The position numbers were made by a program, and so were the translations under genes. The notes beneath the pieces are model-generated. The model searched no databases. It was not told the DNA's origin and worked only from the letters and a program-made list of their open reading frames with translations. A stretch of DNA of 64,000 bases from Glaciecola sp. (lineage in GTDB: Bacteria; Pseudomonadota; Gammaproteobacteria; Enterobacterales; Alteromonadaceae), in contig CBFHTO010000014.1 of NCBI GenBank assembly GCA_965658765.1, positions 90-64,089 of the forward strand, given 5' to 3'. Below are positions 1 to 64,000 of this stretch, one piece after another. Position 1 is the stretch's first letter; every line of letters starts with the position of its first letter.

Positions 1-1
1 T

Positions 2-241
2 CGTTTTTTTTTAAGTTTGTTTGTTGAGTTAAGTAATTTGAATAAAGACATCGGCATATTGGCAGGCAAAAGAGTGAGTCGAGAGTTTGTAAAGCTAGAT
101 GCAAGCGATTCGAAGGGTTCAAAAATACATTCTCAGGGTTCGTTTACTTGTCGTTTTTTGTATGGCCCTTACATGATTGAGTATTTTACCGAAAGCGGAT
201 CAGTCATAATGACACAACGTGGAAAAACACATGCTGAATAA
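2..241 (+). CDS. MSHA biogenesis protein, MshF-like (5' partial)
   Basis: Frame is open from the window edge to the stop at 241 and overlaps the next start. Call rests on position just upstream of mshB (Vibrio order mshG-F-B-A); the sequence itself is not diagnostic. Confidence 0.4.
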   Translation, partial: RFFLSLFVELSNLNKDIGILAGKRVSREFVKLDASDSKGSKIHSQGSFTCRFLYGPYMIEYFTESGSVIMTQRGKTHAE

Positions 242-836
242 CATAAGTAAATCATCAGAAAAGGGCTTTACCCTTATAGAGCTGGTAATTGTTGTTGTGA
301 TACTAGGCCTTCTTGCTGCTACGGCAATCCCTCGATTTCTTAATGTTACCGAGGAAGCCGAAGATGCGGCTGTTGAAGGCGTAGCAGGTGGCTTCGCTAC
401 CAGTGTTGGTTTGGTGAGAGCGCAATGGGAAATCGATGCTCGTCCAGAAAATAATCAAGCCCTCGATCAGACTTTTGTAACGTTAGACAGCTTGTCTGTA
501 TGGGTTGATGGAGACACGGGCTATCCAACTGGTGGGCTTGGAAATGACTCAAGTCATGACGATGCTATGAGCGACGAAGATTGTGCTGGTATATTTAGGC
601 TTATTTTGCAAAGTTATCCGACCATTACATCTATATGGCAACCAGCGCTTTCAGAAAAATTTCAGTATTTTACCAATGTAAGTAAAGGTGCGGGTGTAGG
701 CGGCAGCGATATATGCCACTACTATCTGCTCCAAACGGTAAAGAATGAAACCCAAGAGCCGATAAATACATCGGTAGGTAACGGCTTTGTTTATGATCCG
801 AGAATCGGTCAGATTCAAATATTTAGTAACAATTAG
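231..836 (+). CDS. mshB: MSHA minor pilin MshB
   Basis: Class III prepilin site KG|FTLIELVIVVVILGLLAATAIPRF; GLVRAQW motif; lies before the major pilin. ATG at 231 preferred over GTG at 219. Confidence 0.8.
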   Translation: MLNNISKSSEKGFTLIELVIVVVILGLLAATAIPRFLNVTEEAEDAAVEGVAGGFATSVGLVRAQWEIDARPENNQALDQTFVTLDSLSVWVDGDTGYPTGGLGNDSSHDDAMSDEDCAGIFRLILQSYPTITSIWQPALSEKFQYFTNVSKGAGVGGSDICHYYLLQTVKNETQEPINTSVGNGFVYDPRIGQIQIFSNN

Positions 837-874
837 TTATATTTTAACCATAACCCTTAAATTAGGAGCTCAAT

Positions 875-1375
875 ATGAAGCAAAAAGGCTTTACATTAAT
901 CGAACTTATCATCGTCATCGTCATTTTAGGCATACTTGCGGTTACCGCAGTGCCTAAATTCTTTGACTTTCAGAGTGACGCAAGAACCGAAACCATTCGG
1001 GGCGTGAAAGCTGCATTGCAGGGTGGATCGCAGCTTGTTTACTCTAAAGCAGCGATCGCAGGAGTTCATAACAACGCGGCAAGTTCCATAACTTTAACGT
1101 CTGGGGAGAGCGTCGCAACGGTTTATGGTTATCCAGATGCCACAACAATCGATCCGGTAGCCAAACTGAGTCCTATTATGGAATTAGATACCGGTGACGG
1201 TACTAAATTATCCTTCTCAAAGTCAAATACTACAGGTACCACCACGGTTGCTGCTGCAGACGCGAACTCTTTCAGTCTGTTTTTTACCGGCGTACCTACC
1301 TGTTCTGTAACCTACACTAACACAGTAAGCGCTGGTGTAGCACCTGCAATTGTTGTAGATACAGACGGTTGCTAA
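875..1375 (+). CDS. mshA: MSHA major pilin MshA
   Basis: MKQKG|FTLIELIIVIVILGILAVTAVPKF; VYSKAAIAG and VYGYP motifs; C-terminal Cys pair; AGGAG RBS. Confidence 0.85.
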   Translation: MKQKGFTLIELIIVIVILGILAVTAVPKFFDFQSDARTETIRGVKAALQGGSQLVYSKAAIAGVHNNAASSITLTSGESVATVYGYPDATTIDPVAKLSPIMELDTGDGTKLSFSKSNTTGTTTVAAADANSFSLFFTGVPTCSVTYTNTVSAGVAPAIVVDTDGC

Positions 1376-1403
1376 TCAAAAATATGTATGGCAGTACCGC
1401 GCT

Positions 1404-1961
1404 ATGAGTAAAGCTTTGTGCGCATTATATGATAAAAGGCAAGTTCAACAGGGGTTTACCCTTGTTGAACTTGTGATCGTCATAAGCGTTCTTGGCATAC
1501 TTTCGGTGGTTATTGCGCCAAGATTTGTTGGTTCGAATGGATATTCAGAGTTTAATTATCGAAATCAGCTGCTTAGCGCTTTGAGAAATCTTCAGCAAAA
1601 AGCTATGTTCGATACTCGCGCTGGATATTGTTTTAAAATGATTTTGAAACAAGGCAGTGCTCAAGAGTTCGGCCCAACGGTGGCAAGTTATCAACCCTCA
1701 TCAAAGGGCGCGTCCTGTGATGTAAACATTGACTCTAGTGCAGCTTCATATCTTAGTTCTGGAGCGGACGTTCTCAATGATAATGGCCTAACAATGACCG
1801 CTTTTGATTCTGGCATTACTATGACTTTTGTACAATTCAACAGTTTAGGGCAAGTCACTACTGATACTGGGCGATGTACCAACACTTGTGTTATTAGTTT
1901 TACCGGGATTAATACCGCGTCCTTATGTGTTGAATCAGAAGGGTATGTTCATGAATGCTAG
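1404..1961 (+). CDS. mshC: MSHA minor pilin MshC
   Basis: QG|FTLVELVIVISVLGILSVVIAPRF; C-terminal CVESEGYVH; follows mshA. Confidence 0.8.
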   Translation: MSKALCALYDKRQVQQGFTLVELVIVISVLGILSVVIAPRFVGSNGYSEFNYRNQLLSALRNLQQKAMFDTRAGYCFKMILKQGSAQEFGPTVASYQPSSKGASCDVNIDSSAASYLSSGADVLNDNGLTMTAFDSGITMTFVQFNSLGQVTTDTGRCTNTCVISFTGINTASLCVESEGYVHEC

Positions 1962-2649
1962 TGATTGCTCAAAGTCTGAACCTCTGAACGATCATTGCAT
2001 TTGTAATATACCTTCAGTTACTCCTGTGTTGGAAAAACACTGCCCAATTTATTACGATTTGAAACGCTCTGGGTTTACTTTGATTGAGCTAGTTATTGGC
2101 ATCGTGGTATTTGCTGGCGCGATGGTTATGGTCACTTCAGTGATTATGCCGCAAACGATAAAAGGCATTGAGCCTATTTGGCAGGTGCGTGCTGCGACCT
2201 TGGCTCAGTCCATCATGGATAACATTAAATCAAAGCCATTTGATGAAAGTATTGCTCAAAGTCCTACCCGTGAACCCTGCGGTATTACTGGTATTACTGC
2301 GCCATGTACAGAGTCTGCGTCGCTCGGAGCTGATTTAAGCGAGACTATTGACACGTTTGATGATATTGATGACTTTCATGGATTAACATTAACTGGTTCT
2401 GATATCGCTAATCTGGGGGGACTAACTATTTCCACTAATCCAGATGTTCAAAGCTCGTTTAACGGTTTTTCTGCTGTTGTTAGTGTATTTTACGATGACA
2501 ACCAAGACGGTATTAATGACGATGACCTAGATAAAGACGGTAGTTTAGATACTGGTGCTTATCGCGGGACGACAAAGCTCATTAACGTTATAGTAATTAC
2601 GCCTAATGGTGAAAATATTCCATTTGCTTTATACAGGAGCAACTTTTAG
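1951..2649 (+). CDS. mshD: MSHA minor pilin MshD
   Basis: SG|FTLIELVIGIVV; QVRAATLAQSIMDNI and FDDIDDFHG motifs; ends YRSNF. ATG at 1951 overlaps the mshC end (ORF track starts at 1888). Confidence 0.8.
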   Translation: MNASDCSKSEPLNDHCICNIPSVTPVLEKHCPIYYDLKRSGFTLIELVIGIVVFAGAMVMVTSVIMPQTIKGIEPIWQVRAATLAQSIMDNIKSKPFDESIAQSPTREPCGITGITAPCTESASLGADLSETIDTFDDIDDFHGLTLTGSDIANLGGLTISTNPDVQSSFNGFSAVVSVFYDDNQDGINDDDLDKDGSLDTGAYRGTTKLINVIVITPNGENIPFALYRSNF

Positions 2650-3518
2650 TGGCGAATATGCCTTTATCATATCGCCGAGAAGCTCTCAAAAATGGCTTCA
2701 CTATGGTTGAATTGGTATTAGTCATTGTCGTTCTTGGCATTGTTTCAATAAGTTTAAGTGGCATAGTCAAAAACGCTGTCACTACAGTAGTCGATGTTAA
2801 TCAGCGAGAGTCAGTGGTTCGTGAGGGCACATTCTTATTAGAAAGGATGAATAGGGAAATCAAAAATGCTGTACCAAACTCAATCAGAATTAGAGGTAAT
2901 TCAACCGCTCATTGTATAGAGTTTGTTCCATTGAATTGGACTGCGCATTATTTCACCTTGCCGCTTGTTGCAGGGTCGAGCAAGCAAGCTAATGTACTTG
3001 AGCTAAACAGTATTGACGGTACCAGCTACGTACCTCAAAGCAGTGATTTTGGCATAGTGTTCCCGACAAAACCCAGCCAGGTGTATGACGCAGCTGAGCA
3101 GCATCGACAAGCGATAAGCGCTTGTTCAGACGACGGTGACGGAGACTGTGCAACACTTGATGACGCAGATAAGGTTGTGCAACTTGATTTTGCTGACGGC
3201 TTTGCTAGCACATCTCCTTCAAGAAGAATTTATATTGCTGACCAAGCAGTAAGTTATTGCCTTCGTGGACAGTCAGTGTATCGACATAGCTCAAGCATCA
3301 ATACAAATCAGAGTATATATTTGAGCGGTGGCGTTTTAATGGCTGAGCAAGTCGTTAATCAACTAGGCAGTTCACCAAGTTCGGGAACTCAGAATCCCTT
3401 TACCAGTGTCGCGGCTACTCTGCAGCGAAACGGCGCAACACAAATTTTATTAGTATTTGCTCGAGAGGACGAACGTTTTACGTTCTTGCAGGAGGTTCAA
3501 ACCCCTAATGCGCCCTAA
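2649..3518 (+). CDS. mshO: MSHA minor pilin MshO
   Basis: NG|FTMVELVLVIVVLG; ERMNREIKNAVPNSIR and CIEFVP motifs; ends EVQTPNAP. Confidence 0.85.
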   Translation: MANMPLSYRREALKNGFTMVELVLVIVVLGIVSISLSGIVKNAVTTVVDVNQRESVVREGTFLLERMNREIKNAVPNSIRIRGNSTAHCIEFVPLNWTAHYFTLPLVAGSSKQANVLELNSIDGTSYVPQSSDFGIVFPTKPSQVYDAAEQHRQAISACSDDGDGDCATLDDADKVVQLDFADGFASTSPSRRIYIADQAVSYCLRGQSVYRHSSSINTNQSIYLSGGVLMAEQVVNQLGSSPSSGTQNPFTSVAATLQRNGATQILLVFAREDERFTFLQEVQTPNAP

Positions 3519-3942
3519 CTTAAATAAGCAATCAGGTAATATGTTGATATTGGCATTATTTATAATCGTAGTACTCGGTGGCTTAGCGATGTCACTAATT
3601 GGCTCAGTATCTTCCGCATCAAACTCGTCACTGCAGCACATTTATGGGCTACGAGCTTTAAACTCCGCAGATGCAGGTATAGAGCGATTGTTATTGAGTA
3701 CCTTTCCACTTAATACGCCTCCTCAAGTATGTAACCAAACACTTAATAGTGACAGTCAGTTTTCGACTGTGTCTGGTTTACAATCATGCTCGTATCAAGC
3801 TGTATGTGAGACTCAATCAATCCGTTTCACTGGACGAGACTATCTTGCCTATAAGTTTTCCAGTACAGGCGTTTGTACTGTCGGACAAGAAGTATTTAGT
3901 CGCCTAATTTACGCAGAATCTGTGCGTGAGCTTAGCCCCTAA
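3508..3942 (+). CDS. mshP: MSHA minor pilin MshP (PilX-like, no Glu5)
   Basis: QSG|NMLILALFIIVVLGGLA; GLRALNSADAG; Cys-rich C-terminal part. ATG at 3508 overlaps the mshO end. Confidence 0.75.
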   Translation: MRPNLNKQSGNMLILALFIIVVLGGLAMSLIGSVSSASNSSLQHIYGLRALNSADAGIERLLLSTFPLNTPPQVCNQTLNSDSQFSTVSGLQSCSYQAVCETQSIRFTGRDYLAYKFSSTGVCTVGQEVFSRLIYAESVRELSP

Positions 3943-4172
3943 AACCTAGCCGCTAAAAATACTCGACGCGCTACGCAGAGATATTTGTTAAAACAGCTTT
4001 TAGCGTAAAAGAACAAGAGTTGCGCATGTCAAAATTAGCCTATCTTTTTTAAAAGCAGACAATATTTACTATGCTTGTTTTGTAAGTCCTTATATACTCC
4101 CTAACAAAGCTATCGTAATCGACATTCATAGGTTACACTTAGCGCATTTCGTCAAAACTTAAGAATAATTAA

Positions 4173-5225
<1,053 letters not shown>

Positions 5226-5227
5226 TA

Positions 5228-5254
5228 AAAAGGGGCAGGTTTACCTGCCTTTTT
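5228..5254 (+). terminator. Terminator-like hairpin between mreB and mreC
   Basis: GGCAGG-TTTA-CCTGCC followed by TTTTT in the 36-nt gap. Confidence 0.55.
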
Positions 5255-5261
5255 CATTATT

Positions 5262-6137
5262 ATGAACGAAGTATTTGCACGCGGTCCTACATTATTTACA
5301 AGGCTTTGCATCGTATTGATGTTATCCATACTCGCCATGATCATCGATACAAAAGTGGATAAGGTCGCAACGGTTCGAACATACTTAACGTCACTTGTCA
5401 GCCCGCTTCAATACATTGCTGATCTACCTGGAGCAATTCTCGATTGGAGTGCAACCAGCGTTACCTCGCGAACGACCCTGATAAACGAAAATGCGCGCTT
5501 AAACAATCAAATTGCCTTGATGAATGAAAAGCTACAGCGTTTCCAAGTACTTAAACAAGAAAATGAGAACTTACGTTCTTTGCTAGACGCGCCAGTGAAG
5601 TCTGATATGTACAGAATGATCGCTGAGTTGATGGCGGTAGACAATAATCCTTATACGCATCAAATAGTGATAGATAAAGGAGCAATTCATGACGTTTATC
5701 TTGGCCAATCAGTCTTAGATGACACAGGGATTGTGGGACAAGTGATTGAGGTGGGCACAACCAACAGTCGAGTACTATTATTGTCTGATATTACGCACGC
5801 AATACCAGTACGAGTAAATAGAAACAACATTCGATTAGTGGCAAGCGGCACGGGGTCTCTGACTGAGCTGACCTTAGAGCATGTGCCCCACAGTGCCGAT
5901 TTACAGGTAGATGATTTATTAGTCTCTTCAGGCTTAGGAAACGTATTTCCAGCAGGCTATCCGGTAGGAGTGATTAAAAATATCATCCGAGATGAAAGCC
6001 AGCCATTTGCTAAAGTAACCGTAATGCCATCTGCACAGCTAGATCGAATAAAGTACCTTTTACTGTTGTGGCCACAAGGTTCTGCTCCCGAAGACGCGCT
6101 CTCGCCAGACGAGTTAGTGCCTCGAACAAGCGAATAG
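5262..6137 (+). CDS. mreC: Rod shape-determining protein MreC
   Basis: N-terminal TM and coiled coil (ENENLRSLL); SSGLGNVFPAGYPVG; follows mreB. Confidence 0.97.
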   Translation: MNEVFARGPTLFTRLCIVLMLSILAMIIDTKVDKVATVRTYLTSLVSPLQYIADLPGAILDWSATSVTSRTTLINENARLNNQIALMNEKLQRFQVLKQENENLRSLLDAPVKSDMYRMIAELMAVDNNPYTHQIVIDKGAIHDVYLGQSVLDDTGIVGQVIEVGTTNSRVLLLSDITHAIPVRVNRNNIRLVASGTGSLTELTLEHVPHSADLQVDDLLVSSGLGNVFPAGYPVGVIKNIIRDESQPFAKVTVMPSAQLDRIKYLLLLWPQGSAPEDALSPDELVPRTSE

Positions 6138-6138
6138 G

Positions 6139-6624
6139 GTGACTAAGGTGAAAGGAAACAAATCATTTATTTCTGTCAGTATTGTCATTGGGCTCATTTT
6201 ACAGATAATCCCAATGCCTCCCCCTGTCGATTTATATCGTCCTGATTGGTTGTTATTAATTCTTATTTACTGGGCAATGGCGCTGCCTAACCGAGTCAGT
6301 GTTGGTATTGCTGGCTTGTCAGGTTTGGTGTTAGATCTCTTATACGGGACGGTTTTAGGGGTACACAGCTTCGCTTTGGCTATTCCAATATATTTGGTGT
6401 CTGCAAATTACCAAAGATTCAGAAACTACTCTGTTTTACAGCAAGCTATGATGATTCTTGTGTTATCAACTATGTATCACCTACTAGTGTATTGGTTGCA
6501 GTTTTGGATAACCGGCATTGAATTTAATTGGATATTCTTGTGGCCTGCTTTGAGCTCCATTTTGTTTTGGCCTTGGTTGTTTTGGCTACTTAGAAAATTT
6601 AGAAGAAATTTACGTGTTACTTGA
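6139..6624 (+). CDS. mreD: Rod shape-determining protein MreD
   Basis: Hydrophobic; RPDWLLLILIYWAMALPNRVSVG; DLLYGTVLGVH. Confidence 0.97.
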   Translation: MTKVKGNKSFISVSIVIGLILQIIPMPPPVDLYRPDWLLLILIYWAMALPNRVSVGIAGLSGLVLDLLYGTVLGVHSFALAIPIYLVSANYQRFRNYSVLQQAMMILVLSTMYHLLVYWLQFWITGIEFNWIFLWPALSSILFWPWLFWLLRKFRRNLRVT

Positions 6625-7204
6625 TGAGAACAATTTAATTCTCGCATCCGCTTCACCAAGAAGGCGTGAGTTATTAGCTCAAATCTGTCCTAAATTCGAC
6701 ATACAATCTGCAGATATCAATGAGCAAGCGTTGAAAAATGAATCAGCGACAGATTTAGTTGAACGATTGTCCATAAATAAGGCCCAAAAGATTGCATCGG
6801 CAAATCAACAGTCCATCGTGTTAGGCTCAGATACGGTTGTTGTTGCTGGGAACAACATACTTGGTAAGCCATATGATTTTGATGACTTTAGTCAAATGAT
6901 GAAAACCTTATCGGGTAGGGTTCACCAAGTGCATACTGGGGTCGCGCTCGTTTATCAAGAGCTCTGCTTATTTGAGTTGGTGACGACTCAGATCAGTTTT
7001 GCCGATATTACAACAAAAGAAATAGAACGTTATTGGGCTAGCGGCGAACCCATTGATAAGGCGGGTGGGTATGCTATTCAAGGACTAGGTGGACAGTTCG
7101 TGAAAGCAATCAATGGTAATTATAGCGCTGTTGTGGGTTTGCCATTGTTCCATACTAAACAGCTGATAATGCGAATGCAGAATGACATCGCGGCGCTAAA
7201 TTAA
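6614..7204 (+). CDS. yhdE: Maf-family nucleoside triphosphate pyrophosphatase (YhdE)
   Basis: LILASASPRRRELL; GSDTVV; DKAGGYAIQG; conserved position after mreD. Confidence 0.93.
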   Translation: MLLDENNLILASASPRRRELLAQICPKFDIQSADINEQALKNESATDLVERLSINKAQKIASANQQSIVLGSDTVVVAGNNILGKPYDFDDFSQMMKTLSGRVHQVHTGVALVYQELCLFELVTTQISFADITTKEIERYWASGEPIDKAGGYAIQGLGGQFVKAINGNYSAVVGLPLFHTKQLIMRMQNDIAALN

Positions 7205-7250
7205 AACGCGATATTCACTAAAATTCACCAGCGGTAAAAAGCGAAGAGAT

Positions 7251-8717
7251 ATGAGTGCAGAATTATTGATCAATGTTACACCTTCAGAATCCCGAGTTGC
7301 GCTTATCGAAAATGGAATATTGCAAGAGATTCATATTGAACGTCATACCAAAAAGGGCTTAGTAGGCAATATTTATAAAGGAAAGGTCAGTAGAGTGTTA
7401 CCCGGTATGCAAGCAGCGTTTGTTGATATTGGGCTCGAAAAAGCAGCATTTTTGCACGCTTCCGATATCGCAATCTACGACGAACTTGCCGATGAAGTTA
7501 GCAGTTCGCAGCTTGAGATTAAAGACATCCGCGAACTTGTCAAGGATGGACAGCCCATTGTGGTTCAGGTAGTAAAAGATCCTATCGGCACGAAAGGTGC
7601 TCGACTAAGTACGGATATTACTTTGCCGTCTCGCTATCTTGTTTTCATGCCTTCAGTTACGCACGTTGGCGTCTCGCAAAAAATCGAAGATGAACAAGAA
7701 AGACTTCGCCTAAAGCAAATCTTGAAGAATAGCTGTGACGATAGCGGTGGCTTTATTTTGAGAACTGCAGCAGAAGGCGTTAAAGAAAATGAGTTGATTC
7801 AAGACGCCGAATTTTTACGCAGATTGTGGAGTAAAATACAACAACGAAAGAAAGGCAACAAAGTGCAAGTCTTATATGAAGACTTACCCGTTGCGAGACG
7901 TGTTCTACGCGATTTTGTCGGTACACAAATCGACCGTATTAGAATCGATTCAAACCTCACCTTTAAAGAGCTGATTTCCTTTACTAAAGAATACGTACCG
8001 GAACTCAGTGAGAAGTTGGAATATTATCAGGGTGAATTACCGATATTTGACTTATACGACGTTGAGAACGAATTACAAAGGGCTTTAGGGCGGCGGGTAG
8101 ATCTCAAATCTGGAGGCTATCTGATTATTGATCAAACTGAAGCTATGACAACCATCGATATCAATACGGGCGCATTTGTTGGTCATCGCAATTTGGAAGA
8201 AACGATATTTAATACCAATATAGAAGCGACTTCTGCAATTGCTAGGCAATTGCGCCTGCGTAATCTAGGCGGCATGATCTTAATTGATTTCATCGATATG
8301 CAAAACGATGATCATAAAAGACGAGTGTTGCACTCTCTAGAAACATCAATGTCAAAAGATCGAGCGAAATCAAATATCCATGGTTTTACGTCCCTAGGCC
8401 TTATCGAAATGACGCGGAAGCGAACGAGGGAGTCTATCGAGCATTTATTGTGTGGTGAATGTCCCGCTTGCAAGGGTAGAGGTAGCATAAAAACGGTTGA
8501 AACGATCTGTTTTGAAATTACACGTGAAATTGTCAGAGTCAACAAAGCGTATAATGCGGATATGTTTGTCATATACGCTTCGCCTATCGTAACAGATGCC
8601 TTACTCGGTGAAGAGTCGCATATTCTTGCCGAGTTAGAAGCATTTGTCGGAAAGCAAATAAAGGTGCAAACTGAGTCTTTATATCACCAAGATAAGTTCG
8701 ATGTGGTAATGATGTGA
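7251..8717 (+). CDS. rng: Ribonuclease G
   Basis: ELLINVTPSESRVAL; S1 domain GNIYKGKVSRVLPGMQAAFVDIG; TTIDINTG. Confidence 0.97.
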   Translation: MSAELLINVTPSESRVALIENGILQEIHIERHTKKGLVGNIYKGKVSRVLPGMQAAFVDIGLEKAAFLHASDIAIYDELADEVSSSQLEIKDIRELVKDGQPIVVQVVKDPIGTKGARLSTDITLPSRYLVFMPSVTHVGVSQKIEDEQERLRLKQILKNSCDDSGGFILRTAAEGVKENELIQDAEFLRRLWSKIQQRKKGNKVQVLYEDLPVARRVLRDFVGTQIDRIRIDSNLTFKELISFTKEYVPELSEKLEYYQGELPIFDLYDVENELQRALGRRVDLKSGGYLIIDQTEAMTTIDINTGAFVGHRNLEETIFNTNIEATSAIARQLRLRNLGGMILIDFIDMQNDDHKRRVLHSLETSMSKDRAKSNIHGFTSLGLIEMTRKRTRESIEHLLCGECPACKGRGSIKTVETICFEITREIVRVNKAYNADMFVIYASPIVTDALLGEESHILAELEAFVGKQIKVQTESLYHQDKFDVVMM

Positions 8718-11700
8718 AAACGTTACGGGCCGCCAGCGCATTTTTAGTTAAAAAGCTTTGGAGCTTAATTGCTTTCGCTGTGGTGTTGGTTGCATTAGTG
8801 ATAAGTTTGCTGCGTTATGCCTTACCTTATTTGAACGACCACAAAGATTACGTACAGTCTTATATTTCCAAACAGTATTCTGTGGAAATATCCATTGGTG
8901 AGCTATCAGCTAGCTGGCAGAACTCAGGTCCTGCACTTGTACTAAGAGAAGTACTTATTGCGAAGGGTGATCAATCACCGATAGAGCTTAGTGTTGGCGA
9001 AATCTTCTTAGAGGTAGAGTTTTGGCCTTCGCTGTTCAAGCAAAGTTTGCAGAGCAATCAAATCGTTTTGAATCGGCTCGATTTGGAATTAGATTTACCG
9101 CAGCTAAAACAAGGCGATTCTGACTTTCCAATCTTACAAGCGCTTGAAAATGTGTTTCTATCGCAGTTAAGTAATTTTTTAGTCTCGAACAGTCGTCTAA
9201 CACTTAACAGCGAGTTGCACACCAAGTCCATTCAGATTGAAAAACTTAGTTGGTTAAATGAGGGAAACCGGCATCAAGGGGTCGGAGCATTTGCCCTAGA
9301 GGACTTTTCGAACAATAAAGCTCAGTTTATCTTGGATTTAAAAGGTGATGTTAGACGCTACAACGGAACACTTTATGCCAACGCTCAAGACATAAATTTG
9401 GCTGCATGGATAAATGAGTACACTGGCTTGCAGAACGAACTGGCGGATAGCAAAGGCAATTTTGAGGTTTGGGCTCAAATACAGAACAGTGAATTTGTTC
9501 GATTAGATGGTGAAATTTTACCAACGAGTTTGACCTGGCAACGCGGCGAAACAGTCATGCAAAATGAACTGACCGCGCGTTTTGCTGCTGAAAAAAAGCA
9601 AAATAGTTGGGATTTTTTGATAAAAGACGCTGAGTTTAAAAATAGTGATAGTGTGTTAACTAGCGAATGGGCAGGAAACTATGTTTCTCCCAGTTCGTTT
9701 TTTGTAGAGTTAAAAGACGCTATCGATTTATCTCCCTTAAAGTCATTAGTCCCCATATACTCCATAGAGCTAGCAGATCAACTTGCGCTTTCTAGAGCAA
9801 AAGCTGAAGTATCGTCAATTCAATTATGGGCAACCGGTAATGATACTTTTGTTCAAGCGCAAGTAGACAAAATCGGCTGGCGTGAACAAAACCTAGTCCC
9901 CGGCGTCAGTGATTTGTCCGCCAAGATCTATTGGCATAATAATACAGGCAAGGTACACATAAGCGCCGAGCAAAAAATAATAGAAGCAGATGGCCTGTTT
10001 GATCGAGTATTTACCTTATCGAATTTCGATATGCCGATATTTTTCAATCTTGATGGAGAGAGAAATAGCCTTGCAATTGAAACGAGTGAAATTACAGTCG
10101 ACGAATTGGATATAAGTCTACAAGCTGAGTATGGATTTACTGACCAGTTTTTATCACTTAACGCAAAGGTGAGGGACGCACTCAGCTTGAAACAGGTGAA
10201 AAAGTTTTTACCAAAGCAATTAATGGGAGAAAATACGCGAAAATACTTAGTAGATGCCTTGATGGGAAAGGGAACTTTGAACAAAGGGAGCCTGCTTTAT
10301 CATGGCAAGACCAGTGATTTTCCATTTACACAACAAGAGGGTGTCTTCCAGAGTGAGCTAAGTATCGATTCTGCTGACTTTCTTTTCTCAAAAGACTGGC
10401 CTCATCTACATGATTTAGATGTAGATCTTCATTTTAAGAACAGTGGCTTAGAGCTGACAAGTAAGAAAGCTAAGTTGCAAGGCATAAGCGTGAGTGAGAT
10501 CCGCGCTGCCATCCCAAATTTAAGCGCGGGGGCCCGGCTTGATATCAAAGCTTCAACAAAGGCGCAAGGTGACATAGTATCATCTCTTTTTTTAGACAGT
10601 CCTTTAAGCGCAACATTAGGTCCGCTCTTGCAAGAACAAGTGATTTTTTCAGGAGAATTAGCTGGTGAACTGCAATTAGATATCCCATTAAGCCAGCCCC
10701 AAAAAACCGTAGCATCAGGCAGCATTACCTTTGATTCAAACGATATTCTCTTAACAGCTTTACAGTTAAATCTGCGAGAAAGCTCAGGAGAACTGACCTT
10801 TATTAATGATAAAATTGAACTTGAAATACAGAACGCTTTGCTCTTAGGACAGCCTGTTGAGTTGAGCCTAAATGGTGAACAAGCCGAGAGGTTTTACAGC
10901 ATAAACGCTAATATGCAAGGCTTCTGGGATGGGCAAGGTATTATCGAAAACACTGTACCTAGTCTTTCCGCTTATGCCAATGGTGATGTAGGCTGGAACT
11001 TGGATGTCGATGTTCAATTGACCCAGAACGACTTTGAATACGCTGCAGTATTAAAAAGTTCACTTCAAGGGCTTGAATTGAATTTACCCGCGCCATACTA
11101 CAAAGCTGCAAATGAGTCGCAGGCTTTAATCGTAAACTCTCGAGGAGACAAACTGGCTTCTGTTGTTGAGCTGAGCTTGGGTGAAGAATTATTGTTTGAT
11201 GGTGTGTTGGCTCATCAAGAACGCAAATTTAATAGAGCTCACCTTGCTTTAGGCAAAACTGAGTTTGAAACCAGAGGTGTGGGGTTCAGCATAAGTGGTG
11301 AACTTAAGCAGATAGACTTTGAGCCATGGTATGAGTTTGTTAAATCAATCACACAAACAGTTGCTCAAACTAATGAGTCGCCTTTGTTAAGCGCCCCTCA
11401 ACGAATGTTTGTTAATGTAGAAAGGCTCGGCTTTGCAGGATATACGCTCAGTGATTTAAATCTTAATGTGAAACAGCTAATGGAACGATGGGATATCGAG
11501 CTTGACTCTGACCAGCTTAGGGCAAGTGTGAATGTCTTCGACCAGTTGTATTCCAAGGGCATACAGATTGATGCGGAGTACTTACGCTTACCTAAACAAT
11601 TTGCAGATAACGAACGTCAAACGATAAGCGCAAGTGATTTTGACCCTAAAACACTACCCACTATTAATTTTACCTGTAAGTCATGTGAATTGTTCGGTTA

Positions 11701-12571
11701 CGATTTTGGTCGAGTTGAAATTGAAGCTGAGCCAAATAGCGATGGCCTAAAAATCAGTCAGCTTTTGTTTGACAATGAAAATGGTCGATTAAACGCATCA
11801 GGGCAGTGGTATAAGCGTAATGACGATCATTATACATTTATTGCAGGCGATCTTGGTGCGAGTGATTTTGGTGAATTTATTCAGAATTTTGGCTTTGATT
11901 CGGGAATAAAAGACTCAAGTGCCGACTTGGATTTTGCGCTAACGTGGCAAAACTCTCCCTTAGATATTGAGCTTGAAAACATAGATGGGGAGATAACGTG
12001 GCAGCTAAGCGATGGTTATTTGACCGAAGTAAGTGACAAAGGGTCGAGGATATTCTCATTACTAAGTTTAAACTCCCTAGTGCGTAAACTCAGTTTGGAT
12101 TTCAGGGACGTTTTCGCAAAGGGTTTTTTTTATGATAGCATGCAAGGTAGTTTGCAAATCACAGAAGGCAAAGCGGATACACGCGATACGAACATCGACG
12201 GCGCCGCTGGCGAAATTGAAATATATGGCAATACCGATCTTGCAAAACAAACTTTAAATTACAACGTGAGTTTTACGCCAAACGTTACTGGTAATCTACC
12301 ATTTTTAATGTTCTTTACTGTAAGTCCCCCTTCTGCGATTGCCGCATTAGCGATAGATCAGGTCTTGACGTCGGCTAAGGTAATATCGAATATAAATTAT
12401 TCTGTGACTGGGACTTTCAGTGAGCCTATTTTGATTGAAACAGGTCGAGAAAGTACTGAAGTCGATCTGCCTGCAAGACGCTCAACCGAAGAGAAGAAAG
12501 CAGACGATTTTGTTGCCCCCACGGAACAAGATTTGTTAAAGATAGAGGTAGACGATGGACGTTCTGATTAG
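8714..12571 (+). CDS. yhdP: YhdP family AsmA-like phospholipid transport protein
   Basis: 1285 aa with an N-terminal TM; C-terminal LRKLSLDFRDVF-like motif (VRKLSLDFRDVFAKGFFYD); conserved rng-yhdP-tldD order. Confidence 0.92.
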   Translation: MKTLRAASAFLVKKLWSLIAFAVVLVALVISLLRYALPYLNDHKDYVQSYISKQYSVEISIGELSASWQNSGPALVLREVLIAKGDQSPIELSVGEIFLEVEFWPSLFKQSLQSNQIVLNRLDLELDLPQLKQGDSDFPILQALENVFLSQLSNFLVSNSRLTLNSELHTKSIQIEKLSWLNEGNRHQGVGAFALEDFSNNKAQFILDLKGDVRRYNGTLYANAQDINLAAWINEYTGLQNELADSKGNFEVWAQIQNSEFVRLDGEILPTSLTWQRGETVMQNELTARFAAEKKQNSWDFLIKDAEFKNSDSVLTSEWAGNYVSPSSFFVELKDAIDLSPLKSLVPIYSIELADQLALSRAKAEVSSIQLWATGNDTFVQAQVDKIGWREQNLVPGVSDLSAKIYWHNNTGKVHISAEQKIIEADGLFDRVFTLSNFDMPIFFNLDGERNSLAIETSEITVDELDISLQAEYGFTDQFLSLNAKVRDALSLKQVKKFLPKQLMGENTRKYLVDALMGKGTLNKGSLLYHGKTSDFPFTQQEGVFQSELSIDSADFLFSKDWPHLHDLDVDLHFKNSGLELTSKKAKLQGISVSEIRAAIPNLSAGARLDIKASTKAQGDIVSSLFLDSPLSATLGPLLQEQVIFSGELAGELQLDIPLSQPQKTVASGSITFDSNDILLTALQLNLRESSGELTFINDKIELEIQNALLLGQPVELSLNGEQAERFYSINANMQGFWDGQGIIENTVPSLSAYANGDVGWNLDVDVQLTQNDFEYAAVLKSSLQGLELNLPAPYYKAANESQALIVNSRGDKLASVVELSLGEELLFDGVLAHQERKFNRAHLALGKTEFETRGVGFSISGELKQIDFEPWYEFVKSITQTVAQTNESPLLSAPQRMFVNVERLGFAGYTLSDLNLNVKQLMERWDIELDSDQLRASVNVFDQLYSKGIQIDAEYLRLPKQFADNERQTISASDFDPKTLPTINFTCKSCELFGYDFGRVEIEAEPNSDGLKISQLLFDNENGRLNASGQWYKRNDDHYTFIAGDLGASDFGEFIQNFGFDSGIKDSSADLDFALTWQNSPLDIELENIDGEITWQLSDGYLTEVSDKGSRIFSLLSLNSLVRKLSLDFRDVFAKGFFYDSMQGSLQITEGKADTRDTNIDGAAGEIEIYGNTDLAKQTLNYNVSFTPNVTGNLPFLMFFTVSPPSAIAALAIDQVLTSAKVISNINYSVTGTFSEPILIETGRESTEVDLPARRSTEEKKADDFVAPTEQDLLKIEVDDGRSD

Positions 12572-13418
12572 TGTACAGTTAAATTCCACAGCCGAAGTGG
12601 ACACTAACATTGATCAGGTATCTCAAATCTTAGATCAAGGATTAGCGGATTTAAAATTCAATATTCAAGACAATAAATTGATTGTGCTTCCAGAGTGTTT
12701 TTCTATTTTCGGAGTGTCTGCGGCGCAAATGCGAAAAAATGCTGAACAGATAGGCTCGGGTCGCATCCAAGAAAAGCTTAAGGCTTTGTCTTTGCAGTAT
12801 AATGCTTACATTGTCGCGGGCACGACTCCTATCGTAGATTCTCATGATGCAGAAAAGTATTACGCGGCTTCTTTGACCTATTCTCCAAAAGGTGAATTGA
12901 TTTCAAGGTATGACAAAATACATCTGTTCGATGTTGATGTGAACGACAATACCAAGTCCTACCGTGAGTCAAATTCAACCATACCGGGTAAAAGCCTCGC
13001 CCTATTTCAAACATCGTTTGGCGAGGTGGCGCAATCGGTATGTTACGATTTACGATTTGCGAGTATGTTTCAAGCTTATGCTAAATTCACCATTGATGGA
13101 CAGTCACCGCCAGTGATCGTTGTGCCTTCTGCGTTTACTAAAAAAACAGGCGAGGCACATTGGCATGCGCTCCTTAAGGCACGTAGTATTGAGAATCAGT
13201 GTTATATTGTCGCAGCAAACCAAAGTGGGAAACATGCGGACGGGCGAGAAACATTTGGGCATACTTGTATATATTCCCCGTGGGGTGAATTACTTGATAT
13301 CATAAGGACAGATAAGGGTTTCGCTCTAGCTAAGTTTGATCCAAGCCAAATCACAAAAGTACGAAAGCAGATGCCACTGCACCAACACAAAAAAGAGAGA
13401 TATCACATTGAATTCTAA
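12555..13418 (+). CDS. Carbon-nitrogen hydrolase (Nit1-like deaminated glutathione amidase)
   Basis: Catalytic triad motifs [13 protein letters not shown] and VCYDLRF; RSIENQCY. Confidence 0.88.
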
Positions 13419-14868
13419 AGTGCTCGAAAGTTTAATTACTCAATCTGATTTAAGCAGAGAACAATTGTCTGAGCTGTTGACTGAGGTAATTGCTTTTGGC
13501 AACGATTATTCGGATCTTTATTTTCAGCTGTCTCAGCATGAGAGTTGGGTCTTAGAAGACGGCATCATTAAAGATGGTAATTACAATATCGAACGAGGCG
13601 TTGGCGTACGGGCAGTTAAGGGAGAACAGACTGGGTTTGCCTACTCGGATGAAATTAATTTTGATGCCCTAAAAACCGCGGTAAATGCAGCTAAGAGTAT
13701 TTCACGCTCAAAACATAAAAACGGCTCAGTTAAAGTGCCATGCACATTCACTGAGGCGTCACCAAAGGTACTATATTCAGACCATAACCCCTTGATGAGC
13801 ATGCAGGACGCAGACAAAGTTGATTTGCTTCGAACGGTAGACGCTTATGTTAGGAGTCAAGAACCCTCTGTCTCTCAAGTTACTGTTAGTTTAACTGGGG
13901 TTTATGAAGAAATACTGGTTGCAGCAAGCGATGGTACGTTCGCTACCGATATTCGTCCGCTCATTCGTTTAAATTGTTCAGTATTACTTGAAAATGACGG
14001 GGTTAAAGAGCGAGGTAGTTCGGGAGCAGGTGGAAGAAGATCATATGACTTTTTTACTCAGAACGAGAGCGGATCAGGTCAAGCGCTTTATCAAAAAATT
14101 GCCAATGACGCATTAAATATGGCGCGTGTTAACTTAAGAGCGGTTGCTGCACCAGCGGGAACATTGCCGGTGGTTTTAGGGAATGGTTGGCCTGGCGTCC
14201 TGCTGCATGAAGCCGTTGGACATGGCCTTGAAGGCGACTTTAATCGTAAAGGCGCATCGACCTTTAGCGGGCGTATTGGAGAGCAGGTTGCATCTAAAGG
14301 AGTGACAGTAGTTGATGATGGCACCCTTGAAAACCGGCGTGGTTCGTTGTCTGTAGACGATGAGGGGACACCTTCTCAATACAACGTTCTGATTGAAGAC
14401 GGTATATTGAAATCCTATATGCAAGACAAACAAAACGCTGGTTTAATGGGGGTAAAACCCACAGGCAATGGCAGGCGCGAGTCCTATGCGCATTTGCCAA
14501 TGCCCCGAATGACAAATACGTATATGCTAGCAGGGCAACATTCTCCAGAGCATATTATCTCAAGTGTTGATAAAGGCATCTATGCGCCAAATTTTGGAGG
14601 TGGTCAAGTGGATATCACTTCGGGTAAGTTTGTTTTCTCAACTTCAGAAGCCTACCTAATTGAGAATGGTAAAGTGACTACTCCAATCAAAGGCGCAACA
14701 CTTATTGGAAATGGTCCCGACTCGATGCAAAAAATATCAATGATCGGTAATGATCTCGCTTTAGATTCTGGTGTTGGTGTGTGCGGGAAAGATGGACAGT
14801 CAGTACCAGTGGGTGTTGGCCAACCAACCTTATTGATTGATGAGTTAACCGTTGGCGGAACGGCATAG
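13408..14868 (+). CDS. tldD: Metalloprotease TldD
   Basis: [20 protein letters not shown]; PMPRMTNT; [19 protein letters not shown] at 13408 preferred over 13336. Confidence 0.97.
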
Positions 14869-14897
14869 ACGCGTTTTCTTTGGCTGCGAGAAAAGGC

Positions 14898-15668
14898 TCA
14901 GCGAGTTATTCTTTTTAATTTATTTTTGACAGATAGATAGCTTGTCTTAGGATGACTAGGTGCTCGTAAAATGAGTGAATCAATATCGTTTTCTGTGATC
15001 CGAATTGGCGCAACATGTGCCATCAGTAACTCAAAACCACAGTAGGATTTAAGCCGCTCTAATGAGTGTTTATATTGTTGTGGCAAGTATATGGGAAACG
15101 GTGGGCTTAGTTGCTTTTTGATACTCACAATTAAATCGGCGACGTATACAATTTTTTCAACTTCATTTACTAAGCTAATATCGCGGTCAGTATGCCCTGG
15201 TGTATAAATGACTCGCCAATCTTCAAAATTTGGAATCGCCTGACCATCATCTAATTCTATACATGGACACAGAGTGGGCGAGTACCATATATTCTTCTTG
15301 GGTTTGCCCATTCGACCAGCTACCCAAAGTGCAAGCCCAATATCAACTATGTGCGCGAGTCTGCCGCGTATACCAGCGTACCACTGCCGGGTGTTTTGCC
15401 CAGTTAAGATTTTGCAGTTGAGTCGTTTACGAAAGGTTGAAGCACAACCTGCGTGGTCGGGGTGCATATGTGTTACGACTATCGAATGTAAATCGCAAAG
15501 CGGGCGCTGTAATACTTCCACTATGTACTTTTCGACTGAAGCATAATCAACCTTACAGCAACCATCCAAAAGAAGGAGCCCATGCTCATATTCAGCCAAA
15601 TGAATATTTTGGATGTAGCCTTCAATCGTATGTACTTTTATTAGTTTTTTAGATACTTCTTTGTTCAT
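14898..15668 (-). CDS. MBL-fold metallo-hydrolase
   Basis: THMHPDHAG (HxHxDH), TPGHT, YVADL motifs. Confidence 0.88.
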   Translation of the reverse strand: MNKEVSKKLIKVHTIEGYIQNIHLAEYEHGLLLLDGCCKVDYASVEKYIVEVLQRPLCDLHSIVVTHMHPDHAGCASTFRKRLNCKILTGQNTRQWYAGIRGRLAHIVDIGLALWVAGRMGKPKKNIWYSPTLCPCIELDDGQAIPNFEDWRVIYTPGHTDRDISLVNEVEKIVYVADLIVSIKKQLSPPFPIYLPQQYKHSLERLKSYCGFELLMAHVAPIRITENDIDSLILRAPSHPKTSYLSVKNKLKRITR

Positions 15669-15711
15669 CCGCTCATCGTACCACTTGTTGGCGGATAAAT
15701 TCTAGATGGCT

Positions 15712-15996
15712 CTAAGCTTTTTTTAAGGTCACTACATCAGCGTTTTCTTTTTCAAGAATATCATCAGCACTTGTTCCTTTGAGAAGCTTAGCGACCGAAT
15801 CTTTGTTTTTCGCTAATAAAATGCCCAATTCTTCGGATATTTCGTCATTCAACTCAATCCCTTTTGCTGCTATATACGCCGATAGGTTATCAGCGACCTC
15901 GAGCATCTTATCGTACTGGTCCGCTTTTTTCTTATCAGTGGTTACCAATTTATCGACTCCTTTGTGTTGAACGACGTATTGAGTGATGACCGCCAT
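15712..15996 (-). CDS. yebG: YebG family DNA damage-inducible protein
   Basis: MAVITQYVV..G...KKADQYDKMLEVADNL motif; upstream LexA box. Confidence 0.85.
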   Translation of the reverse strand: MAVITQYVVQHKGVDKLVTTDKKKADQYDKMLEVADNLSAYIAAKGIELNDEISEELGILLAKNKDSVAKLLKGTSADDILEKENADVVTLKKA

Positions 15997-16044
15997 AATT
16001 GACTCCTAAGTTATCGTGTTAAAGGTTTAACATACCTGTATTAA

Positions 16045-16060
16045 CTGTATATTAATACAG
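16045..16060. promoter_or_regulatory. LexA (SOS) box upstream of yebG
   Basis: CTGTATATTAATACAG matches CTG-N10-CAG with an AT-rich core, about 50 bp upstream of the yebG ATG. Confidence 0.88.
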
Positions 16061-16231
16061 TTTTTTATCTCTTTGAAGTAAGACGACGTAGTCGATAGGT
16101 ATTTTTTATCGATTTTTAAAGAATATCTGCAAACTATTCTGGCCATAAAAGCAGCTTAGAATAGAAACGATACTAATCGTTTAATTACTAGCTCATGTAA
16201 GCATACTAAACATTTTATTATCGAGGTATTT

Positions 16232-16801
16232 TTGTTTAATTTTTCGAGCGTGTCGGCCATTATTTTTGACCTAGACGATACTTTAGTTAAAACCCAGCTT
16301 GATTTTGTTCAATTAAAAAAAGAAATTAATTGTCCAGTTGATCATGACATATTGAGCTTTATCGAGTGCCTGCCTAGTTATGAAGAACGTGTTGAAGCAG
16401 AAAGGAAAGTGCGGGAGCATGAACTAAGCGACGCGCAAACCTCTACTTGGCTGCTGGGGGCAAAAGAGTTCGTTACACATGCTCAACGTTTAAAATTACC
16501 TATGGCGATCGTCACTCGAAATTGCAAAGAAGCACTAGAGATCAAAATAGAAAAAAATCAGATCCCTATTTCAACCTACCTGTCGAGAGAGGATGCACCA
16601 GCGAAACCTAATCCAAGCGCACTATTAATGTTAGCATCGAAGTGGGCACTCACTCCTTCCAAAATCGCCTACATTGGTGATTATAAATATGATATACAAG
16701 CGGCACATAACGCGAATATGCAAGCGTGGTGGTTTGATGTTAAGCAACTTAATGAAGGGTTAGAGTTTGCTAGTTGCCTGTCGTTTATACCAAAAGCATA
16801 A
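16232..16801 (+). CDS. HAD-family hydrolase (phosphatase)
   Basis: IFDLDDTLV (motif I), IVTRN (II), KPNPSAL (III), YIGDYKYDIQAA (IV). Confidence 0.9.
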   Translation: MFNFSSVSAIIFDLDDTLVKTQLDFVQLKKEINCPVDHDILSFIECLPSYEERVEAERKVREHELSDAQTSTWLLGAKEFVTHAQRLKLPMAIVTRNCKEALEIKIEKNQIPISTYLSREDAPAKPNPSALLMLASKWALTPSKIAYIGDYKYDIQAAHNANMQAWWFDVKQLNEGLEFASCLSFIPKA

Positions 16802-17060
16802 TATACACCTTGGTCTGAGTTTAGTTGCGACCGACCACATTTGTTATTAGTCTAATAGTGATGTGTGAGACCTCGTAATAAGTAATGTGCAGAGCTCTGT
16901 CGCTGATGACTAATCTAGTTACAGATGCTATCGACGTATAAAAATAAAGGTATTAACAATAAAATCAATTATTTACACATAATTGTTCATTGAGCAAGAG
17001 GACAAAAATGTAGTAGGGATATGTTTAATATCCCTGTAGTTGTAGTTTTCTAAGGATAGA

Positions 17061-19163
17061 TTGATGGAATTTGTTAGTTCTTTTTATTCGTTACTGATGA
17101 GTGCATCAGTAATCACTTCGTTTGATTATTTTTGTTGGTTTGTTGCTGGAGGTCTTGTCGCTAGATTATTTCCAATTCTTTTAATCAAGATAAAGGTTTA
17201 CGCAAAATACTTTTTGCTAAAACAGGAGCTTGCTAAAACGCATGTTCAGCCCGATGTGAAAGCATCACATGTCATTATTCAAGCACATAAACGGTTTGTT
17301 TTTATACTTAAGCATTTCAAAAACCCCATAGCTAGTACTAAAAAAGTGGTGGTGACTGTCCACAGGAGTTTTATAGCTAATACTAAAAAAGCATTTGTGA
17401 CTGTCCACAGAGGTTTTTGTCAAAATATCATAGTCCAAATTCGCTCACTATTTCACAAACGATTTGCGCGTAAGGCTTTAGTTTCTTCTACAAAAGTACA
17501 GGCCCTTTGTTCTCACCCCAAAAACTTAGAAAACATAAGCACGATTAACGCTATCGATACTTCTTACAAAGCCGCTAATGAGCTGATTCAATTAGAGGAA
17601 CCCATTGATAATATTGATAAAGATAATGACAAATCTACTTACCATATTGATGTGAAAAGCAAACCGGGAACAAGACTTCCAAAAAATAGTATGGTTTGTG
17701 ACAGTACACGTTCTCAACATTGTACAACTCGCTTTAAGGGGGCAGAGCGATATTTGTCTCAGTGTTTTTCGCCTAGCTGCTTGCAAACATCTCCCACTGA
17801 TCAGGAACTCACAGTCTTTACTGCGAAAAGTTCGAGTCAAAAAATGGACACATGCGTTTTGAATAGGCTCATCAATAAGCAAATTAGCTCATTGGAAAAA
17901 ATGTTCACAAATGTCAAAGTTGAGCGTTGTCTTGTAGAAAATTCGTCTGCCAACATAGTACTTTCAGTCACTTGGCTAAACCAAGCGATTTCAAGGTTAC
18001 TAAATAACGCGATAAAACATAGTCAGCAGAATGTCGAAATTTGCATAAGAAGCATCATAGATGAGAAATATTTAGTGCTTTGTGTAGAAGACAATGGCCC
18101 CGGACTTTCGAGTGAGGTACGCAATAAATTGAACCTCCTGCGTGTTCAAAATTATAAGGGATACAGACGAGACACAGATGAACATTTGCTTTTGAACTTG
18201 CCTGTCATACAAAAGCATATTGAAGCAACTGGCGGCCATTTTGATATCAATAGTTCTGCTAATAGCCACACATCAATTACTCTTAAAATCCCTTTGCGAT
18301 TTTGCTCTACGCCTCAGATTAACGATTTTGAGCACTTGAAAATAGTAAGTAAATTTAAAGCGCCACCAGCGAATTCAAACATTGAAAAGGTGCTCTTGAT
18401 ATCAGATGAAGACTATCATCTTACATTGCGTCAATCTTTACAAAAGCAGGTTTTTATAAGTCATTTTTCAACATTGGAGGCCGCGTTATTACAACTAAAT
18501 AATCTTAAGCCAGATTGTATTGTTTTAAATATGAGAAGAAAATTAAATAACTCACTCTCTTTGCACGAGTGGCTTACGCAAAGTGAAGTGTTAAAGCAAA
18601 TACCGCTTGTTTTAATTGCAGATGATTCAGAGACGCAGTCCAAGGTTGTAAATTTAAGAGCAGGAATTGCAGCAGTCATTGGCCAAGACCACTCCATGGT
18701 CGAATTACGAGCTACTCTAAAAACGGTCATGGCTTCTTATCGGAATTATCAGAAGATGATTGACGAGAGGCTTGCCAACTACCACATAAAACACTTAAGC
18801 CCTGCACTGGATCCCGAGAGAATAATTAAAAATGACCATAGGCTTCAATTTTTGCAGAACTTAGATAAAGTATTTGAAAGTCATTATCAATCTGAGGGTT
18901 TAAAAGTAGGGTTCGTAGCAGATTGTCTACACATGACAGAAAAAACGTTTAATAGGCGTCTTATGAGTCATTGTCACACCACCTTTAGTGACGCATTACG
19001 AAAGTATCGTTTAACTAAAGCAAGCAAGCTCATATTAGAGGGCGAGATGATATCTAACGCCGCTTTTGAATGCGGGTTTACTTCCCCATCCTATTTTACT
19101 CAGTGTTTTCGAAAGCAGTATGGATTTAAACCTTCTGACTTAGTAAAAAAAGTATCAGATTAA
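17061..19163 (+). CDS. Degenerate hybrid: HATPase-like + pseudo-receiver + AraC HTH
   Basis: LLNNAIKHS (N box), VEDNGPGL (G1); receiver-like KVLLISDED..PDCIVLNM; AraC-type AAFECGFTSPSYFTQCFRKQYG. No recognisable H box or G2 box. Confidence 0.7.
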   Translation: MMEFVSSFYSLLMSASVITSFDYFCWFVAGGLVARLFPILLIKIKVYAKYFLLKQELAKTHVQPDVKASHVIIQAHKRFVFILKHFKNPIASTKKVVVTVHRSFIANTKKAFVTVHRGFCQNIIVQIRSLFHKRFARKALVSSTKVQALCSHPKNLENISTINAIDTSYKAANELIQLEEPIDNIDKDNDKSTYHIDVKSKPGTRLPKNSMVCDSTRSQHCTTRFKGAERYLSQCFSPSCLQTSPTDQELTVFTAKSSSQKMDTCVLNRLINKQISSLEKMFTNVKVERCLVENSSANIVLSVTWLNQAISRLLNNAIKHSQQNVEICIRSIIDEKYLVLCVEDNGPGLSSEVRNKLNLLRVQNYKGYRRDTDEHLLLNLPVIQKHIEATGGHFDINSSANSHTSITLKIPLRFCSTPQINDFEHLKIVSKFKAPPANSNIEKVLLISDEDYHLTLRQSLQKQVFISHFSTLEAALLQLNNLKPDCIVLNMRRKLNNSLSLHEWLTQSEVLKQIPLVLIADDSETQSKVVNLRAGIAAVIGQDHSMVELRATLKTVMASYRNYQKMIDERLANYHIKHLSPALDPERIIKNDHRLQFLQNLDKVFESHYQSEGLKVGFVADCLHMTEKTFNRRLMSHCHTTFSDALRKYRLTKASKLILEGEMISNAAFECGFTSPSYFTQCFRKQYGFKPSDLVKKVSD
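17328..17417 (+). repeat. In-frame tandem duplication, 2 x 45 bp
   Basis: ATAGCTAGTACTAAAAAAGTGGTGGTGACTGTCCACAGGAGTTTT / ATAGCTAATACTAAAAAAGCATTTGTGACTGTCCACAGAGGTTTT; 38/45 identical by hand count. Confidence 0.85.
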
Positions 19164-19206
19164 TCAGGAACTGTTCATAAAGGCGACAAACAGAAAACAG
19201 GCATCC

Positions 19207-21420
19207 TTATCCGCTAATGACCTGTAACTGATTTATATCTGTGTCACCTTTTATGACTTTCAAGACGCCATCTTGGATTAAGCTCCGCATTCCATCAGCG
19301 GTTGCTTGTTCTTTCATTTCGTTTACTGAAGCCTCTTTATATATAAGACTCCGTAGTGCATCGGTCATGCCTAATAGCTCGTGTACGCCCGTTCTGCCTT
19401 TATAACCCGTATCACTGCATTGATCACAACCTACCGCTTTGCTCAACATCAAAGGCGTTTCTACATTTAGTTCGTCAAACTGTTCAGAGCCATACTGACG
19501 TTTTAAAAAAGCGAGTTCCTGTTCATTTGCTTCATATTTCTCTTTACAGTTTGGACAAAGAGTACGGATTAAACGTTGCGCTAAAATACCGACACAAGCA
19601 TCGGAAAAGTTCACAGGGTCAAGTCCTAAGTCGAGCAGACGAGTGATAGTTTCAGGGGCTGAGTTCGTGTGTAGTGTCGATAGAACCAAGTGGCCTGTGA
19701 GCGATGCTTCTATACCAGCATGCGCAGTTTCTTTATCTCGCATCTCACCGATCAAAATAATGTCGGGGTCTGCCCTTAAAAAGGCTCGTAATGCATTCGC
19801 GAAAGTAAAGCCGATCTTTGATTGCACTTGAACCTGTTGAAGGCCTGGCTGAGTGATCTCAACAGGATCTTCAGCTGTCCAGATCTTTTTGTCCGGCGTA
19901 TTTAAGTAACCCAATATTGCGTGTAATGTAGTTGTTTTACCGGAACCTGTTGGCCCAACCACCAGTAAAATACCATGTGGCTTTTTGATCATACTTTCGA
20001 TCATTTCAAGATTACGTGGTGACAGGTTCATTTTTTCAATCGGCATCGCGCCACCAGTGGCCAATATCCTCATTACGACCCCTTCACCCGCAACGGTCGG
20101 AATCGTTGCAACCCGCACTTCTACCGCTTGGCCGCCAGACCTAAACGCAAGTTTTCCATCTTGCGGGATGCGCTTTTCTGCGATGTTTAAACTAGACATT
20201 ATTTTGATACGAGCAATCACCGCGCTGTGATGTGACGCGGGTACTTGATTGATGTCTCGTACTACGCCGTCCACTCTCATTCTTACTCTAGTCGGGGCGC
20301 CTTTTTCAGGGTCGATATGTATGTCAGATGCATTCAAGCGTTTAGCATCATGAAGAATACGGCTCACCAAACGCACAACGGCAGGTGCATCTTCTGCTAG
20401 GTCATCCGTCTGGTCGTCAACTTCTTCATAGCTAGTGCCAATCTCATCTAATATCTCATCTAACTCACCGGGCGCAGCCCCCGCGCTATTTTCTCCTAGA
20501 TATTGTAATATTTGATTGGGCAATCCAACTGCAATGTCGTAGCTATCTATCCCTAAAGCGCTTTCAATTTCCATAAGTAGCTGAGCATTGTTTGGCTCAG
20601 CCATCAGTACAGTTGGTTGTTCATGCACGTTAGCTATCACAGCCACATAGTTGCGTTTAAGATAAGATAAGTTGAGCTTTGCTTCGTTGTGATACAGGTG
20701 AAAATCGTCTGGCAGATAGGCAATAAAAGGTACTTGATAATGGACAGAAAGCGCGTTGCCTATTACGGTTTCGTTTATTCTGTATTCTGATACTAGGCGC
20801 TGAACGGTGTGTGTTACATCTGGGTCTTTAGTGAGTTCGCCCAAGATTTTTTCAGATATCAGGCCTTGGTATATAAGGTAGTCAAAGGGATTTTTCGTCC
20901 CGCCTAATTCGTAACGAAATTTATCGCCTAAAATATCCGAAATCTGCAGTGCAAGGTCTAAATCTTCAGCATCAAACTCCGCCTCAGACTTATTGATAAT
21001 TTGCATAACACCCATCAATACGTTGGCATTCATTACGGGTACACATAAGATATTACGAGTAGTGAATTTGTTTGTTTGGTCGAACTTTTTATCAAATTTC
21101 AACCTAAAATGTATGCCTTCAAGCATCTTATCGTTATACGGATCATTAATGATCAGGGGTTGTTGTGCCATTGCAACATAACCAGCAATGGATTGAGGAC
21201 TTATAGGTACTTTGATTTCGGTGCGTTCTTTGCCTGTTTTGAATCTAGCGACTAAGTCTTGATGTTGTGATCTTCGCTGGAAAAGAGATATACGCTGTGC
21301 GTCGAAAGCTTGAAGAATGATAGGCTCGATCTGTTGGAAAGCATCTAGCAAAGTTGAATGTTCGTTCAACTTTGTCCTTAGGGTATCTAATAACTGCGTA
21401 CTCTGAATACTTGTGAACAT
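19207..21420 (-). CDS. GspE/PulE/PilB-family ATPase with N-terminal GAF domain
   Basis: GAF motifs (SIAGYVA..QPLIINDPY..TRNILCVPV..GVMQIINK); Walker A GPTGSGKT; AEDPVE; Walker B IILIGEMRD; His box LSTLHTN; CPNC..CDQC. Confidence 0.9.
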   Translation of the reverse strand: MFTSIQSTQLLDTLRTKLNEHSTLLDAFQQIEPIILQAFDAQRISLFQRRSQHQDLVARFKTGKERTEIKVPISPQSIAGYVAMAQQPLIINDPYNDKMLEGIHFRLKFDKKFDQTNKFTTRNILCVPVMNANVLMGVMQIINKSEAEFDAEDLDLALQISDILGDKFRYELGGTKNPFDYLIYQGLISEKILGELTKDPDVTHTVQRLVSEYRINETVIGNALSVHYQVPFIAYLPDDFHLYHNEAKLNLSYLKRNYVAVIANVHEQPTVLMAEPNNAQLLMEIESALGIDSYDIAVGLPNQILQYLGENSAGAAPGELDEILDEIGTSYEEVDDQTDDLAEDAPAVVRLVSRILHDAKRLNASDIHIDPEKGAPTRVRMRVDGVVRDINQVPASHHSAVIARIKIMSSLNIAEKRIPQDGKLAFRSGGQAVEVRVATIPTVAGEGVVMRILATGGAMPIEKMNLSPRNLEMIESMIKKPHGILLVVGPTGSGKTTTLHAILGYLNTPDKKIWTAEDPVEITQPGLQQVQVQSKIGFTFANALRAFLRADPDIILIGEMRDKETAHAGIEASLTGHLVLSTLHTNSAPETITRLLDLGLDPVNFSDACVGILAQRLIRTLCPNCKEKYEANEQELAFLKRQYGSEQFDELNVETPLMLSKAVGCDQCSDTGYKGRTGVHELLGMTDALRSLIYKEASVNEMKEQATADGMRSLIQDGVLKVIKGDTDINQLQVISG

Positions 21421-21689
21421 GTGCCTGTTGGACTCTCTCTTATTCCAAATTTTGGTGGATTTATATTATGATATATAGATTTAGTTTAACATAAACGCAA
21501 AGTGTATCGTCATTTATCGGCTATTCTGTGTAAGCCATTAGTGAATCAAACAAGCTTAAAGTTCAGTAGATTCATAAACTAAGCGATATTATTAGGATTA
21601 TAAAACCCAAATAACAACGTAGCGTATGTTACAACGTGCGCTGTTATTTATATAGCCGTACTCAAATACTGCTTTTTTACACAAAAAAC

Positions 21690-21717
21690 TTGTCATCACC
21701 CCTCAAGCATGTATAAT
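21690..21717 (+). promoter_or_regulatory. Sigma70 promoter of the S10 operon
   Basis: TTGTCA (21690-21695), 16-nt spacer, TATAAT (21712-21717), then GC-rich discriminator-like CGCGCCC. Confidence 0.75.
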
Positions 21718-21905
21718 TCGCGCCCACTGTCGAGCATACATATGTAATGAAAGGCAAGGTTAGTGGGTAATATTTAGGTCTATTAGCGTTAACGCTCCTT
21801 TAAGTATTACCACGCGAAGCGCAACATAAAAGGTGTTTTTGATATGTTGCATCAGCACACTAGTTATATGAACAGGACCTCAATAAGAGGTTATTGGTTT
21901 ACGCA

Positions 21906-21961
21906 CATCTTTTCTCCTACTCTTTAAATAGAGAAGTATGGACGAAAAGGTGAATTTTTTT
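21906..21961 (+). promoter_or_regulatory. S10 leader attenuator-like hairpin plus U-tract
   Basis: Long bulged stem CATCTTTTCTCCTACT...AGTATGGACGAAAAGGTG followed by T7, then GGAG RBS and the rpsJ ATG; analogous in position to the L4-regulated S10 leader. Confidence 0.55.
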
Positions 21962-21982
21962 GTTCTTTCGATTGGAGCTTAA

Positions 21983-22297
<315 letters not shown>

Positions 22298-22315
22298 AAG
22301 AAGAGGGTAATAACA

Positions 22316-22954
22316 ATGTCGATTGGTCTTATCGGTCGTAAAGTAGGAATGACTCGCATCTTTACAGAAGATGGCGCATCTATCCCTGTGACTGTTATCG
22401 AAGCGACCCCTAACCGTGTTACTCAGTTACGTACTGACGACGTTGACGGTTATCGTGCACTACAAGTTACCACTGGTACAAAGAAAGCAAACCGAGTTAA
22501 CAAAGCTGCTGCTGGTCACTTCGCGAAAGCAGGTGTTGAAGCGGGCCGTGGTTTGTGGGAGTTCCGTCTCGCCGATGGCGAAGGTAACGAAATTGAAGTG
22601 GGCAGTGAAATCACTGTGGAAATCTTCAATGACACGAAAAAAGTTGATGTAGCAGGCACATCAAAAGGTAAAGGTTTTGCTGGCGCAATTAAACGTTGGA
22701 ACTTTAGTTCTCAGCGTATGACGCACGGTAACTCATTGTCTCACAGAGCACCTGGTTCAATTGGTCAAAACCAAAGTCCAGGTAAAGTATTCAAAGGTAA
22801 AAAGATGGCCGGTCAACTTGGTAATAAACAAGTGACTACTCAATCTTTGGAACTCGTTCGTGTTGATTCTGAAAACAACCTTTTATTAATCAAAGGTGCC
22901 GTACCTGGCGCAACTGGCAGCGACGTAGTCGTAAAGCCAGCTGTTAAAGCGTAA
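22316..22954 (+). CDS. rplC: 50S ribosomal protein L3
   Basis: [13 protein letters not shown]; [15 protein letters not shown]. Confidence 0.99.
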
Positions 22955-22971
22955 CGTTTGGGAGTGAACTG

Positions 22972-23577
22972 ATGGAATTAACATTGAAAGACGCGAACAG
23001 CGCTCTTGAAGTATCCGACGCCACTTTTGGACGTGAGTTCAACGAAGCGCTAGTACACCAAGTAGTAGTTGCCTTTGGTGCAGGTGCTCGTCAGGGTACT
23101 AAAGCACAGAAGACTCGCTCAGAAGTACGTGGTGGTGGTAAGAAGCCATGGCGTCAAAAAGGCACTGGCCGTGCGCGTGCTGGTACTATCCGAAGCCCAA
23201 TATGGGTTGGCGGTGGTCGTGCATTTGCTGCAAAGCCTCGTGACTTTGATCAAAAAGTAAATAAAAAGATGTACCGTGGTGCGATTAAAAGCATCCTTTC
23301 AGAATTGGTACGTCAAGAACGTTTAATCGTTGTAGAGAAGTTTGGTGTTGAAGCACCAAAAACGAAAGAACTATTAAGCAAATTAAATGAACTTGAATTA
23401 AAAGACGTATTAATTGTAACAGGCGAAGTTGATGAGAACTTGTTCTTAGCTTCTAGAAACCTATACAAAGTAGACGTTCGTGACGTTCAAGGCATAGACC
23501 CAGTTAGTCTTATTGCTTTTGAAAAAGTACTAATGACTGCCGACGCGGTGAAGCAACTTGAGGAGGCACTAGCATGA
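22972..23577 (+). CDS. rplD: 50S ribosomal protein L4
   Basis: [30 protein letters not shown]. Confidence 0.99.
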
Positions 23578-23873
23578 ACGAACAACGTTTAATGAAAGTG
23601 CTATTAGCACCTCATATTTCAGAAAAGTCTACAATGGCTGCTGAATCAAGCAACACTTTCGTTTTCAAAGTATTGAAAAACGCAAATAAAGCCGAAATAA
23701 AAGCAGCGGTAGAGAAGCTGTTTGAAGTTGAAGTGGAAGGCGTTCGTACGGTAAACGTAAAGGGTAAAGTTAAGCGTCATGGTATGGCGTTCGGCAAACG
23801 CAGCGACTGGAAAAAAGCCTATGTAGTGCTTAAAGAAGGTCAAGACATCGACTTCGTCGGTGCGGCTGAATAA
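23574..23873 (+). CDS. rplW: 50S ribosomal protein L23
   Basis: APHISEKS; [12 protein letters not shown]. Confidence 0.99.
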
Positions 23874-23884
23874 GGGGATTTGAT

Positions 23885-24709
23885 ATGCCATTATTAAAAG
23901 CTAAACCTACCTCTGCTGGTCGTCGTCACGTTGTTCAGGTAATCAATCCTGATTTACACAAAGGCGCTCCACATGCTCCATTGCTTGAGAAAAATAGCAA
24001 GAGTGGTGGTCGTAATAACAACGGTCGAATCACAGTACGTCATATCGGTGGTGGTCATAAACATCACTATCGTGTAATCGACTTTAAACGCAATAAAGAC
24101 GGTATTCCGGCTAAAATTGAGCGTTTAGAATATGATCCAAACCGCTCTGCAAATATTGCACTTGTGCTTTATGCAGACGGTGAGCGTCGCTACATCCTAG
24201 CGCCTAAAGGTGCAAAAGCAGGCGACGCTGTACAATCTGGTGCTGATGCTCCTATAAAAGCAGGTAATGCAATGCCTATGCGCAACATTCCTGTAGGTTC
24301 AACAGTTCACGCGATTGAAATGAAGCCAGGCAAAGGAGCTCAAATCGCTCGCTCTGCTGGTAACTATGCACAAATACTTGCTCGTGAAGGAACTTACGTA
24401 ACATTGCGTTTGCGTTCTGGCGAAGTACGTAAGGTATTATCTGATTGTCGCGCCACCATTGGTGAAGTCGGGAATTCAGAGCATATGCTTCGTTCACTAG
24501 GTAAAGCTGGCGCAAATCGCTGGCGCGGAATTCGCCCAACTGTTCGTGGTGTTGCCATGAACCCAGTTGATCACCCACACGGTGGTGGTGAAGGTCGTAC
24601 GTCTGGTGGTCGCCACCCAGTATCACCTTGGGGTGTTCCTACCAAAGGTAAGAAAACCCGAAGTAACAAGCGTACAGATAAACTTATCGTACGTCGTCGT
24701 AACAAGTAA
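23885..24709 (+). CDS. rplB: 50S ribosomal protein L2
   Basis: GRNNNGRIT; [13 protein letters not shown]. Confidence 0.99.
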
Positions 24710-24724
24710 AAGCGAGGATTCACC

Positions 24725-25000
24725 ATGCCACGTTCTCTCAAGAAAGGTCCTTTTATTGACCTGCACTTGCTGAAGAAGGTAGAAGCTGCAGTGGAAAAAG
24801 GCGAAAAGAAACCAATTAAGACTTGGTCTCGTCGCTCTATGATAATCCCTGATATGATCGGATTAACCATTGCAGTCCATAACGGTCGCCAACACGTTCC
24901 TGTATTTGTCAGTGACGAGATGGTAGGCCACAAGTTGGGCGAATTTGCGCCAACGCGTACTTATCGCGGCCATGTCGCTGATAAGAAAGCCAAACGATAA
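24725..25000 (+). CDS. rpsS: 30S ribosomal protein S19
   Basis: [12 protein letters not shown]; [11 protein letters not shown]. Confidence 0.99.
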
Positions 25001-25012
25001 CAGGAGAATGAA

Positions 25013-25345
25013 ATGGAAGTTTTAGCTAAACACCGTCATGCTCGCGTATCGGCTCAAAAGGCACGCTTGGTTGCAGATCAAATCCGCGGGTTACATGTTG
25101 AGAAAGCGCTAGAAGTGCTTACTTACAGCCCAAAGAAAAGCGCAGCGCTAGTCAAGAAAGTTCTTGAGTCAGCGATCGCCAATGCTGAAAATAACGAAGG
25201 CGCCGATATTGATGAGTTATCAGTAGCGAAAATCTTTGTTGACGAAGGCCCAACTATGAAGCGTATTAAGCCACGAGCCAAAGGCCGTGCTGATCGTATT
25301 TTTAAGCGTAGCAGTCACATCACTGTGGTTGTGGCGGATAACTAG
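25013..25345 (+). CDS. rplV: 50S ribosomal protein L22
   Basis: [14 protein letters not shown]; PRAKGRA. Confidence 0.99.
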
Positions 25346-25354
25346 GAGTAGATA

Positions 25355-26059
25355 ATGGGACAGAAGGTTCATCCTACCGGTATACGCCTGGGTATCAGCA
25401 AACCATGGACATCCACCTGGTACGCTAATACAGCAGAATATGCCGACAATTTATATAGTGACCATCAAGTTCGTCAGTATCTGACAAAAGAACTTAAAAA
25501 TGCATCACTTTCTAAAATCGTAATCGAGCGCCCAGCGAAAAGCATACGTGTGACTGTTCACACAGCTCGTCCTGGTGTTGTTATCGGTAAAAAAGGTGAA
25601 GACGTAGAAAAATTACGTAATCACATCACTAAGCTTGCAGGTGTACCTGCACAAGTGAACATTGCCGAAGTTCGTAAACCTGAACTAGATGCTCAGTTAG
25701 TTGGAGATTCAATCTCTAGCCAGCTAGAACGGCGCGTTATGTTCCGTCGTGCTATGAAGCGTGCGGTACAAAACGCAATGCGTTTAGGCGCACTTGGTAT
25801 CAAGGTCGAAGTTAGTGGTCGTTTAGGTGGTGCTGAAATCGCACGCGGTGAGTGGTATCGTGAAGGTCGTGTACCTTTGCATACTTTCCGTGCAGACATC
25901 GATTACGCTACGTCTGAAGCATTAACCCAATATGGAATTATTGGCGTTAAGGTTTGGATCTTCAAAGGTGAAGTGTTAGGTGGTTTACCACTAACCCAAG
26001 AGCAACCAGCTCCATCTTCACCTAAGAAGAAAGGCCGTAATCCTAAGCGTGAGGGCTAA
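25355..26059 (+). CDS. rpsC: 30S ribosomal protein S3
   Basis: [13 protein letters not shown]; GRVPLHT. Confidence 0.99.
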
Positions 26060-26061
26060 TC

Positions 26062-26475
26062 ATGTTACAACCAAAGCGTACGAAATTTCGTAAAATGCAT
26101 AAAGGTCGTAACCGTGGACTTGCTATTGCCGGTGGTAAAGTAAGTTTCGGCACCTATGGCCTTAAATCTATTGGCCGTGGTCGTATGACCGCTCGTCAAA
26201 TCGAAGCCGCACGTCGTGCCATGACTCGTCATGTTAAGCGTCAAGGTAAAATTTGGATCCGTGTTTTTCCTGATAAGCCAATTACTGAAAAGCCTTTAGA
26301 AGTTCGACAAGGTAAAGGTAAAGGTAACGTGGAATATTGGGTTTGTCAGATTCAACCAGGACGTGTCTTATACGAGATGGAAGGTGTGCCAGAGGAATTG
26401 GCTCGCGAGGCTTTCGCACTTGCAGCAGCTAAATTGCCATTTAAAACAACCTTTGTAACTCGGACGGTGATGTAA
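26062..26475 (+). CDS. rplP: 50S ribosomal protein L16
   Basis: [16 protein letters not shown]; [10 protein letters not shown]. Confidence 0.99.
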
Positions 26476-26666
26476 TGAATACGACAGAACTGAGAGCAAA
26501 AAGTGTAGATGAGCTGAACGAAGAGTTAATGAGCTTGCTTAAAGAGCAGTTTAATCTTCGTATGCAACACTCTACTGGACAGCTAGAACAGACTGCCCAA
26601 CTTAAAACAGTACGTCGTAACATCGCACGTGTTAAAACCATATTGACTCAGAAAGCTGGAGAATAA
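26475..26666 (+). CDS. rpmC: 50S ribosomal protein L29
   Basis: [22 protein letters not shown]. Confidence 0.98.
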
Positions 26667-26667
26667 G

Positions 26668-26925
26668 ATGTCTGAACAAAAAATTCGTACAGTCCAAGGT
26701 CGTGTGGTGAGCAACAAGATGGATAAAACCGTAACTGTTGTTGTAGAAAGATTTGTTAAACACCCTATCTATGGGAAGTTTATAAAGCGTTCTACTAAAA
26801 TACACGCACACGATGAAGAAAACGTGTGTAACGAAGGTGATATCGTAACGGTAACCGAATGTCGTCCGATTTCTAAGTCTAAGACTTGGATGTTGGTAGA
26901 CGTGGTAGAAAAAGTAACCGTATAA
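26668..26925 (+). CDS. rpsQ: 30S ribosomal protein S17
   Basis: [14 protein letters not shown]; HPIYGKF; RPISKSK. Confidence 0.99.
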
Positions 26926-26941
26926 CAACTTTGTTATATAG

Positions 26942-26972
26942 AAAAAGCGCACATTAAGTGCGCTTTTTTTTT
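26942..26972 (+). terminator. Intrinsic terminator of the S10 operon
   Basis: AAAAAGCGCAC-ATTAA-GTGCGCTTTTTTTTT. Confidence 0.92.
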
Positions 26973-27048
26973 ATAAAAATTTGGGTTTTCGGTTAGGATA
27001 GTGAAATGCTATCGCTTGTGGTATTTTTACGGTAATAATAGATAATGC

Positions 27049-29808
27049 ATGCAAGCTACGAGTATTTACTTAGTAGTTAGCTCACAGGGTGCTCTTGCTC
27101 TTCAATCCCAAAGGATGAAAGTTATCAAAGACCTTACTATTGATGATCTTAGCGTAACCTACAACGCTGTGACGAACGCAATACTATTGGTTGATAATGA
27201 CGGTACTATAGTCTTTGCGAACTCGCATGTTAGGAATATTTTTGGTTATAGCCCTGATGAACTTATCGCTAAAAGTATAAATGTTCTTTTGCTACAAAAA
27301 TACCGTCGTAGCCATCAAGAGCATATTAATACATTTTTTTCTAACGTTACGCATGAAGCTAGAACGACCAATTCATTATTCCCTGCATTGCACGCTAGTG
27401 GTCGATTTATTCAAGTTACCATCGGATTATCCTCGATCCAACTTCAAGGTAAAACCTATGCTGTTGCAAGCATTGCTCGCGTCATCGGTCCTCGTACTGT
27501 TATCGATACATTTAGGGAAGCAAGGGACGACGCACAGAAAAAAATTGAGAACAGTCAAAGACTGCTCAAGATAGGCGATGATAGCCGTGACCCCGTGTTC
27601 GTTTGTAATGAAGATGCGAAATTAAAATTTCTCAACAAAAACGCCATCATGCTGTTTGAAAAACGTTTTGAAGACTTATTGCAAACTCGAATTTTTGATA
27701 TCGTCGAATGTACTAATAGTGCCTTTCAATTTCAGCTTGAGACAGCCTATAAAAATGGACGGGTGTTTACTGGTGAATGTATTTTAAAGACCGGGGTAAA
27801 TGGTGACATTATCGTAGATGCCACGATTACACCTGTTTTCAATGGCAATTCTATATCTGGTTTTGTGTTTGTTGCTCGTAACATCGCCAATAGGCGAATG
27901 CTCGAGAGCCAGTTAAGAGAAGATAATGAGTTACTTGAAACGACTGCACGTTTGGCAAAGCTTGGATTCTATTCTTATGACCTAGCAAATGAAGCTTTAG
28001 AGTGGTCTGATGAAATATATAGAATTTACGAGTTACCAACAAACGCTGTGGTGACTATCGAATCTACCCTTAGTTATTATACAAAAGAAGCAGAAGAGAC
28101 GCTTCGGGCAGCAATAGAACGAACGATAAACACTGGAGAGCCCTTTGATTTAGAACTGCCCTTTGTCAGCGCAAAAGGGAAGGAGTTATGGGTGCGAACG
28201 GTGGGATATGCTGAATTTATCGCAGGTAAAATTATAAAGCTAAAGGGGGCCATACAAAATATAACGTATCTAAGGAAAGCTGCCATAAATGCTGAGCAAG
28301 CTGCGAGTGCAAAAAGTAATTTTTTGACCAATATGAGCCATGAAATTCGCACACCCATTACTGGTATTGCTGGCTTAATTGAACTCTTGTCAGAGACAAG
28401 TCTCGACGATAAGCAAAAAGAGTATGTCTCGATAATTGACGATAGTACATCTTCTTTGTTGTTCTTAGTAAACCAAGTCTTGGATTATGCGAAACTACAT
28501 TCTGGCATGCAGCTTTTGCATAAAAAAACCTTTGAAATTCGGTCTTTTATCAATGAAAAAAGTCATATTCATGCATACTCTTCAAGTAAAAAAGGCTGTG
28601 AATTTAAAGTAACAATTGAATCTGCCGTGCCTAAGTTCATTCATCAAGATCCCGATCGTCTTGCGCAAGTCATAAATAACCTTTTATCAAATGCAGTAAA
28701 ATTTACTCCCAGAGGAAAAATCGAACTTGAGGTAAGTCAAAATGACAAGGGTGTACTTAAGTTCGCGATAAGAGATACTGGCATAGGAATTAAAGAAGAG
28801 GAGTTTGAAAAACTGTTTGTTGAGTTTCAGCAACTCGATACGTCTTTAAGTCGAAAGTACCAAGGTACTGGCTTAGGCTTATCTATATCACAACAACTAG
28901 TAAACCTTATGGGGGGTGAGATTTACGTTGAGAGCAAGTATAAGAAAGGCTCTTGCTTCTCATTTACTTTGCCCTACGACAAACCTCGTGTTAAGAAAAG
29001 TAAAAAGGTGAGTACGATTAATATTCCGAACACTGTTCTATTAGTGTCGGATAGAGAGCAAGCGCGTGTATGGCGTGAGTTAATAAACCACTACCGTTTG
29101 ACCATCAAAGTATGTCAAACCTTTAAGACTGTTATCAAAACTATAAGGGAACAATGCCAATGGCAGTTAGTAGTGTTGTTAGATACCAAACTCGATCAGT
29201 TTAGTATTGATACGCTTGTTCTCTCTGTAGCGAGGTTTATCCCAAGTCCTAACGATATTCTGATTCATAATGAATTGCTTGGAAAAGGAAATTCGATCAT
29301 TGGCGCCAGCCCATTAAATTTCAATATGCTTAAACAGGATAAACGACTAGATGATCCTGAATTAGTATTAAATCAAATTCGTTTATTGTCGACTTGGTAT
29401 AAGGAGCAGGACAACGAGCGTGCAATAGACTGGCCCAATAAACATATATTAATCGCTGAAGATAACGAAATAAATCAACTCTTATTTACTGATATGCTCG
29501 CAGGCTATGGCGTGCAAGTATCGATGCTTGAAAATGGTCAAGAAGCTATAGACGTACTCGAGCAAGATGACAGCATAGATTTAGTTGTTATGGATTGCCA
29601 AATGCCAATTTTAGATGGATTTGAAGCAACAAAGTTAATTCGCCAAAATAAAAATAAACGCTTATCAAAAATCAAAGTTATTGCGGCAACTGCTCATGGA
29701 TTCGATGAGGATATTGAGAGATGCTTTAAAGTCGGCATGGACGATGTTCTCGTTAAACCATTTTCAAAAGTACAGCTTATTTCAATGATATCTCGGTATT
29801 TATCGTGA
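27049..29808 (+). CDS. Soluble multi-PAS hybrid sensor histidine kinase/response regulator
   Basis: Three PAS-like repeats; H box FLTNMSHEIRTP; N box LLSNAVKFT; DTGIGI; GTGLGL; C-terminal receiver EDNEIN..MDCQMP..KP. True start may be ATG near 27115. Confidence 0.93.
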   Translation: MQATSIYLVVSSQGALALQSQRMKVIKDLTIDDLSVTYNAVTNAILLVDNDGTIVFANSHVRNIFGYSPDELIAKSINVLLLQKYRRSHQEHINTFFSNVTHEARTTNSLFPALHASGRFIQVTIGLSSIQLQGKTYAVASIARVIGPRTVIDTFREARDDAQKKIENSQRLLKIGDDSRDPVFVCNEDAKLKFLNKNAIMLFEKRFEDLLQTRIFDIVECTNSAFQFQLETAYKNGRVFTGECILKTGVNGDIIVDATITPVFNGNSISGFVFVARNIANRRMLESQLREDNELLETTARLAKLGFYSYDLANEALEWSDEIYRIYELPTNAVVTIESTLSYYTKEAEETLRAAIERTINTGEPFDLELPFVSAKGKELWVRTVGYAEFIAGKIIKLKGAIQNITYLRKAAINAEQAASAKSNFLTNMSHEIRTPITGIAGLIELLSETSLDDKQKEYVSIIDDSTSSLLFLVNQVLDYAKLHSGMQLLHKKTFEIRSFINEKSHIHAYSSSKKGCEFKVTIESAVPKFIHQDPDRLAQVINNLLSNAVKFTPRGKIELEVSQNDKGVLKFAIRDTGIGIKEEEFEKLFVEFQQLDTSLSRKYQGTGLGLSISQQLVNLMGGEIYVESKYKKGSCFSFTLPYDKPRVKKSKKVSTINIPNTVLLVSDREQARVWRELINHYRLTIKVCQTFKTVIKTIREQCQWQLVVLLDTKLDQFSIDTLVLSVARFIPSPNDILIHNELLGKGNSIIGASPLNFNMLKQDKRLDDPELVLNQIRLLSTWYKEQDNERAIDWPNKHILIAEDNEINQLLFTDMLAGYGVQVSMLENGQEAIDVLEQDDSIDLVVMDCQMPILDGFEATKLIRQNKNKRLSKIKVIAATAHGFDEDIERCFKVGMDDVLVKPFSKVQLISMISRYLS

Positions 29809-31118
29809 AAAACTATCGCTTTCCTCTTCGCTATCATCTATGTAGAGCGCTCTACACTATCTTGTTGTTGTGTGCACTACCTTTACTATTAGTACTGATA
29901 CGGAAAAAGCTTTTTATGAGCAAGCCATCGACAAGCGGGAGGCGATTTCGGGAACGCTTAGGTATCGTGCCTAAAAGTTACTCTCAAAACGGTATCGTCA
30001 TCCATTGTGTGTCGATGGGAGAAGTAAACGCCGCCAAGCAGTTAATTGAACGTTTACTGCAATCACATCCAGATATTAGCATCACAGTTACCACAAGTTC
30101 CCATACCGGGGCTGAGCACAGTCAGAATATCTTTAAAGACAGGGTACAACACTTATTTTTACCCTTTGATTTGCCATGGTGCGTGTCATTTTTTTTAAAC
30201 GCTTTGAAACCAAGATTATTGCTTATTACTGAGGTCGAAATTTGGCCAAATTTAATGCATGCCTGTAAGTCAAAAGGTATTTATACCGCGCTAATTAATG
30301 CTCGTATGAGTCGCAATTCACTTGTCCAGTACAAAAAGATATCTTGGTTATTTAGATACACACTGCGATCTTTTCAACGCATCTGCCCACAAAGTTATGA
30401 ATCTTTTAACCACTTTTTGGAATATGGCGTGTATAAGAGTGCGGTTTCGCTAACCGGAAACATGAAGTTTGACTTAGAGGAAGATCAAAACGATTTGGCA
30501 CTTGCGAAAGAAATAAGTAGTCGTTTTTCCTTATCTGAAAGAGTAGTATGGGTTATGGGTTCTACTCATGAGCCGGAAGAGAAGTTAGGCATAAAACACT
30601 TTTTGGCAATAAAAGAACGTTTCCCTCATCTATGTCTGGTAATTGTACCACGCCACCCTCATCGCTTTGATCAAGTATTTCAGCTCTTGAAAGCTAGTGG
30701 CTTATCTCTAGCAAGAGCGTCTGATGAAAGCGCACAGAGTAAAACTGTAGACTGTGTTCTTATTGATAAAATGGGCTGGCTAAAAGCTTGCTATGCTTTG
30801 TCTGATATTGTGTTCGTTGGAGGTAGTTTCTCTGACAGAGGCGGTCATAACCCTTTAGAGGTTGCGCTTTATTCAAAGCCGATGGCTATGGGGCCGAGTA
30901 TCTTTAACAATCCTGAATTATGTGATGCCTTAGCTGACAGCGGAGCTTTAAAAATTTGTGAAAACGAAGAGGAACTGAGTACTTTCTTAGACCACGTTCT
31001 ATCATATCCAGATAAAGCCGAGTCAATGGGGCAATCATGTGAGGATGTTTTGAAGGCTAATCAAGGCGCAGTTACAAACACTTATGAAGTAGTGCAAAAC
31101 TTATTAGAAAGAACATAA
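29805..31118 (+). CDS. waaA: 3-deoxy-D-manno-octulosonic acid transferase
   Basis: IHCVSMGEV; LPFDLP; EVEIWPN; GNMKFD; PRHPHRF; GGHNPLE. Confidence 0.95.
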   Translation: MKNYRFPLRYHLCRALYTILLLCALPLLLVLIRKKLFMSKPSTSGRRFRERLGIVPKSYSQNGIVIHCVSMGEVNAAKQLIERLLQSHPDISITVTTSSHTGAEHSQNIFKDRVQHLFLPFDLPWCVSFFLNALKPRLLLITEVEIWPNLMHACKSKGIYTALINARMSRNSLVQYKKISWLFRYTLRSFQRICPQSYESFNHFLEYGVYKSAVSLTGNMKFDLEEDQNDLALAKEISSRFSLSERVVWVMGSTHEPEEKLGIKHFLAIKERFPHLCLVIVPRHPHRFDQVFQLLKASGLSLARASDESAQSKTVDCVLIDKMGWLKACYALSDIVFVGGSFSDRGGHNPLEVALYSKPMAMGPSIFNNPELCDALADSGALKICENEEELSTFLDHVLSYPDKAESMGQSCEDVLKANQGAVTNTYEVVQNLLERT

Positions 31119-31143
31119 AAAAGGCTTTGCTACTGCAAAGCCT
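31117..31143. terminator. Terminator between convergent waaA and dcp
   Basis: AGGCTTTGC-TACT-GCAAAGCCT with an A6 run on the left (U-tract on the minus strand). Confidence 0.8.
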
Positions 31144-31193
31144 CTACAAACTATTAATCTTCGTCAAAATGGACATGACAGATTAAATTGTTC

Positions 31194-33371
31194 CTACTCT
31201 CCTTGTTCAGCGCTCACTGGAAATCCTCTGTCACGCATTAGTGCTTCGACTTTTGCGTCACGTCCTCTAAACGCTCTGTACGCGTCTGCAGGATCCATTG
31301 CATTACGAACGGAGAATAAGTATTGCACTAAACGCTCACTTAGCTCCTTATCATAAAATCCGCCAGGTGCTTGAGCAAAGGCTTCAGCTGCATCAGATGT
31401 TAATACTTCAGCCCACATGTAACCGTAGTATGCTGCAGCGTAACCTTCAGATGAAAAGACATGGCCAAAGTGAGTGGAGCGATGTCGCATAACGATTTCT
31501 TCAGGCATACCGAGTGCCGCTAGTTGCTCTCGCTCAAAAGTGTCTGGCTCAATGCTTTGGGGATCAGTAGTATGGTAAAGCAAATCCATGATGGCTGATG
31601 CCATATACTCGGTGGTCTTAAACCCTTCGTTGAACGTTGAGGCTTGCTTGATTTTAGCCACCAATGATTGAGGAATAGGCTCTCCCGTTTCGTGATGAAC
31701 AAGGTAGGTATTTATAACTTCATCGGTCAATAACCAACGTTCAAGTAACTGCGACTGAAATTCGGTGTAATCACGTACGCCGGAATGAGAGCTTGGGTAC
31801 TTTACATTAGCTGATAAAAAATGAAGAGCATGACCAAACTCATGGAAATACGTTTCTGCATCGTCCCATGAGATTAATGTAGCCTCACCATCGGCCCCTT
31901 TTACAAAGTTAGAGTTGTTAGAAGACAAAACTGACTTTTCGCCATCAAAAGTGGTGTACGAACGATAAGTAGTTGCCCAAGCACCAGAACGTTTGCCTTG
32001 TCTTGCAAAAGGATCCAAATACCAAAGACCAATAAACTCACCACTGTCTTTATCATTGACTTCCCATACTTTCACGTCAGGATGGAACACCGGAACCTTG
32101 CCTGGCTCGATTGCTGTAAAGTCGAAATTGAAAAGGCGTCCGGCCACATAAAACATAGCCTCTCTTAATTTATCGAGTTGCAGATACTGTTTTACTTCGT
32201 CTGAATCTAGGTCATATTTAGCTTTACGCACTTTTTCAGCATAATAACGATAGTCCCAAGGTTCAATTTCAAAATCTGCACCCTCAGAATCAGCCACGGC
32301 TTGCATGTCGGCGACTTCTTCTTCGACACGAGCAATCGCTGCGGGCCAAACTTTTTCCATCAAAGCCATGGCGTTGTCAGGTGTTTTTGCCATGCGGTCT
32401 TCGAGTCGCCATTGTGCATAATTTTCATAGCCTAATAATGAGACTCGTTCATGCCGCAAGGTCAATATTTGTTTTATAAGTTCATTATTATCAAACTCAT
32501 CGGCATTGTCTCCGCGGCTGTAGTAGGTTTCCCAGACTTTCTGACGGAGCTCACGATTATTAGAATATTTGAGGAAAGGGTCCATAGAAGAACGGGTATT
32601 AGTAATGGCATATTTTCCTTCTTGGCCTCGCTCTGATGCCATCGCTGCGGCCGCATTGACGAATGACTGTGGAAGCCCGTCTAATTGCGAATCATCAATA
32701 TACAAAACATAGTTTTCTTCATCAGCCAATACGTTATTTGCAAACTTTGTATGCAATGATGCCAATTCTTGATTAATCTCTGCATATCTCGCTTTATCTT
32801 CTTCCGACAATAAGGCCCCATTGCGCACAAAACTACTATATCGCATCCAGGTAATACGCTGCTCTTCTGTGCTCAGTGATGCCATTTCCTCACTTTCATA
32901 GACCGCCTTTACGCGCTCAAATAGCTTTTGATTTTGTGAAATCTTTGAACTATAAGCAGATATCTTAGGTGCCATTTCTTGTTGGATTTTTCTAAACTCT
33001 GGAGAGCTTTTGTTTGAACGCCAAATACCATAATAGACAAACGCGCGACTTAGCATTTTCCCTGCACGTTCCATCTCAACAATGGTATTTTCAAAGTTAG
33101 GCGCTTCCTCATTATTAGCAATACGGTCGTATTCTTTTAGGGCCTCTTGCATGCCAATTTCAAGGGCATCTTTAAGCGAACTGAGTTCCATTTTGTCAAA
33201 TGAAGGTACACCGCCGTAAGGACCTTCGAATTGTGCTAATAAAGGGTTGTTTTGCTCTTGTGTCATAGCAACTGTCGCTGACACAACCTCGCTTTTTTCT
33301 GGAGCAGGCGAGCAGGCGCCCAGGCCCATTATTACAGCAACAGTAATGAGACTTAATATTGGTTTTTTCAT
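31194..33371 (-). CDS. dcp: M3-family metallopeptidase (peptidyl-dipeptidase Dcp-like), lipoprotein
   Basis: Lipobox LGA|C; KRSGAW; zinc motif FHEFGHALH; EFQSQLLE; YYGYMWAEVL. Confidence 0.88.
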   Translation of the reverse strand: MKKPILSLITVAVIMGLGACSPAPEKSEVVSATVAMTQEQNNPLLAQFEGPYGGVPSFDKMELSSLKDALEIGMQEALKEYDRIANNEEAPNFENTIVEMERAGKMLSRAFVYYGIWRSNKSSPEFRKIQQEMAPKISAYSSKISQNQKLFERVKAVYESEEMASLSTEEQRITWMRYSSFVRNGALLSEEDKARYAEINQELASLHTKFANNVLADEENYVLYIDDSQLDGLPQSFVNAAAAMASERGQEGKYAITNTRSSMDPFLKYSNNRELRQKVWETYYSRGDNADEFDNNELIKQILTLRHERVSLLGYENYAQWRLEDRMAKTPDNAMALMEKVWPAAIARVEEEVADMQAVADSEGADFEIEPWDYRYYAEKVRKAKYDLDSDEVKQYLQLDKLREAMFYVAGRLFNFDFTAIEPGKVPVFHPDVKVWEVNDKDSGEFIGLWYLDPFARQGKRSGAWATTYRSYTTFDGEKSVLSSNNSNFVKGADGEATLISWDDAETYFHEFGHALHFLSANVKYPSSHSGVRDYTEFQSQLLERWLLTDEVINTYLVHHETGEPIPQSLVAKIKQASTFNEGFKTTEYMASAIMDLLYHTTDPQSIEPDTFEREQLAALGMPEEIVMRHRSTHFGHVFSSEGYAAAYYGYMWAEVLTSDAAEAFAQAPGGFYDKELSERLVQYLFSVRNAMDPADAYRAFRGRDAKVEALMRDRGFPVSAEQGE

Positions 33372-33421
33372 GAGGACTTCCTTATTATTATTATTTTGCC
33401 AAGGTCGCAGGACCTTGCTCT

Positions 33422-34306
33422 TTAGTTAAACACGATGGTCTTATTTTGACAAATAATGACTCTATGTTCTATGTGATATCTAATACCCGCTGCAAGGGCG
33501 TTTATTTCGCATCTTTTGCCTTTTCTTACCATATCTTTGGCGCTATCACTGTGAGAAATTCTCATCACCTCTTGCTCGATAATTGGGCCTTCATCAAGAT
33601 CACTGGTGACATAGTGACAGGTTGCGCCAATTAACTTCACTCCTCTATTGTATGCTTGTTCATAAGGCTTCGCGCCCACAAATGAAGGTAAAAAACTGTG
33701 ATGAATGTTAATGATTTTTCCTGCTCTTTTTTGGCATAAAGTGTCAGGCAAAATTTGCATAAATCGAGCAAGTACCGTTAGGTCTATCTGATGTTCGTCT
33801 AACAAGCGGTCAATCGACTCAAATGCAGCAACTTTGTCTGTGGAAAAATCCACAAAATGAAACGGAACCTCATACCAATCGGCATATTTCTTCATACTCT
33901 CATGGTTGGCGATGATGCAGGATATTTCGCAATCGAGTTCTCCGGTGTGCCATCGATGTAATACATCATTTAGACAATGCGACTCTTTACTTGCAAGTAA
34001 GGCAAGCTTGGTTTTGTTTTCGGAACTATGCAAGCTCCAGTTCATATCAAATTGTTGTGCAACCTTAGCAAAGGCACGTTCAAACTCACTATGGTCGATC
34101 GTAACCGAAGTCGCTTCTATTTCGTGGCGCATAAAAAAGCGTCCTAATTGCGTATCGGTATGATGGCTGGCCTCTAAGATGTTTGCGTTATAAGACGCTA
34201 AAAATTGAGAAACCGCCGCAACCAAGCCTACTTGGTCTGGACAGTCTATTATCAACTTGTATGAAGATGGCAATTTATTGTTCCTTTTACTTTTTGATAG
34301 ACTCAA
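33422..34306 (-). CDS. purU: Formyltetrahydrofolate deformylase
   Basis: ACT domain DCPDQVGLVAAVS; LARFMQIL; INIHHSFLPSFVGAKPY; GATCHYVT..LDEGPII. Confidence 0.96.
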   Translation of the reverse strand: MSLSKSKRNNKLPSSYKLIIDCPDQVGLVAAVSQFLASYNANILEASHHTDTQLGRFFMRHEIEATSVTIDHSEFERAFAKVAQQFDMNWSLHSSENKTKLALLASKESHCLNDVLHRWHTGELDCEISCIIANHESMKKYADWYEVPFHFVDFSTDKVAAFESIDRLLDEHQIDLTVLARFMQILPDTLCQKRAGKIINIHHSFLPSFVGAKPYEQAYNRGVKLIGATCHYVTSDLDEGPIIEQEVMRISHSDSAKDMVRKGKRCEINALAAGIRYHIEHRVIICQNKTIVFN

Positions 34307-34821
34307 GAGCGCCTATCTAATTTACTAAATAGTAACAGCTGTCAGCTTGCAACAAGCGTGTTAACTGGTGAGATTTATTACGCATGAAAATATGCGACTA
34401 AAGTCTCGGTGCCGGGGAACGCAGCTAAATTAACATAAAAGTTAAAAGCGCTTTTGAAATCAATGCTTATTTTCGTCGTGTTTGCAAGTCGCAGCTGCTA
34501 AGTATCGGTCGCTAATACAAGCCATTCGAAGAGATTAGACACTCGTCTCTTAGCGACTTTAACGACCGTGCTTTCTGCCCGTCAGTTTACCTGTTTGCTA
34601 CATCAACAGACAAATAGTTTTATTCAATTCATTTGTGATAGTTTAGATAATTCAATCGTAAACTGACGGCACAAAAAGAATTGATATAAATCATGGTTTT
34701 GGCGAGTTATTGTTTCGGGCTACTAACGTCTCATAGCGTCTCTTTGCTAATACCGTTATAAATATCGTTTAAGCTTTGACAGTTTACAGTCGTTGATTAT
34801 GACAAATATAAGGATAAAGAA

Positions 34822-35544
34822 ATGGGTAGAGTAGCATTGGTAACTGGCGGTACACGTGGTATTGGTGAATCGATTTGTACTACATTAAAAGATAAAGGTT
34901 ACACAGTAGTAGCAAACTATGCTGGGAATGATAAAGCAGCAGAAGAATTTACTGCTCGTACCGGCATCGCTGCAGCAAAATTTGATGTGTCAGATTTTGA
35001 AGCTGTGCAAACTGCGATTGAAAAGATCCAGCAAGACGTTGGTCCTATTGACGTATTAGTAAATAACGCTGGTATCACTCGTGACGGTACAATGCACAGA
35101 ATGTCATTTGAAAAATGGGATGCTGTAATTCAAACCAATCTAGCTTCGTGCTTTAACACTTGTAAAGCGGTTATTGAAGGCATGCGTGAGCGTAACTTTG
35201 GACGTATAATTAACGTCGGCTCTGTAAATGGTCAAGCTGGTCAGTATGGGCAGGTGAACTATGCGGCGGCTAAATCAGGTATTCATGGCTTTACAAAAGC
35301 ATTGGCATTGGAAAATGCTGCGAAAGGCATTACGGTAAACGCGATTGCACCAGGTTATGTAGATACTGACATGGTGAGAGCTGTTCCAGAAGATGTACTA
35401 GTCAAAATTATCAGAACCATTCCTGTTGGCCGCTTAGGCAGACCAGAAGACATCGCTAATAGTGTTGCTTTCTTAGTCGACGATGAATCAAGCTTCATTA
35501 CGGGTTCTACATTGTCAATCAACGGCGGTCAACACATGTATTAA
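34822..35544 (+). CDS. phaB: Acetoacetyl-CoA reductase
   Basis: SDR TGGTRGIG; NNAGITRD; SVNGQAGQYGQVNYAAAK; ends INGGQHMY; neighbours PHA genes. Confidence 0.92.
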   Translation: MGRVALVTGGTRGIGESICTTLKDKGYTVVANYAGNDKAAEEFTARTGIAAAKFDVSDFEAVQTAIEKIQQDVGPIDVLVNNAGITRDGTMHRMSFEKWDAVIQTNLASCFNTCKAVIEGMRERNFGRIINVGSVNGQAGQYGQVNYAAAKSGIHGFTKALALENAAKGITVNAIAPGYVDTDMVRAVPEDVLVKIIRTIPVGRLGRPEDIANSVAFLVDDESSFITGSTLSINGGQHMY

Positions 35545-35582
35545 ACGCTGCCCCCTGGGAGTGTTGAGTTACATCTTAAGAT

Positions 35583-35617
35583 AAAACCTAGCTATTTAAA
35601 GTAGCTAGGTTTTTTTA
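35583..35617. terminator. Terminator between convergent phaB and the lytic transglycosylase gene
   Basis: AAAACCTAGCTA-TTTAAAG-TAGCTAGGTTTTTTT. Confidence 0.85.
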
Positions 35618-35646
35618 TTTTTTTTCTAAAATGTCCTATCCCAAAA

Positions 35647-36888
35647 TTACGAACTTAGGATTGCCGTTATTGTCTCGGGTGAAGGGAAGCCATCTGCAAT
35701 CATGTTATTTTGAGATTGAAATTGTCTAATACCTTCTCTGGTCGCAGGCCCCAATATTCCGTCTGCGCCTCCTACATCAAAGCCAAGCGCGTTTAGCTTT
35801 TGTTGTAGTCTAGCAATTTCAGTGATCTTGAACGGTGGTAAATCAGGAAGTTTATTGTGCAATCCAACGCCACCAGCCACTTGATTAGCTAGTTGCCCAA
35901 CTGCAATAGCATAAAACTCTGAATTGTTCCATCTCATGATAATTTTGAAGTTATCATAGGTAAGAAACGCCGGTCCCTTGTGACCTGACGGTACGCGAAG
36001 CCGTGCTTCTAGTTCACTAAAAGGTAGTGCTGAGTCATCTGCCATCGTTAAGCCAAGCGATTTCCATTGGCTTACTGACCTCTCTTCGCTGTTCGCTAGG
36101 CGATAGTCGAAGCCTTTAGGCAAGGCAACTTCTCTTCCCCATCTTTCACCCGATTTCCAACCTAGCTTCCACAAAAAATTGGCCGCAGATTTGAGAGCAT
36201 CTTTTTCACTGTTCCAAAGGTCAATTTTATTATCACCGTCACCGTCGATGGCATAATTTGTATAGGTGGTTGGCATAAACTGAGTATGGCCCATGGCTCC
36301 CGCCCAAGATCCTTGCATCTGTTCACGGCTCAAGTTTTGACTGTCCATTAGTTTAAGCGCTAAAAATAACTCTTGACTAAAAAATCGTGAACGCCGCTCG
36401 TCGCAAGCGAGGGTTGCAAGTGAGTCCAGAGTAGACATGTTCCCCTTATATCCCCCGTAATTTGTCTCTAGGCCCCAGAAAGCAATTAGATAGTGACCAG
36501 GGATCCCATATTTTTGGGTTAATGTCTTAAGGAACTCCTTGTGCTCAGCGTATTTTTCTTTGCCTTTGTTAATTCTCCAATCGTTTACGCGTTTTGAATA
36601 GTAACTTGGAAAGGTTGATACGAACTCAGGTTGGCTTCTATCAAGCTCTATGACTCGAGGGATAAACTTCATGTTTGCGAACTCTTGCTTGGCGCGCTCG
36701 GCGCTCACACCTTTTGCTATAGCCTCTTTTTGTTTGGTAGCCAAACACTGTTGAAAGTTCTGTTTATTTGACTCGATCAGTGACGAAACGTCGTTTTGCT
36801 CTGCATGTAGATGTTGGATGCCAGAAAACAATAAAAAGCCCAATGTGAAGATCAAAAGCCTTGGGCGGTTAGCGGTGAACATTTTCAA
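35647..36888 (-). CDS. Lytic murein transglycosylase (MltB/SLT_2-like) with C-terminal peptidoglycan-binding domain
   Basis: Signal peptide; WGLETNYG; GSWAGAMGHTQFMP; DGDGD; ADGILGPATREGIRQFQ. Confidence 0.9.
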   Translation of the reverse strand: MKMFTANRPRLLIFTLGFLLFSGIQHLHAEQNDVSSLIESNKQNFQQCLATKQKEAIAKGVSAERAKQEFANMKFIPRVIELDRSQPEFVSTFPSYYSKRVNDWRINKGKEKYAEHKEFLKTLTQKYGIPGHYLIAFWGLETNYGGYKGNMSTLDSLATLACDERRSRFFSQELFLALKLMDSQNLSREQMQGSWAGAMGHTQFMPTTYTNYAIDGDGDNKIDLWNSEKDALKSAANFLWKLGWKSGERWGREVALPKGFDYRLANSEERSVSQWKSLGLTMADDSALPFSELEARLRVPSGHKGPAFLTYDNFKIIMRWNNSEFYAIAVGQLANQVAGGVGLHNKLPDLPPFKITEIARLQQKLNALGFDVGGADGILGPATREGIRQFQSQNNMIADGFPSPETITAILSS

Positions 36889-36979
36889 AATCGCGTCCTT
36901 CGAATTAAGGTCTGTTGAATCGATGATAATAGATTAGTGCATGCTTAATGACAATTAGTTCAGATGAAATCTTCTGAAC

Positions 36980-37009
36980 AAAAAAAGCCCAGCAATTGCT
37001 GGGCTTTTT
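36980..37009 (-). terminator. Terminator downstream of phaZ
   Basis: AAAAAAAGCCCAGC-AATT-GCTGGGCTTTTT. Confidence 0.85.
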
Positions 37010-37031
37010 GAGGTAATTATCGATTTGTTGT

Positions 37032-38255
37032 TTACTCGTACTTATTAATAAATTCAGTCACAATAGGACGAATATTCTTTCGGTACATAGAGCCACTGAA
37101 AATACCGTAGTGACCAGCTCCAGCTTGTATATGGTGTTTACGCATATTCTTTGGAATACTTTTACAAATGTCTTGTGCCGCTTCCGTCTGACCTAGGCCG
37201 CAAATATCATCATTAGCGCCCTCAACTGTTAGTAGAGCTGTATTGTCAATGGCTTCAAAATTCACAGGCTCCCCTTTATAGGTAATTCGGCCTTTGGCTA
37301 GCTCATTGTTTTTAAATACTCGCTCGATTGTTTCTAAATAGAATTCTGCAGGCATGTCTAAAACAGCCATATATTCGTCATAGAAAGCTCTAAAACGGTC
37401 TGCGTCTTCTTGCTCTCCAAACAATAAGTTTTGGAAGAAACCGACATACTTTTTCATATGGCTTTTGTGGTTCATTGAAATAAACCCGCCCAGTTGCATG
37501 AATCCTGGGTATACCTTTCGACCAGTGCCAGGATATCCCATTGGGACTTCCATGATTGCCACGTTTTTAAACCAGCTCATAGGTCTAGTTTGAGCAAATT
37601 CATTTACTCGAGTTGGGTTCTTAGTCGTATCGAGTGGTCCAGCCATTAATGTGAGCGATTTAGGCGTACTTTCGTTTTTTTCTTGCGCCATAACTGCCGT
37701 TGCGATAAGAGCCTGAACGGTGGGCTGACAGATGGCGATTACATGTGTGTCCTTGCCCAGAAATTCCATGAATTTAATAAGATAGGATACATAACAATCA
37801 AAAGAAAATGGACCTGCGTCTAATGGCACTTCGCGCGCATCGGCCCAATCAGTAATGTAAATCTCGTGGCCCGGAAGCAAGGCTTCAACGGTGCCTTTTA
37901 GGAGAGTGGCGTGATGGCCAGATAAAGGAGCAACTAATAAAACTTTGTCTTTGTCGCGATGACCTATTCGGTCAAAATGCATTAGATCACAAAAAGGTAG
38001 AGACATAACCACTTCTTCTCTTACCTTAAAGGTACCAGAGCCGTCAGCAGCTTTTACTTCGTTAATTTCGAAGCCTAGCTTGTCGTATCTTCTGGTCAAT
38101 CTCATGGCGGTCTCGAGGCTTGCGTTTGCAAATCGTCCGGACCAAGTATAGGAAACTGGATTAGATGGGTGAGTCACAATATCGTTAACAATACTGAGCC
38201 CTTCATTCATCATTTGGCCAGTACGTGCTAAGAAATCATAGGTTTGATAATGCAT
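37032..38255 (-). CDS. phaZ: Intracellular PHB depolymerase (PhaZ1-type)
   Basis: VAPLSGHHATLL; YITDWADAR; AICQP (catalytic Cys); YPGFMQL; EGANDDI; GHYGIF. Confidence 0.92.
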   Translation of the reverse strand: MHYQTYDFLARTGQMMNEGLSIVNDIVTHPSNPVSYTWSGRFANASLETAMRLTRRYDKLGFEINEVKAADGSGTFKVREEVVMSLPFCDLMHFDRIGHRDKDKVLLVAPLSGHHATLLKGTVEALLPGHEIYITDWADAREVPLDAGPFSFDCYVSYLIKFMEFLGKDTHVIAICQPTVQALIATAVMAQEKNESTPKSLTLMAGPLDTTKNPTRVNEFAQTRPMSWFKNVAIMEVPMGYPGTGRKVYPGFMQLGGFISMNHKSHMKKYVGFFQNLLFGEQEDADRFRAFYDEYMAVLDMPAEFYLETIERVFKNNELAKGRITYKGEPVNFEAIDNTALLTVEGANDDICGLGQTEAAQDICKSIPKNMRKHHIQAGAGHYGIFSGSMYRKNIRPIVTEFINKYE

Positions 38256-38287
38256 AACTCATTCTCCACTCTTTAAATCTTTAAGAT

Positions 38288-38334
38288 GAAAAAACTTCAA
38301 TCACCCGAATATTTCTTGTTCTGATGATTGAAGT
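38288..38334 (-). terminator. Probable terminator downstream of the small phasin gene
   Basis: 10-bp inverted repeat ACTTCAATCA...TGATTGAAGT with an A-run on the left; loop is long (21 nt). Confidence 0.5.
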
Positions 38335-38391
38335 CCTTTGGATCACACTGCGATCCGTATTGCGATTGTAATGTAAACTTTAAAGTTTATA

Positions 38392-38736
38392 TTACTTAGC
38401 AACAGCTGTTAGTTTAGAACTTACTTCTTCACTAAGCTCTTTTATCATAGCGCCAGCTTTTTGTTGAGCACCTGATACTAAAGTGTAAGTCTCTTTAGCT
38501 GATTCAGTGATAGTTTCTTGTAAAGATTCTAAATATGCTTTTTGAGCTTCAGCAAGACTCATTACGTCTTTTTGCTGGCCAGCTGTTTCAGCGAATGATA
38601 CACCGTTGCTTAAAAGAGTAGAGAAAAGAGCGTTTTGCTTTTCTGCTAGTTCTTGTAAAGTGTTCATGTTTAATGTAGCTAGTTCAGTTACAGGCTTCAT
38701 TGAATCTTTAAGTTGCTCGTTCATTTGTTCAAACAT
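38392..38736 (-). CDS. Phasin (PHA granule protein)
   Basis: 114-aa amphipathic helical protein (MKPVTELATLN..ELAEKQ); located in the PHA cluster. Confidence 0.8.
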   Translation of the reverse strand: MFEQMNEQLKDSMKPVTELATLNMNTLQELAEKQNALFSTLLSNGVSFAETAGQQKDVMSLAEAQKAYLESLQETITESAKETYTLVSGAQQKAGAMIKELSEEVSSKLTAVAK

Positions 38737-38772
38737 AATGTTTCTCCGTTGGGATGTTGGTAATTAAAAAAA

Positions 38773-39465
38773 TTAAGATTTATCAGCTGCTTTTACATCA
38801 GCAGGAGATAATTTTGCGACGCTCTTCTTGGTAGAAGCAGCTTCTGCATTCTGTTCGCTTTCAGTTTTCACTGTTTTCGCCGGAGCTGCTTTTGGAGCAG
38901 CGGCCTTTGGCGCTGAGGCTTTCGGGGCAGCTTTAGGAGCCGCTTTTGTGGCAGCTTTAGGAGCAGCTTTTTTTGCTGGTGCCTTTTTAGCCGCAGGTTT
39001 TGCTTCTGCCTTTACCACAGGTTTAGCTTCGGCTTTTTTTGCAGCAGGTTTTGCTTTTGCAGCCGGCTTGGCCTCTGCTTTTGCTGCTGGTTTAGTTGCT
39101 TTCGCTACTGTTTCTTGTGCGTTTTCAAAAGCCGCTTTTGTTTCTTGGCTGACGCTTTCTAGACTAGTTTTCACTAAATCTGTCATTTCGCCTCTTATGC
39201 CATTCAATCCTGCGTAAGTATTTTTTGATGCACTTGCTAAACGCTCTCTTACAGACTCTGCGTAAACAGATTGTGCGGCTAAAACACCCTTGATTTCGTC
39301 AAGGTCACTTAGGTTTTCAACTAGCTTTACGCTGTCTGTCATAACGCCTGTAAACAAAACGGTTTGCTGCTGTGATACAAGCTCAAGCGTCTTAGCATTC
39401 ATCTCAAAAAGACTGGCGGCTGGCTGTGCCGACTTTTTCATTTGTTCTGAAAATTTGCCAAACAT
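38773..39465 (-). CDS. Phasin with Ala/Lys/Pro-rich histone-H1-like C-terminal tail
   Basis: Phasin-like N-terminal half; tail of KPAAK/AAPK repeats. ATG at 39465 with GAGG RBS (ORF track starts at 39480). Confidence 0.8.
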   Translation of the reverse strand: MFGKFSEQMKKSAQPAASLFEMNAKTLELVSQQQTVLFTGVMTDSVKLVENLSDLDEIKGVLAAQSVYAESVRERLASASKNTYAGLNGIRGEMTDLVKTSLESVSQETKAAFENAQETVAKATKPAAKAEAKPAAKAKPAAKKAEAKPVVKAEAKPAAKKAPAKKAAPKAATKAAPKAAPKASAPKAAAPKAAPAKTVKTESEQNAEAASTKKSVAKLSPADVKAADKS

Positions 39466-39520
39466 GATCGATATCCTCAATAATAAAAATTCAAATGCTT
39501 GTTGCTAATTCTTATGTGCT

Positions 39521-39535
39521 TGCTGCACTGCAACA
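39521..39535. promoter_or_regulatory. Putative PhaR operator 1
   Basis: TGCTGC-ACT-GCAACA upstream of the phasin gene; same format as the site at 39587. Confidence 0.55.
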
Positions 39536-39586
39536 TCTGGTATGTTCAAATAATAGACGCTACAGAGAAAAGATCAAGTGTTTTTT

Positions 39587-39601
39587 TGTTGCGGTGCAAC
39601 A
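39587..39601. promoter_or_regulatory. Putative PhaR operator 2
   Basis: Perfect palindrome TGTTGC-GGT-GCAACA flanked by T-runs, between phaR and the phasin gene. Confidence 0.6.
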
Positions 39602-39653
39602 TTTTTTTTGGTGGGAATTGATATTGAGGCTTAGGTTGTTGAATTTATTGCTT

Positions 39654-40082
39654 TTATTCCTTTTTCCGACCTTTGTCGTAAGACCAAGTCGACATGTTTT
39701 GCTCCATCATCTTGGTAAATATGCCCATTGGAGAGTTGTCGACCATGTTTTTCATCAGACCCTGCACTTTTTCTTGTTGTTCGATGAACTGTACAATGCT
39801 CTGCTCTAAATATTGGCGTACATATACTTCCATGTCTGAATCGTAAAAGCGAATCAACTGTTTTAGTAAAACGTCCGTTAGTAGTGATTCGTGTTCGTTT
39901 GCTTCAGACTCAGTAATAATCTGCAGTAGTACACTCTTGGTGATGTCGTCAGAAGTCTTAGAATCGACAATTTGGAAGTCACTATGATTATTGATCAGTT
40001 CTTTGATATGACTGAGATTCACGTATTTACTATTTACGGTGTCATACAATCTTCGATTCGGGTATTTCTTAATAATGATCAA
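39654..40082 (-). CDS. phaR: PHA synthesis repressor PhaR
   Basis: IIKKYPNRRLYDT..SKYVNL; DSKTSDDITKSVLLQII; LKQLIRFY. Confidence 0.95.
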   Translation of the reverse strand: MIIIKKYPNRRLYDTVNSKYVNLSHIKELINNHSDFQIVDSKTSDDITKSVLLQIITESEANEHESLLTDVLLKQLIRFYDSDMEVYVRQYLEQSIVQFIEQQEKVQGLMKNMVDNSPMGIFTKMMEQNMSTWSYDKGRKKE

Positions 40083-40145
40083 TGAATAGCTTCCTGTAAA
40101 TTCCTCTATGCTTAGATATCCAAAGCATTTACGTTACAAGTATAC

Positions 40146-40174
40146 AAAAAAACGCCTGCATTTGCAGGCGTTTT
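40146..40174 (-). terminator. Terminator downstream of phaC
   Basis: AAAAAAACGCCTGC-ATTT-GCAGGCGTTTT. Confidence 0.85.
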
Positions 40175-40193
40175 ACTTAAGCTATGATATGCC

Positions 40194-41966
40194 TTATTGG
40201 AGGATTTTCTTCACATACTCCCCAGGCGCATCTCCTAGCGCTGGCAGACTATCACTTTGTCCGGGTTGAATCGCTTTGATACGTTTCCCTGACTGAGGCT
40301 TTAACCACGCATGCCAATCTTTCCACCATGAACCCTCTTGTTCGCTTGCGCCTTCCATCCATTCCTCTGGGGTGTCTGGCAATTCATCATTAGTCCAATG
40401 AGGATATTTTCCACCTTTAGTCGGGTTAATAACGCCGGCAATATGACCAGATCCACCTAATACAAATCGTTTTGGACCACTTATCAATTTGGTTCCCTCA
40501 TAGGAGCCTTGCCACAAGACGATGTGGTCAGCGACGGTAGTTAAGAAATAAGTAGGCACATCAATGTTAGCAAAATCAATTGTGACTCCGTCTACTTCGA
40601 CCGTTCCGCCGTCCTTTAACTTGTTTTCCCAATACGTCAAACGTAAATACTGCTTAAAACAAGCTGCTGGTATGTTCGTAGAATCACTATTCCAATACAA
40701 AATATCGAATGGTGCTGGATCTTTACCTTTTAAGTAATTATTTACAAAGAATGACCAAAATAGACTGTTTTCTCGAAGTAAACTGAAACTCATCGCGATA
40801 ATACGACCATCAAATACGCCTTTAATATCAGCGTTATTTTCGATCATGGAAAGCATATCTTCAGAGAAGTAATTCGCGACTTCCCCTGGCTGCGAAAAGT
40901 CTAAAAGTGTTGTCAGTAATGTCAGAGAGTTAACGCTTTCGTCACCTTTAGCTCGTAAATAGGCAACGGTCACTGCGCTTAGCGTGCCACCCACGCAGAA
41001 ACCGGTGAGGTTCACTTTTTCTTTGCCAGTAATCTCTTTTACTACATCGAGAGCAGCAATCGGCCCTTTTCGCATATAGTCAAAAAAGTCGTTATCGGCC
41101 AATTCTGCATCTGGATTGACCCAAGAAATCATAAACACTGAGTAGCCACTGTCGAGTAGACCGCCAACAAGAGATTTTTTCTCTTCTATGTCCATAACAT
41201 AATATTTATTGATGAACGGCGGTGTGACTAATACGGGCGTTTCATGAGCGGTCTTTGTTTTTGGCTCATAATGCAGTAGCTCTATTAATTCGTTTCTGTA
41301 GACAACCTTGCCTGGCGTGGTCGCTAAATTCTCGCCTATTTCAAATGCTTTGCTGTCACTTTGACGCATTTTGAAGGCTTCTAGCGGACTTTGTTCAAGA
41401 TCTTCTAAATAGGCTTGCATACCTTTCAGTAGACTCTGACCTTGAGTTTTTAGAATTTCTTCACACACTTCTGGATTGGTTAAAACAAAATTTGTAGGTG
41501 ACAGTGAATTAACGTACTGGCGAGTATAAAACTTTGCTTGCTCTGCATCTTTAGCATTTGAAAATTCTATAGATTCAACGATATTAGTCATCATATCTAC
41601 ATTGATCAGATAGCTTTCTTTTATATAGTTGAAGACTGGATTGTCATCCCAGTCTTGATGACTAAAACGTCGGTCTTTTTTGGCTTTATTTGTTTGTTCG
41701 ACTTCTTCTCCAAGCATAGCTTTAGATGCGCGCTGCCATAAATCTGCTTGTTTTTGCATATATTCAACTTGTTGGTTGAATAATTTACTGGCGTCGATTT
41801 TTGTATCGCCTGACAATAAAGACTGCAATTTTTGAAGATCACCTAAAAAAGGACTGCTCTGCTGGTCACCAACGCTTGCTCGTTTGACGATATCATCCGC
41901 CACCGTGTTAAAGATTTTGGCATATTGCTCTATATAGCCCAACACCTGTTTCTCATCACTGCCCAT
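40194..41966 (-). CDS. phaC: Class I PHA synthase
   Basis: SPTNF; TPGKVVYRN; PPFINKYY; lipase-box variant GFCVGG; ILYWNSD; ADHI; SGHIAG. Confidence 0.96.
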   Translation of the reverse strand: MGSDEKQVLGYIEQYAKIFNTVADDIVKRASVGDQQSSPFLGDLQKLQSLLSGDTKIDASKLFNQQVEYMQKQADLWQRASKAMLGEEVEQTNKAKKDRRFSHQDWDDNPVFNYIKESYLINVDMMTNIVESIEFSNAKDAEQAKFYTRQYVNSLSPTNFVLTNPEVCEEILKTQGQSLLKGMQAYLEDLEQSPLEAFKMRQSDSKAFEIGENLATTPGKVVYRNELIELLHYEPKTKTAHETPVLVTPPFINKYYVMDIEEKKSLVGGLLDSGYSVFMISWVNPDAELADNDFFDYMRKGPIAALDVVKEITGKEKVNLTGFCVGGTLSAVTVAYLRAKGDESVNSLTLLTTLLDFSQPGEVANYFSEDMLSMIENNADIKGVFDGRIIAMSFSLLRENSLFWSFFVNNYLKGKDPAPFDILYWNSDSTNIPAACFKQYLRLTYWENKLKDGGTVEVDGVTIDFANIDVPTYFLTTVADHIVLWQGSYEGTKLISGPKRFVLGGSGHIAGVINPTKGGKYPHWTNDELPDTPEEWMEGASEQEGSWWKDWHAWLKPQSGKRIKAIQPGQSDSLPALGDAPGEYVKKILQ

Positions 41967-41994
41967 TTTATTATCCTTTGTTAAACTTGTTTGC

Positions 41995-42258
41995 TCAGCT
42001 GTTCTTGGAGTCTGTTTTTTCGCTTGTCACGTTTCCTGTTTTTAGGAAGCTACTCATCATCTTTTGATACGCATTAAAGCCACTCATACCTGATTCCATC
42101 GATGGTTTAATGAATGTTTCGAAGGCGGTTTGTGGATCTTGCTCGCATTTTTTTAATAAGTCATTTGTAATTGAAGCATGTAAATCGCTAAAATCAGGTA
42201 GACCGAAAATTTCTCGGGCTTCAGAAGGGGAAAGTTCGAGTTCAATTTTCACTTTCAT
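41995..42258 (-). CDS. Small hypothetical protein, DUF6489-like
   Basis: MKVKIELELSPSEAREIFGLPD resembles the DUF6489 N-terminal motif (from memory); stop lies 28 nt before the phaC ATG. Confidence 0.65.
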   Translation of the reverse strand: MKVKIELELSPSEAREIFGLPDFSDLHASITNDLLKKCEQDPQTAFETFIKPSMESGMSGFNAYQKMMSSFLKTGNVTSEKTDSKNS

Positions 42259-42439
42259 TTACATAGGCCTTATGTAATTTTAAGTTGAACTACAAGCCTA
42301 ATCGCGAGCCCAAACCTTGTCCAGTCTCATAGACTAATGTAGCACCGAATGAAAAACTGTCCTTTATTGGGACTGAAATCGTGATAAGAAATCATCTTTT
42401 GTTGGCTGATGAAAGACATGCAATATGGACTATAAATAA

Positions 42440-44761
42440 TTGAAACTAGTATCTTTGATAAGTATGCCATTTAAATGGTTCACTCGACATTTTTGGAAAA
42501 TTAGCGTTGTTTCGCTCGTAGTGATTGTCAGCTACCTCGTATATTTGGACGCACAAATACAACCTAGATTCGAGGGCAATAAATGGGAGGTTCCCGCACA
42601 AATTTTCGCTCGCCCCTTAAGTATTGAGAAGGGAGAGGAGATCAGTAAACAAGAGATCTTGGACGAGCTAAAATTACTTGGATACAGAGCAACACAGCGA
42701 GCAGACGAAGTGGGCGAATACTCGAGCGCGTTAAATAAGTTGATCATTTATCGACGCGAATTTTATTACCCTGACCACACCTATCCTGCACAAAAAGTGC
42801 TCATAGAGTGGGATGGCGCAAGGATTTCGTCAATTCAAGCAATAGAATCAAATACTAGGCTACGTCGAACCAGCCTAGAGCCTTGGTTGGTCTCTCGTCT
42901 TGTCGGCGGTTTAGACGAAGATAGGATGTTAGTAGGTAATGCTGATATCCCTAGTTTATTAAAAGCCAGTTTAATAACAGTAGAAGATCGGGATTTTTAC
43001 GAACACTTTGGTGTAGCTCCATTATCAATACTACGTGCCTTAATTGCTAATATCACTGCGGGGCGCACGGTTCAAGGCGGTAGTACTTTGACTCAACAAC
43101 TAGTCAAGAATTTGTTTCTCACTCGCGAACGCTCATACGTACGAAAGCTAAAAGAAGCGGCAATGGCTTTGGTTATAGATGCAAGATACAGTAAAGACGA
43201 AATATTAAACGCCTACATCAATGAAGTTTTTTTAGGACAAAATGGTGCAGTCGCGATTCATGGATTCGGACTTGCAAGTCATTATTTTTTCAATCGCCCA
43301 TTAAACGAGCTTGGGATCACCGAAATCGCAACGCTAGTTGGTATGGTAAAAGGCCCTTCGTATTACGATCCGATACGTCATCCTGAGCGTTCAACAGAGC
43401 GTCGAAATCTAGTTTTAAGGCTCTTATTTGAAAACTATGAAATTTCAAAGGAAGAATATGAAAAGGGGCTTAATACTCCCTTAATTACTCATGATAATCC
43501 GGCCCTTGCATCGGGAAAACATCCGGCGTTTATGGATAAAATACGTTCTGAATTAAAAAGCGTGGTGCAAACAAAAGAGACTCGCTTATCTGGCGTGAAG
43601 GTCTTTACTACACTAGACATTAATGCTCAACGAAGAGCTGAAGCTGCGCTGGTTAACGTTGTAGCACAAAAGCGCAAAGCTTATAAACAGCCGGCGCTAC
43701 AAGGAGCCTTGGTAGTATCTGACATCAAGTCAGGCGGTATTCGAGCGATTGTGGGCAGTATGGATACCACTTATGCTGGGTTCAATCGAGCGCTCAATGC
43801 GAAACGGCCTATCGGCTCTCTCATTAAACCAGTTATTTATCTGAGTGCCTTAGAAGATCCTTTTACCTTTAATTTAGCATCGCAAGTGGACGACAAACCC
43901 ATTACTTACGATGATGCGAATGGTGAAAAATGGAGACCTTTAAATGCGGATAAAAAGTTTAGACAAAGCGTTAATTTGATGGATGCAATTGTGCACTCTT
44001 ATAATGTGCCCAGCGTAAATATTGCTGCTAAAGTGGGTTTTGATGAAGTGGTATCGACGATTTCAAGACTTGGAGTACAAAGCGATGCTAAGCCTTTGCC
44101 TTCGATTGCCCTCGGTGCAGTAGAGATGTCTCCGCTTAATGTAAACCAGATTTATCAAACCATTTCTAACAATGGTGAGTTAAGACCTTTATACGCCCTT
44201 TACGCAGTTTCGACGCATGATAATGCGTTAATTTGGAAACACCAGCATCGCTCGCAAAACAGGGCTGATGAAGACGCGACTTATTTACTCAACTATGCAC
44301 TGCACAAAGTGACAAAAGAGGGCACTGCAAAAGCGATTGGCAAAACCTTCAGTAAAATTAATATGGCAGGCAAAACTGGGACAACAGATGATTACCGAGA
44401 CAGCTGGTTTAGTGGTTTTGACCGAAATCTTGTCACCACTGTTTGGCTCGGTAATGATAACAACGCGCCGATCAATATGTCGGGAGCAACAGGTGCTTTG
44501 CCAGTATTTATTGAGTTTCAAAAAAAGATGTCACCAAAAAGTTTGGTTAGGCGCTTCCCTGAGTCATTGACGATTGCCCATTTCGATAAATCAACGGGTA
44601 ATCATACACTGGCGCGCTGCGATGACGTTTTGAGCGTACCAGCAATTAAGTATGCACTTGCTGATAGAGTTTCTTGCCCTGACAGTTCGGGACAATCAAC
44701 CGTGCTTGAGCCAGAAGAGAAAGAAAAGAAAAAATCTTGGTGGGAGCGCTTATTTTCTTGA
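42440..44761 (+). CDS. mrcB: Penicillin-binding protein 1B
   Basis: TM plus UB2H region; transglycosylase EDRDFY, QGGSTLTQQLVKN; transpeptidase GSLIKP, SYN, KTG. Confidence 0.96.
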   Translation: MKLVSLISMPFKWFTRHFWKISVVSLVVIVSYLVYLDAQIQPRFEGNKWEVPAQIFARPLSIEKGEEISKQEILDELKLLGYRATQRADEVGEYSSALNKLIIYRREFYYPDHTYPAQKVLIEWDGARISSIQAIESNTRLRRTSLEPWLVSRLVGGLDEDRMLVGNADIPSLLKASLITVEDRDFYEHFGVAPLSILRALIANITAGRTVQGGSTLTQQLVKNLFLTRERSYVRKLKEAAMALVIDARYSKDEILNAYINEVFLGQNGAVAIHGFGLASHYFFNRPLNELGITEIATLVGMVKGPSYYDPIRHPERSTERRNLVLRLLFENYEISKEEYEKGLNTPLITHDNPALASGKHPAFMDKIRSELKSVVQTKETRLSGVKVFTTLDINAQRRAEAALVNVVAQKRKAYKQPALQGALVVSDIKSGGIRAIVGSMDTTYAGFNRALNAKRPIGSLIKPVIYLSALEDPFTFNLASQVDDKPITYDDANGEKWRPLNADKKFRQSVNLMDAIVHSYNVPSVNIAAKVGFDEVVSTISRLGVQSDAKPLPSIALGAVEMSPLNVNQIYQTISNNGELRPLYALYAVSTHDNALIWKHQHRSQNRADEDATYLLNYALHKVTKEGTAKAIGKTFSKINMAGKTGTTDDYRDSWFSGFDRNLVTTVWLGNDNNAPINMSGATGALPVFIEFQKKMSPKSLVRRFPESLTIAHFDKSTGNHTLARCDDVLSVPAIKYALADRVSCPDSSGQSTVLEPEEKEKKKSWWERLFS

Positions 44762-44880
44762 GAAAATTGCGTATTTAATTTTTTGCCTGTGCTGTCAATT
44801 TACTTGTTAGATATTCTGAAATAGGTCATGGTAGCGCTTTAAATGGAATATGAGCGAAACACGGCAATGGCGTCCTAAAA

Positions 44881-45345
44881 ATGAGTATTTTCAGCAACTT
44901 CACAGAAGTACCAGAATTTTCGTTCACAGAAATATCACTGACTTGGTTTTTGATCACGGCTTCTGTAGCCATGATCTTTTCGTTGATTGAGGCTTGGCTT
45001 GCAACGCTTATTGTGTACGGAAAGCTCACATTTTTAAAAAAAGTATTCCCAGTACCCCACAATTTGGTGCGCTCCCATGTGGATTATTTGATTATGGCGG
45101 CGCTTTTATGTCTGTCGTATTTCTTGTGCATACACTTACGGATTGAACCGCCGGCTTGGCTCGTAGCCCTTCTATGTTTTGGCGTGCTATACAACCCTTT
45201 TGGGTTTTTCTTACAAGCCATCAATCCTAAGATAGGTCGTTCAGATACAACGTTCGGGCGCATTGTGGTCTGCGCCAGCTTCTTGCCAACAACGCTTGGT
45301 TTTGGCTACGTGTTTATAAGCGTTATTTTAGCGCTTCTATCATAA
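44881..45345 (+). CDS. Hypothetical integral membrane protein (about 4 TM)
   Basis: 154-aa ORF with four hydrophobic segments; no family firmly recognised. Confidence 0.7.
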   Translation: MSIFSNFTEVPEFSFTEISLTWFLITASVAMIFSLIEAWLATLIVYGKLTFLKKVFPVPHNLVRSHVDYLIMAALLCLSYFLCIHLRIEPPAWLVALLCFGVLYNPFGFFLQAINPKIGRSDTTFGRIVVCASFLPTTLGFGYVFISVILALLS

Positions 45346-45419
45346 GGACCTGATATTACATCTGCGCCAAGCTGTATCTTTGAAGCCCTTAAGAACGTTC
45401 GAGAGAATGACACCAGATA

Positions 45420-45665
45420 CTAGTGTTGTAGCCGCGTGAATTTCTCAGCTAATTGGTCAATATCTTCTTTGTGCTCAGGGTCAGGTATAATGCACTCAAC
45501 AGGACACACTTGTACGCAACTTGGCTCGTCGTAATGGCCAACACATTCAGTGCATTTGTCGCTGTCAATCTCAAAAATCTCGTTGCCCATGAAAATGGCT
45601 TCGTTTGGACACTCTACTGCGCACAAGTCGCAGTTTATGCATTCTTCCGTTATGTGTAATGCCAT
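45420..45665 (-). CDS. yfhL: YfhL-family 2x[4Fe-4S] ferredoxin
   Basis: CINCDLCAVECP; CTECVGHYDEPSCVQVCP. Confidence 0.93.
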   Translation of the reverse strand: MALHITEECINCDLCAVECPNEAIFMGNEIFEIDSDKCTECVGHYDEPSCVQVCPVECIIPDPEHKEDIDQLAEKFTRLQH

Positions 45666-46388
45666 TTTAATACCCCTGTTGTTGTCTCGTTTGATGTTGC
45701 TATCTCGCTGATATATATCTTTAAATATCAGTCATCTGAATGCTCAGGGGCACTATTATGAACAAACATATATGTATAATAAGCAGCCATCACTAGCATG
45801 ATTAATATACCTAGAAAAGAACCCCATACTACTGGATCGCTAAAAATCATAGAAAACATAGTCAATTACCTCTTTAAAAAATTGGGCCTTTAAATGCCGT
45901 TTCTCTTTGTTGCTTATCTTATGTAATACAAGAAGTAGACCATATTTCCAAATTAATTTAAGTGTATGTAAATATTGAACTTTATCTAATTTGGGGGAGG
46001 GTACAAAAATAAAACCTATAATTTAATTGTCATTATTGGCGATGTCGCTGCCAATAATGGCATTGATGCCGTTAGTATTGAGGAGTATTCAGTATGTAAA
46101 AAATTGGCTTTTAGTACGTTTATGCGCACGTATTTCTGCGAGACACGTGTATACATAAATAGTAAAAATATTATGATTATTTTAATTCTGAGCTTGGAAA
46201 TTGCTTTTTCTAACTTATATTGATGAACTTAGCACTGGTTAGAAAATAGGTTGGCAAACGGCTCCTATGGCGCAGCATTGAGGCGAATTGTTGGCAAGCA
46301 CTCAGCCAATAAGTATAAATTTTCCACCTTACTTTTTTATCAATGGTGATACATTATGGCGTCAATTATAATGCAAGTGATGTCAATT

Positions 46389-46580
46389 ATGCGAACAACA
46401 GTCAGTATTGAAGATGAACTTTTTGCGCAAGCAGCGCAATTCTGCGAACCAAATAGCGATAAAGCCAGTGTGATAAGAGAAGCTATGAAAACTTTCGTGC
46501 TAGTCAAGGCAGCACAAAGGCTCGCAGCGCTTGGTGGAAGGAAACCTGAAATGGAAGATATTCCCAGACAGAGGGGGTGA
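46389..46580 (+). CDS. vapB: VapB-family antitoxin
   Basis: MRTTVSIEDELF..A...K..VIREAM..RLAALGG; overlaps the PIN toxin gene by 4 nt (GTGA). ATG at 46389 preferred. Confidence 0.85.
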   Translation: MRTTVSIEDELFAQAAQFCEPNSDKASVIREAMKTFVLVKAAQRLAALGGRKPEMEDIPRQRG

Positions 46581-46957
46581 AAATGGTATTGGTAGATACC
46601 TCTGTTTGGGTAGCCCATTTTAAAGCTACAAATGATGACCTCGTTTACCTACTAAAGAATGACGAAGTACTATGTCATCCGTTAATATTGGCTGAGATTG
46701 CCTGCCGAACTCCTCCGGGCCCTCGGGCACAGACTCTTAAGGATCTGTCGCTACTGCAAACTATTCCTGTTGCAACGATGCAAGAGGTACTCGAATCCAT
46801 TGAGGTAAACAAACTTTATGGTAAGGGTTGCGGCTATATAGATTTAGCACTTCTAGCGTCAGTTTTTCTATGTAAAAGTCAAAGCTTATGGACTCACGAT
46901 AAAAGATTGAATATGTTAACCTCACAATATGGGAAGGCCTTTCAAATAACCACTTAA
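46577..46957 (+). CDS. vapC: VapC PIN-domain toxin
   Basis: VLVDTSVWV; ILAEI; GYIDLALLAS; LWTHDKRL. Confidence 0.9.
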   Translation: MKMVLVDTSVWVAHFKATNDDLVYLLKNDEVLCHPLILAEIACRTPPGPRAQTLKDLSLLQTIPVATMQEVLESIEVNKLYGKGCGYIDLALLASVFLCKSQSLWTHDKRLNMLTSQYGKAFQITT

Positions 46958-46979
46958 ACCAAATCTAAAGAGTCTCATC

Positions 46980-47353
46980 GTCAATGTCCGCATCACGCCC
47001 TGAGCCATTCAACAAGCTTTTTATGCCGCTAAAAGAGGAGAGTTTCTCTCTTTTAGTGCTTTTAAATATTTCGATTCATCGTAAGGCGTTCTCGCCTTCC
47101 AACATTTAAATACAATCCGCACCCATTTGTATGAAAGCGCTCTAGCTGCTTGTTGGTGAGACCTCCCTTTTGCTCCTTGGTTCGCATAGTAAAGGCCGGC
47201 CCAATAAGACTGGTGAACACTTTTGGCTGCCCATTCAATAAAGCTTTGCCTAACGAACTTCGAACATTGCCACCGCCAGTGCACCCAGCACGATTGGCCA
47301 CTTCGCTCTGTAACCGGCGACAGGCCAGCGTAATTTTGGATTTCTTTTGCTCA
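46980..47353 (-). mobile_element. IS110-family transposase remnant (C-terminal part plus right flank)
   Basis: Minus frame 47350-47021 reads AKEIQNYAGLSPVTERSGQSCWVHWRWQCSKFVRQSF..ALSYKWVRIVFKCW, preceded by an in-frame TGA at 47353-47351; no N-terminal DEDD domain. Left boundary is approximate. Confidence 0.85.
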
Positions 47354-47503
47354 TGCTTTTTTAAGGTTAACAGCGTAGAAAAGCGAAAATTAAGTGCAAC
47401 GATAACCACTATGTGAATTCACTTTATAAAATCTTGAACCCAACAACAAAATCTCAGCTAAGAGATTAGAATTAATTTATAATTACAAACAGAGATAGAG
47501 TCT

Positions 47504-48046
47504 ATGAAAATAAAACAAACAATTATGTTGTTGACAGCGATTAACGCTGCATACGCTTATGCAGACGTCAACTATGATTTGGATGATTTGCAGCGTTGGG
47601 AAATGGTCAGCGTTGAAATCTGTTTGGATGCCGCGTTGGAAAAGATTGATGGTTCAGCTCAATGACATGAATTAAAGGTTGAAGGTGATGACCCAGTTTA
47701 CGAGTTTGATATTTTAGCTGAGGATGGCAATCAATATAACGTTGAGTGCAATGCGGAAGACGGGTTTGTGACGGAAGTCGAACGTAAAGCGTCACCCGAT
47801 GATCCAGTCTTTAAGCGATATGCAAAAATATCAAAACAAGATGCTGAAAAAGTCTCCTTGGATTTTCATCCAGGTGAAGTCGTTGCAACTGAATACGAAG
47901 TTGGATTCGATGGCAGCGTGACTTATGAGTTTGATATCATGACGAACTTAGGTCCTGAAGTGAAAGTAGACGTGAACGCAGTGACTGGTTAAATTGAAGA
48001 AGCAAATTTTGAGTTGTATGAAATTGGCGCTGTAGAAAAAAAATAA
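47504..48046 (+). pseudogene. Secreted tandem-PepSY protein with two in-frame stops
   Basis: One frame: signal peptide MKIKQTIMLL..AYA, PepSY-like repeats (YEFDI..VECNAEDG; YEFDI..VDVNAVTG); internal TGA at 47663-47665 and TAA at 47990-47992; final TAA at 48044-48046. Confidence 0.8.
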
Positions 48047-48139
48047 GCACTCACAGACATAATGGCAAAATAGTGAGTGTTAACTATTTTTTCCCTCTTA
48101 TTTCCTCTCGCTTTACCAAAGACTGCCGATATGTAATTT

Positions 48140-48568
48140 ATGAATGCAGATTTTATTATATTTTATGTTTTCCTCCCGGTGTTTGCGTTTTCTTTTGCAA
48201 GCGCGATGGCATGGTTGCTTTGTGTTTCGTCTTTAGTGCAACACCTTGTAGATCGACATGATGATGTGTATAAACATTTAGGTAGTCCTGTTATTCATGT
48301 TTTATTTTGGTCATTTCCTAAAGAGAGAAAGGTAAGCGCTCGGGTTCGCGCGAGTGCCACAAGTTTCACCTTAAGAAATGAATACACATTCACCGAAATT
48401 AAAAGTATGACGCACTACGTAAGTTTTATTTTTAAAGCGGGTTATCGCAGCATAGACGACCCTACGCTCATAAAAAAAGGTGATCGAGCTCGTATTGTGG
48501 GTATATGCAGCGCAAGTAGCTTTACATCATTATTTTTGATTGCTTTGGTGATTGGAATAGTCGGCTGA
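48140..48568 (+). CDS. Hypothetical membrane protein
   Basis: 142-aa ORF with hydrophobic N- and C-terminal helices; no family recognised. Confidence 0.6.
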   Translation: MNADFIIFYVFLPVFAFSFASAMAWLLCVSSLVQHLVDRHDDVYKHLGSPVIHVLFWSFPKERKVSARVRASATSFTLRNEYTFTEIKSMTHYVSFIFKAGYRSIDDPTLIKKGDRARIVGICSASSFTSLFLIALVIGIVG

Positions 48569-48750
48569 TAACTATTATTTTAGGCGGTGGGTATCAACTA
48601 TCTTAAATGCACTTATCACACTAAAATGATGTTAAATAATTGAATTAAAAATAATATTTTTTATTAATGTCTGTTTTATCACTTAATTTACTGCTTACCT
48701 TATTGCTTCTTTCGTTCAACTTTTCTAAAACAAGTATCTGTATCAGCTTA

Positions 48751-48813
48751 GTCCATATCTAAAGACCATCCATATTAAAGATCGTCCATATAAAGGCCAG
48801 CCATATAAAGATC
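48751..48813 (+). repeat. Four short direct repeats (15-17 bp, core CCATAT(N0-2)AAAG)
   Basis: GTCCATATCTAAAGACC / ATCCATATTAAAGATC / GTCCATATAAAGGCC / AGCCATATAAAGATC. Confidence 0.85.
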
Positions 48814-48822
48814 GTACATTCC

Positions 48823-48868
48823 TGCACTGAAATGGTTCAACATTGTGATTTCGCACTAAAATAGTGCT
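48823..48868. promoter_or_regulatory. Two NtrC-type enhancer sites
   Basis: TGCACTGAAATGGTTCA (48823-48839) and CGCACTAAAATAGTGCT (48852-48868) against consensus TGCACCA-N3-TGGTGCA. Confidence 0.75.
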
Positions 48869-48931
48869 TAAAATCTAAGTTGTTTCTCTCTTTTTTGCTC
48901 TAAGTTTATGAAAAATAATGTTATTTATTTT

Positions 48932-48947
48932 TGGCACTGCTTTTGTA
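48932..48947 (+). promoter_or_regulatory. Sigma54 promoter of glnK-amtB
   Basis: TGGCAC-TGCTT-TTGTA (-24 GG; -12 is GT rather than GC), about 60 bp before the glnK ATG. Confidence 0.75.
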
Positions 48948-49008
48948 TTGAAAGTCACTATCCGAAACAAGAACACATTCTTTTTTTTAAATTAAGCAGG
49001 AGCAACAT

Positions 49009-49347
49009 ATGAAACTAGTCACTGCAATCGTCAAGCCTTTTAAGCTAGATGATGTTCGTGAGGCCATCTCAGAGATTGGCATCGATGGCTTGACAGTAAC
49101 CGAAGTGAAAGGCTTTGGTCGTCAAAAGGGTCACACCGAGCTTTATCGTGGAGCAGAATACCAAGTGGATTTCTTACCTAAGGTGAAGTTAGAAATCGCG
49201 GTACACGCTGACCAAGTGGAGCGTTTAGTTGAAGCCATCGTTGGCGCAGCAAAAACAGGCAAAATTGGTGACGGCAAAGTCTTTGTCTACGATTTACAGC
49301 ACGCGGTACGAATTCGTACAGGTGAAGTAGACAGCGAAGCCCTTTAA
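49009..49347 (+). CDS. glnK: Nitrogen regulatory protein PII
   Basis: AIVKPFKLDDVREA; GFGRQKGHTELYRGAEY; GKIGDGK; directly upstream of amtB. Confidence 0.97.
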   Translation: MKLVTAIVKPFKLDDVREAISEIGIDGLTVTEVKGFGRQKGHTELYRGAEYQVDFLPKVKLEIAVHADQVERLVEAIVGAAKTGKIGDGKVFVYDLQHAVRIRTGEVDSEAL

Positions 49348-49374
49348 AACTAAGCACAACTCGGAGATAACACA

Positions 49375-50598
49375 ATGGAAACAACTTTTGAACTCGGGTA
49401 TGCATTAGATACCTTTTACTTTTTGGTCTGCGGTGCATTCGTGATGTGGATGGCGGCTGGCTTTGCAATGCTAGAAGCGGGTCTTGTAAGATCTAAAAAT
49501 ACCACAGAAATACTAACTAAAAACGTCGCTCTATACGCAATTGCATGTACGATGTACATGATTTGTGGATATGCCATTATGTATGGTGGCGATATTTTCT
49601 TAAGCGGCATCACTGGTGATGGCGCAACAGGCGCAGAAGACCCTGCAACTTATGCACCTTCGGCTGACTTTTTCTTCCAAGTGGTATTCGTCGCTACAGC
49701 AATGTCTATTGTTTCAGGTGCAGTTGCAGAGCGTATGAAACTATGGGCCTTTTTACTGTTTGCGGTTGTAATGACTGGTTTCATCTACCCAATGGAAGGT
49801 AGCTGGACTTGGGGCGGTAACCCAGTATTTGGTATGTATACACTTGGTGACCTTGGTTTCAGTGACTTCGCTGGTTCGGGTATTGTTCACATGGCTGGCG
49901 CAGCTGCAGCTCTTGCAGGTGTTCTTGTGCTTGGTGCTCGTAAAGGCAAATACACTAAAGATGGAAAAATCAACGCAATCCCAGGAGCAAACTTGCCATT
50001 AGCAACGCTAGGTACGTTTATTTTATGGATGGGTTGGTTTGGCTTTAACGGTGGTTCAGTACTCGCAACAGCAACGGTTGAGTCAGCAAATGCAGTCGCA
50101 ATCGTATTTATGAATACTAATGCCGCAGCGTCTGGTGGTGCCATTGCAGCACTATTGCTTGCTCGCGTATTGTTTGGCAAAGCAGACCTTACTATGGCAT
50201 TGAATGGCGCGCTCGCTGGTCTGGTTGCTATTACTGCTGAACCTTCAACTCCATCAGCACTTGAAGCGACGATCTTTGGCGCACTGGGTGGCTTGTTAGT
50301 AGTTGTCAGTATCATCGGCTTAGATAAACTGAAGATTGATGATCCAGTTGGTGCTATCTCTGTCCACGGTGTGGTTGGTTTACTTGGGCTATTACTAGTA
50401 CCATTTACTAACGACGGTTCTTCTTTCTCTGGCCAAATCATCGGTGCACTTACTATCTTTGTATGGGTATTTGTAACTAGCTTGGTTGTATGGTTAGCGA
50501 TTAAAGCAATCATGGGCGTACGAGTTTCTGAAGAAGAAGAGTACGAAGGTGTTGACGCTAGTGAATGTGGATTAGAAGCCTACCCTGAGTTTAAATAA
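49375..50598 (+). CDS. amtB: Ammonium transporter
   Basis: DFAGSGIVH; WMGWFGFNGGS; AGLVAIT; DDPVGAISVHG. Confidence 0.97.
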   Translation: METTFELGYALDTFYFLVCGAFVMWMAAGFAMLEAGLVRSKNTTEILTKNVALYAIACTMYMICGYAIMYGGDIFLSGITGDGATGAEDPATYAPSADFFFQVVFVATAMSIVSGAVAERMKLWAFLLFAVVMTGFIYPMEGSWTWGGNPVFGMYTLGDLGFSDFAGSGIVHMAGAAAALAGVLVLGARKGKYTKDGKINAIPGANLPLATLGTFILWMGWFGFNGGSVLATATVESANAVAIVFMNTNAAASGGAIAALLLARVLFGKADLTMALNGALAGLVAITAEPSTPSALEATIFGALGGLLVVVSIIGLDKLKIDDPVGAISVHGVVGLLGLLLVPFTNDGSSFSGQIIGALTIFVWVFVTSLVVWLAIKAIMGVRVSEEEEYEGVDASECGLEAYPEFK

Positions 50599-50679
50599 GC
50601 GAGAGAACTAGGATAGAAAGACTCATACAACGATAAACGGAGTCTTTCTAAATTATAATAAGCCATAAAGCTTAAACCG

Positions 50680-50712
50680 AAAACCGCAAATATTAATATT
50701 TGCGGTTTTTTT
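50680..50712 (+). terminator. Terminator downstream of amtB
   Basis: Perfect 30-nt palindrome AAAACCGCAAATATTAATATTTGCGGTTTT running into a T-tract. Confidence 0.85.
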
Positions 50713-51033
50713 ATTTTTAATACTAGGGTCTGTTCAAAACACTTTCTGTCTTATATTTCCGTGGCTAGCGATGCTCGTTGTGGGCATATTCCTGCCATTG
50801 TGTTTTTCTGCTATCTGTGAATTTATGACGCCCTCTAACATCTGGATAGATCATTTCATCTAAAGTGGCGTTTGTTCACCAACGCAGATATGCGCGAGTC
50901 TTGCATGGCGCTACTCTTATATATAAGCAAATCAGTATTTAGTGTATGTCTAAATCGTGCAGAAGAGCCTAGGATTACTACAAGCTCTATATTTTCACCA
51001 ATAACAATAATAGTATACTTGGCTGTCAAAAGA

Positions 51034-51071
51034 CTTAGCCTGTCACAAGCCTTAGCCTGTCACAAGCCTTA
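51034..51071 (+). repeat. Perfect tandem duplication, 2 x 17 bp
   Basis: CTTAGCCTGTCACAAGC twice plus CTTA; degenerate copy CTTGGCTGTCAAAAGA just upstream. Confidence 0.9.
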
Positions 51072-51278
51072 AAGTATGACGTTAACTGATTGTTGTTCTA
51101 TTCACTATAGCAAGGAGCAAGCAAGCGTTCGTGGGCTTAGTTATTGCAAAAACGAATGCTTAGGTGGCGGGGAATCAGTATTAGCGTTAAAAAATATTCA
51201 CGATAATGTATATATGGTGAAAGAAGTTTTTCTTGTGCTTGATTGCGTTCAAAACTATCTTCTATAGGGTTGGTAATT

Positions 51279-51310
51279 AAAAAAAATGCTAGCGATTTGC
51301 TAGCATTTTT
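51279..51310 (-). terminator. Terminator downstream of nhaD
   Basis: AAAAAAAATGCTAGC-GATTT-GCTAGCATTTTT. Confidence 0.85.
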
Positions 51311-51336
51311 GATTCAGATATTGTGTTTAATAGTGT

Positions 51337-53214
51337 TTAGAGGCCACTGCCATTTAGTAATAAATGAACACCGATACTGGCCACATATCCTAAGGCTATC
51401 ACTGGTGTCCACTTGAGATGCGCCATGAAGGTATATTTACCCCTAGCGGCACCTAGCAGGGCAACACCAGCTGCAGAACCTATTGCTAGCATACTTCCAC
51501 CAACACCCGCGGTCAGTGTAACCAACTGCCATTGTTCAAGTGGCATGACGGGATCCATCGTTAATACGGCAAACATCACCGGAATGTTATCTACAATCGC
51601 AGATAATACACCTACAAGCGTATTCGCCCAGATGGGGCCTAAATCGTTGTACATCAATTCAGATATAATGGCCATATATCCAAATTGACTAAGACCTGCT
51701 ACGCATAAAATAACGCCATAGAAGAAAAGCAAGGTATCCCACTCGGCTCTTGCAACTTTCTCCATAACATCAAATTCTTTTACGTCGGCTCGCTGATCAG
51801 TCATGTCTTCAAACATTTCAACCGCGCCGATGCTATTGCCATTTTCATCTCTTATGGGAGCGGCACTGAACATTAAATACGCGCCCAAATTATCAAAATA
51901 GTTCGCGGCATCGTAAGACTTTCCATCTATTGGGTTATCTCGATATTGACCTCTGTAGTGCTGTCGCACACCCGTTTCTGATTTATCGTCAAGCACAACA
52001 TCTGCAAGCGTTGGACGCTCCTTTTTATAGAACGCTTTCCACTGGTCTTTTTTACCAATCATTTCAGCAGCTTTAATACCAGTAAGCTTCTCTAAGGCAG
52101 GGTTCCAATGTGTGACAGTATGGTTGTTGTCAATTATAAATGCAGGGTATTGCTGCTCGTTGATATGATCGCCGATTCTTTCTCCATAACTTTCTAGTAC
52201 TTTTAAGGGATTATTGTGTGATTCGTTTCTACCACCGAAGATAGAATCCGCAGCGATGGTTTTACCTTCTTGACGCTTAAGGTAGAACGAGTAGAGGCCA
52301 AGGTATCCTAAACCAAACATCATGCCTGTAGCTGGAGGTAAATGCAGCGCAGTATGGAAAGTGACGGCTGTGGCAATGGTTGCTAAGAATAGGCCGATCA
52401 TAATTTGCGCGCCGCGTTTCATCACCACATGATCATCAGACGCTTCAGGTGCCCCTTTAGGCAAAGCGAAACTCATTATTACGGCTGGCACTAACCAGTT
52501 AACTACTGATGGAACAAAAATTGGAATAAATTCTAAGAATTCTACTTTACCCTTTTGCCACACCATCAGCGTGGTTATATCTCCAAACGGAGAAAAAGCC
52601 CCACCAGCGTTCGCAGCAATTATGACGTTGATACATGCAATCGATATAAATTTTAGATCTTTGCCACCAACGGCCATTACCACAGCACCCATCAAAAGAG
52701 CAGTGGTTAGGTTATCAGCGATAGGAGAGATGAAGAAAGCCAGCACCCCCGTTATCCAAAAGACCTTTTTGAGAGAATATCCACGAGAAACTAAAAATGC
52801 ACGCAAAGCTTGAAATACGTTGCGTTCTTCAAGCGCATTGATGTAAGTCATGGCAACTAAAAGAAACAAGAATAACTCTGCATATTCGATAATAGCGTGT
52901 TTTATTGCGTCATGCGCATAGTCTGACATACCGATGTCTTTAAATGCCAATGCAACTAAAATCCAAATTACACCAGCTGCAAAAAGAACCGGTTTACTTT
53001 TCAGTAAGTGAATCTCTTCTTCTAATGGTACAAGTGAATAAGCTAGGACAAAAATTGCGACTGCGGCATAGCCATAAAAAGTGGCACTAAGATCGGGTAT
53101 TGTAATATCACCTGATGCAAACGAATTAAACGGCAGTAAAAGTAGGGTGGCGAACGTTAACAGCAAACGAAAGCTTAGGTAATTGCTCATAGATTGAAGT
53201 ATCGACGTATTCAT
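51337..53214 (-). CDS. nhaD: NhaD-type Na+/H+ antiporter with an internal PAS domain
   Basis: NhaD motifs LEEEIHLLKSKP, AELFLFLLVAMTYINA, SPIADNLTTAL, ANAGGAFSPFGDITTLM, RAEWDTLLFFYG, SAIVDNIP, GGSMLAIGSAAGVA; PAS-like insert at about aa 345-476. Confidence 0.9.
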   Translation of the reverse strand: MNTSILQSMSNYLSFRLLLTFATLLLLPFNSFASGDITIPDLSATFYGYAAVAIFVLAYSLVPLEEEIHLLKSKPVLFAAGVIWILVALAFKDIGMSDYAHDAIKHAIIEYAELFLFLLVAMTYINALEERNVFQALRAFLVSRGYSLKKVFWITGVLAFFISPIADNLTTALLMGAVVMAVGGKDLKFISIACINVIIAANAGGAFSPFGDITTLMVWQKGKVEFLEFIPIFVPSVVNWLVPAVIMSFALPKGAPEASDDHVVMKRGAQIMIGLFLATIATAVTFHTALHLPPATGMMFGLGYLGLYSFYLKRQEGKTIAADSIFGGRNESHNNPLKVLESYGERIGDHINEQQYPAFIIDNNHTVTHWNPALEKLTGIKAAEMIGKKDQWKAFYKKERPTLADVVLDDKSETGVRQHYRGQYRDNPIDGKSYDAANYFDNLGAYLMFSAAPIRDENGNSIGAVEMFEDMTDQRADVKEFDVMEKVARAEWDTLLFFYGVILCVAGLSQFGYMAIISELMYNDLGPIWANTLVGVLSAIVDNIPVMFAVLTMDPVMPLEQWQLVTLTAGVGGSMLAIGSAAGVALLGAARGKYTFMAHLKWTPVIALGYVASIGVHLLLNGSGL

Positions 53215-53379
53215 CTTATATCCAATAGGTGGTTCTTTTAATGAAATGTGGCAGGGAAACTATCACTGCCAGAACACCTGAGCAATTACACCTTTGGGTG
53301 AGATGAGGTATTTTGACTATTTTTATAAGAAATATTACTGATCACCAAAATACCAAGATGATAGTAAATACTCACTAGT

Positions 53380-53826
53380 TTACCATGTACCCGTATTGTC
53401 CATAGACACCCATGGTTCTTTTGCATCTAGCGCTTTGCCTTTTTGTAAAAGCTCGATAGAAATACCGTCAGGCGATTTCACAAACGCCATATGTCCGTCT
53501 CTAGGAGGGCGGTTAATAATAACCCCAGCGTCTTGCAGTTTTTTGCATAAGGCATAGATGTTTTCAACACGAAACGCTAGGTGTCCAAAAGCTCTTCCAT
53601 TTGCATAAGGCTCATCTTGTGGGTCCCAGTTATAGGTCAGCTCAAGTAAAGGCGATTGTCTGTCTTTGGCAAGGGCTTTATCTTCAGGGGCTGCAAGATA
53701 GACGAGTGTGAAGCGACCTTTATCACTTTCGTAACGATTAATTTCAACTAGGCCCAAAAGGTCGCAATAGAAAGCCATTGACTCAGATAAGTCGCTCACT
53801 CTCACCATAGTGTGTAAATACTGCAT
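53380..53826 (-). CDS. gloA: Lactoylglutathione lyase (glyoxalase I)
   Basis: [10 protein letters not shown]; RFTLVYL; LELTYNW; FGHLAF; [13 protein letters not shown] at 53826 with GGAG RBS. Confidence 0.9.
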
Positions 53827-54033
53827 ATAACTCCTTAGTATCACTTAAAAATTCAATAATAAACCATTCTTAATATGGTTCTAGTTTTATCCAATATCAC
53901 AGGGTACACTTGTATAAACAACAAGCAAAAATTAAATCGAAACTTTGCTGTTAAACAAGAAATACAAACGACATCAGAATAATGATGATGGTCTATTGAG
54001 CTAATACTAATAAATAAAAAGAGAAATCGCCCA

Positions 54034-55722
54034 ATGAAAAATATTACTTTTCTTGTTCTTAGTCTTATATGTTTTAGCAATTCTCTACTTGCTTACGACC
54101 GTATTACTGGTTTTCCTTTTGCGACGCGCTCGGAAGTGATTGCCCAAAATGGAATGGCAGCTACTAGCCAGCCACTTGCCACACAACTTGCCTTGGATAT
54201 TTTGAAAAGAGGTGGTAATGCGGTGGATGCCGCCATCGCCGCAAATGCAATGCTTGGCTTGGTTGAACCTACAGGTTGTGGTATCGGCGGGGATTTATTT
54301 GCCATAGTGTGGGATGCAAAAACGCAAAAATTATATGGTTTGAATGCATCTGGCCGTTCTCCAAAATCACTCACTCTTGATTATTTTAAAGAAAATCGCA
54401 TCGACAGTATCCCTAAATTTGGACCCTTGCCTGTTTCTGTACCTGGCGCGGTTGATGGTTGGTTTAAGTTACAAGAACGATTTGGCAGTATGAGCATGCA
54501 AGAAATTTTGGCACCTAGCATTGCTTACGCCAAAAGTGGATTCCCAGTTTCGGAGTTAATTGCTTACTATTTAGAGGTAAATCAAAAACGTATCGGGCAT
54601 TATCCTGGCTTTACAGAGACATTCACGTTTGACGGTAAGACACCCAAAAAGGGACAAATATTTCGCAATCCTGCTCTTGCAAGTACCTATGAAAAAATCG
54701 CAACGGGTGGCCGTGACGCATTTTATAAAGGTGATATTGCACGGGTTATTGGAGCTTTTATGAAGGAGCAGGGTGGATTCTTGAGTTATGAAGACATGGC
54801 ATCACATACCTCTGACTGGATAGAGCCGGTTTCGACTAATTATCGGGGATATGACGTTTGGGAGCTACCGCCTAATGGTCAAGGGATCGCGGCATTGCAA
54901 ATTTTAAATATTCTGGAACTTTATGATATCGAAGGTATGGGATTTGATTCACCAGAATATGTTCATACCTTTGTTGAGGCGAAAAAACTGGCGTTCGCAG
55001 ATAGGGCAAAGTTTTATGCTGATCCAGACTTTAATGAAATCCCTGTTGATTGGCTTATATCAAAAGAGTACGCAAAGCAACGTCAAAAGTTAATCGATGC
55101 TTCACAAGCAGCAAAAAGGGTTGATGCTGGGCGACACGAGGGCGATACGATTTATTTAACCGTCGCCGACAAAGATGGAAACATGGTTTCGCTTATTCAA
55201 AGCAATTACCGTGGGATGGGTTCTGGTATGATCCCTACGGGGCTTGGCTTTGTGCTGCAAAATAGGGGAGAGATGTTTGCTCTTCAGCAAGGACATTTTA
55301 ATCAGTATGCACCAAATAAACGTCCTTTCCATACGATCATTCCTGCTTTTGTCACTAAAAATAACCAGCCATTAATGAGTTTTGGGGTCATGGGCGGAGG
55401 TACTCAACCTCAGATGCACGCTCAAATAGTGGTAAATATGATTGATTTTGGTATGAATTTACAAGAAGCTGGAGACGTGCCAAGAATTATTCATACTGGT
55501 TCGAGCACTCCGATGGGTAAAGTTATGACTGATGGCGGCTATATCAGCCTCGAATCGGGTTTCAGCCCACAAACACGGCGCGAATTGATCAAAAAAGGGC
55601 ATGTTTTAAGGGATAGCTTAGGCGCTTTTGGTGGTTATCAAGCTATTATGTATGATGCAAAGAATGAAACTTATTTCGGCGCGTCTGAATCTCGTAAAGA
55701 TGGACAAGCGGCAGGATATTAA
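54034..55722 (+). CDS. ggt: Gamma-glutamyltransferase (secreted)
   Basis: Signal peptide; GGNAVDAAIAA; GIGGDLF; nucleophile GDTIYLTVAD; KRPFHT; GVMGG..Q. Confidence 0.93.
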   Translation: MKNITFLVLSLICFSNSLLAYDRITGFPFATRSEVIAQNGMAATSQPLATQLALDILKRGGNAVDAAIAANAMLGLVEPTGCGIGGDLFAIVWDAKTQKLYGLNASGRSPKSLTLDYFKENRIDSIPKFGPLPVSVPGAVDGWFKLQERFGSMSMQEILAPSIAYAKSGFPVSELIAYYLEVNQKRIGHYPGFTETFTFDGKTPKKGQIFRNPALASTYEKIATGGRDAFYKGDIARVIGAFMKEQGGFLSYEDMASHTSDWIEPVSTNYRGYDVWELPPNGQGIAALQILNILELYDIEGMGFDSPEYVHTFVEAKKLAFADRAKFYADPDFNEIPVDWLISKEYAKQRQKLIDASQAAKRVDAGRHEGDTIYLTVADKDGNMVSLIQSNYRGMGSGMIPTGLGFVLQNRGEMFALQQGHFNQYAPNKRPFHTIIPAFVTKNNQPLMSFGVMGGGTQPQMHAQIVVNMIDFGMNLQEAGDVPRIIHTGSSTPMGKVMTDGGYISLESGFSPQTRRELIKKGHVLRDSLGAFGGYQAIMYDAKNETYFGASESRKDGQAAGY

Positions 55723-56679
55723 ATGAGCCAAGCACAGAAAGGCATCTGCGCAGAGCCTAACTTACATTCTCTGTATTTGTTGTTTAATGTTGTGGACGAA
55801 GACATCGAATGCATTCGCTCTAAGCTTTCGAGGTTGCTGGATATTTTCGAACATTTTGATAATGAACATTATGAAGCGATGGTATCTGGTGTTATCGGCA
55901 TAGGTCATGCATTCTGGGAAGAATTATACGGTGAAACCCGTCCGATGCATTTGTCGCCTTTTCCAGACATGCAATGTGAGGACAGAGTTGCACCAGTCAT
56001 CCTCGCTGATTTATTCATTCAAATAAGGGCAGACCGCTTAGATATATGCCAAGCGATGGGCATGGAAGTTATGCAGGTCTTAAAACTTCATACCGAATTG
56101 GTAGAACAGATCCAAGGCTTTCGATATTTGGATGGCAGAGACTGGACCGGTTTCGTGATTGAGGACGCCAACCCAAGGGGTAGCAAAAAGTTTAAAGTAA
56201 GTTTGGTAGGTGATGAGGATCCCGTATTTACAGGCGGTTCATATATTCATATTCAGCGCTATCGCCATGACATGCAAAAGTGGAATACTCTTTCCGATAA
56301 GTATCAGCAACAAGTAATGGGTAAAACAAAAGAGCACAATTTAGACGTAGTCGGTCCTGAGCTTGATTCACATGCGTTTAGGACGAAAATTGTGGGTCCC
56401 GGAGGGCAGTATCCGATTTATCTCAATCAAAGCATGCCATATGGTGACATGACCGCTCAAGGTATATATTTTGTCGCCTGTAGCAGTCATCCTCAGTCAT
56501 TTAAAGACTTGCTACATAGCCGGATTTATGGAGATTCAAATGGTCATTATGACCGTTTATTGGATTACACCGTCGCAGAGACGGGAGCTGCATTTTTCGC
56601 GCCGCCAATGAGCTTTATTCGTCAACAGGCGCTGTCACAGCAAGCTGAAGAGCTCGATAGTGATGTACTAGACAACTGA
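55723..56679 (+). CDS. DyP-type peroxidase homologue (YfeX-like) with altered distal residues
   Basis: GICAEPNLH; GFRYLDGRD; GGSYIHIQRY; DSHAFR (proximal His); QSMPYG; ETGAAFFAP. GFVDG is replaced by GFVIE. Confidence 0.85.
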   Translation: MSQAQKGICAEPNLHSLYLLFNVVDEDIECIRSKLSRLLDIFEHFDNEHYEAMVSGVIGIGHAFWEELYGETRPMHLSPFPDMQCEDRVAPVILADLFIQIRADRLDICQAMGMEVMQVLKLHTELVEQIQGFRYLDGRDWTGFVIEDANPRGSKKFKVSLVGDEDPVFTGGSYIHIQRYRHDMQKWNTLSDKYQQQVMGKTKEHNLDVVGPELDSHAFRTKIVGPGGQYPIYLNQSMPYGDMTAQGIYFVACSSHPQSFKDLLHSRIYGDSNGHYDRLLDYTVAETGAAFFAPPMSFIRQQALSQQAEELDSDVLDN

Positions 56680-56966
56680 CTAGGTGCAAATAATCTGTCA
56701 CTATAGCAAAGATCAACAGACACTAGTCTACAGCTTTGATATTTCTCATACTCGCACGAAAAGCAGCGCCTATTTCATACTTCACGCCTATTACAGACAA
56801 CGTTAAACTTGAACTAATTGCTAATCGCAACACTATCAATACGGACAGTCAATCCGATAGTAACGCAACGACTCGGTGTTGACAGTGCAATACGATTTCA
56901 ACCACTCTAGATTTTCGCCCTGAATTTACATGTATGTCAAACGCGCAAGGCAATTAAAGGATTGTA

Positions 56967-58043
56967 ATGTTAAAAATTTTAATATCTATCGTAACATTGT
57001 TGAGCTTCGCTTCGTGTCATTCAATCGCACAAACGCTTGAATCAGATCCCTTGGTAATCGGTACGAAAGTGGCGCCTCCTTTTGTTGTTAAAAACGACCA
57101 GGGTGAGTTTGAAGGTATCTCCATAGAGATGTGGAGCCATATGGCTGAAAAACTTGATTTACGCTATCGGTTTGAAGAAGCTGATCTAGCGCAATTAATT
57201 GAGGGACTTGAGCAGAAGCATTACGACGCATCTATTTCTGCCATCACGGTCACATCTGACCGGCTCGAGAGCATTGATTTTACCCATCCGTTCTTTACTA
57301 CTGGACTTGCTATTGCAACTACCAAAAATGAAAGTTCGTGGACAAGTGCCTTAGCTCGGTTTTTCTCTTGGGAGTTTTTGGTCGCGCTTTCTGGTTTATG
57401 TGTGGTGCTTTTGGCGGTAGGGTTTGTGTTATGGCTGTTTGAACGTAAGCGCAATACAGAGCAATTCGGCGGCTCGGCAGCGCAAGGTTTGGGCGCTAGC
57501 TTTTGGTGGGCAGCAGTGACCATGACAACTGTTGGCTATGGCGATAAAGCGCCCACTACGCTTGGCGGGAGAGTAGTAGGCTTGGTCTGGATGTTTGCCG
57601 CGATAATTATTATCAGTAGTTTTACCGCAGCCATTGCAACAAGCTTAACGGTTAGTCAACTTGAATCATCCATTGAAAGCATCGATGACTTATATGGTGC
57701 GAAGGTGGTGACATTGCCTAATTCTGCCAGCGCCACTTTTTTATCGTCAATAAACGTGAATTATACGACAAGGTCTGATTTACCCAGCGCATTAGAAGAA
57801 CTTAGACAAGGCAGTATAGAAGCAGTGGTTTACGATAAACCTATCCTTCAGTATTTAGCTAACACGCAATTCGATGATGAGATATTGATATTACCAGGAG
57901 AAATCGAAAGACAAGACTACGCCATCGGTTTACCTGTAAATAGTCCACTAAGAGAGCCGCTCAACAAGGAATTGTTATCGCTTATAGAAAGCGAAAAGTG
58001 GGAAGTCATCAAAGAGAAATACTTAGGTTCGGGTGAAGAATAA
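56967..58043 (+). CDS. GluR0-like ligand-gated K+ channel (split substrate-binding domain plus pore)
   Basis: Signal peptide; S1 (PPF..ISAITVTSDR..IDFTHPF); M1; pore FWWAAVTMTTVGYGD; M2; S2 (AVVYDKPIL..YAIGLP). Confidence 0.88.
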   Translation: MLKILISIVTLLSFASCHSIAQTLESDPLVIGTKVAPPFVVKNDQGEFEGISIEMWSHMAEKLDLRYRFEEADLAQLIEGLEQKHYDASISAITVTSDRLESIDFTHPFFTTGLAIATTKNESSWTSALARFFSWEFLVALSGLCVVLLAVGFVLWLFERKRNTEQFGGSAAQGLGASFWWAAVTMTTVGYGDKAPTTLGGRVVGLVWMFAAIIIISSFTAAIATSLTVSQLESSIESIDDLYGAKVVTLPNSASATFLSSINVNYTTRSDLPSALEELRQGSIEAVVYDKPILQYLANTQFDDEILILPGEIERQDYAIGLPVNSPLREPLNKELLSLIESEKWEVIKEKYLGSGEE

Positions 58044-58188
58044 TTGTATCTTTTACGATGAGCATAAGTCGTACAAAGGCTAAACCTCTTGTTTTATCGT
58101 TGAAAGCTAGCAGACTTGGCTATGGCTTGCTCGTTGACGATGTCGGGCTTTCTCAGTCCCAATGCTTCTTATACGTGATTAAGATTGC

Positions 58189-58461
58189 TTAACTGGATAC
58201 ACTACAGCATGGAAATCCAAGACAGCATACAAACCAGTAATCGCGGCGATACTGTCTCGAGTGGAAATCTGCAATAAGTTTGACTAGTAATTGCTCGATT
58301 AATGCAAATACTCCCAATCCAGTAATCATCACTAAAGGATACAACACTAAACTAGCAAATAAACTCATTTGAAGCTTCAATATGAATGGCAGGCTGCCAA
58401 TGAATAAAAGTGCAGCAAAGCCTAACAATCGGAAAATAGAAATAAGAAAAGAGTGAGTCAT
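58189..58461 (-). CDS. Small hypothetical membrane protein
   Basis: Two hydrophobic helices; the C-terminal part looks less protein-like and may be frameshifted. Confidence 0.5.
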   Translation of the reverse strand: MTHSFLISIFRLLGFAALLFIGSLPFILKLQMSLFASLVLYPLVMITGLGVFALIEQLLVKLIADFHSRQYRRDYWFVCCLGFPCCSVSS

Positions 58462-58627
58462 AATTAGTACCTATACATAAAATTAAACTGTCTAGTAACG
58501 GACTATAAGGATTTGTGTGGCGACTAACAAAGGTAATATATTCAGCTTATGAGTGAAATTTATTCATCTTTATGACTTTTTTAAAACGCGTCGTTTACTA
58601 TTTGTTGGCCGAACGCTAAGTTAGTAG

Positions 58628-59521
58628 TTACTCATTTTGACTCAAATAAGGTGATTTCTTTAGCCAATCTAAAAAGCATTCGATTTCATGTCTGTGGGAA
58701 TTTTCACTTTTTAGGACGGCATACAGGTCTTTGTCGTACTTTACGTTAATATTGAACAGCTTAATAAGATTGCCTGAATTTACTGTTTTTTGCTCAATAG
58801 GAAATATGCCAAGCGCGATGCCTAAGCCTTCCTCTGCGGCCTTAATCGCGTCGTCGTACCTATCAAAAGACAAAACATGATTACTTTCGATTTTCGGTAA
58901 AGTAAGCTCATCAGCAAACCTTCCCCATACATTTTCTAAACTACTGATATTGATAAGAGGTAAATGACTCAATGCGTCTAAACTATCCAATTTGTTGTTG
59001 GCAAAAAATGTTTTAGAACATACCAGAGAGACATAAATATCACTTAATTTCTGGGAAACGAGGTCGGTCCAATCTCCGTTCCCAATTCGAAGCGCTAGAT
59101 CATAATCTTCATAACGTAAATCAATGACTTCTCCAGACGTTTCAATACGCAAATCAATGTTTGGGTGTGCTTTTTGAAAGTGGCCGAGTTGAGGAATGAT
59201 AATATGAGTGGCTAATGTACTAAAAGTTGTCACTTTGATTGTCGGTTGTAAAAATTGATTTTTGAGTTGTTTTGTTCCTTCCTCAAAACTAGTCAGCCCT
59301 TGTTGAACAAAAGAAAGGTAGAATTTACCAGCCGCATTGAGCGTTACACCGCGGCTTTTCCGTTGAAACAATTGCATACCTAACACTTCTTCAAGAGTTT
59401 TTATTTGATGACTGACTGCAGATGGCGTAATGAATAGTTCAGCAGCGGCAAGTTTAAAGCTCGATGTTCTTGCGGCGGCTTCAAATAACTGAAGTAGATG
59501 AGGGGACGGGTATTTTTTCAT
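58628..59521 (-). CDS. LysR-family regulator (GcvA-like)
   Basis: FEAAARTSSFKLAAAELFITPSAVSHQIKTLE..LFQR; YDLALRIG. Confidence 0.95.
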   Translation of the reverse strand: MKKYPSPHLLQLFEAAARTSSFKLAAAELFITPSAVSHQIKTLEEVLGMQLFQRKSRGVTLNAAGKFYLSFVQQGLTSFEEGTKQLKNQFLQPTIKVTTFSTLATHIIIPQLGHFQKAHPNIDLRIETSGEVIDLRYEDYDLALRIGNGDWTDLVSQKLSDIYVSLVCSKTFFANNKLDSLDALSHLPLINISSLENVWGRFADELTLPKIESNHVLSFDRYDDAIKAAEEGLGIALGIFPIEQKTVNSGNLIKLFNINVKYDKDLYAVLKSENSHRHEIECFLDWLKKSPYLSQNE

Positions 59522-59575
59522 TAATAGCGTTACGCAACAAATGTAGTACTCCGTAAACGATACACTAAATTCACA

Positions 59576-59588
59576 TGAATTTCATTCA
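59576..59588. promoter_or_regulatory. Possible LysR-type T-N11-A box
   Basis: TGAAT-TTC-ATTCA dyad about 55 bp upstream of the LysR start; short motif, so weak support. Confidence 0.3.
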
Positions 59589-59809
59589 GCTATTCCTTAA
59601 TTTTCAGTCTATCAATGTATGGTTCAACTAGAAAAAAACGCCTCTAAATATTTTCAAGATCATATAGTTTCCATTCGAACGATTTGGGGCCAATGGTTTG
59701 TCTAAGCAGCACTAGTTTTATACTTAAGAACCTTTAAAAGTTTACAAGCGCAACGGCAAGAAACAAAATTGGCGTTAAATCTAATAAAGTCTCAACAAAA
59801 ATTATTTTT

Positions 59810-62800
59810 TCATACCGGTAGTCTAGAATTTGTTGTCAGATTTGCATTAGCTGCTTCTTCTCGTTCATGGTCTTTCGAATGGTCGGACGCGAGTACCATA
59901 TATACGCTGGGCAGAACAAGCAAAGTAAACATTGTGCCGACTAGCATACCGGCAACCAGAATAATCCCGATGCTGTTTCTTGCCTCGGCGCCAGGACCAG
60001 TAACGAGTACCAATGGGAAGTGACCCAGCACAGTTGCGCCAGTCGTCATTAACACCGGCCTTAGGCGAGTCTGTGCGGCCCTAATTACAGCATCTAGCTT
60101 CTCCAGTCCTTGCTTCTGCATATGATTGGCAAACTCGACAATCAGTATTCCATTTTTGGCTATAAGGCCTACCAGAGTAATAAACCCTACTTGCGAGTAT
60201 ATATTAATGGTCGTGAAATCAAGGAACGAAAACATCATTGCACCTGCAAGGGCAAGAGGCACAGAGCCGAGCAGTACAACCAGTGGATCTCGAAAGCTAT
60301 TAAATTGGATAGCAAGCACTAAATATACAAATACTAAAGCCACCAATAACACCCCTTCTAAGGTGTTACCTTCAAGTCTTATTTGTCTTGATTCACCCGC
60401 GTAATCAATGGTGTAAGTACTGGGCAATAGGGATTCTGCTATTTCTTCTAGAGTGCTCAAGCCTTGTTCTTTGGTGGTCCCAGGGATGACTTCTGCAAAT
60501 ATCCTAAATGCATTTTTTTGTTGGAACTTAGACAGCACTCTGGGAGCGGTTTCAGTTTGTAATTCTGCTATGGCACTAAATGGGACCAAGCTTCCATCTG
60601 CAATTCTTATCTGCAGGTTCATAATTGCTTGCGGGTTCATACGCTCTGATTCAGATATCATGGGAATCACGCGATAAGCACGACCGTCTTGATTATATCT
60701 ATTTACAAAATTGCCAGAAAGCATGGTTGAAAGCTGTCGATTCACACTGGCCAAATCCAAGCCTAAATCGGCGATACGCTCTCGATTGAGCTTAAATCTT
60801 ACTTGCGGCAGATCGATTTTTAAATCGGTGTTGGCAAACAAAAACTTGCCAGACTGGTTAGCAGCCTGAACCATTTTATCTGCATACTCCTTCATGTCAG
60901 CGTATGAGTCTGTGCTTAGCACTACCAATTCGACAGAAAAATTACCTGCGGTCGGTAAGGCTGAATCTAACACTGGAAAGGCTTTAATTCCTGGAACTTG
61001 AGTTAAGCTGCCAAAAGCTTGCCAGTACATGTCTTGAACACTTTGTTCACGTTCATCAACCGGAACAAAATCAACGCCAGAGAAGCCTGCCGCCGGATTG
61101 ATAATTTGCCACATAAACTTTGCGCCCTCTAACTGTTTCATGGTATCCACCACATCATTCATATGCGTAAGCGTATAATCCAAAGAGGCTTCAGGTGCAG
61201 ATTCTATGATCACCGTGATACCCGATTGATCTTCGGTGGGGGCCAGTTCTTTTAAGGATAATAAATAAAAGGGAACGCTTAGCAATGCCAAAACGACTGC
61301 TGCCGTTAATATTTGCGCTTTCATGTCGATGGTTTTGATGACTACCTTCGCATAAAAATCCTGCGCTTTATCAAAAATTCGATTGACCTTTTGAGTGATT
61401 TTTCCTTCTTTTCCGCCTTCAGGGCAGGCATAAGCACTCATGATCGGCGATAGTGTCACCGCAACTATACCTGAAATAATAACTGCTATAGCCAAGGTAA
61501 AAGCAAATTCCTTAAACAAGGCACCCGTTAAGCCGGTTAACAATCCAATAGGGGCGTACACGGCAGCTAATGTCACTGTCATACTGATTATAGGCGCTAA
61601 TAATTGACGAGAACTGGCTAAGGCAGCCTGCATCCTGCCCATTCCAGAACGCATGTATCGAGCGACATTTTCTACTACCACGATGGCGTCGTCTACGACT
61701 AAACCGACAGAGAGCACAATAGCCAGTACGGTCAATAAGTTTAATGAGAAGCCTACAACGTACATTGCCGCAATGGCGCCTAGAATAGAAATTGGAATGG
61801 TAATAAGTGGAACAAGTGCTGTCCTAAAGCTCCCCATCATTGCGACAACCACAAGTCCAACTAAGAGTACCGTTTCAGCTAAGGTAATAAATATTTCTCG
61901 CAGAGAATCTCGCATGTAAATCGTGCCGTCATAGCCATCTGTAATGCTAAGTCCATCAGGTAAGATTTGGTTTATCTCGTCGATCATCACATAAACATCA
62001 TCGCCAATTTCAATCTCATTGGCCCCTGGTAATGGCCACACTGATATATAGAGTACGGTATCTTTATCTAATCGAGCGGTCGTTACACCTTCTTCTTCGT
62101 CAAGTTCAACCCTTGCTATATCTCTAATTTTCACCAGAGAATTATCGTTGTCACGGATAACTAAATTTTCAAATTCTTCGACATTGGTAAGGCTGCTATC
62201 GGTTAACAATGAAACGCGTTGTTGACTGTTTTCGGAATTTCCTATTGTTGCGATAAGGTTGTTTGCTCTAAGTGCCGAAGATACATCGTCGGCCGCAACG
62301 TTGAGCGCGGCCATTTTTTTGGGGTCTAGCCATATGCGCATAGAAGGGGAGCGAGCTCCCTCAAGTCCGATGCGCTGCACGCCAGGTATCGACGCCAGTG
62401 CGGGAGAAACGTTGCGCGACAAATAATCGGTGACCTCTGTGCGTGACATCCCGGCTTTTTCTTCATCATAATTGACCGTTAGATAAAACACAGCGAAAGG
62501 GCGGTCGGCTCTGACTACCTGAATCGCAGGGTCTTCTGCCCCCTCAGGTAATTCGAACCTTATTTGATCAATTCTTGAAGAGAGTTCTGCAAGGGCAGCA
62601 GAGGGTTCTTCATTTAACTTTAACCAAACCGTTACCAAGCTTCGCCCTGGTGTGGTTTGCGAGTCTACGTAGTCAACGCCCGGAGTAGACGACGCTGCAC
62701 GCTCTATAGGCTCGGTGATATATCCTTGCACAACCTCAGCAGAGGCTCCCACATATGGGGTTGAAATTTGTATAGAGGCACTGCTTATTTGGGGAAACTG

Positions 62801-62995
62801 CAATACCGAAATGTTCATTGCGGCTCTTATCCCAATTAAAATAAGCGCTAGCGATAATACAATAGCGATCACTGGACGCTTGCTAAATATATCCATCTTC
62901 GAAGGTGTATTTAGTTTTGTAGAGCTTGCTTCGGCTTCGTTTACAAGAGATGAACTGGCTTGTTGTGCATGCTTATTATTTGTCAAAGTTCCCAT
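59810..62995 (-). CDS. RND efflux permease (AcrB/AcrD/AcrF family)
   Basis: Proton-relay motifs GLVVDDAIVVVEN, GLIAKNGILIVEF, RLRPVLMTT; 1061 aa. GGAG RBS at 62995; alternative ATG at 62896. Confidence 0.95.
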   Translation of the reverse strand: MGTLTNNKHAQQASSSLVNEAEASSTKLNTPSKMDIFSKRPVIAIVLSLALILIGIRAAMNISVLQFPQISSASIQISTPYVGASAEVVQGYITEPIERAASSTPGVDYVDSQTTPGRSLVTVWLKLNEEPSAALAELSSRIDQIRFELPEGAEDPAIQVVRADRPFAVFYLTVNYDEEKAGMSRTEVTDYLSRNVSPALASIPGVQRIGLEGARSPSMRIWLDPKKMAALNVAADDVSSALRANNLIATIGNSENSQQRVSLLTDSSLTNVEEFENLVIRDNDNSLVKIRDIARVELDEEEGVTTARLDKDTVLYISVWPLPGANEIEIGDDVYVMIDEINQILPDGLSITDGYDGTIYMRDSLREIFITLAETVLLVGLVVVAMMGSFRTALVPLITIPISILGAIAAMYVVGFSLNLLTVLAIVLSVGLVVDDAIVVVENVARYMRSGMGRMQAALASSRQLLAPIISMTVTLAAVYAPIGLLTGLTGALFKEFAFTLAIAVIISGIVAVTLSPIMSAYACPEGGKEGKITQKVNRIFDKAQDFYAKVVIKTIDMKAQILTAAVVLALLSVPFYLLSLKELAPTEDQSGITVIIESAPEASLDYTLTHMNDVVDTMKQLEGAKFMWQIINPAAGFSGVDFVPVDEREQSVQDMYWQAFGSLTQVPGIKAFPVLDSALPTAGNFSVELVVLSTDSYADMKEYADKMVQAANQSGKFLFANTDLKIDLPQVRFKLNRERIADLGLDLASVNRQLSTMLSGNFVNRYNQDGRAYRVIPMISESERMNPQAIMNLQIRIADGSLVPFSAIAELQTETAPRVLSKFQQKNAFRIFAEVIPGTTKEQGLSTLEEIAESLLPSTYTIDYAGESRQIRLEGNTLEGVLLVALVFVYLVLAIQFNSFRDPLVVLLGSVPLALAGAMMFSFLDFTTINIYSQVGFITLVGLIAKNGILIVEFANHMQKQGLEKLDAVIRAAQTRLRPVLMTTGATVLGHFPLVLVTGPGAEARNSIGIILVAGMLVGTMFTLLVLPSVYMVLASDHSKDHEREEAANANLTTNSRLPV

Positions 62996-63007
62996 AGAAT
63001 ACTCCGA

Positions 63008-64000
63008 TTAGTCAGCTTTAACATAGGTAAGCATGTTGGTATTGAGCTTTGCCGACCCGATTGTGGCGACCAGCATGCCGCTTTCAAGTCCATCGCTAAC
63101 ATAACTTATTTCGTCCTGCTTTGAAGCAACAGTCACAGCTTGTCTGTTGGCTCTTAAATTGCCTTGTTCGTCTTTTACCAGTACATACACAAAACTGCCA
63201 AACGCGTCGTAGCGTATAGCTTGATTGGGTAAAGGAACAGCGCTTACTGGAGAAGCGGTTGGCACGAGAACAGCGACGACAGCACCTGGTTTAAAGTCTC
63301 TTGGCGGGTTTTCTATCTTTGCTCGAACTTGCATAGAACGCGAACTGTTTTCTAATTCTGTATTAATCGCGACTATTTCAGCGTTGATTGCCTTAGAACC
63401 TTCAATAGACACGGTGACAACGTCACCAATATTGACATCAGCATATATTTGAGCGAGTTTAAAGTCGATCCAATGATGGTCGGCGTCTCCAAGCAGAGTC
63501 GTTAATAGAGTATTCGCCGCAAGAAAAGTACCTTCTTGCCAGTCATGGATCCCTGTAAAACCATTAAAAGGAGCCAAGATCGTTTTTTTGTTTATGTCCG
63601 CCTGTATGCCACGGGCTCTTGCTTTAAATACCGCCAACTGAGCATTGGCTCTATCGAGTTGTTCTTTGGAAGATGCGCGCACATCAAGAAGATCTGTAAA
63701 GCGTTTTACGTCTAATTCTGCCAATGTTATTTCTGCTTTTATCGCATCCAATTGCGCCATTTCTGACTCAACATTGAGTTGAATTAATGTATCTCCTCTA
63801 TTCACCTTACCACCAGAGGGCAAGTTCATTTGAGTGATGATCCCTTCCACTTCATTTCTAATGTTGATGCGTTGAGTCGCTCTTACTTCGCCAATTACGG
63901 TTACTTGGGGTTGGAAGCTTGACCAGGTCACCTCTTGCGCGAGGACGGTTTCGCTCGGTTCAGGAAAACTTTCGCCAAATGCTATGGCAGCTTTGATTTG
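63008..64000 (-). CDS. RND periplasmic adaptor subunit (5' end outside the window)
   Basis: G..V..GDTLIQL lipoyl-like half, coiled coil, ILAPFNGFTG, VSDGLESG..VATIGSAKL; frame stays open to the window edge. Confidence 0.9.
   Translation of the reverse strand, partial: QIKAAIAFGESFPEPSETVLAQEVTWSSFQPQVTVIGEVRATQRINIRNEVEGIITQMNLPSGGKVNRGDTLIQLNVESEMAQLDAIKAEITLAELDVKRFTDLLDVRASSKEQLDRANAQLAVFKARARGIQADINKKTILAPFNGFTGIHDWQEGTFLAANTLLTTLLGDADHHWIDFKLAQIYADVNIGDVVTVSIEGSKAINAEIVAINTELENSSRSMQVRAKIENPPRDFKPGAVVAVLVPTASPVSAVPLPNQAIRYDAFGSFVYVLVKDEQGNLRANRQAVTVASKQDEISYVSDGLESGMLVATIGSAKLNTNMLTYVKAD

Follow-up and report, generated by a model that had tools for sequence, protein, structure and literature searches.

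A predicted NhaD-family antiporter of Glaciecola with an inserted PAS domain

The gene at 51337..53214 on the reverse strand of the window (the whole analysed stretch of 64,000 nucleotides from a Glaciecola sp. contig) was annotated in a first pass as an NhaD Na+/H+ antiporter with a PAS sensor domain within its sequence. This raises the question of whether such an antiporter can really contain a complete PAS domain and, if so, what the domain may do there. After translation, bacterial Na+/H+ antiporters are known to be controlled mainly by an intrinsic sensing of pH, and to our knowledge attached sensor domains have been characterised in only a few exchangers, for example KefC and SLC9C1. The features of the gene are given below by position in the window and strand, with the residues of the product and the basis of each assignment.

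51337..53214 (-): complete NhaD-PAS coding sequence, 625 aa and stop codon; NF038006, CitMHS, PAS_9, PAS_4, PAS
53116..53214 (-): signal-peptide-like or TM0 helix at the N-terminus and acidic segment, aa 1-33; AF2 helix 3-33
52267..53085 (-): NhaD membrane part before the insert, aa 44-316; AF2, invariant residues, positive-inside counts
52159..52266 (-): tether with short N-cap helices (336-341, 344-351), aa 317-352; rich in Lys and Arg
51799..52158 (-): PAS core, aa 353-472; Pfam, AF2, Foldseek, conservation, dN/dS
51742..51798 (-): connector, aa 473-491; AF2 helix 472-511
51340..51741 (-): NhaD membrane part after the insert, aa 492-625; HMM, conservation, AF2
51282..51310 (-): terminator-like hairpin with a 12-pair stem and a T run, 27 nt past the stop codon

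The antiporter and the site of the insert

The coding sequence is a single uninterrupted reading frame of 625 residues, and the insert is in frame, as first annotated. The NhaD_1 profile NF038006 matches the protein with 577.5 bits (cutoff 80) in two stretches spanning both halves, the first of which covers aa 71-326 and positions 2-257 of the 405 in the profile. The Pfam family CitMHS is also split into two matching stretches. The NhaD profile TIGR00775 gives 409 bits, under its 577-bit cutoff, a shortfall that is expected because an insertion of about 140 residues costs score. All 74 homologues keep S163, D167, N168, N202, D212, T214, T215, D493, T494, S538, N543 and S580 unchanged, which together with the two-block profile match bears out the earlier statement that the NhaD motifs of both halves are present. 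By its sequence the product is an NhaD-family antiporter, with a predicted Na+(Li+)/H+ exchange activity.

These positions can be compared with the mutagenesis of Vc-NhaD. Work of Habibian et al. in 2005 reportedly found S150, D154, N155, N189, D199, T201, T202, S389, N394 and S431 to be needed. Between the Vc-NhaD and NhaD-PAS numbering we assume a single shift, of +13 for residues ahead of the insert and +149 for those beyond it. On this assumption, made from residue numbers, these sites together with Asp344 and Thr345 presumably correspond to the 12 invariant residues S163 to S580. A further reported position, S428, misfits the presumed offset, by which it would fall on A577, and it was excluded from the mapped set. 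Asp344 and Thr345 are named as critical in Vc-NhaD by a 2002 paper of Ostroumov et al., whose title is given in the reference list of PMC9408914.

The AF2 model of the full-length protein (pLDDT 77.6) has two re-entrant hairpins and two broken helices of the IT/DASS type. In Foldseek its membrane part matches ArsB (10tp, with a TMt, the TM-score normalised to the target, of 0.68), VcINDY (6okz), NaCT, NaS1 and Pho90, all of them IT/DASS elevator folds. A sequence search of the PDB found no NhaD structure. The hydrophobic N-terminal leader, similar to that of canonical NhaDs from other loci, is followed by an acidic segment almost free of Lys and Arg (K+R 0.2 for aa 34-45), which is predicted to be periplasmic. 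Repeat 1 opens with three helices and an arm helix, and hairpin 1 (S163-P-I-A-D167-N168), a broken helix (N202...D212-I-T214-T215) and TM6 follow. The linker between the repeats, aa 249-268, leads to the first two helices of repeat 2, which extend to aa 316. Beyond the insert are the third helix of repeat 2 (D493-T494), its arm helix, hairpin 2 (S538-A-I-V-D542-N543), a broken helix (G572-G-S574...S580) and the last helix of the protein.

The protein thus resembles the canonical NhaDs (TC 2.A.62), such as those of Vibrio parahaemolyticus and V. cholerae and NhaD1/2 of Halomonas sp. Y2, in the NF038006 match, the hairpin and broken-helix motifs, the functional Asp, Asn, Thr and Ser residues, the N-terminal leader and the predicted IT/DASS-like fold (review PMC9408914). 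The difference is in the insert. Two canonical NhaD paralogs without PAS are encoded in the same Glaciecola genome; they align to aa ~20-325 and ~472-623, with about 7-20 residues between the blocks. Across 65 canonical NhaDs, 18-42 residues align to aa 319-484, the short loop that had been supposed for this site, whereas the PAS-bearing forms have 166-172 residues there; the extra segment therefore amounts to about 140-150 residues. The roughly 170 residues of NhaD-PAS are made up of a tether of about 35, a PAS domain of about 120 and the connector, and the insert sits at the same site in every NhaD-PAS member. The literature and PDB searches found no characterised NhaD with a sensor domain and none with a solved structure.

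The segments flanking the PAS domain contain on average 7.6 (aa 312-352) and 4.1 Lys and Arg residues. In most of the loops predicted to face outward the count is about 0, the exception being the TM5-TM6 loop with 1.8. The PAS domain is accordingly placed, as a prediction, on the cytoplasmic side. The first-pass annotation put the insert in a central loop, and in the sequence it is indeed central; in the fold, however, it probably lies between the second and third helices of repeat 2 and not in the linker between the structural repeats. This placement is based on motif similarity, on helix order and on a local hhalign comparison of repeat 1 with repeat 2, which gave a sensible register with a weak E of 0.13-0.15 even with 97 sequences; a global hhalign comparison of the two repeats returned no alignment.

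The PAS domain and its subfamily

The annotation of a full PAS domain is borne out by several profiles and by the predicted fold. PAS_9 matches aa 359-473 with 34.4 bits (Pfam threshold 27), and in the region of aa ~353-472 PAS_4 and PAS reach 29.1 and 25.7 bits with Pfam thresholds of 23.1 and 22.6; TIGR00229 gives 27.0 bits against 22.9. The AF2 fold is confident, with pLDDT 83-88 in the full-length model and up to 97 in a model of the domain only. It consists of an antiparallel sheet of five strands with helices at its flanks, the elements following the canonical order. The strands are 358-362, 367-370, 434-440, 445-455 and 461-470, with a shorter one at 424-426, and helices lie between them. 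A Foldseek search with the PAS model gave 405 PDB matches at E<=0.001; among the matches listed all are PAS or LOV domains, and they include DosP, NifL, LOV, Aer2 and EAG.

The two ends of the domain are joined to the membrane part in different ways. The tether (aa 317-352) is poorly conserved, with a mean column identity of 0.48. The connector carries an amphipathic FD(V/I/L)M/F-x-K-V/I-ARAEW segment, which is present in canonical NhaDs too. AF2 predicts one continuous helix, 472-511, from D470-x-T472 through the connector into the membrane helix. Because pLDDT is below 50 at aa 475-484 and at aa 319-334 of the tether, the helical coupling is treated here as a feature of the model.

A phmmer search with the PAS domain found 3536 representatives at E<=1e-10, and the top matches are 35-44% identical over the full domain. 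The domain belongs, by sequence, to a large unnamed subfamily that is found elsewhere in tandem in histidine kinases, GGDEF proteins and LuxR proteins. The subfamily has an extra helix between Falpha and Gbeta and a signature over ~125 residues, W-N, F-Y-x3-R-P-x2-(A)D, Y, A, G-x-x-E, D-x-T, which is found in the NhaD PAS as H369-W370-N371, W392, F395-Y396, R400-P401, D405, Y420, A451, G463, E466 and D470-x-T472. Conservation was compared between 74 NhaD-PAS proteins and a set of 359 PAS repeats taken from signalling proteins of the kinase, GGDEF and LuxR types. Residues W370, N371, F395, Y396, D405, Y420, A451, G463 and E466 are at least 90% conserved in both sets, and R400-P401 at least 80%. 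The NhaD PAS domains conserve a further residue, H369 at the end of strand B, but its conservation is below 80% in the 359 signalling repeats. Sulfate reducers, methanogens and marine bacteria carry domains of this subfamily in thousands of kinases and cyclases.

The multi-PAS kinases, GGDEF proteins and LuxR proteins (for example P0123, P0125, P0127 and P0129), with 35-44% PAS identity, share the pattern W-N...F-Y...R-P...D...Y...A...G-x-x-E...D-I-T with NhaD-PAS. In these regulators, however, a coiled-coil linker leads to a kinase, cyclase or DNA-binding output, while in NhaD-PAS the helix after the PAS domain becomes a membrane helix.

The known cofactor types were considered for this domain. 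The LOV type was rejected: the adduct Cys of G-x-N-C-R-F-L-Q is absent, Ealpha reads K-D-Q-W-K-A-F-Y, and the PAS domain has no conserved Cys anywhere. For the same reason the chromophore Cys of the PYP type is absent. The haem type of FixL and DosP was also rejected, since Falpha (T-L-A-D-V-V-L-D, aa 402-409) is without the proximal His. A search of the PDB by sequence found no structure of this PAS subfamily; the nearest was a plant phytochrome PAS-A, which is without the W-x-x-F-Y-x3-R-P segment.

Distribution, origin and selection

NhaD-PAS is a small uncharacterised family sharing one architecture, which recurs in Desulfobacterales and in a few marine Gammaproteobacteria. It comprises at least 120 protein clusters at 90% identity, and it is present in two complete Neptuniibacter chromosomes and in megabase contigs. 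It is rare: a genome scan by alignment of the PAS domain and its junction with TM9 found it in 2 of 121 genomes from the host family, in 1 of 400 from the class and in 9 of 151 from Desulfobacterales, the last number being a floor. The dN/dS values are 0.04-0.12 for the PAS domain and 0.045-0.076 for the membrane core; the PAS domain is under purifying selection comparable to that on the core. These cluster numbers and dN/dS values contradict a unique fusion with relaxed selection on the insert, which had been named at the outset as a finding that would count against the annotation.

The first-pass annotation had also spoken of an undescribed system. In one respect this holds, as the searched literature contained no paper combining NhaD and a PAS domain (matches to CitMHS with PAS were unrelated); in another it does not, as the protein is a member of an existing, automatically annotated family. 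The database names of its members are "sodium:proton antiporter NhaD" or "PAS domain-containing protein".

In a tree calculated without the PAS columns, all 32 PAS-bearing proteins form one clade (SH-aLRT 99, one state change) placed among NhaDs of Thermodesulfobacteriota, the tree being a quick search with a midpoint root and canonical sequences from a pattern-limited scan. A marine gammaproteobacterial subclade (support 99), which includes the Glaciecola copy, is nested inside the Desulfobacterales copies. The single clade and the nesting fit one insertion followed by horizontal transfer. There is no compositional trace of recent transfer in the gene, whose GC content is 42.8% with 41.6% for the window, and no synteny between the window and its closest relatives. 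The gammaproteobacterial recipients already own two plain NhaDs.

No conserved partner gene was found beside NhaD-PAS across 23 loci. A cytidylate-kinase-like gene is directly upstream in 7 Desulfobacterales loci, and a gene for a 237-residue protein is upstream in 5 other loci.

Proposed mechanism and its alternatives

The explanation that we prefer, and consider reasonably probable, is an NhaD antiporter with a cytoplasmic PAS domain that was inserted once in a Desulfobacterales-like ancestor and gates the carrier allosterically in response to an intracellular signal. The PAS domain would have entered a variable loop on the cytoplasmic side, immediately ahead of the third helix of repeat 2, and the gene would later have moved horizontally into a few marine Gammaproteobacteria, including a Glaciecola-like host. 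In the protein the domain may be tethered loosely at its N-terminal side, while its C-terminal side would be joined through D-x-T and a helix to the membrane helix that continues towards the arm helix and hairpin 2 of the transport domain. A signal from inside the cell, perceived by the PAS domain or within it, could shift the coupling helix, or a PAS dimer, beneath the scaffold. The elevator would thereby be released or held, and Na+/H+ exchange would come under post-translational control in an antiporter that may run beside the two unregulated NhaD paralogs of the cell. We infer in this way the cytoplasmic location, the position in the fold, the helix coupling, the gating and the existence of a ligand. 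In general terms, the antiporter is probably switched directly by an intracellular signal. More tentative is a specific version, in which a ligand or a redox change in the PAS pocket acts through the D-x-T helix to lock or release the elevator; the searched literature contained no PAS-regulated secondary carrier, and the protein would then be the first PAS-gated secondary transporter.

A less probable explanation is that the PAS domain senses nothing and is a structural module for dimerisation or stability, which clamps the scaffolds of a homodimer and is conserved for assembly. PAS domains often dimerise and many bind no known ligand, the transporters of IT/DASS fold that the model resembles form dimers, the insert lies in a part taken to be scaffold, and the domain has no cofactor-defining residues. 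However, canonical NhaDs function without the insert, two of them in the same genome, the D-x-T output motif is kept, and the residues shared with the signalling repeats lie on Ealpha, Falpha, Hbeta and Ibeta, the usual lining of the pocket, and not on surfaces alone. The protein might also be a transceptor, whose NhaD core reports Na+/Li+ or pH occupancy and whose PAS domain relays it to other proteins, for instance by pairing with PAS domains of the same subfamily in kinases or diguanylate cyclases, with transport as a secondary role. The same PAS subtype builds many kinases, GGDEF and LuxR regulators, and Neptuniibacter has four further proteins with it besides NhaD-PAS. We regard this as improbable, as all NhaD transport residues are kept without variation and strong purifying selection acts on the core, which fits a working carrier.

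In the Glaciecola genome there is no second PAS domain of this subtype. Together with the lack of a conserved partner at the 23 loci this argues against the transceptor and, for this host, weakens the earlier proposal that the transporter also signals through its PAS domain; it suggests, at the level of sequence, that the domain acts in cis. Least credible by far is that an assembly chimera created the fusion, that the insertion is decaying or that the transporter is disrupted and inactive. The Glaciecola genome is a draft of 253 contigs, and the TIGR00775 score is below its cutoff. Nevertheless, more than 100 clusters share the architecture, megabase contigs and the closed Neptuniibacter chromosomes carry it, the frame is unbroken, NF038006 matches both halves end to end, and dN/dS is low. 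Misassembly or a pseudogene is contradicted by the closed genomes, the clusters and the dN/dS values, and the NhaD-PAS fusion is therefore genuine.

A conserved PAS domain inside an elevator antiporter is a compact system for the coupling of a soluble sensor to elevator motion. This PAS type is common to thousands of uncharacterised signalling proteins, so that a signal found here would transfer to them. If the gating is true, the antiporter would offer a simple one-protein read-out of the signal of an orphan PAS subfamily. It is also an example of a domain insertion that has spread across phyla, from one insertion to ~6% of the sampled Desulfobacterales and a few marine Gammaproteobacteria.

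Related arrangements are known from other transport proteins. In IT-superfamily carriers of the AAE/YidE-YbjL type a cytoplasmic TrkA_C/RCK_C domain is inserted in the middle of the sequence, in the inter-repeat linker; NhaD-PAS differs in having a PAS domain and not RCK_C, and its insert is seemingly within repeat 2. The KCNH proteins (EAG/hERG/ELK) also combine a PAS domain with an ion-transport protein, and the PAS model matches those of EAG1, ELK and hERG with TMt 0.49-0.63 in Foldseek. However, these are eukaryotic channels with an N-terminal "eag" PAS acting through the CNBHD, and there is no sequence relation beyond the fold. A similar concept is seen in Na+/H+ and K+/H+ exchangers that carry a gating domain. 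They are SLC9C1, an exchanger with a voltage sensor and a CNBD that responds to voltage or cAMP (PMC10620091, PMC10620092), and KefC, a KTN/RCK-gated exchanger whose signal is glutathione adducts (PMC11150392). Like the proposed NhaD-PAS, both are elevator cation/proton exchangers switched by a covalently attached sensor, but they belong to the CPA and not to the IT superfamily, and their sensors are C-terminal, of other folds and with known signals. Plug-on domains on bacterial transporters are already catalogued, among them uncharacterised fusions of MFS transporters to PAS, CBS, CNBD or UspA (PMC10710835). These too are bacterial secondary carriers with plug-on sensors; their carrier fold is different, and the added domain is usually C-terminal and not internal.

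The NhaD core and the inserted PAS domain

The gene at 51337..53214 of the minus strand is a single unbroken open reading frame of 625 amino acid residues, followed 27 nt 3' of its stop codon by a terminator-like hairpin on the same strand. The protein scores 577.5 bits on NF038006 (the NCBIfam NhaD_1 equivalog; cutoff 80). This match falls into two stretches, of which the first spans residues 71-326 (profile positions 2-257 of 405). With TIGR00775, an older NhaD model, the protein reaches 409 bits, under the cutoff of 577, a shortfall such as a large internal insertion would cause. The Pfam family CitMHS (PF03600), that of the ArsB/NhaD/citrate carrier superfamily, also matches in two stretches with PAS families between them: PAS_9 (residues 359-473; 34.4 bits against a threshold of 27) together with PAS_4 and PAS, likewise above threshold. 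The reading frame and these profile matches bear out the coordinates, length, NhaD motifs and PAS domain described in the first-pass annotation.

Two canonical NhaD paralogs, which have no PAS insert, are found on other contigs of the same genome assembly (4.08 Mb, 253 contigs):

G000:C52:3456-4850, canonical NhaD paralog, open frame of 509 aa
G000:C88:9630-11024, canonical NhaD paralog, open frame of 480 aa

Both align to residues ~20-325 and ~472-623 of the PAS-bearing protein, with ~7-20 residues between. The stretch aligned to residues 319-484 measures 18-42 residues in 65 canonical NhaDs of other genomes, among the matches listed by a pattern scan, versus 166-172 residues in 32 PAS-bearing proteins.

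The hairpin motifs S163-P-I-A-D167-N168 and S538...D542-N543, the broken-helix motifs N202...D212-I-T214-T215 and S574...S580, and the pair D493-T494 are invariant in 74 homologues. A single offset, +13 ahead of the insert and +149 behind it, places the motif residues on ones reported to be essential in Vibrio cholerae NhaD. A further Vibrio residue, S428, would fall on A577 under the +149 offset; it does not fit and was dropped from this mapping. The essential residue numbers other than Asp344 and Thr345 reportedly come from Habibian et al. 2005. For Asp344 and Thr345, confirmation comes from the paper title of Ostroumov et al. 2002, as quoted in PMC9408914.

An AlphaFold2 model was built from the 74-sequence alignment (mean pLDDT 77.6). 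Foldseek matches to its membrane part include ArsB (10tp, TMt 0.68), VcINDY, NaCT, NaS1 and Pho90. The membrane part is predicted by the model to have the IT/DASS elevator fold, and the AlphaFold2 results published for Halomonas NhaD1 agree with this (PMC9408914). A PDB search found no NhaD structure. Antiport activity of the protein is probable.

The segments flanking the PAS domain contain on average 7.6 and 4.1 Lys plus Arg residues in the 74 sequences; the predicted periplasmic loops contain 0-0.4, with the exception of the TM5-TM6 loop (1.8). By the positive-inside rule, these counts fit a topology with a cytoplasmic PAS, and this location is predicted for the domain. Two units of like helix order are present in the model, residues 46-248 and residues 269-316 with 486-621, each running through three helices, an arm helix, a hairpin, a broken helix and a last helix. 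The units are related to each other by the motif pairs S-P-I-A-D-N / S-A-I-V-D-N and A-N-A-G-G-A-F-S / T-A-G-V-G-G-S-M, and a local profile-profile alignment of the halves gives the same register at a non-significant E of 0.13-0.15. If this register is right, the inter-repeat linker is residues 249-268 and the PAS would belong to repeat 2, following its second helix and preceding its third, where repeat 1 has the short periplasmic loop 94-100. The insert was earlier placed in the central loop; this is correct as to its mid-sequence position, but the helix order and motif pairs would put it structurally inside repeat 2 and not in the inter-repeat linker.

Distribution and evolution of the fusion

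A maximum-likelihood tree (LG+G4, quick search, midpoint root) was calculated for 97 NhaD cores after deletion of the insert columns, with canonical sequences that were among the matches listed by a pattern scan. All 32 PAS-bearing proteins fall together (SH-aLRT 99), for which one change of state suffices, amid canonical NhaDs of Thermodesulfobacteriota (Desulfobulbia, Desulfuromonadia). The Glaciecola, Alteromonas, Ningiella and Neptuniibacter proteins are a subclade (99) nested in Desulfobacterales sequences. Both canonical paralogs of the window's genome are on long branches far from the PAS-bearing copy. In the genomes sampled, the spread of the full-length fusion was as follows.

Host family: 2 of 121 genomes; absent from both other genomes of the same genus
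Host class: 1 of 400 genomes, the window's own
Order of a Desulfobacteraceae carrier: at least 9 of 151 genomes, with 8 candidates per genome scored

Most simply, this would be explained by a single insertion in a Desulfobacterales-like lineage and later horizontal transfer to marine Gammaproteobacteria. The GC content is 42.8% for the gene and 41.6% for the window; the transfer would be old enough for the difference in composition to have vanished. Two searched Desulfobacterales carriers have two or three copies each. Three matches were recorded in genome G521 and two in G520. A further genome contains two facing copies with identical scores about 1.2 kb apart (G528:C105, 2650-4485 on the minus and 5642-7477 on the plus strand), which suggests an inverted duplication.

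That the fusion is an artefact is extremely improbable. In a collection of 5.8 billion proteins, the best 120 clusters at 90% identity are mostly of 600-660 residues, with a few shorter partials, and nearly all carry precomputed PF03600 and PAS down to 59% identity; named members belong to Alteromonas, Ningiella, Neptuniibacter, Glaciecola, and Desulfobacterales or Desulfobacteraceae. When one genome per species was searched with the PAS-plus-junction alignment, the complete PAS turned up in at least 20 species; these finds include two Neptuniibacter chromosomes that are closed and Desulfobacterium contigs of megabase length. The closed chromosomes, megabase contigs and many clusters rule out misassembly. 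At one locus (L027, 5044-6819, a Desulfobacula MAG with coverage of about 4x) the gene is split into three overlapping frames, probably because of sequencing errors in this thinly covered assembly and not because it is a pseudogene.

In the five sequence pairs with unsaturated synonymous divergence, dN/dS is 0.04-0.12 in the PAS versus 0.045-0.076 in the membrane core. Among the 74 homologues, F359, W370, N371, G387, W392, F395, A451, P453 and G463 of the PAS are invariant. At least 90% conserved are H369, E375, L377, T378, G379, A382, Y396, R400, A404, D405, Y420, F440, G444, D456, G459 and E466. The tether, residues 317-352, is the least conserved of all segments (mean column identity 0.48).

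The PAS subfamily and its possible coupling to the membrane

With the PAS alone (residues 340-482) as query, a full phmmer scan of 1.84 billion representative proteins gave 8933 matches at E<=1e-3; of these, 3536 reach E<=1e-10 and 230 reach E<=1e-30. The top 150 of the 8933 (P0123-P0272) are multi-domain proteins of 273-4799 residues, P0128 being the longest (4799 aa), with 2-31 PAS copies and 30-44% identity; the subset scanned for domains consists of GGDEF cyclases, histidine kinases, and receiver and LuxR-type regulators. The subfamily is large and well defined, with tandem arrays of near-identical repeats in kinases, GGDEF proteins and LuxR regulators, and its signature is W-N...W-x-x-F-Y-x3-R-P-x2-A-D...Y...A...G-x-x-E...D-I-T.

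In both 359 such repeats and 25 NhaD PAS domains, W370, N371, F395, Y396, D405, Y420, A451, G463 and E466 are at least 90% conserved and R400-P401 at least 80%, while H369 is conserved in the NhaD set only. The shared residues sit on strand B, helices E and F, the extra helix, and strands H and I, which may be pocket-lining elements as in ligand-binding PAS domains. The LOV and PYP types are ruled out by the lack of a conserved Cys in the PAS, and the FixL and DosP types by a helix F without His. Among solved structures, plant phytochrome PAS-A domains come nearest in sequence (E 2e-13 with a profile), and these lack the W-x-x-F-Y-x3-R-P segment; a sequence search found no solved structure for the subfamily. 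The fold is about equally like the PAS domains of DosP, NifL, LOV, Aer2, BvgS and EAG proteins (Foldseek TM-scores ~0.5-0.67).

In the model, the PAS is preceded by a Lys/Arg-rich tether of ~35 residues (pLDDT <50 at 319-334) and two short cap helices. Its last strand terminates in E-D470-M-T472-D, a D-(I/V/M)-T motif of the kind that stands ahead of the signalling helix in PAS kinases; the equivalent segment of the signalling homologues is E-T-L-E-D-I-T-E. One helix, 472-511, then runs through the amphipathic F-D-V-M-E-K-V-A-R-A-E-W, a type of segment common to canonical NhaDs, into the D493-T494 membrane helix, after which come the arm helix and hairpin 2. Model confidence is low at residues 475-484, so rigid helical coupling of the PAS to the membrane helix is plausible only.

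The best-supported reading is that of an NhaD antiporter that would be under direct allosteric control by a cytoplasmic PAS sensor and would work beside two unregulated NhaD paralogs. Regulation of transport by the PAS in response to some intracellular signal appears reasonably probable. The main rival is that the PAS is purely structural, with a role in dimerisation; beside the residues shared with signalling proteins, this is a rather doubtful explanation. No other PAS of this subtype was found in the window's genome, so the domain must act in cis in this host, and a transceptor role is very unlikely here. Neptuniibacter has four further proteins with this subtype.

Novelty and genomic neighbourhood

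Full-text literature searches found no paper pairing NhaD with a PAS domain. A 2023 review describes uncharacterised fusions of PAS, CBS, CNBD and UspA domains to MFS carriers and does not mention NhaD (PMC10710835). Because NhaD-PAS proteins are already in databases, auto-named, and plug-on sensors are known, the protein is an uncharacterised form within known kinds (NhaD; transporters with plug-on sensors) and no new category. It is valuable as a compact model of the coupling between a sensor and an elevator carrier, with a PAS inserted internally rather than terminally and belonging to a large orphan subfamily.

The following features surround the gene, those upstream being named from sequence reading only:

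49009-50598, plus strand, glnK (P-II) and the ammonium-channel gene amtB, separated by 27 nt, downstream of the NhaD-PAS gene
50679-50710, strong terminator-like hairpin after amtB
53380-53844, minus strand, glyoxalase-like gene, co-oriented with the NhaD-PAS gene and 166 nt upstream of it
54034-56679, plus strand, gamma-glutamyltranspeptidase-like (GGT, 562 aa) then DyP-type-peroxidase-like (318 aa) genes

The GGT-like stop and DyP-like start abut at 55722/55723, and this pair is divergent from the glyoxalase-like gene. No neighbouring gene is common to all of 23 NhaD-PAS loci, and the window's neighbours were not found at the loci of the closest relatives. At seven Desulfobacterales loci (L023-L028, L030) a 245-aa cytidylate-kinase-like gene, at about 4224-4961 in L023, overlaps with its end the NhaD-PAS start; five other loci (L018-L021, L033) have a 237-aa signal-peptide protein upstream.

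The 738-nt gap between amtB and the NhaD-PAS gene (50599-51336) contains no ORF of at least 80 aa. Within it, at about 51030-51075 on the minus strand, there are two tandem copies of the 17-nt unit AAGGCTTGTGACAGGCT and then part of a third. A 126-aa ORF beginning MKMVLVDTSVWVAHF lies at 46577-46957 on the plus strand, and its product looks like a PIN-domain (VapC-type) toxin.

Follow-up and report, generated by a model that had tools for sequence, protein, structure and literature searches.

A single-copy class B DyP of Glaciecola sp. in which both canonical distal residues are replaced, and the recurrent turnover of this pair within the family

The dyp gene carried on the 64,000-nucleotide stretch of Glaciecola sp. 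DNA analysed here (the window) encodes a class B DyP from which both canonical distal residues have been lost, Ile146 standing at the position of the catalytic Asp of the GXXDG loop and Asn235 at that of the distal Arg. This double loss is confirmed as a direct fact of the sequence and not a statistical pattern, and it belongs to a wider pattern that escaped the original prediction, in that across the family this single-copy positional orthologue has had its distal pair replaced again and again. We lean towards the view that the product is a haem-binding protein of the DyP fold with a crippled activation of H2O2 and a role other than that of a peroxidase. Haem binding is suggested by the conserved ligand residues and low peroxidase activity by analogy with mutants of KpDyP, VcDyP and DypB; a non-peroxidase role is likewise inferred. 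Since the gene has undergone such swaps repeatedly in related marine bacteria, the true cellular job of the protein is probably not peroxidase chemistry.

RESULTS

Gene product, homology and predicted fold

The dyp ORF runs from ATG to TGA at 55723..56679 (+ strand) and is uninterrupted over its 318 codons of product, in keeping with the intact frame of the original prediction. The product matches the Pfam models Dyp_perox_N and Dyp_perox_C (PF20628, 105.7 bits against a cut-off of 20; PF04261, 51.9 bits against a cut-off of 20.4) and scores 153.7 bits with the NCBIfam superfamily model TIGR01413 (cut-off 100.5), lower than the 200–240 bits of canonical family members. With the EfeB class A/I model TIGR01412 it reaches 28.1 bits, below the cut-off of 428; no twin-arginine (RR) signal is present at its N-terminus (MSQAQKGICAEPN), and no signal peptide is evident in its sequence. 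The nearest solved relative according to phmmer is TyrA of Shewanella oneidensis (2HAG/2IIZ; E 1.5e-77 over residues 2–301), followed by R. jostii DypB, S. lividans DtpB, encapsulin-associated DyPs, VcDyP, YfeX and KpDyP. When an AlphaFold2 model of the product, made with 91 homologues as input (pLDDT 92, pTM 0.90), was submitted to Foldseek, 2HAG/2IIZ were again the top matches (TM 0.91/0.95, rmsd 1.4–1.5 Å), the top hits spanned a TM range of 0.85–0.95 and all other strong matches were also DyPs. By homology the product can be placed in class B/P of the DyP family, with a predicted two-domain, ferredoxin-like alpha+beta barrel.

TyrA (SO_0740), a class B/P protein with bound haem, has the same length and the same two ferredoxin-like domains, is 41% identical in the structural alignment, and has in common with the window's DyP the proximal His segment and the QSMPYG strand. 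The two differ in that TyrA carries the Asp of VDGTENP and the Arg of ILRQSMPYG where our protein has Ile146 and Asn235, together with W141, D148, H205, F219, H256 and R267. The source genome (99.8% complete) contains exactly one DyP, which rules out a divergent paralogue beside a canonical enzyme.

The distal pair

The distal loop RDWTGFVIEDANP (aa 139–151; 56137..56175, + strand) is the counterpart of the GXXDG loop RDLTGFVDGTENP, and YLNQSMPYG (aa 233–241; 56419..56445, + strand) that of ILRQSMPYG. In phmmer, rdLtgfvDgTEnp of TyrA aligns with rdWtgfvIeDAnp, and eiLRqsmpyg with iyLNqsmpyg, in both cases free of gaps; alignments to both TyrA and DypB are likewise without gaps near either motif. 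Because these alignments are ungapped, the GXXDG Asp corresponds to Ile146 (56158–56160, + strand) and the distal Arg to Asn235 (56425–56427, + strand). The catalytic Asp/Glu is missing, the product reading GFVIE, and so is the distal Arg. Both replacements had been proposed from the letters of the window alone, and the alignment to TyrA bears them out; the computed motif positions reproduce exactly the residue numbers and coordinates given at the time.

Other parts of the pocket are retained. KpDyP and YfeX belong to the same class, and KpDyP residues D143, R232, S234, L246 and F248 correspond to positions 146, 235, 237, 248 and 250 of our protein; Ser237, Ile248 and Phe250 are present at the last three, whose KpDyP equivalents Ser234, Leu246 and Phe248 are the pocket residues named beside Asp and Arg (PMC6153280). 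Asn150 is the 'distal Asn' found four residues past the Asp position, which a 2026 review of DyP variants gives as a residue of the distal pocket of PpDyP and BsDyP (PMC13234801). Since the position of Asn150 is that of a known distal-pocket residue, the distal loop of the window's DyP would face the pocket.

The proximal side

The proximal haem-ligand segment, H217-A-F-R220 (56371..56382, + strand), was located by alignment and family conservation; DSHAFR begins at aa 215, so that the proximal His is His217. Asp277 (56551..56553, + strand), which aligns with Asp288 of DypB, is its predicted hydrogen-bonding partner, and in the alignments to TyrA and DypB the two provide the proximal His with an acidic hydrogen-bond partner. 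The conservation of His217 had been noted in the original prediction; the alignment extends it to Asp277 and Arg220. His217 is present in 120/120 close homologues and in 118/120 loci of the family, and Asp277, Arg134, Arg139, Gly143 and Met238 are invariant in all 120 of these loci. Throughout the clade that contains the window's DyP, His217, Arg220, Asp277, Asn150, Ser237 and Phe250 are kept. Selection has kept the His–Asp pair together with Arg220 and the hydrophobic residues of the distal side, so that a bound tetrapyrrole is likely.

Conservation of the new residues

Among the best 120 homologues from a collection of 5.8 billion proteins, the residues at positions 146 and 235 fall into discrete groups: canonical D/R (30 sequences; Paraglaciecola and others), Y/K (33; Alteromonas), D/K (12; Glaciecola and Brumicola), I, V or L with N (36) and I, V or L with D (4). 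In the tree, the window's DyP lies inside a fully supported 24-row clade, all of whose members have I/V/L at 146 and N/D at 235, and which forms part of a 32-row clade of the same pattern; the D/K group is sister to the latter. All 32 members conform (I17/V9/L6 at position 146; N29/D3 at position 235), which answers the need, recognized from the outset, to see whether the substitutions recur in orthologues. Pairwise identity in the 32-row clade averages 73% (minimum 60%). By comparison, the canonical clade (77% identity) has D/R in 29/29 members and the main Y/K clade (78% identity) has Y/K in 31/31, two more Y/K rows lying outside it. Considering that I/V/L with N/D is held as tightly as D/R, the new residues are constrained like the old ones.

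Further substitutions are fixed in the 32-row clade. They comprise D205H and K219F, T148D, which yields the Asp148 gained within the clade (56164–56166, + strand; 27/32 members), and two clade-specific gains that are candidate compensating residues, His256 (56488–56490, + strand; S to H in 27/32) and Arg267 (56521–56523, + strand; M to R in 31/32). L141W is fixed solely in the inner 24-row clade.

Comparison of the window's DyP with its nearest relatives by the Nei–Gojobori method gave dN of 0.15–0.20 with saturated dS; where dS could be computed, omega was 0.012–0.065 for related non-canonical pairs and 0.014–0.063 for canonical pairs. An alignment of 91 homologues has 50 invariant columns. 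Purifying selection on the gene is strong, and the gene is not decaying.

A second group pairs a hydrophobic residue with Asn (IAPDNP / LINQSMPFG); Alteromonas oceanisediminis belongs to it, as does A. flava (with L/D), and its sister is the Y/K clade. A tree constrained to unite both hydrophobic+Asn groups was worse by 38 log-likelihood units (AU p = 0.021; the group was named after the tree had been seen). Because of this cost the solution would have had two origins, and the Ile/Asn (hydrophobic+Asn) pair seems to have evolved twice.

Turnover of the pair across the family

A class B DyP is present in 121/121 sampled genomes of the GTDB family, nearly always as one copy; the few second DyP hits are proteins of 425–556 aa that belong to another class. 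The motifs could be read at 120 loci from these 121 genomes. D/R occurs at 74/120, and the other 46/120 show Y/K, Y/L, D/K, D/T, D/F, D/Q, D/M, I/N, L/D, T/D, H/E, A/L, T/F, C/L, M/Q, N/R, E/R, T/R, Y/R, Y/N or Y/H. The family tree calls for no fewer than 10 switches of the D/R state, at least seven of them on strongly supported branches; counted by site, Asp has changed at least 14 times and Arg at least 11 times. A 47-genome clade with a TyrA-like N-terminus (MAREQF) is canonical throughout, and the variation lies mostly within the clade of the window's DyP, which numbers 42 genomes (N-terminus MxQxQK). Within non-canonical lineages Phe250 is kept in 23/46 and Asn150 in 33/46, and in two loci from another genus (L074 and L077) the proximal His has become Asn and Arg220 is lost, with the ORFs intact. 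An apparent 1239-aa open frame at one further locus (L015) proved to be a read-through of stops, the DyP ORF there being 306 aa.

In a wider survey, 105/133 of the nearest 50%-identity clusters covering both sites (from 1.84 billion proteins) are D/R; the other ~28 are not, some being fragments and several sharing motifs of the divergent family lineages. Closer at hand, the DyP of a same-genus genome (G050) is D/K and identical to that of P0036. The window's DyP is 64–66% identical to the DyPs of two same-genus genomes, and the neighbouring GGT 79–81% identical (81% for G050).

Neighbourhood of dyp

Immediately upstream lies ggt (54034..55722, + strand), which encodes a gamma-glutamyltransferase of 562 aa with a signal peptide (TIGR00066, 406 bits, cut-off 358). 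At the junction (55713..55725, + strand) the ggt stop codon TAA (55720–55722) directly abuts the dyp ATG (55723), and an AGGA (55713–55716) lies 6 nt 5' of this ATG; on the + strand, neither the junction nor either of the two genes contains a terminator-like site. The abutting codons together with AGGA imply that dyp is translationally coupled to ggt. Adjacency of ggt and dyp recurs at loci L121–L124, the ORFs having one base in common at L121–L123 and being separated by 47 nt at L124.

Across the 120 family loci read, glnK-amtB lies 5' of dyp on the same strand in 71, argR (on the opposite strand) and mdh lie 3' of it in ~67, and ggt stands between amtB and dyp in 29 (9 D/R and 20 not). The gene order in the closest relatives is amtB ... 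glyoxalase - ggt - dyp. Since canonical and non-canonical forms share this neighbourhood, they are positional orthologues, and the pair has been replaced in place and not by neofunctionalization of a duplicate. GC content is flat across 50–60 kb (0.39–0.44), which together with the conserved synteny rules out a horizontal-transfer island.

Downstream, the P0004 and P0016 contigs and both other Brumicola genomes have genes for an ABC ATPase and a MacB-type permease after dyp, where the window has a gene for a GluR0-like channel; a permease 44–48% identical to the relatives' MacB-type permease is encoded elsewhere in the source genome. The upstream ggt and, in relatives, the downstream MacB-type ABC transporter are weak functional hints. 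A gloA-like gene 5' of ggt (53380–53844, - strand) recurs in the contigs of the closest relatives and gave no tblastn match in the sampled loci of the family, most of whose flanking sequence stops within ggt or shortly after it; we treat it as local synteny only. There is no encapsulin gene beside dyp, where the neighbours are ggt and the GluR0-like channel gene, and no encapsulin Pfam match in the neighbourhoods of relatives. A search for a Fur box 5' of ggt in 27 ggt-dyp loci gave a best mean of 7.7 mismatches out of 19, against 7.9 in shuffles, which is no improvement on chance and gives no sign of iron regulation.

DISCUSSION

In DyPs of class B, H2O2 loses its proton to the Asp, and the Arg supports heterolysis and forms with propionate p7 a salt bridge that stabilizes the distal architecture. 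Without this acid–base pair the window's DyP would be expected neither to deprotonate H2O2 nor to drive heterolytic O–O cleavage, and its formation of Compound I would be orders of magnitude slower than that of a canonical DyP. The nearest experimental analogue of its natural I/N state is the engineered KpDyP D143A/R232A, which has a wild-type-like fold, binds haem and bleaches more easily, and which forms Compound I at 4.5e3 M-1 s-1 versus 6.2e6 M-1 s-1 for the wild type, ~1000-fold slower (PMC6153280). The rates of KpDyP D143A, R232A and the double variant are all 2–4.5e3 M-1 s-1, with more bleaching (PMC6153280), and the contention of the original prediction that Compound I formation needs both the GXXDG Asp and the distal Arg agrees with these measurements. 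In addition, VcDyP D144V and R230L are ~100% inactive (PMC13234801), and a requirement of DypB for its distal Arg is cited in PMC9719856. On the other side, some single distal mutants of other DyPs stay active, PpDyP D132N, and BsDyP D240N/R339L on ABTS, being cases where activity is kept or raised for some substrates (PMC13234801). Given these Asp/Arg mutants of other DyPs, the natural Ile/Asn pocket would be expected to be a very poor activator of H2O2; it differs from the KpDyP variant in that its substitutions are natural and bulkier (Ile, Asn) and are accompanied by other fixed changes.

We suggest that the dyp product is a cytoplasmic, haem-b-binding positional orthologue of the canonical TyrA/YfeX-type class B DyPs, co-expressed with the gene for a periplasmic gamma-glutamyltransferase, in which the distal pocket may have been rebuilt to Ile146/Asn235 plus Asn150, Ser237, Ile248 and Phe250. 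Selection would then most likely act on its capacity to bind, handle or slowly transform haem or porphyrin, and not on fast peroxidase turnover.

It is conceivable, though in our judgement unlikely, that the protein is a working peroxidase whose residues have merely moved, the acid to Asp148 and the charge to Arg267 (or the base to His256), with H2O2 activation kept; for Asp148 the original prediction had itself raised this caveat. Residue-hopping of this kind is made plausible by the fixation of T148D, S256H and M267R in the clade (27/32, 27/32 and 31/32 members), by the presence of Arg267 alongside Asn/Asp235 in 40/41 homologues, and by the sister D/K clade, whose combination of Asp146, Glu/Asp148 (DGEDNP) and Arg267 would be a plausible intermediate. 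Moreover, the distal loop appears to face the pocket, and the KpDyP loop that holds the GXXDG Asp makes up half of the exposed active site (PMC6153280). However, once phylogeny is controlled, R235 and M267 agree in three and disagree in one of eight independent pairs, and loss of D146 goes with an acidic residue 148 in 0/12 pairs; these associations, and that of R235 with D146, are either not significant or of low power. Furthermore, residue 148 is Pro or Ala (IAPDNP), and thus not acidic, in the independent I/N clade, the Y/L lineages lack a basic residue (Arg or Lys) at 235 and at 267 alike, and the secondary-structure topology of the model would put residue 267 on the helix after the distal strand, at the end remote from that strand.

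Alternatively, the DyP fold might no longer use haem at all and serve as a scaffold, as a binder of some other ligand or as a regulatory partner, with the proximal His kept by inertia. We regard this as quite improbable. The loss of the proximal His and Arg220 from intact ORFs at L074 and L077, and the variability of the distal pocket in non-canonical lineages (Phe250 in 23/46, Asn150 in 33/46), are what such a change would lead one to expect elsewhere in the family, but the clade of the window's DyP retains His217, Arg220, Asp277, Asn150, Ser237 and Phe250, and His217 occurs in 120/120 close homologues, a pattern that would scarcely be expected if no tetrapyrrole were bound. Finally, that dyp is turning into a pseudogene under relaxed constraint, its substitutions being neutral decay, is effectively refuted, for although DyP evolves faster than GGT within the genus (64–66% versus 79–81% identity) and the non-canonical lineages have long end branches, the frame is intact, dN is far below dS, 50 columns are invariant over 91 homologues, the new residues are themselves conserved and the gene is kept in 121/121 genomes.

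For the reading that we prefer, a haem-binding protein with a role other than that of a peroxidase, the best precedent within the superfamily may be that of the chlorite-dismutase-like proteins without a distal Arg that proved to be coproheme decarboxylases (HemQ/ChdC); those of Firmicutes lack a distal base and are slow with H2O2 (PMC7611857). ChdC belongs to the same structural superfamily, and in its case absence of the distal Arg marked a switch to another haem-related function, whose substrate is the bound tetrapyrrole itself; the window's DyP, in contrast, is on the DyP branch and has no Cld/ChdC Pfam match, so that the comparison is one of analogy only. To our knowledge, gammaproteobacteria do not use the coproporphyrin pathway.

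Among DyPs proper, the largest published survey (25,475 sequences; Yoshida and Sugano 2022) found replacement of Asp by Ser/Ala confined to subclass I1, which is Tat-exported, and the distal Arg conserved across all DyP subclasses (PMC9719856). Members of subclass I1 (e.g. Halobacterium VNG0798H) resemble the window's DyP in naturally lacking the GXXDG Asp, and differ from it in belonging to class I, in being Tat-exported and in keeping the distal Arg (PMC9719856). The distal mutants in the passages searched of the 2026 review are all engineered (PMC13234801), and a full-text literature search for DyP with Alteromonas returned nothing on such variants. Because the survey reports the distal Arg in all subclasses (PMC9719856), the natural, doubly substituted class B DyP appears to be an undescribed class of variant. 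The database labels of the homologues, 'Dyp-type peroxidase' or 'putative iron-dependent peroxidase', probably overstate the activity of these genes.

Class B DyPs have no assigned physiological function (PMC7611857), the deferrochelatase role proposed for YfeX is disputed (PMC3215433; PMC7611857), and the authors of the KpDyP study question whether the class acts physiologically through peroxidase activity (PMC6153280). The universal retention of the gene, together with recurrent replacement of the pair and the freezing of each replacement thereafter, argues for a conserved role that is independent of the catalytic pair, which fits the published doubt over a peroxidase role for class B (PMC6153280; PMC7611857).

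More tentatively, and as a possibility about which we remain doubtful, the single-copy class B DyP of the whole family may have a housekeeping role with haem or porphyrin that involves no peroxidase chemistry, its pocket being re-tuned by lineage. The lineages in question, Alteromonas, Glaciecola, Brumicola and Ningiella, are marine gammaproteobacteria. Were this so, Tyr/Lys, Asp/Lys, Ile/Asn (twice independently), Tyr/Leu and the His-less forms would each be a conserved lineage solution, and some of them might coordinate haem in a new way or carry out new chemistry, as would a six-coordinate (His/Tyr) carrier or a pocket, neutral and hydrophobic, that binds a gas or a substrate. Class B DyPs occur widely as haem proteins of the cytoplasm, and the turnover described here is evolutionary evidence that their conserved function does not need H2O2 activation driven by Asp/Arg. 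The natural variants D/R, D/K, Y/K and I/N are ready material for cross-complementation and spectroscopy, and if the family-wide reading holds, this natural mutant series could reveal the physiological function of class B DyPs.

Haem-pocket substitutions in the family

Reading the motifs of the family loci identified two DyP orthologues, belonging to a different genus of this family, in which the proximal His is replaced by Asn and the residue corresponding to Arg220 is also lost (L074:2983-3867 and L077:2953-3864, both on the minus strand). At the two distal sites they have I/Q and L/Q, both ORFs are intact (297 and 306 aa), and the two proteins share 55% identity, with a dN of 0.36 and saturated dS. 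In these orthologues the DyP fold seems to have been retained in the absence of its haem ligand. A further form characterizes the main Alteromonas clade (among homologues P0048-P0118), all 31 of whose 31 members carry Tyr in place of the catalytic Asp and Lys in place of the distal Arg, within the motifs YxxDNP and L(I/L)KQGMPYG. Since Tyr and Lys could each in principle ligate the haem iron, this form suggests a six-coordinate, peroxidase-inert haem protein.

Genomic context of dyp

Downstream of dyp, on the same strand, the query's closest relatives and both other Brumicola genomes carry genes for an ABC ATPase and a MacB_PCD/FtsX permease (L121:6976-9076 and L123:7087-9264 on contigs of the closest relatives; L046:4029-6160 and L045:4011-6118 among the family loci). 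In E. coli overproducing the class B DyP YfeX, protoporphyrin IX is exported by MacAB-TolC (PMC4263509). The pair is absent 3' of dyp in the window, where its place is taken by a GluR0-like channel gene (56967-58043, plus strand; SBP_bac_3, Lig_chan and Ion_trans_2 domains) 288 nt downstream of dyp; a permease 44-48% identical is encoded on a different contig of the same genome (G000:C37:23214-24419). The channel gene also lies shortly after ggt, which encodes a glutamate-releasing enzyme.

Between amtB and ggt the window holds, both on the minus strand, a transporter gene with an internal PAS domain (51337-53214; Pfam CitMHS and PAS_9) and a glyoxalase-I-like gene (53380-53844; TIGR00068 at 114.5 bits, slightly below the cut-off of 120), the latter also found upstream of ggt on contigs of the closest relatives. 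Across the 120 family loci the position of dyp is conserved (the corresponding neighbourhood in the window spans approximately 48.7-56.7 kb): glnK-amtB lies upstream on the same strand in 71, with a median gap of about 300 nt, ggt is interposed between amtB and dyp in 29, and argR and mdh follow dyp in about 67. A nitrogen-regulatory link for dyp is possible.
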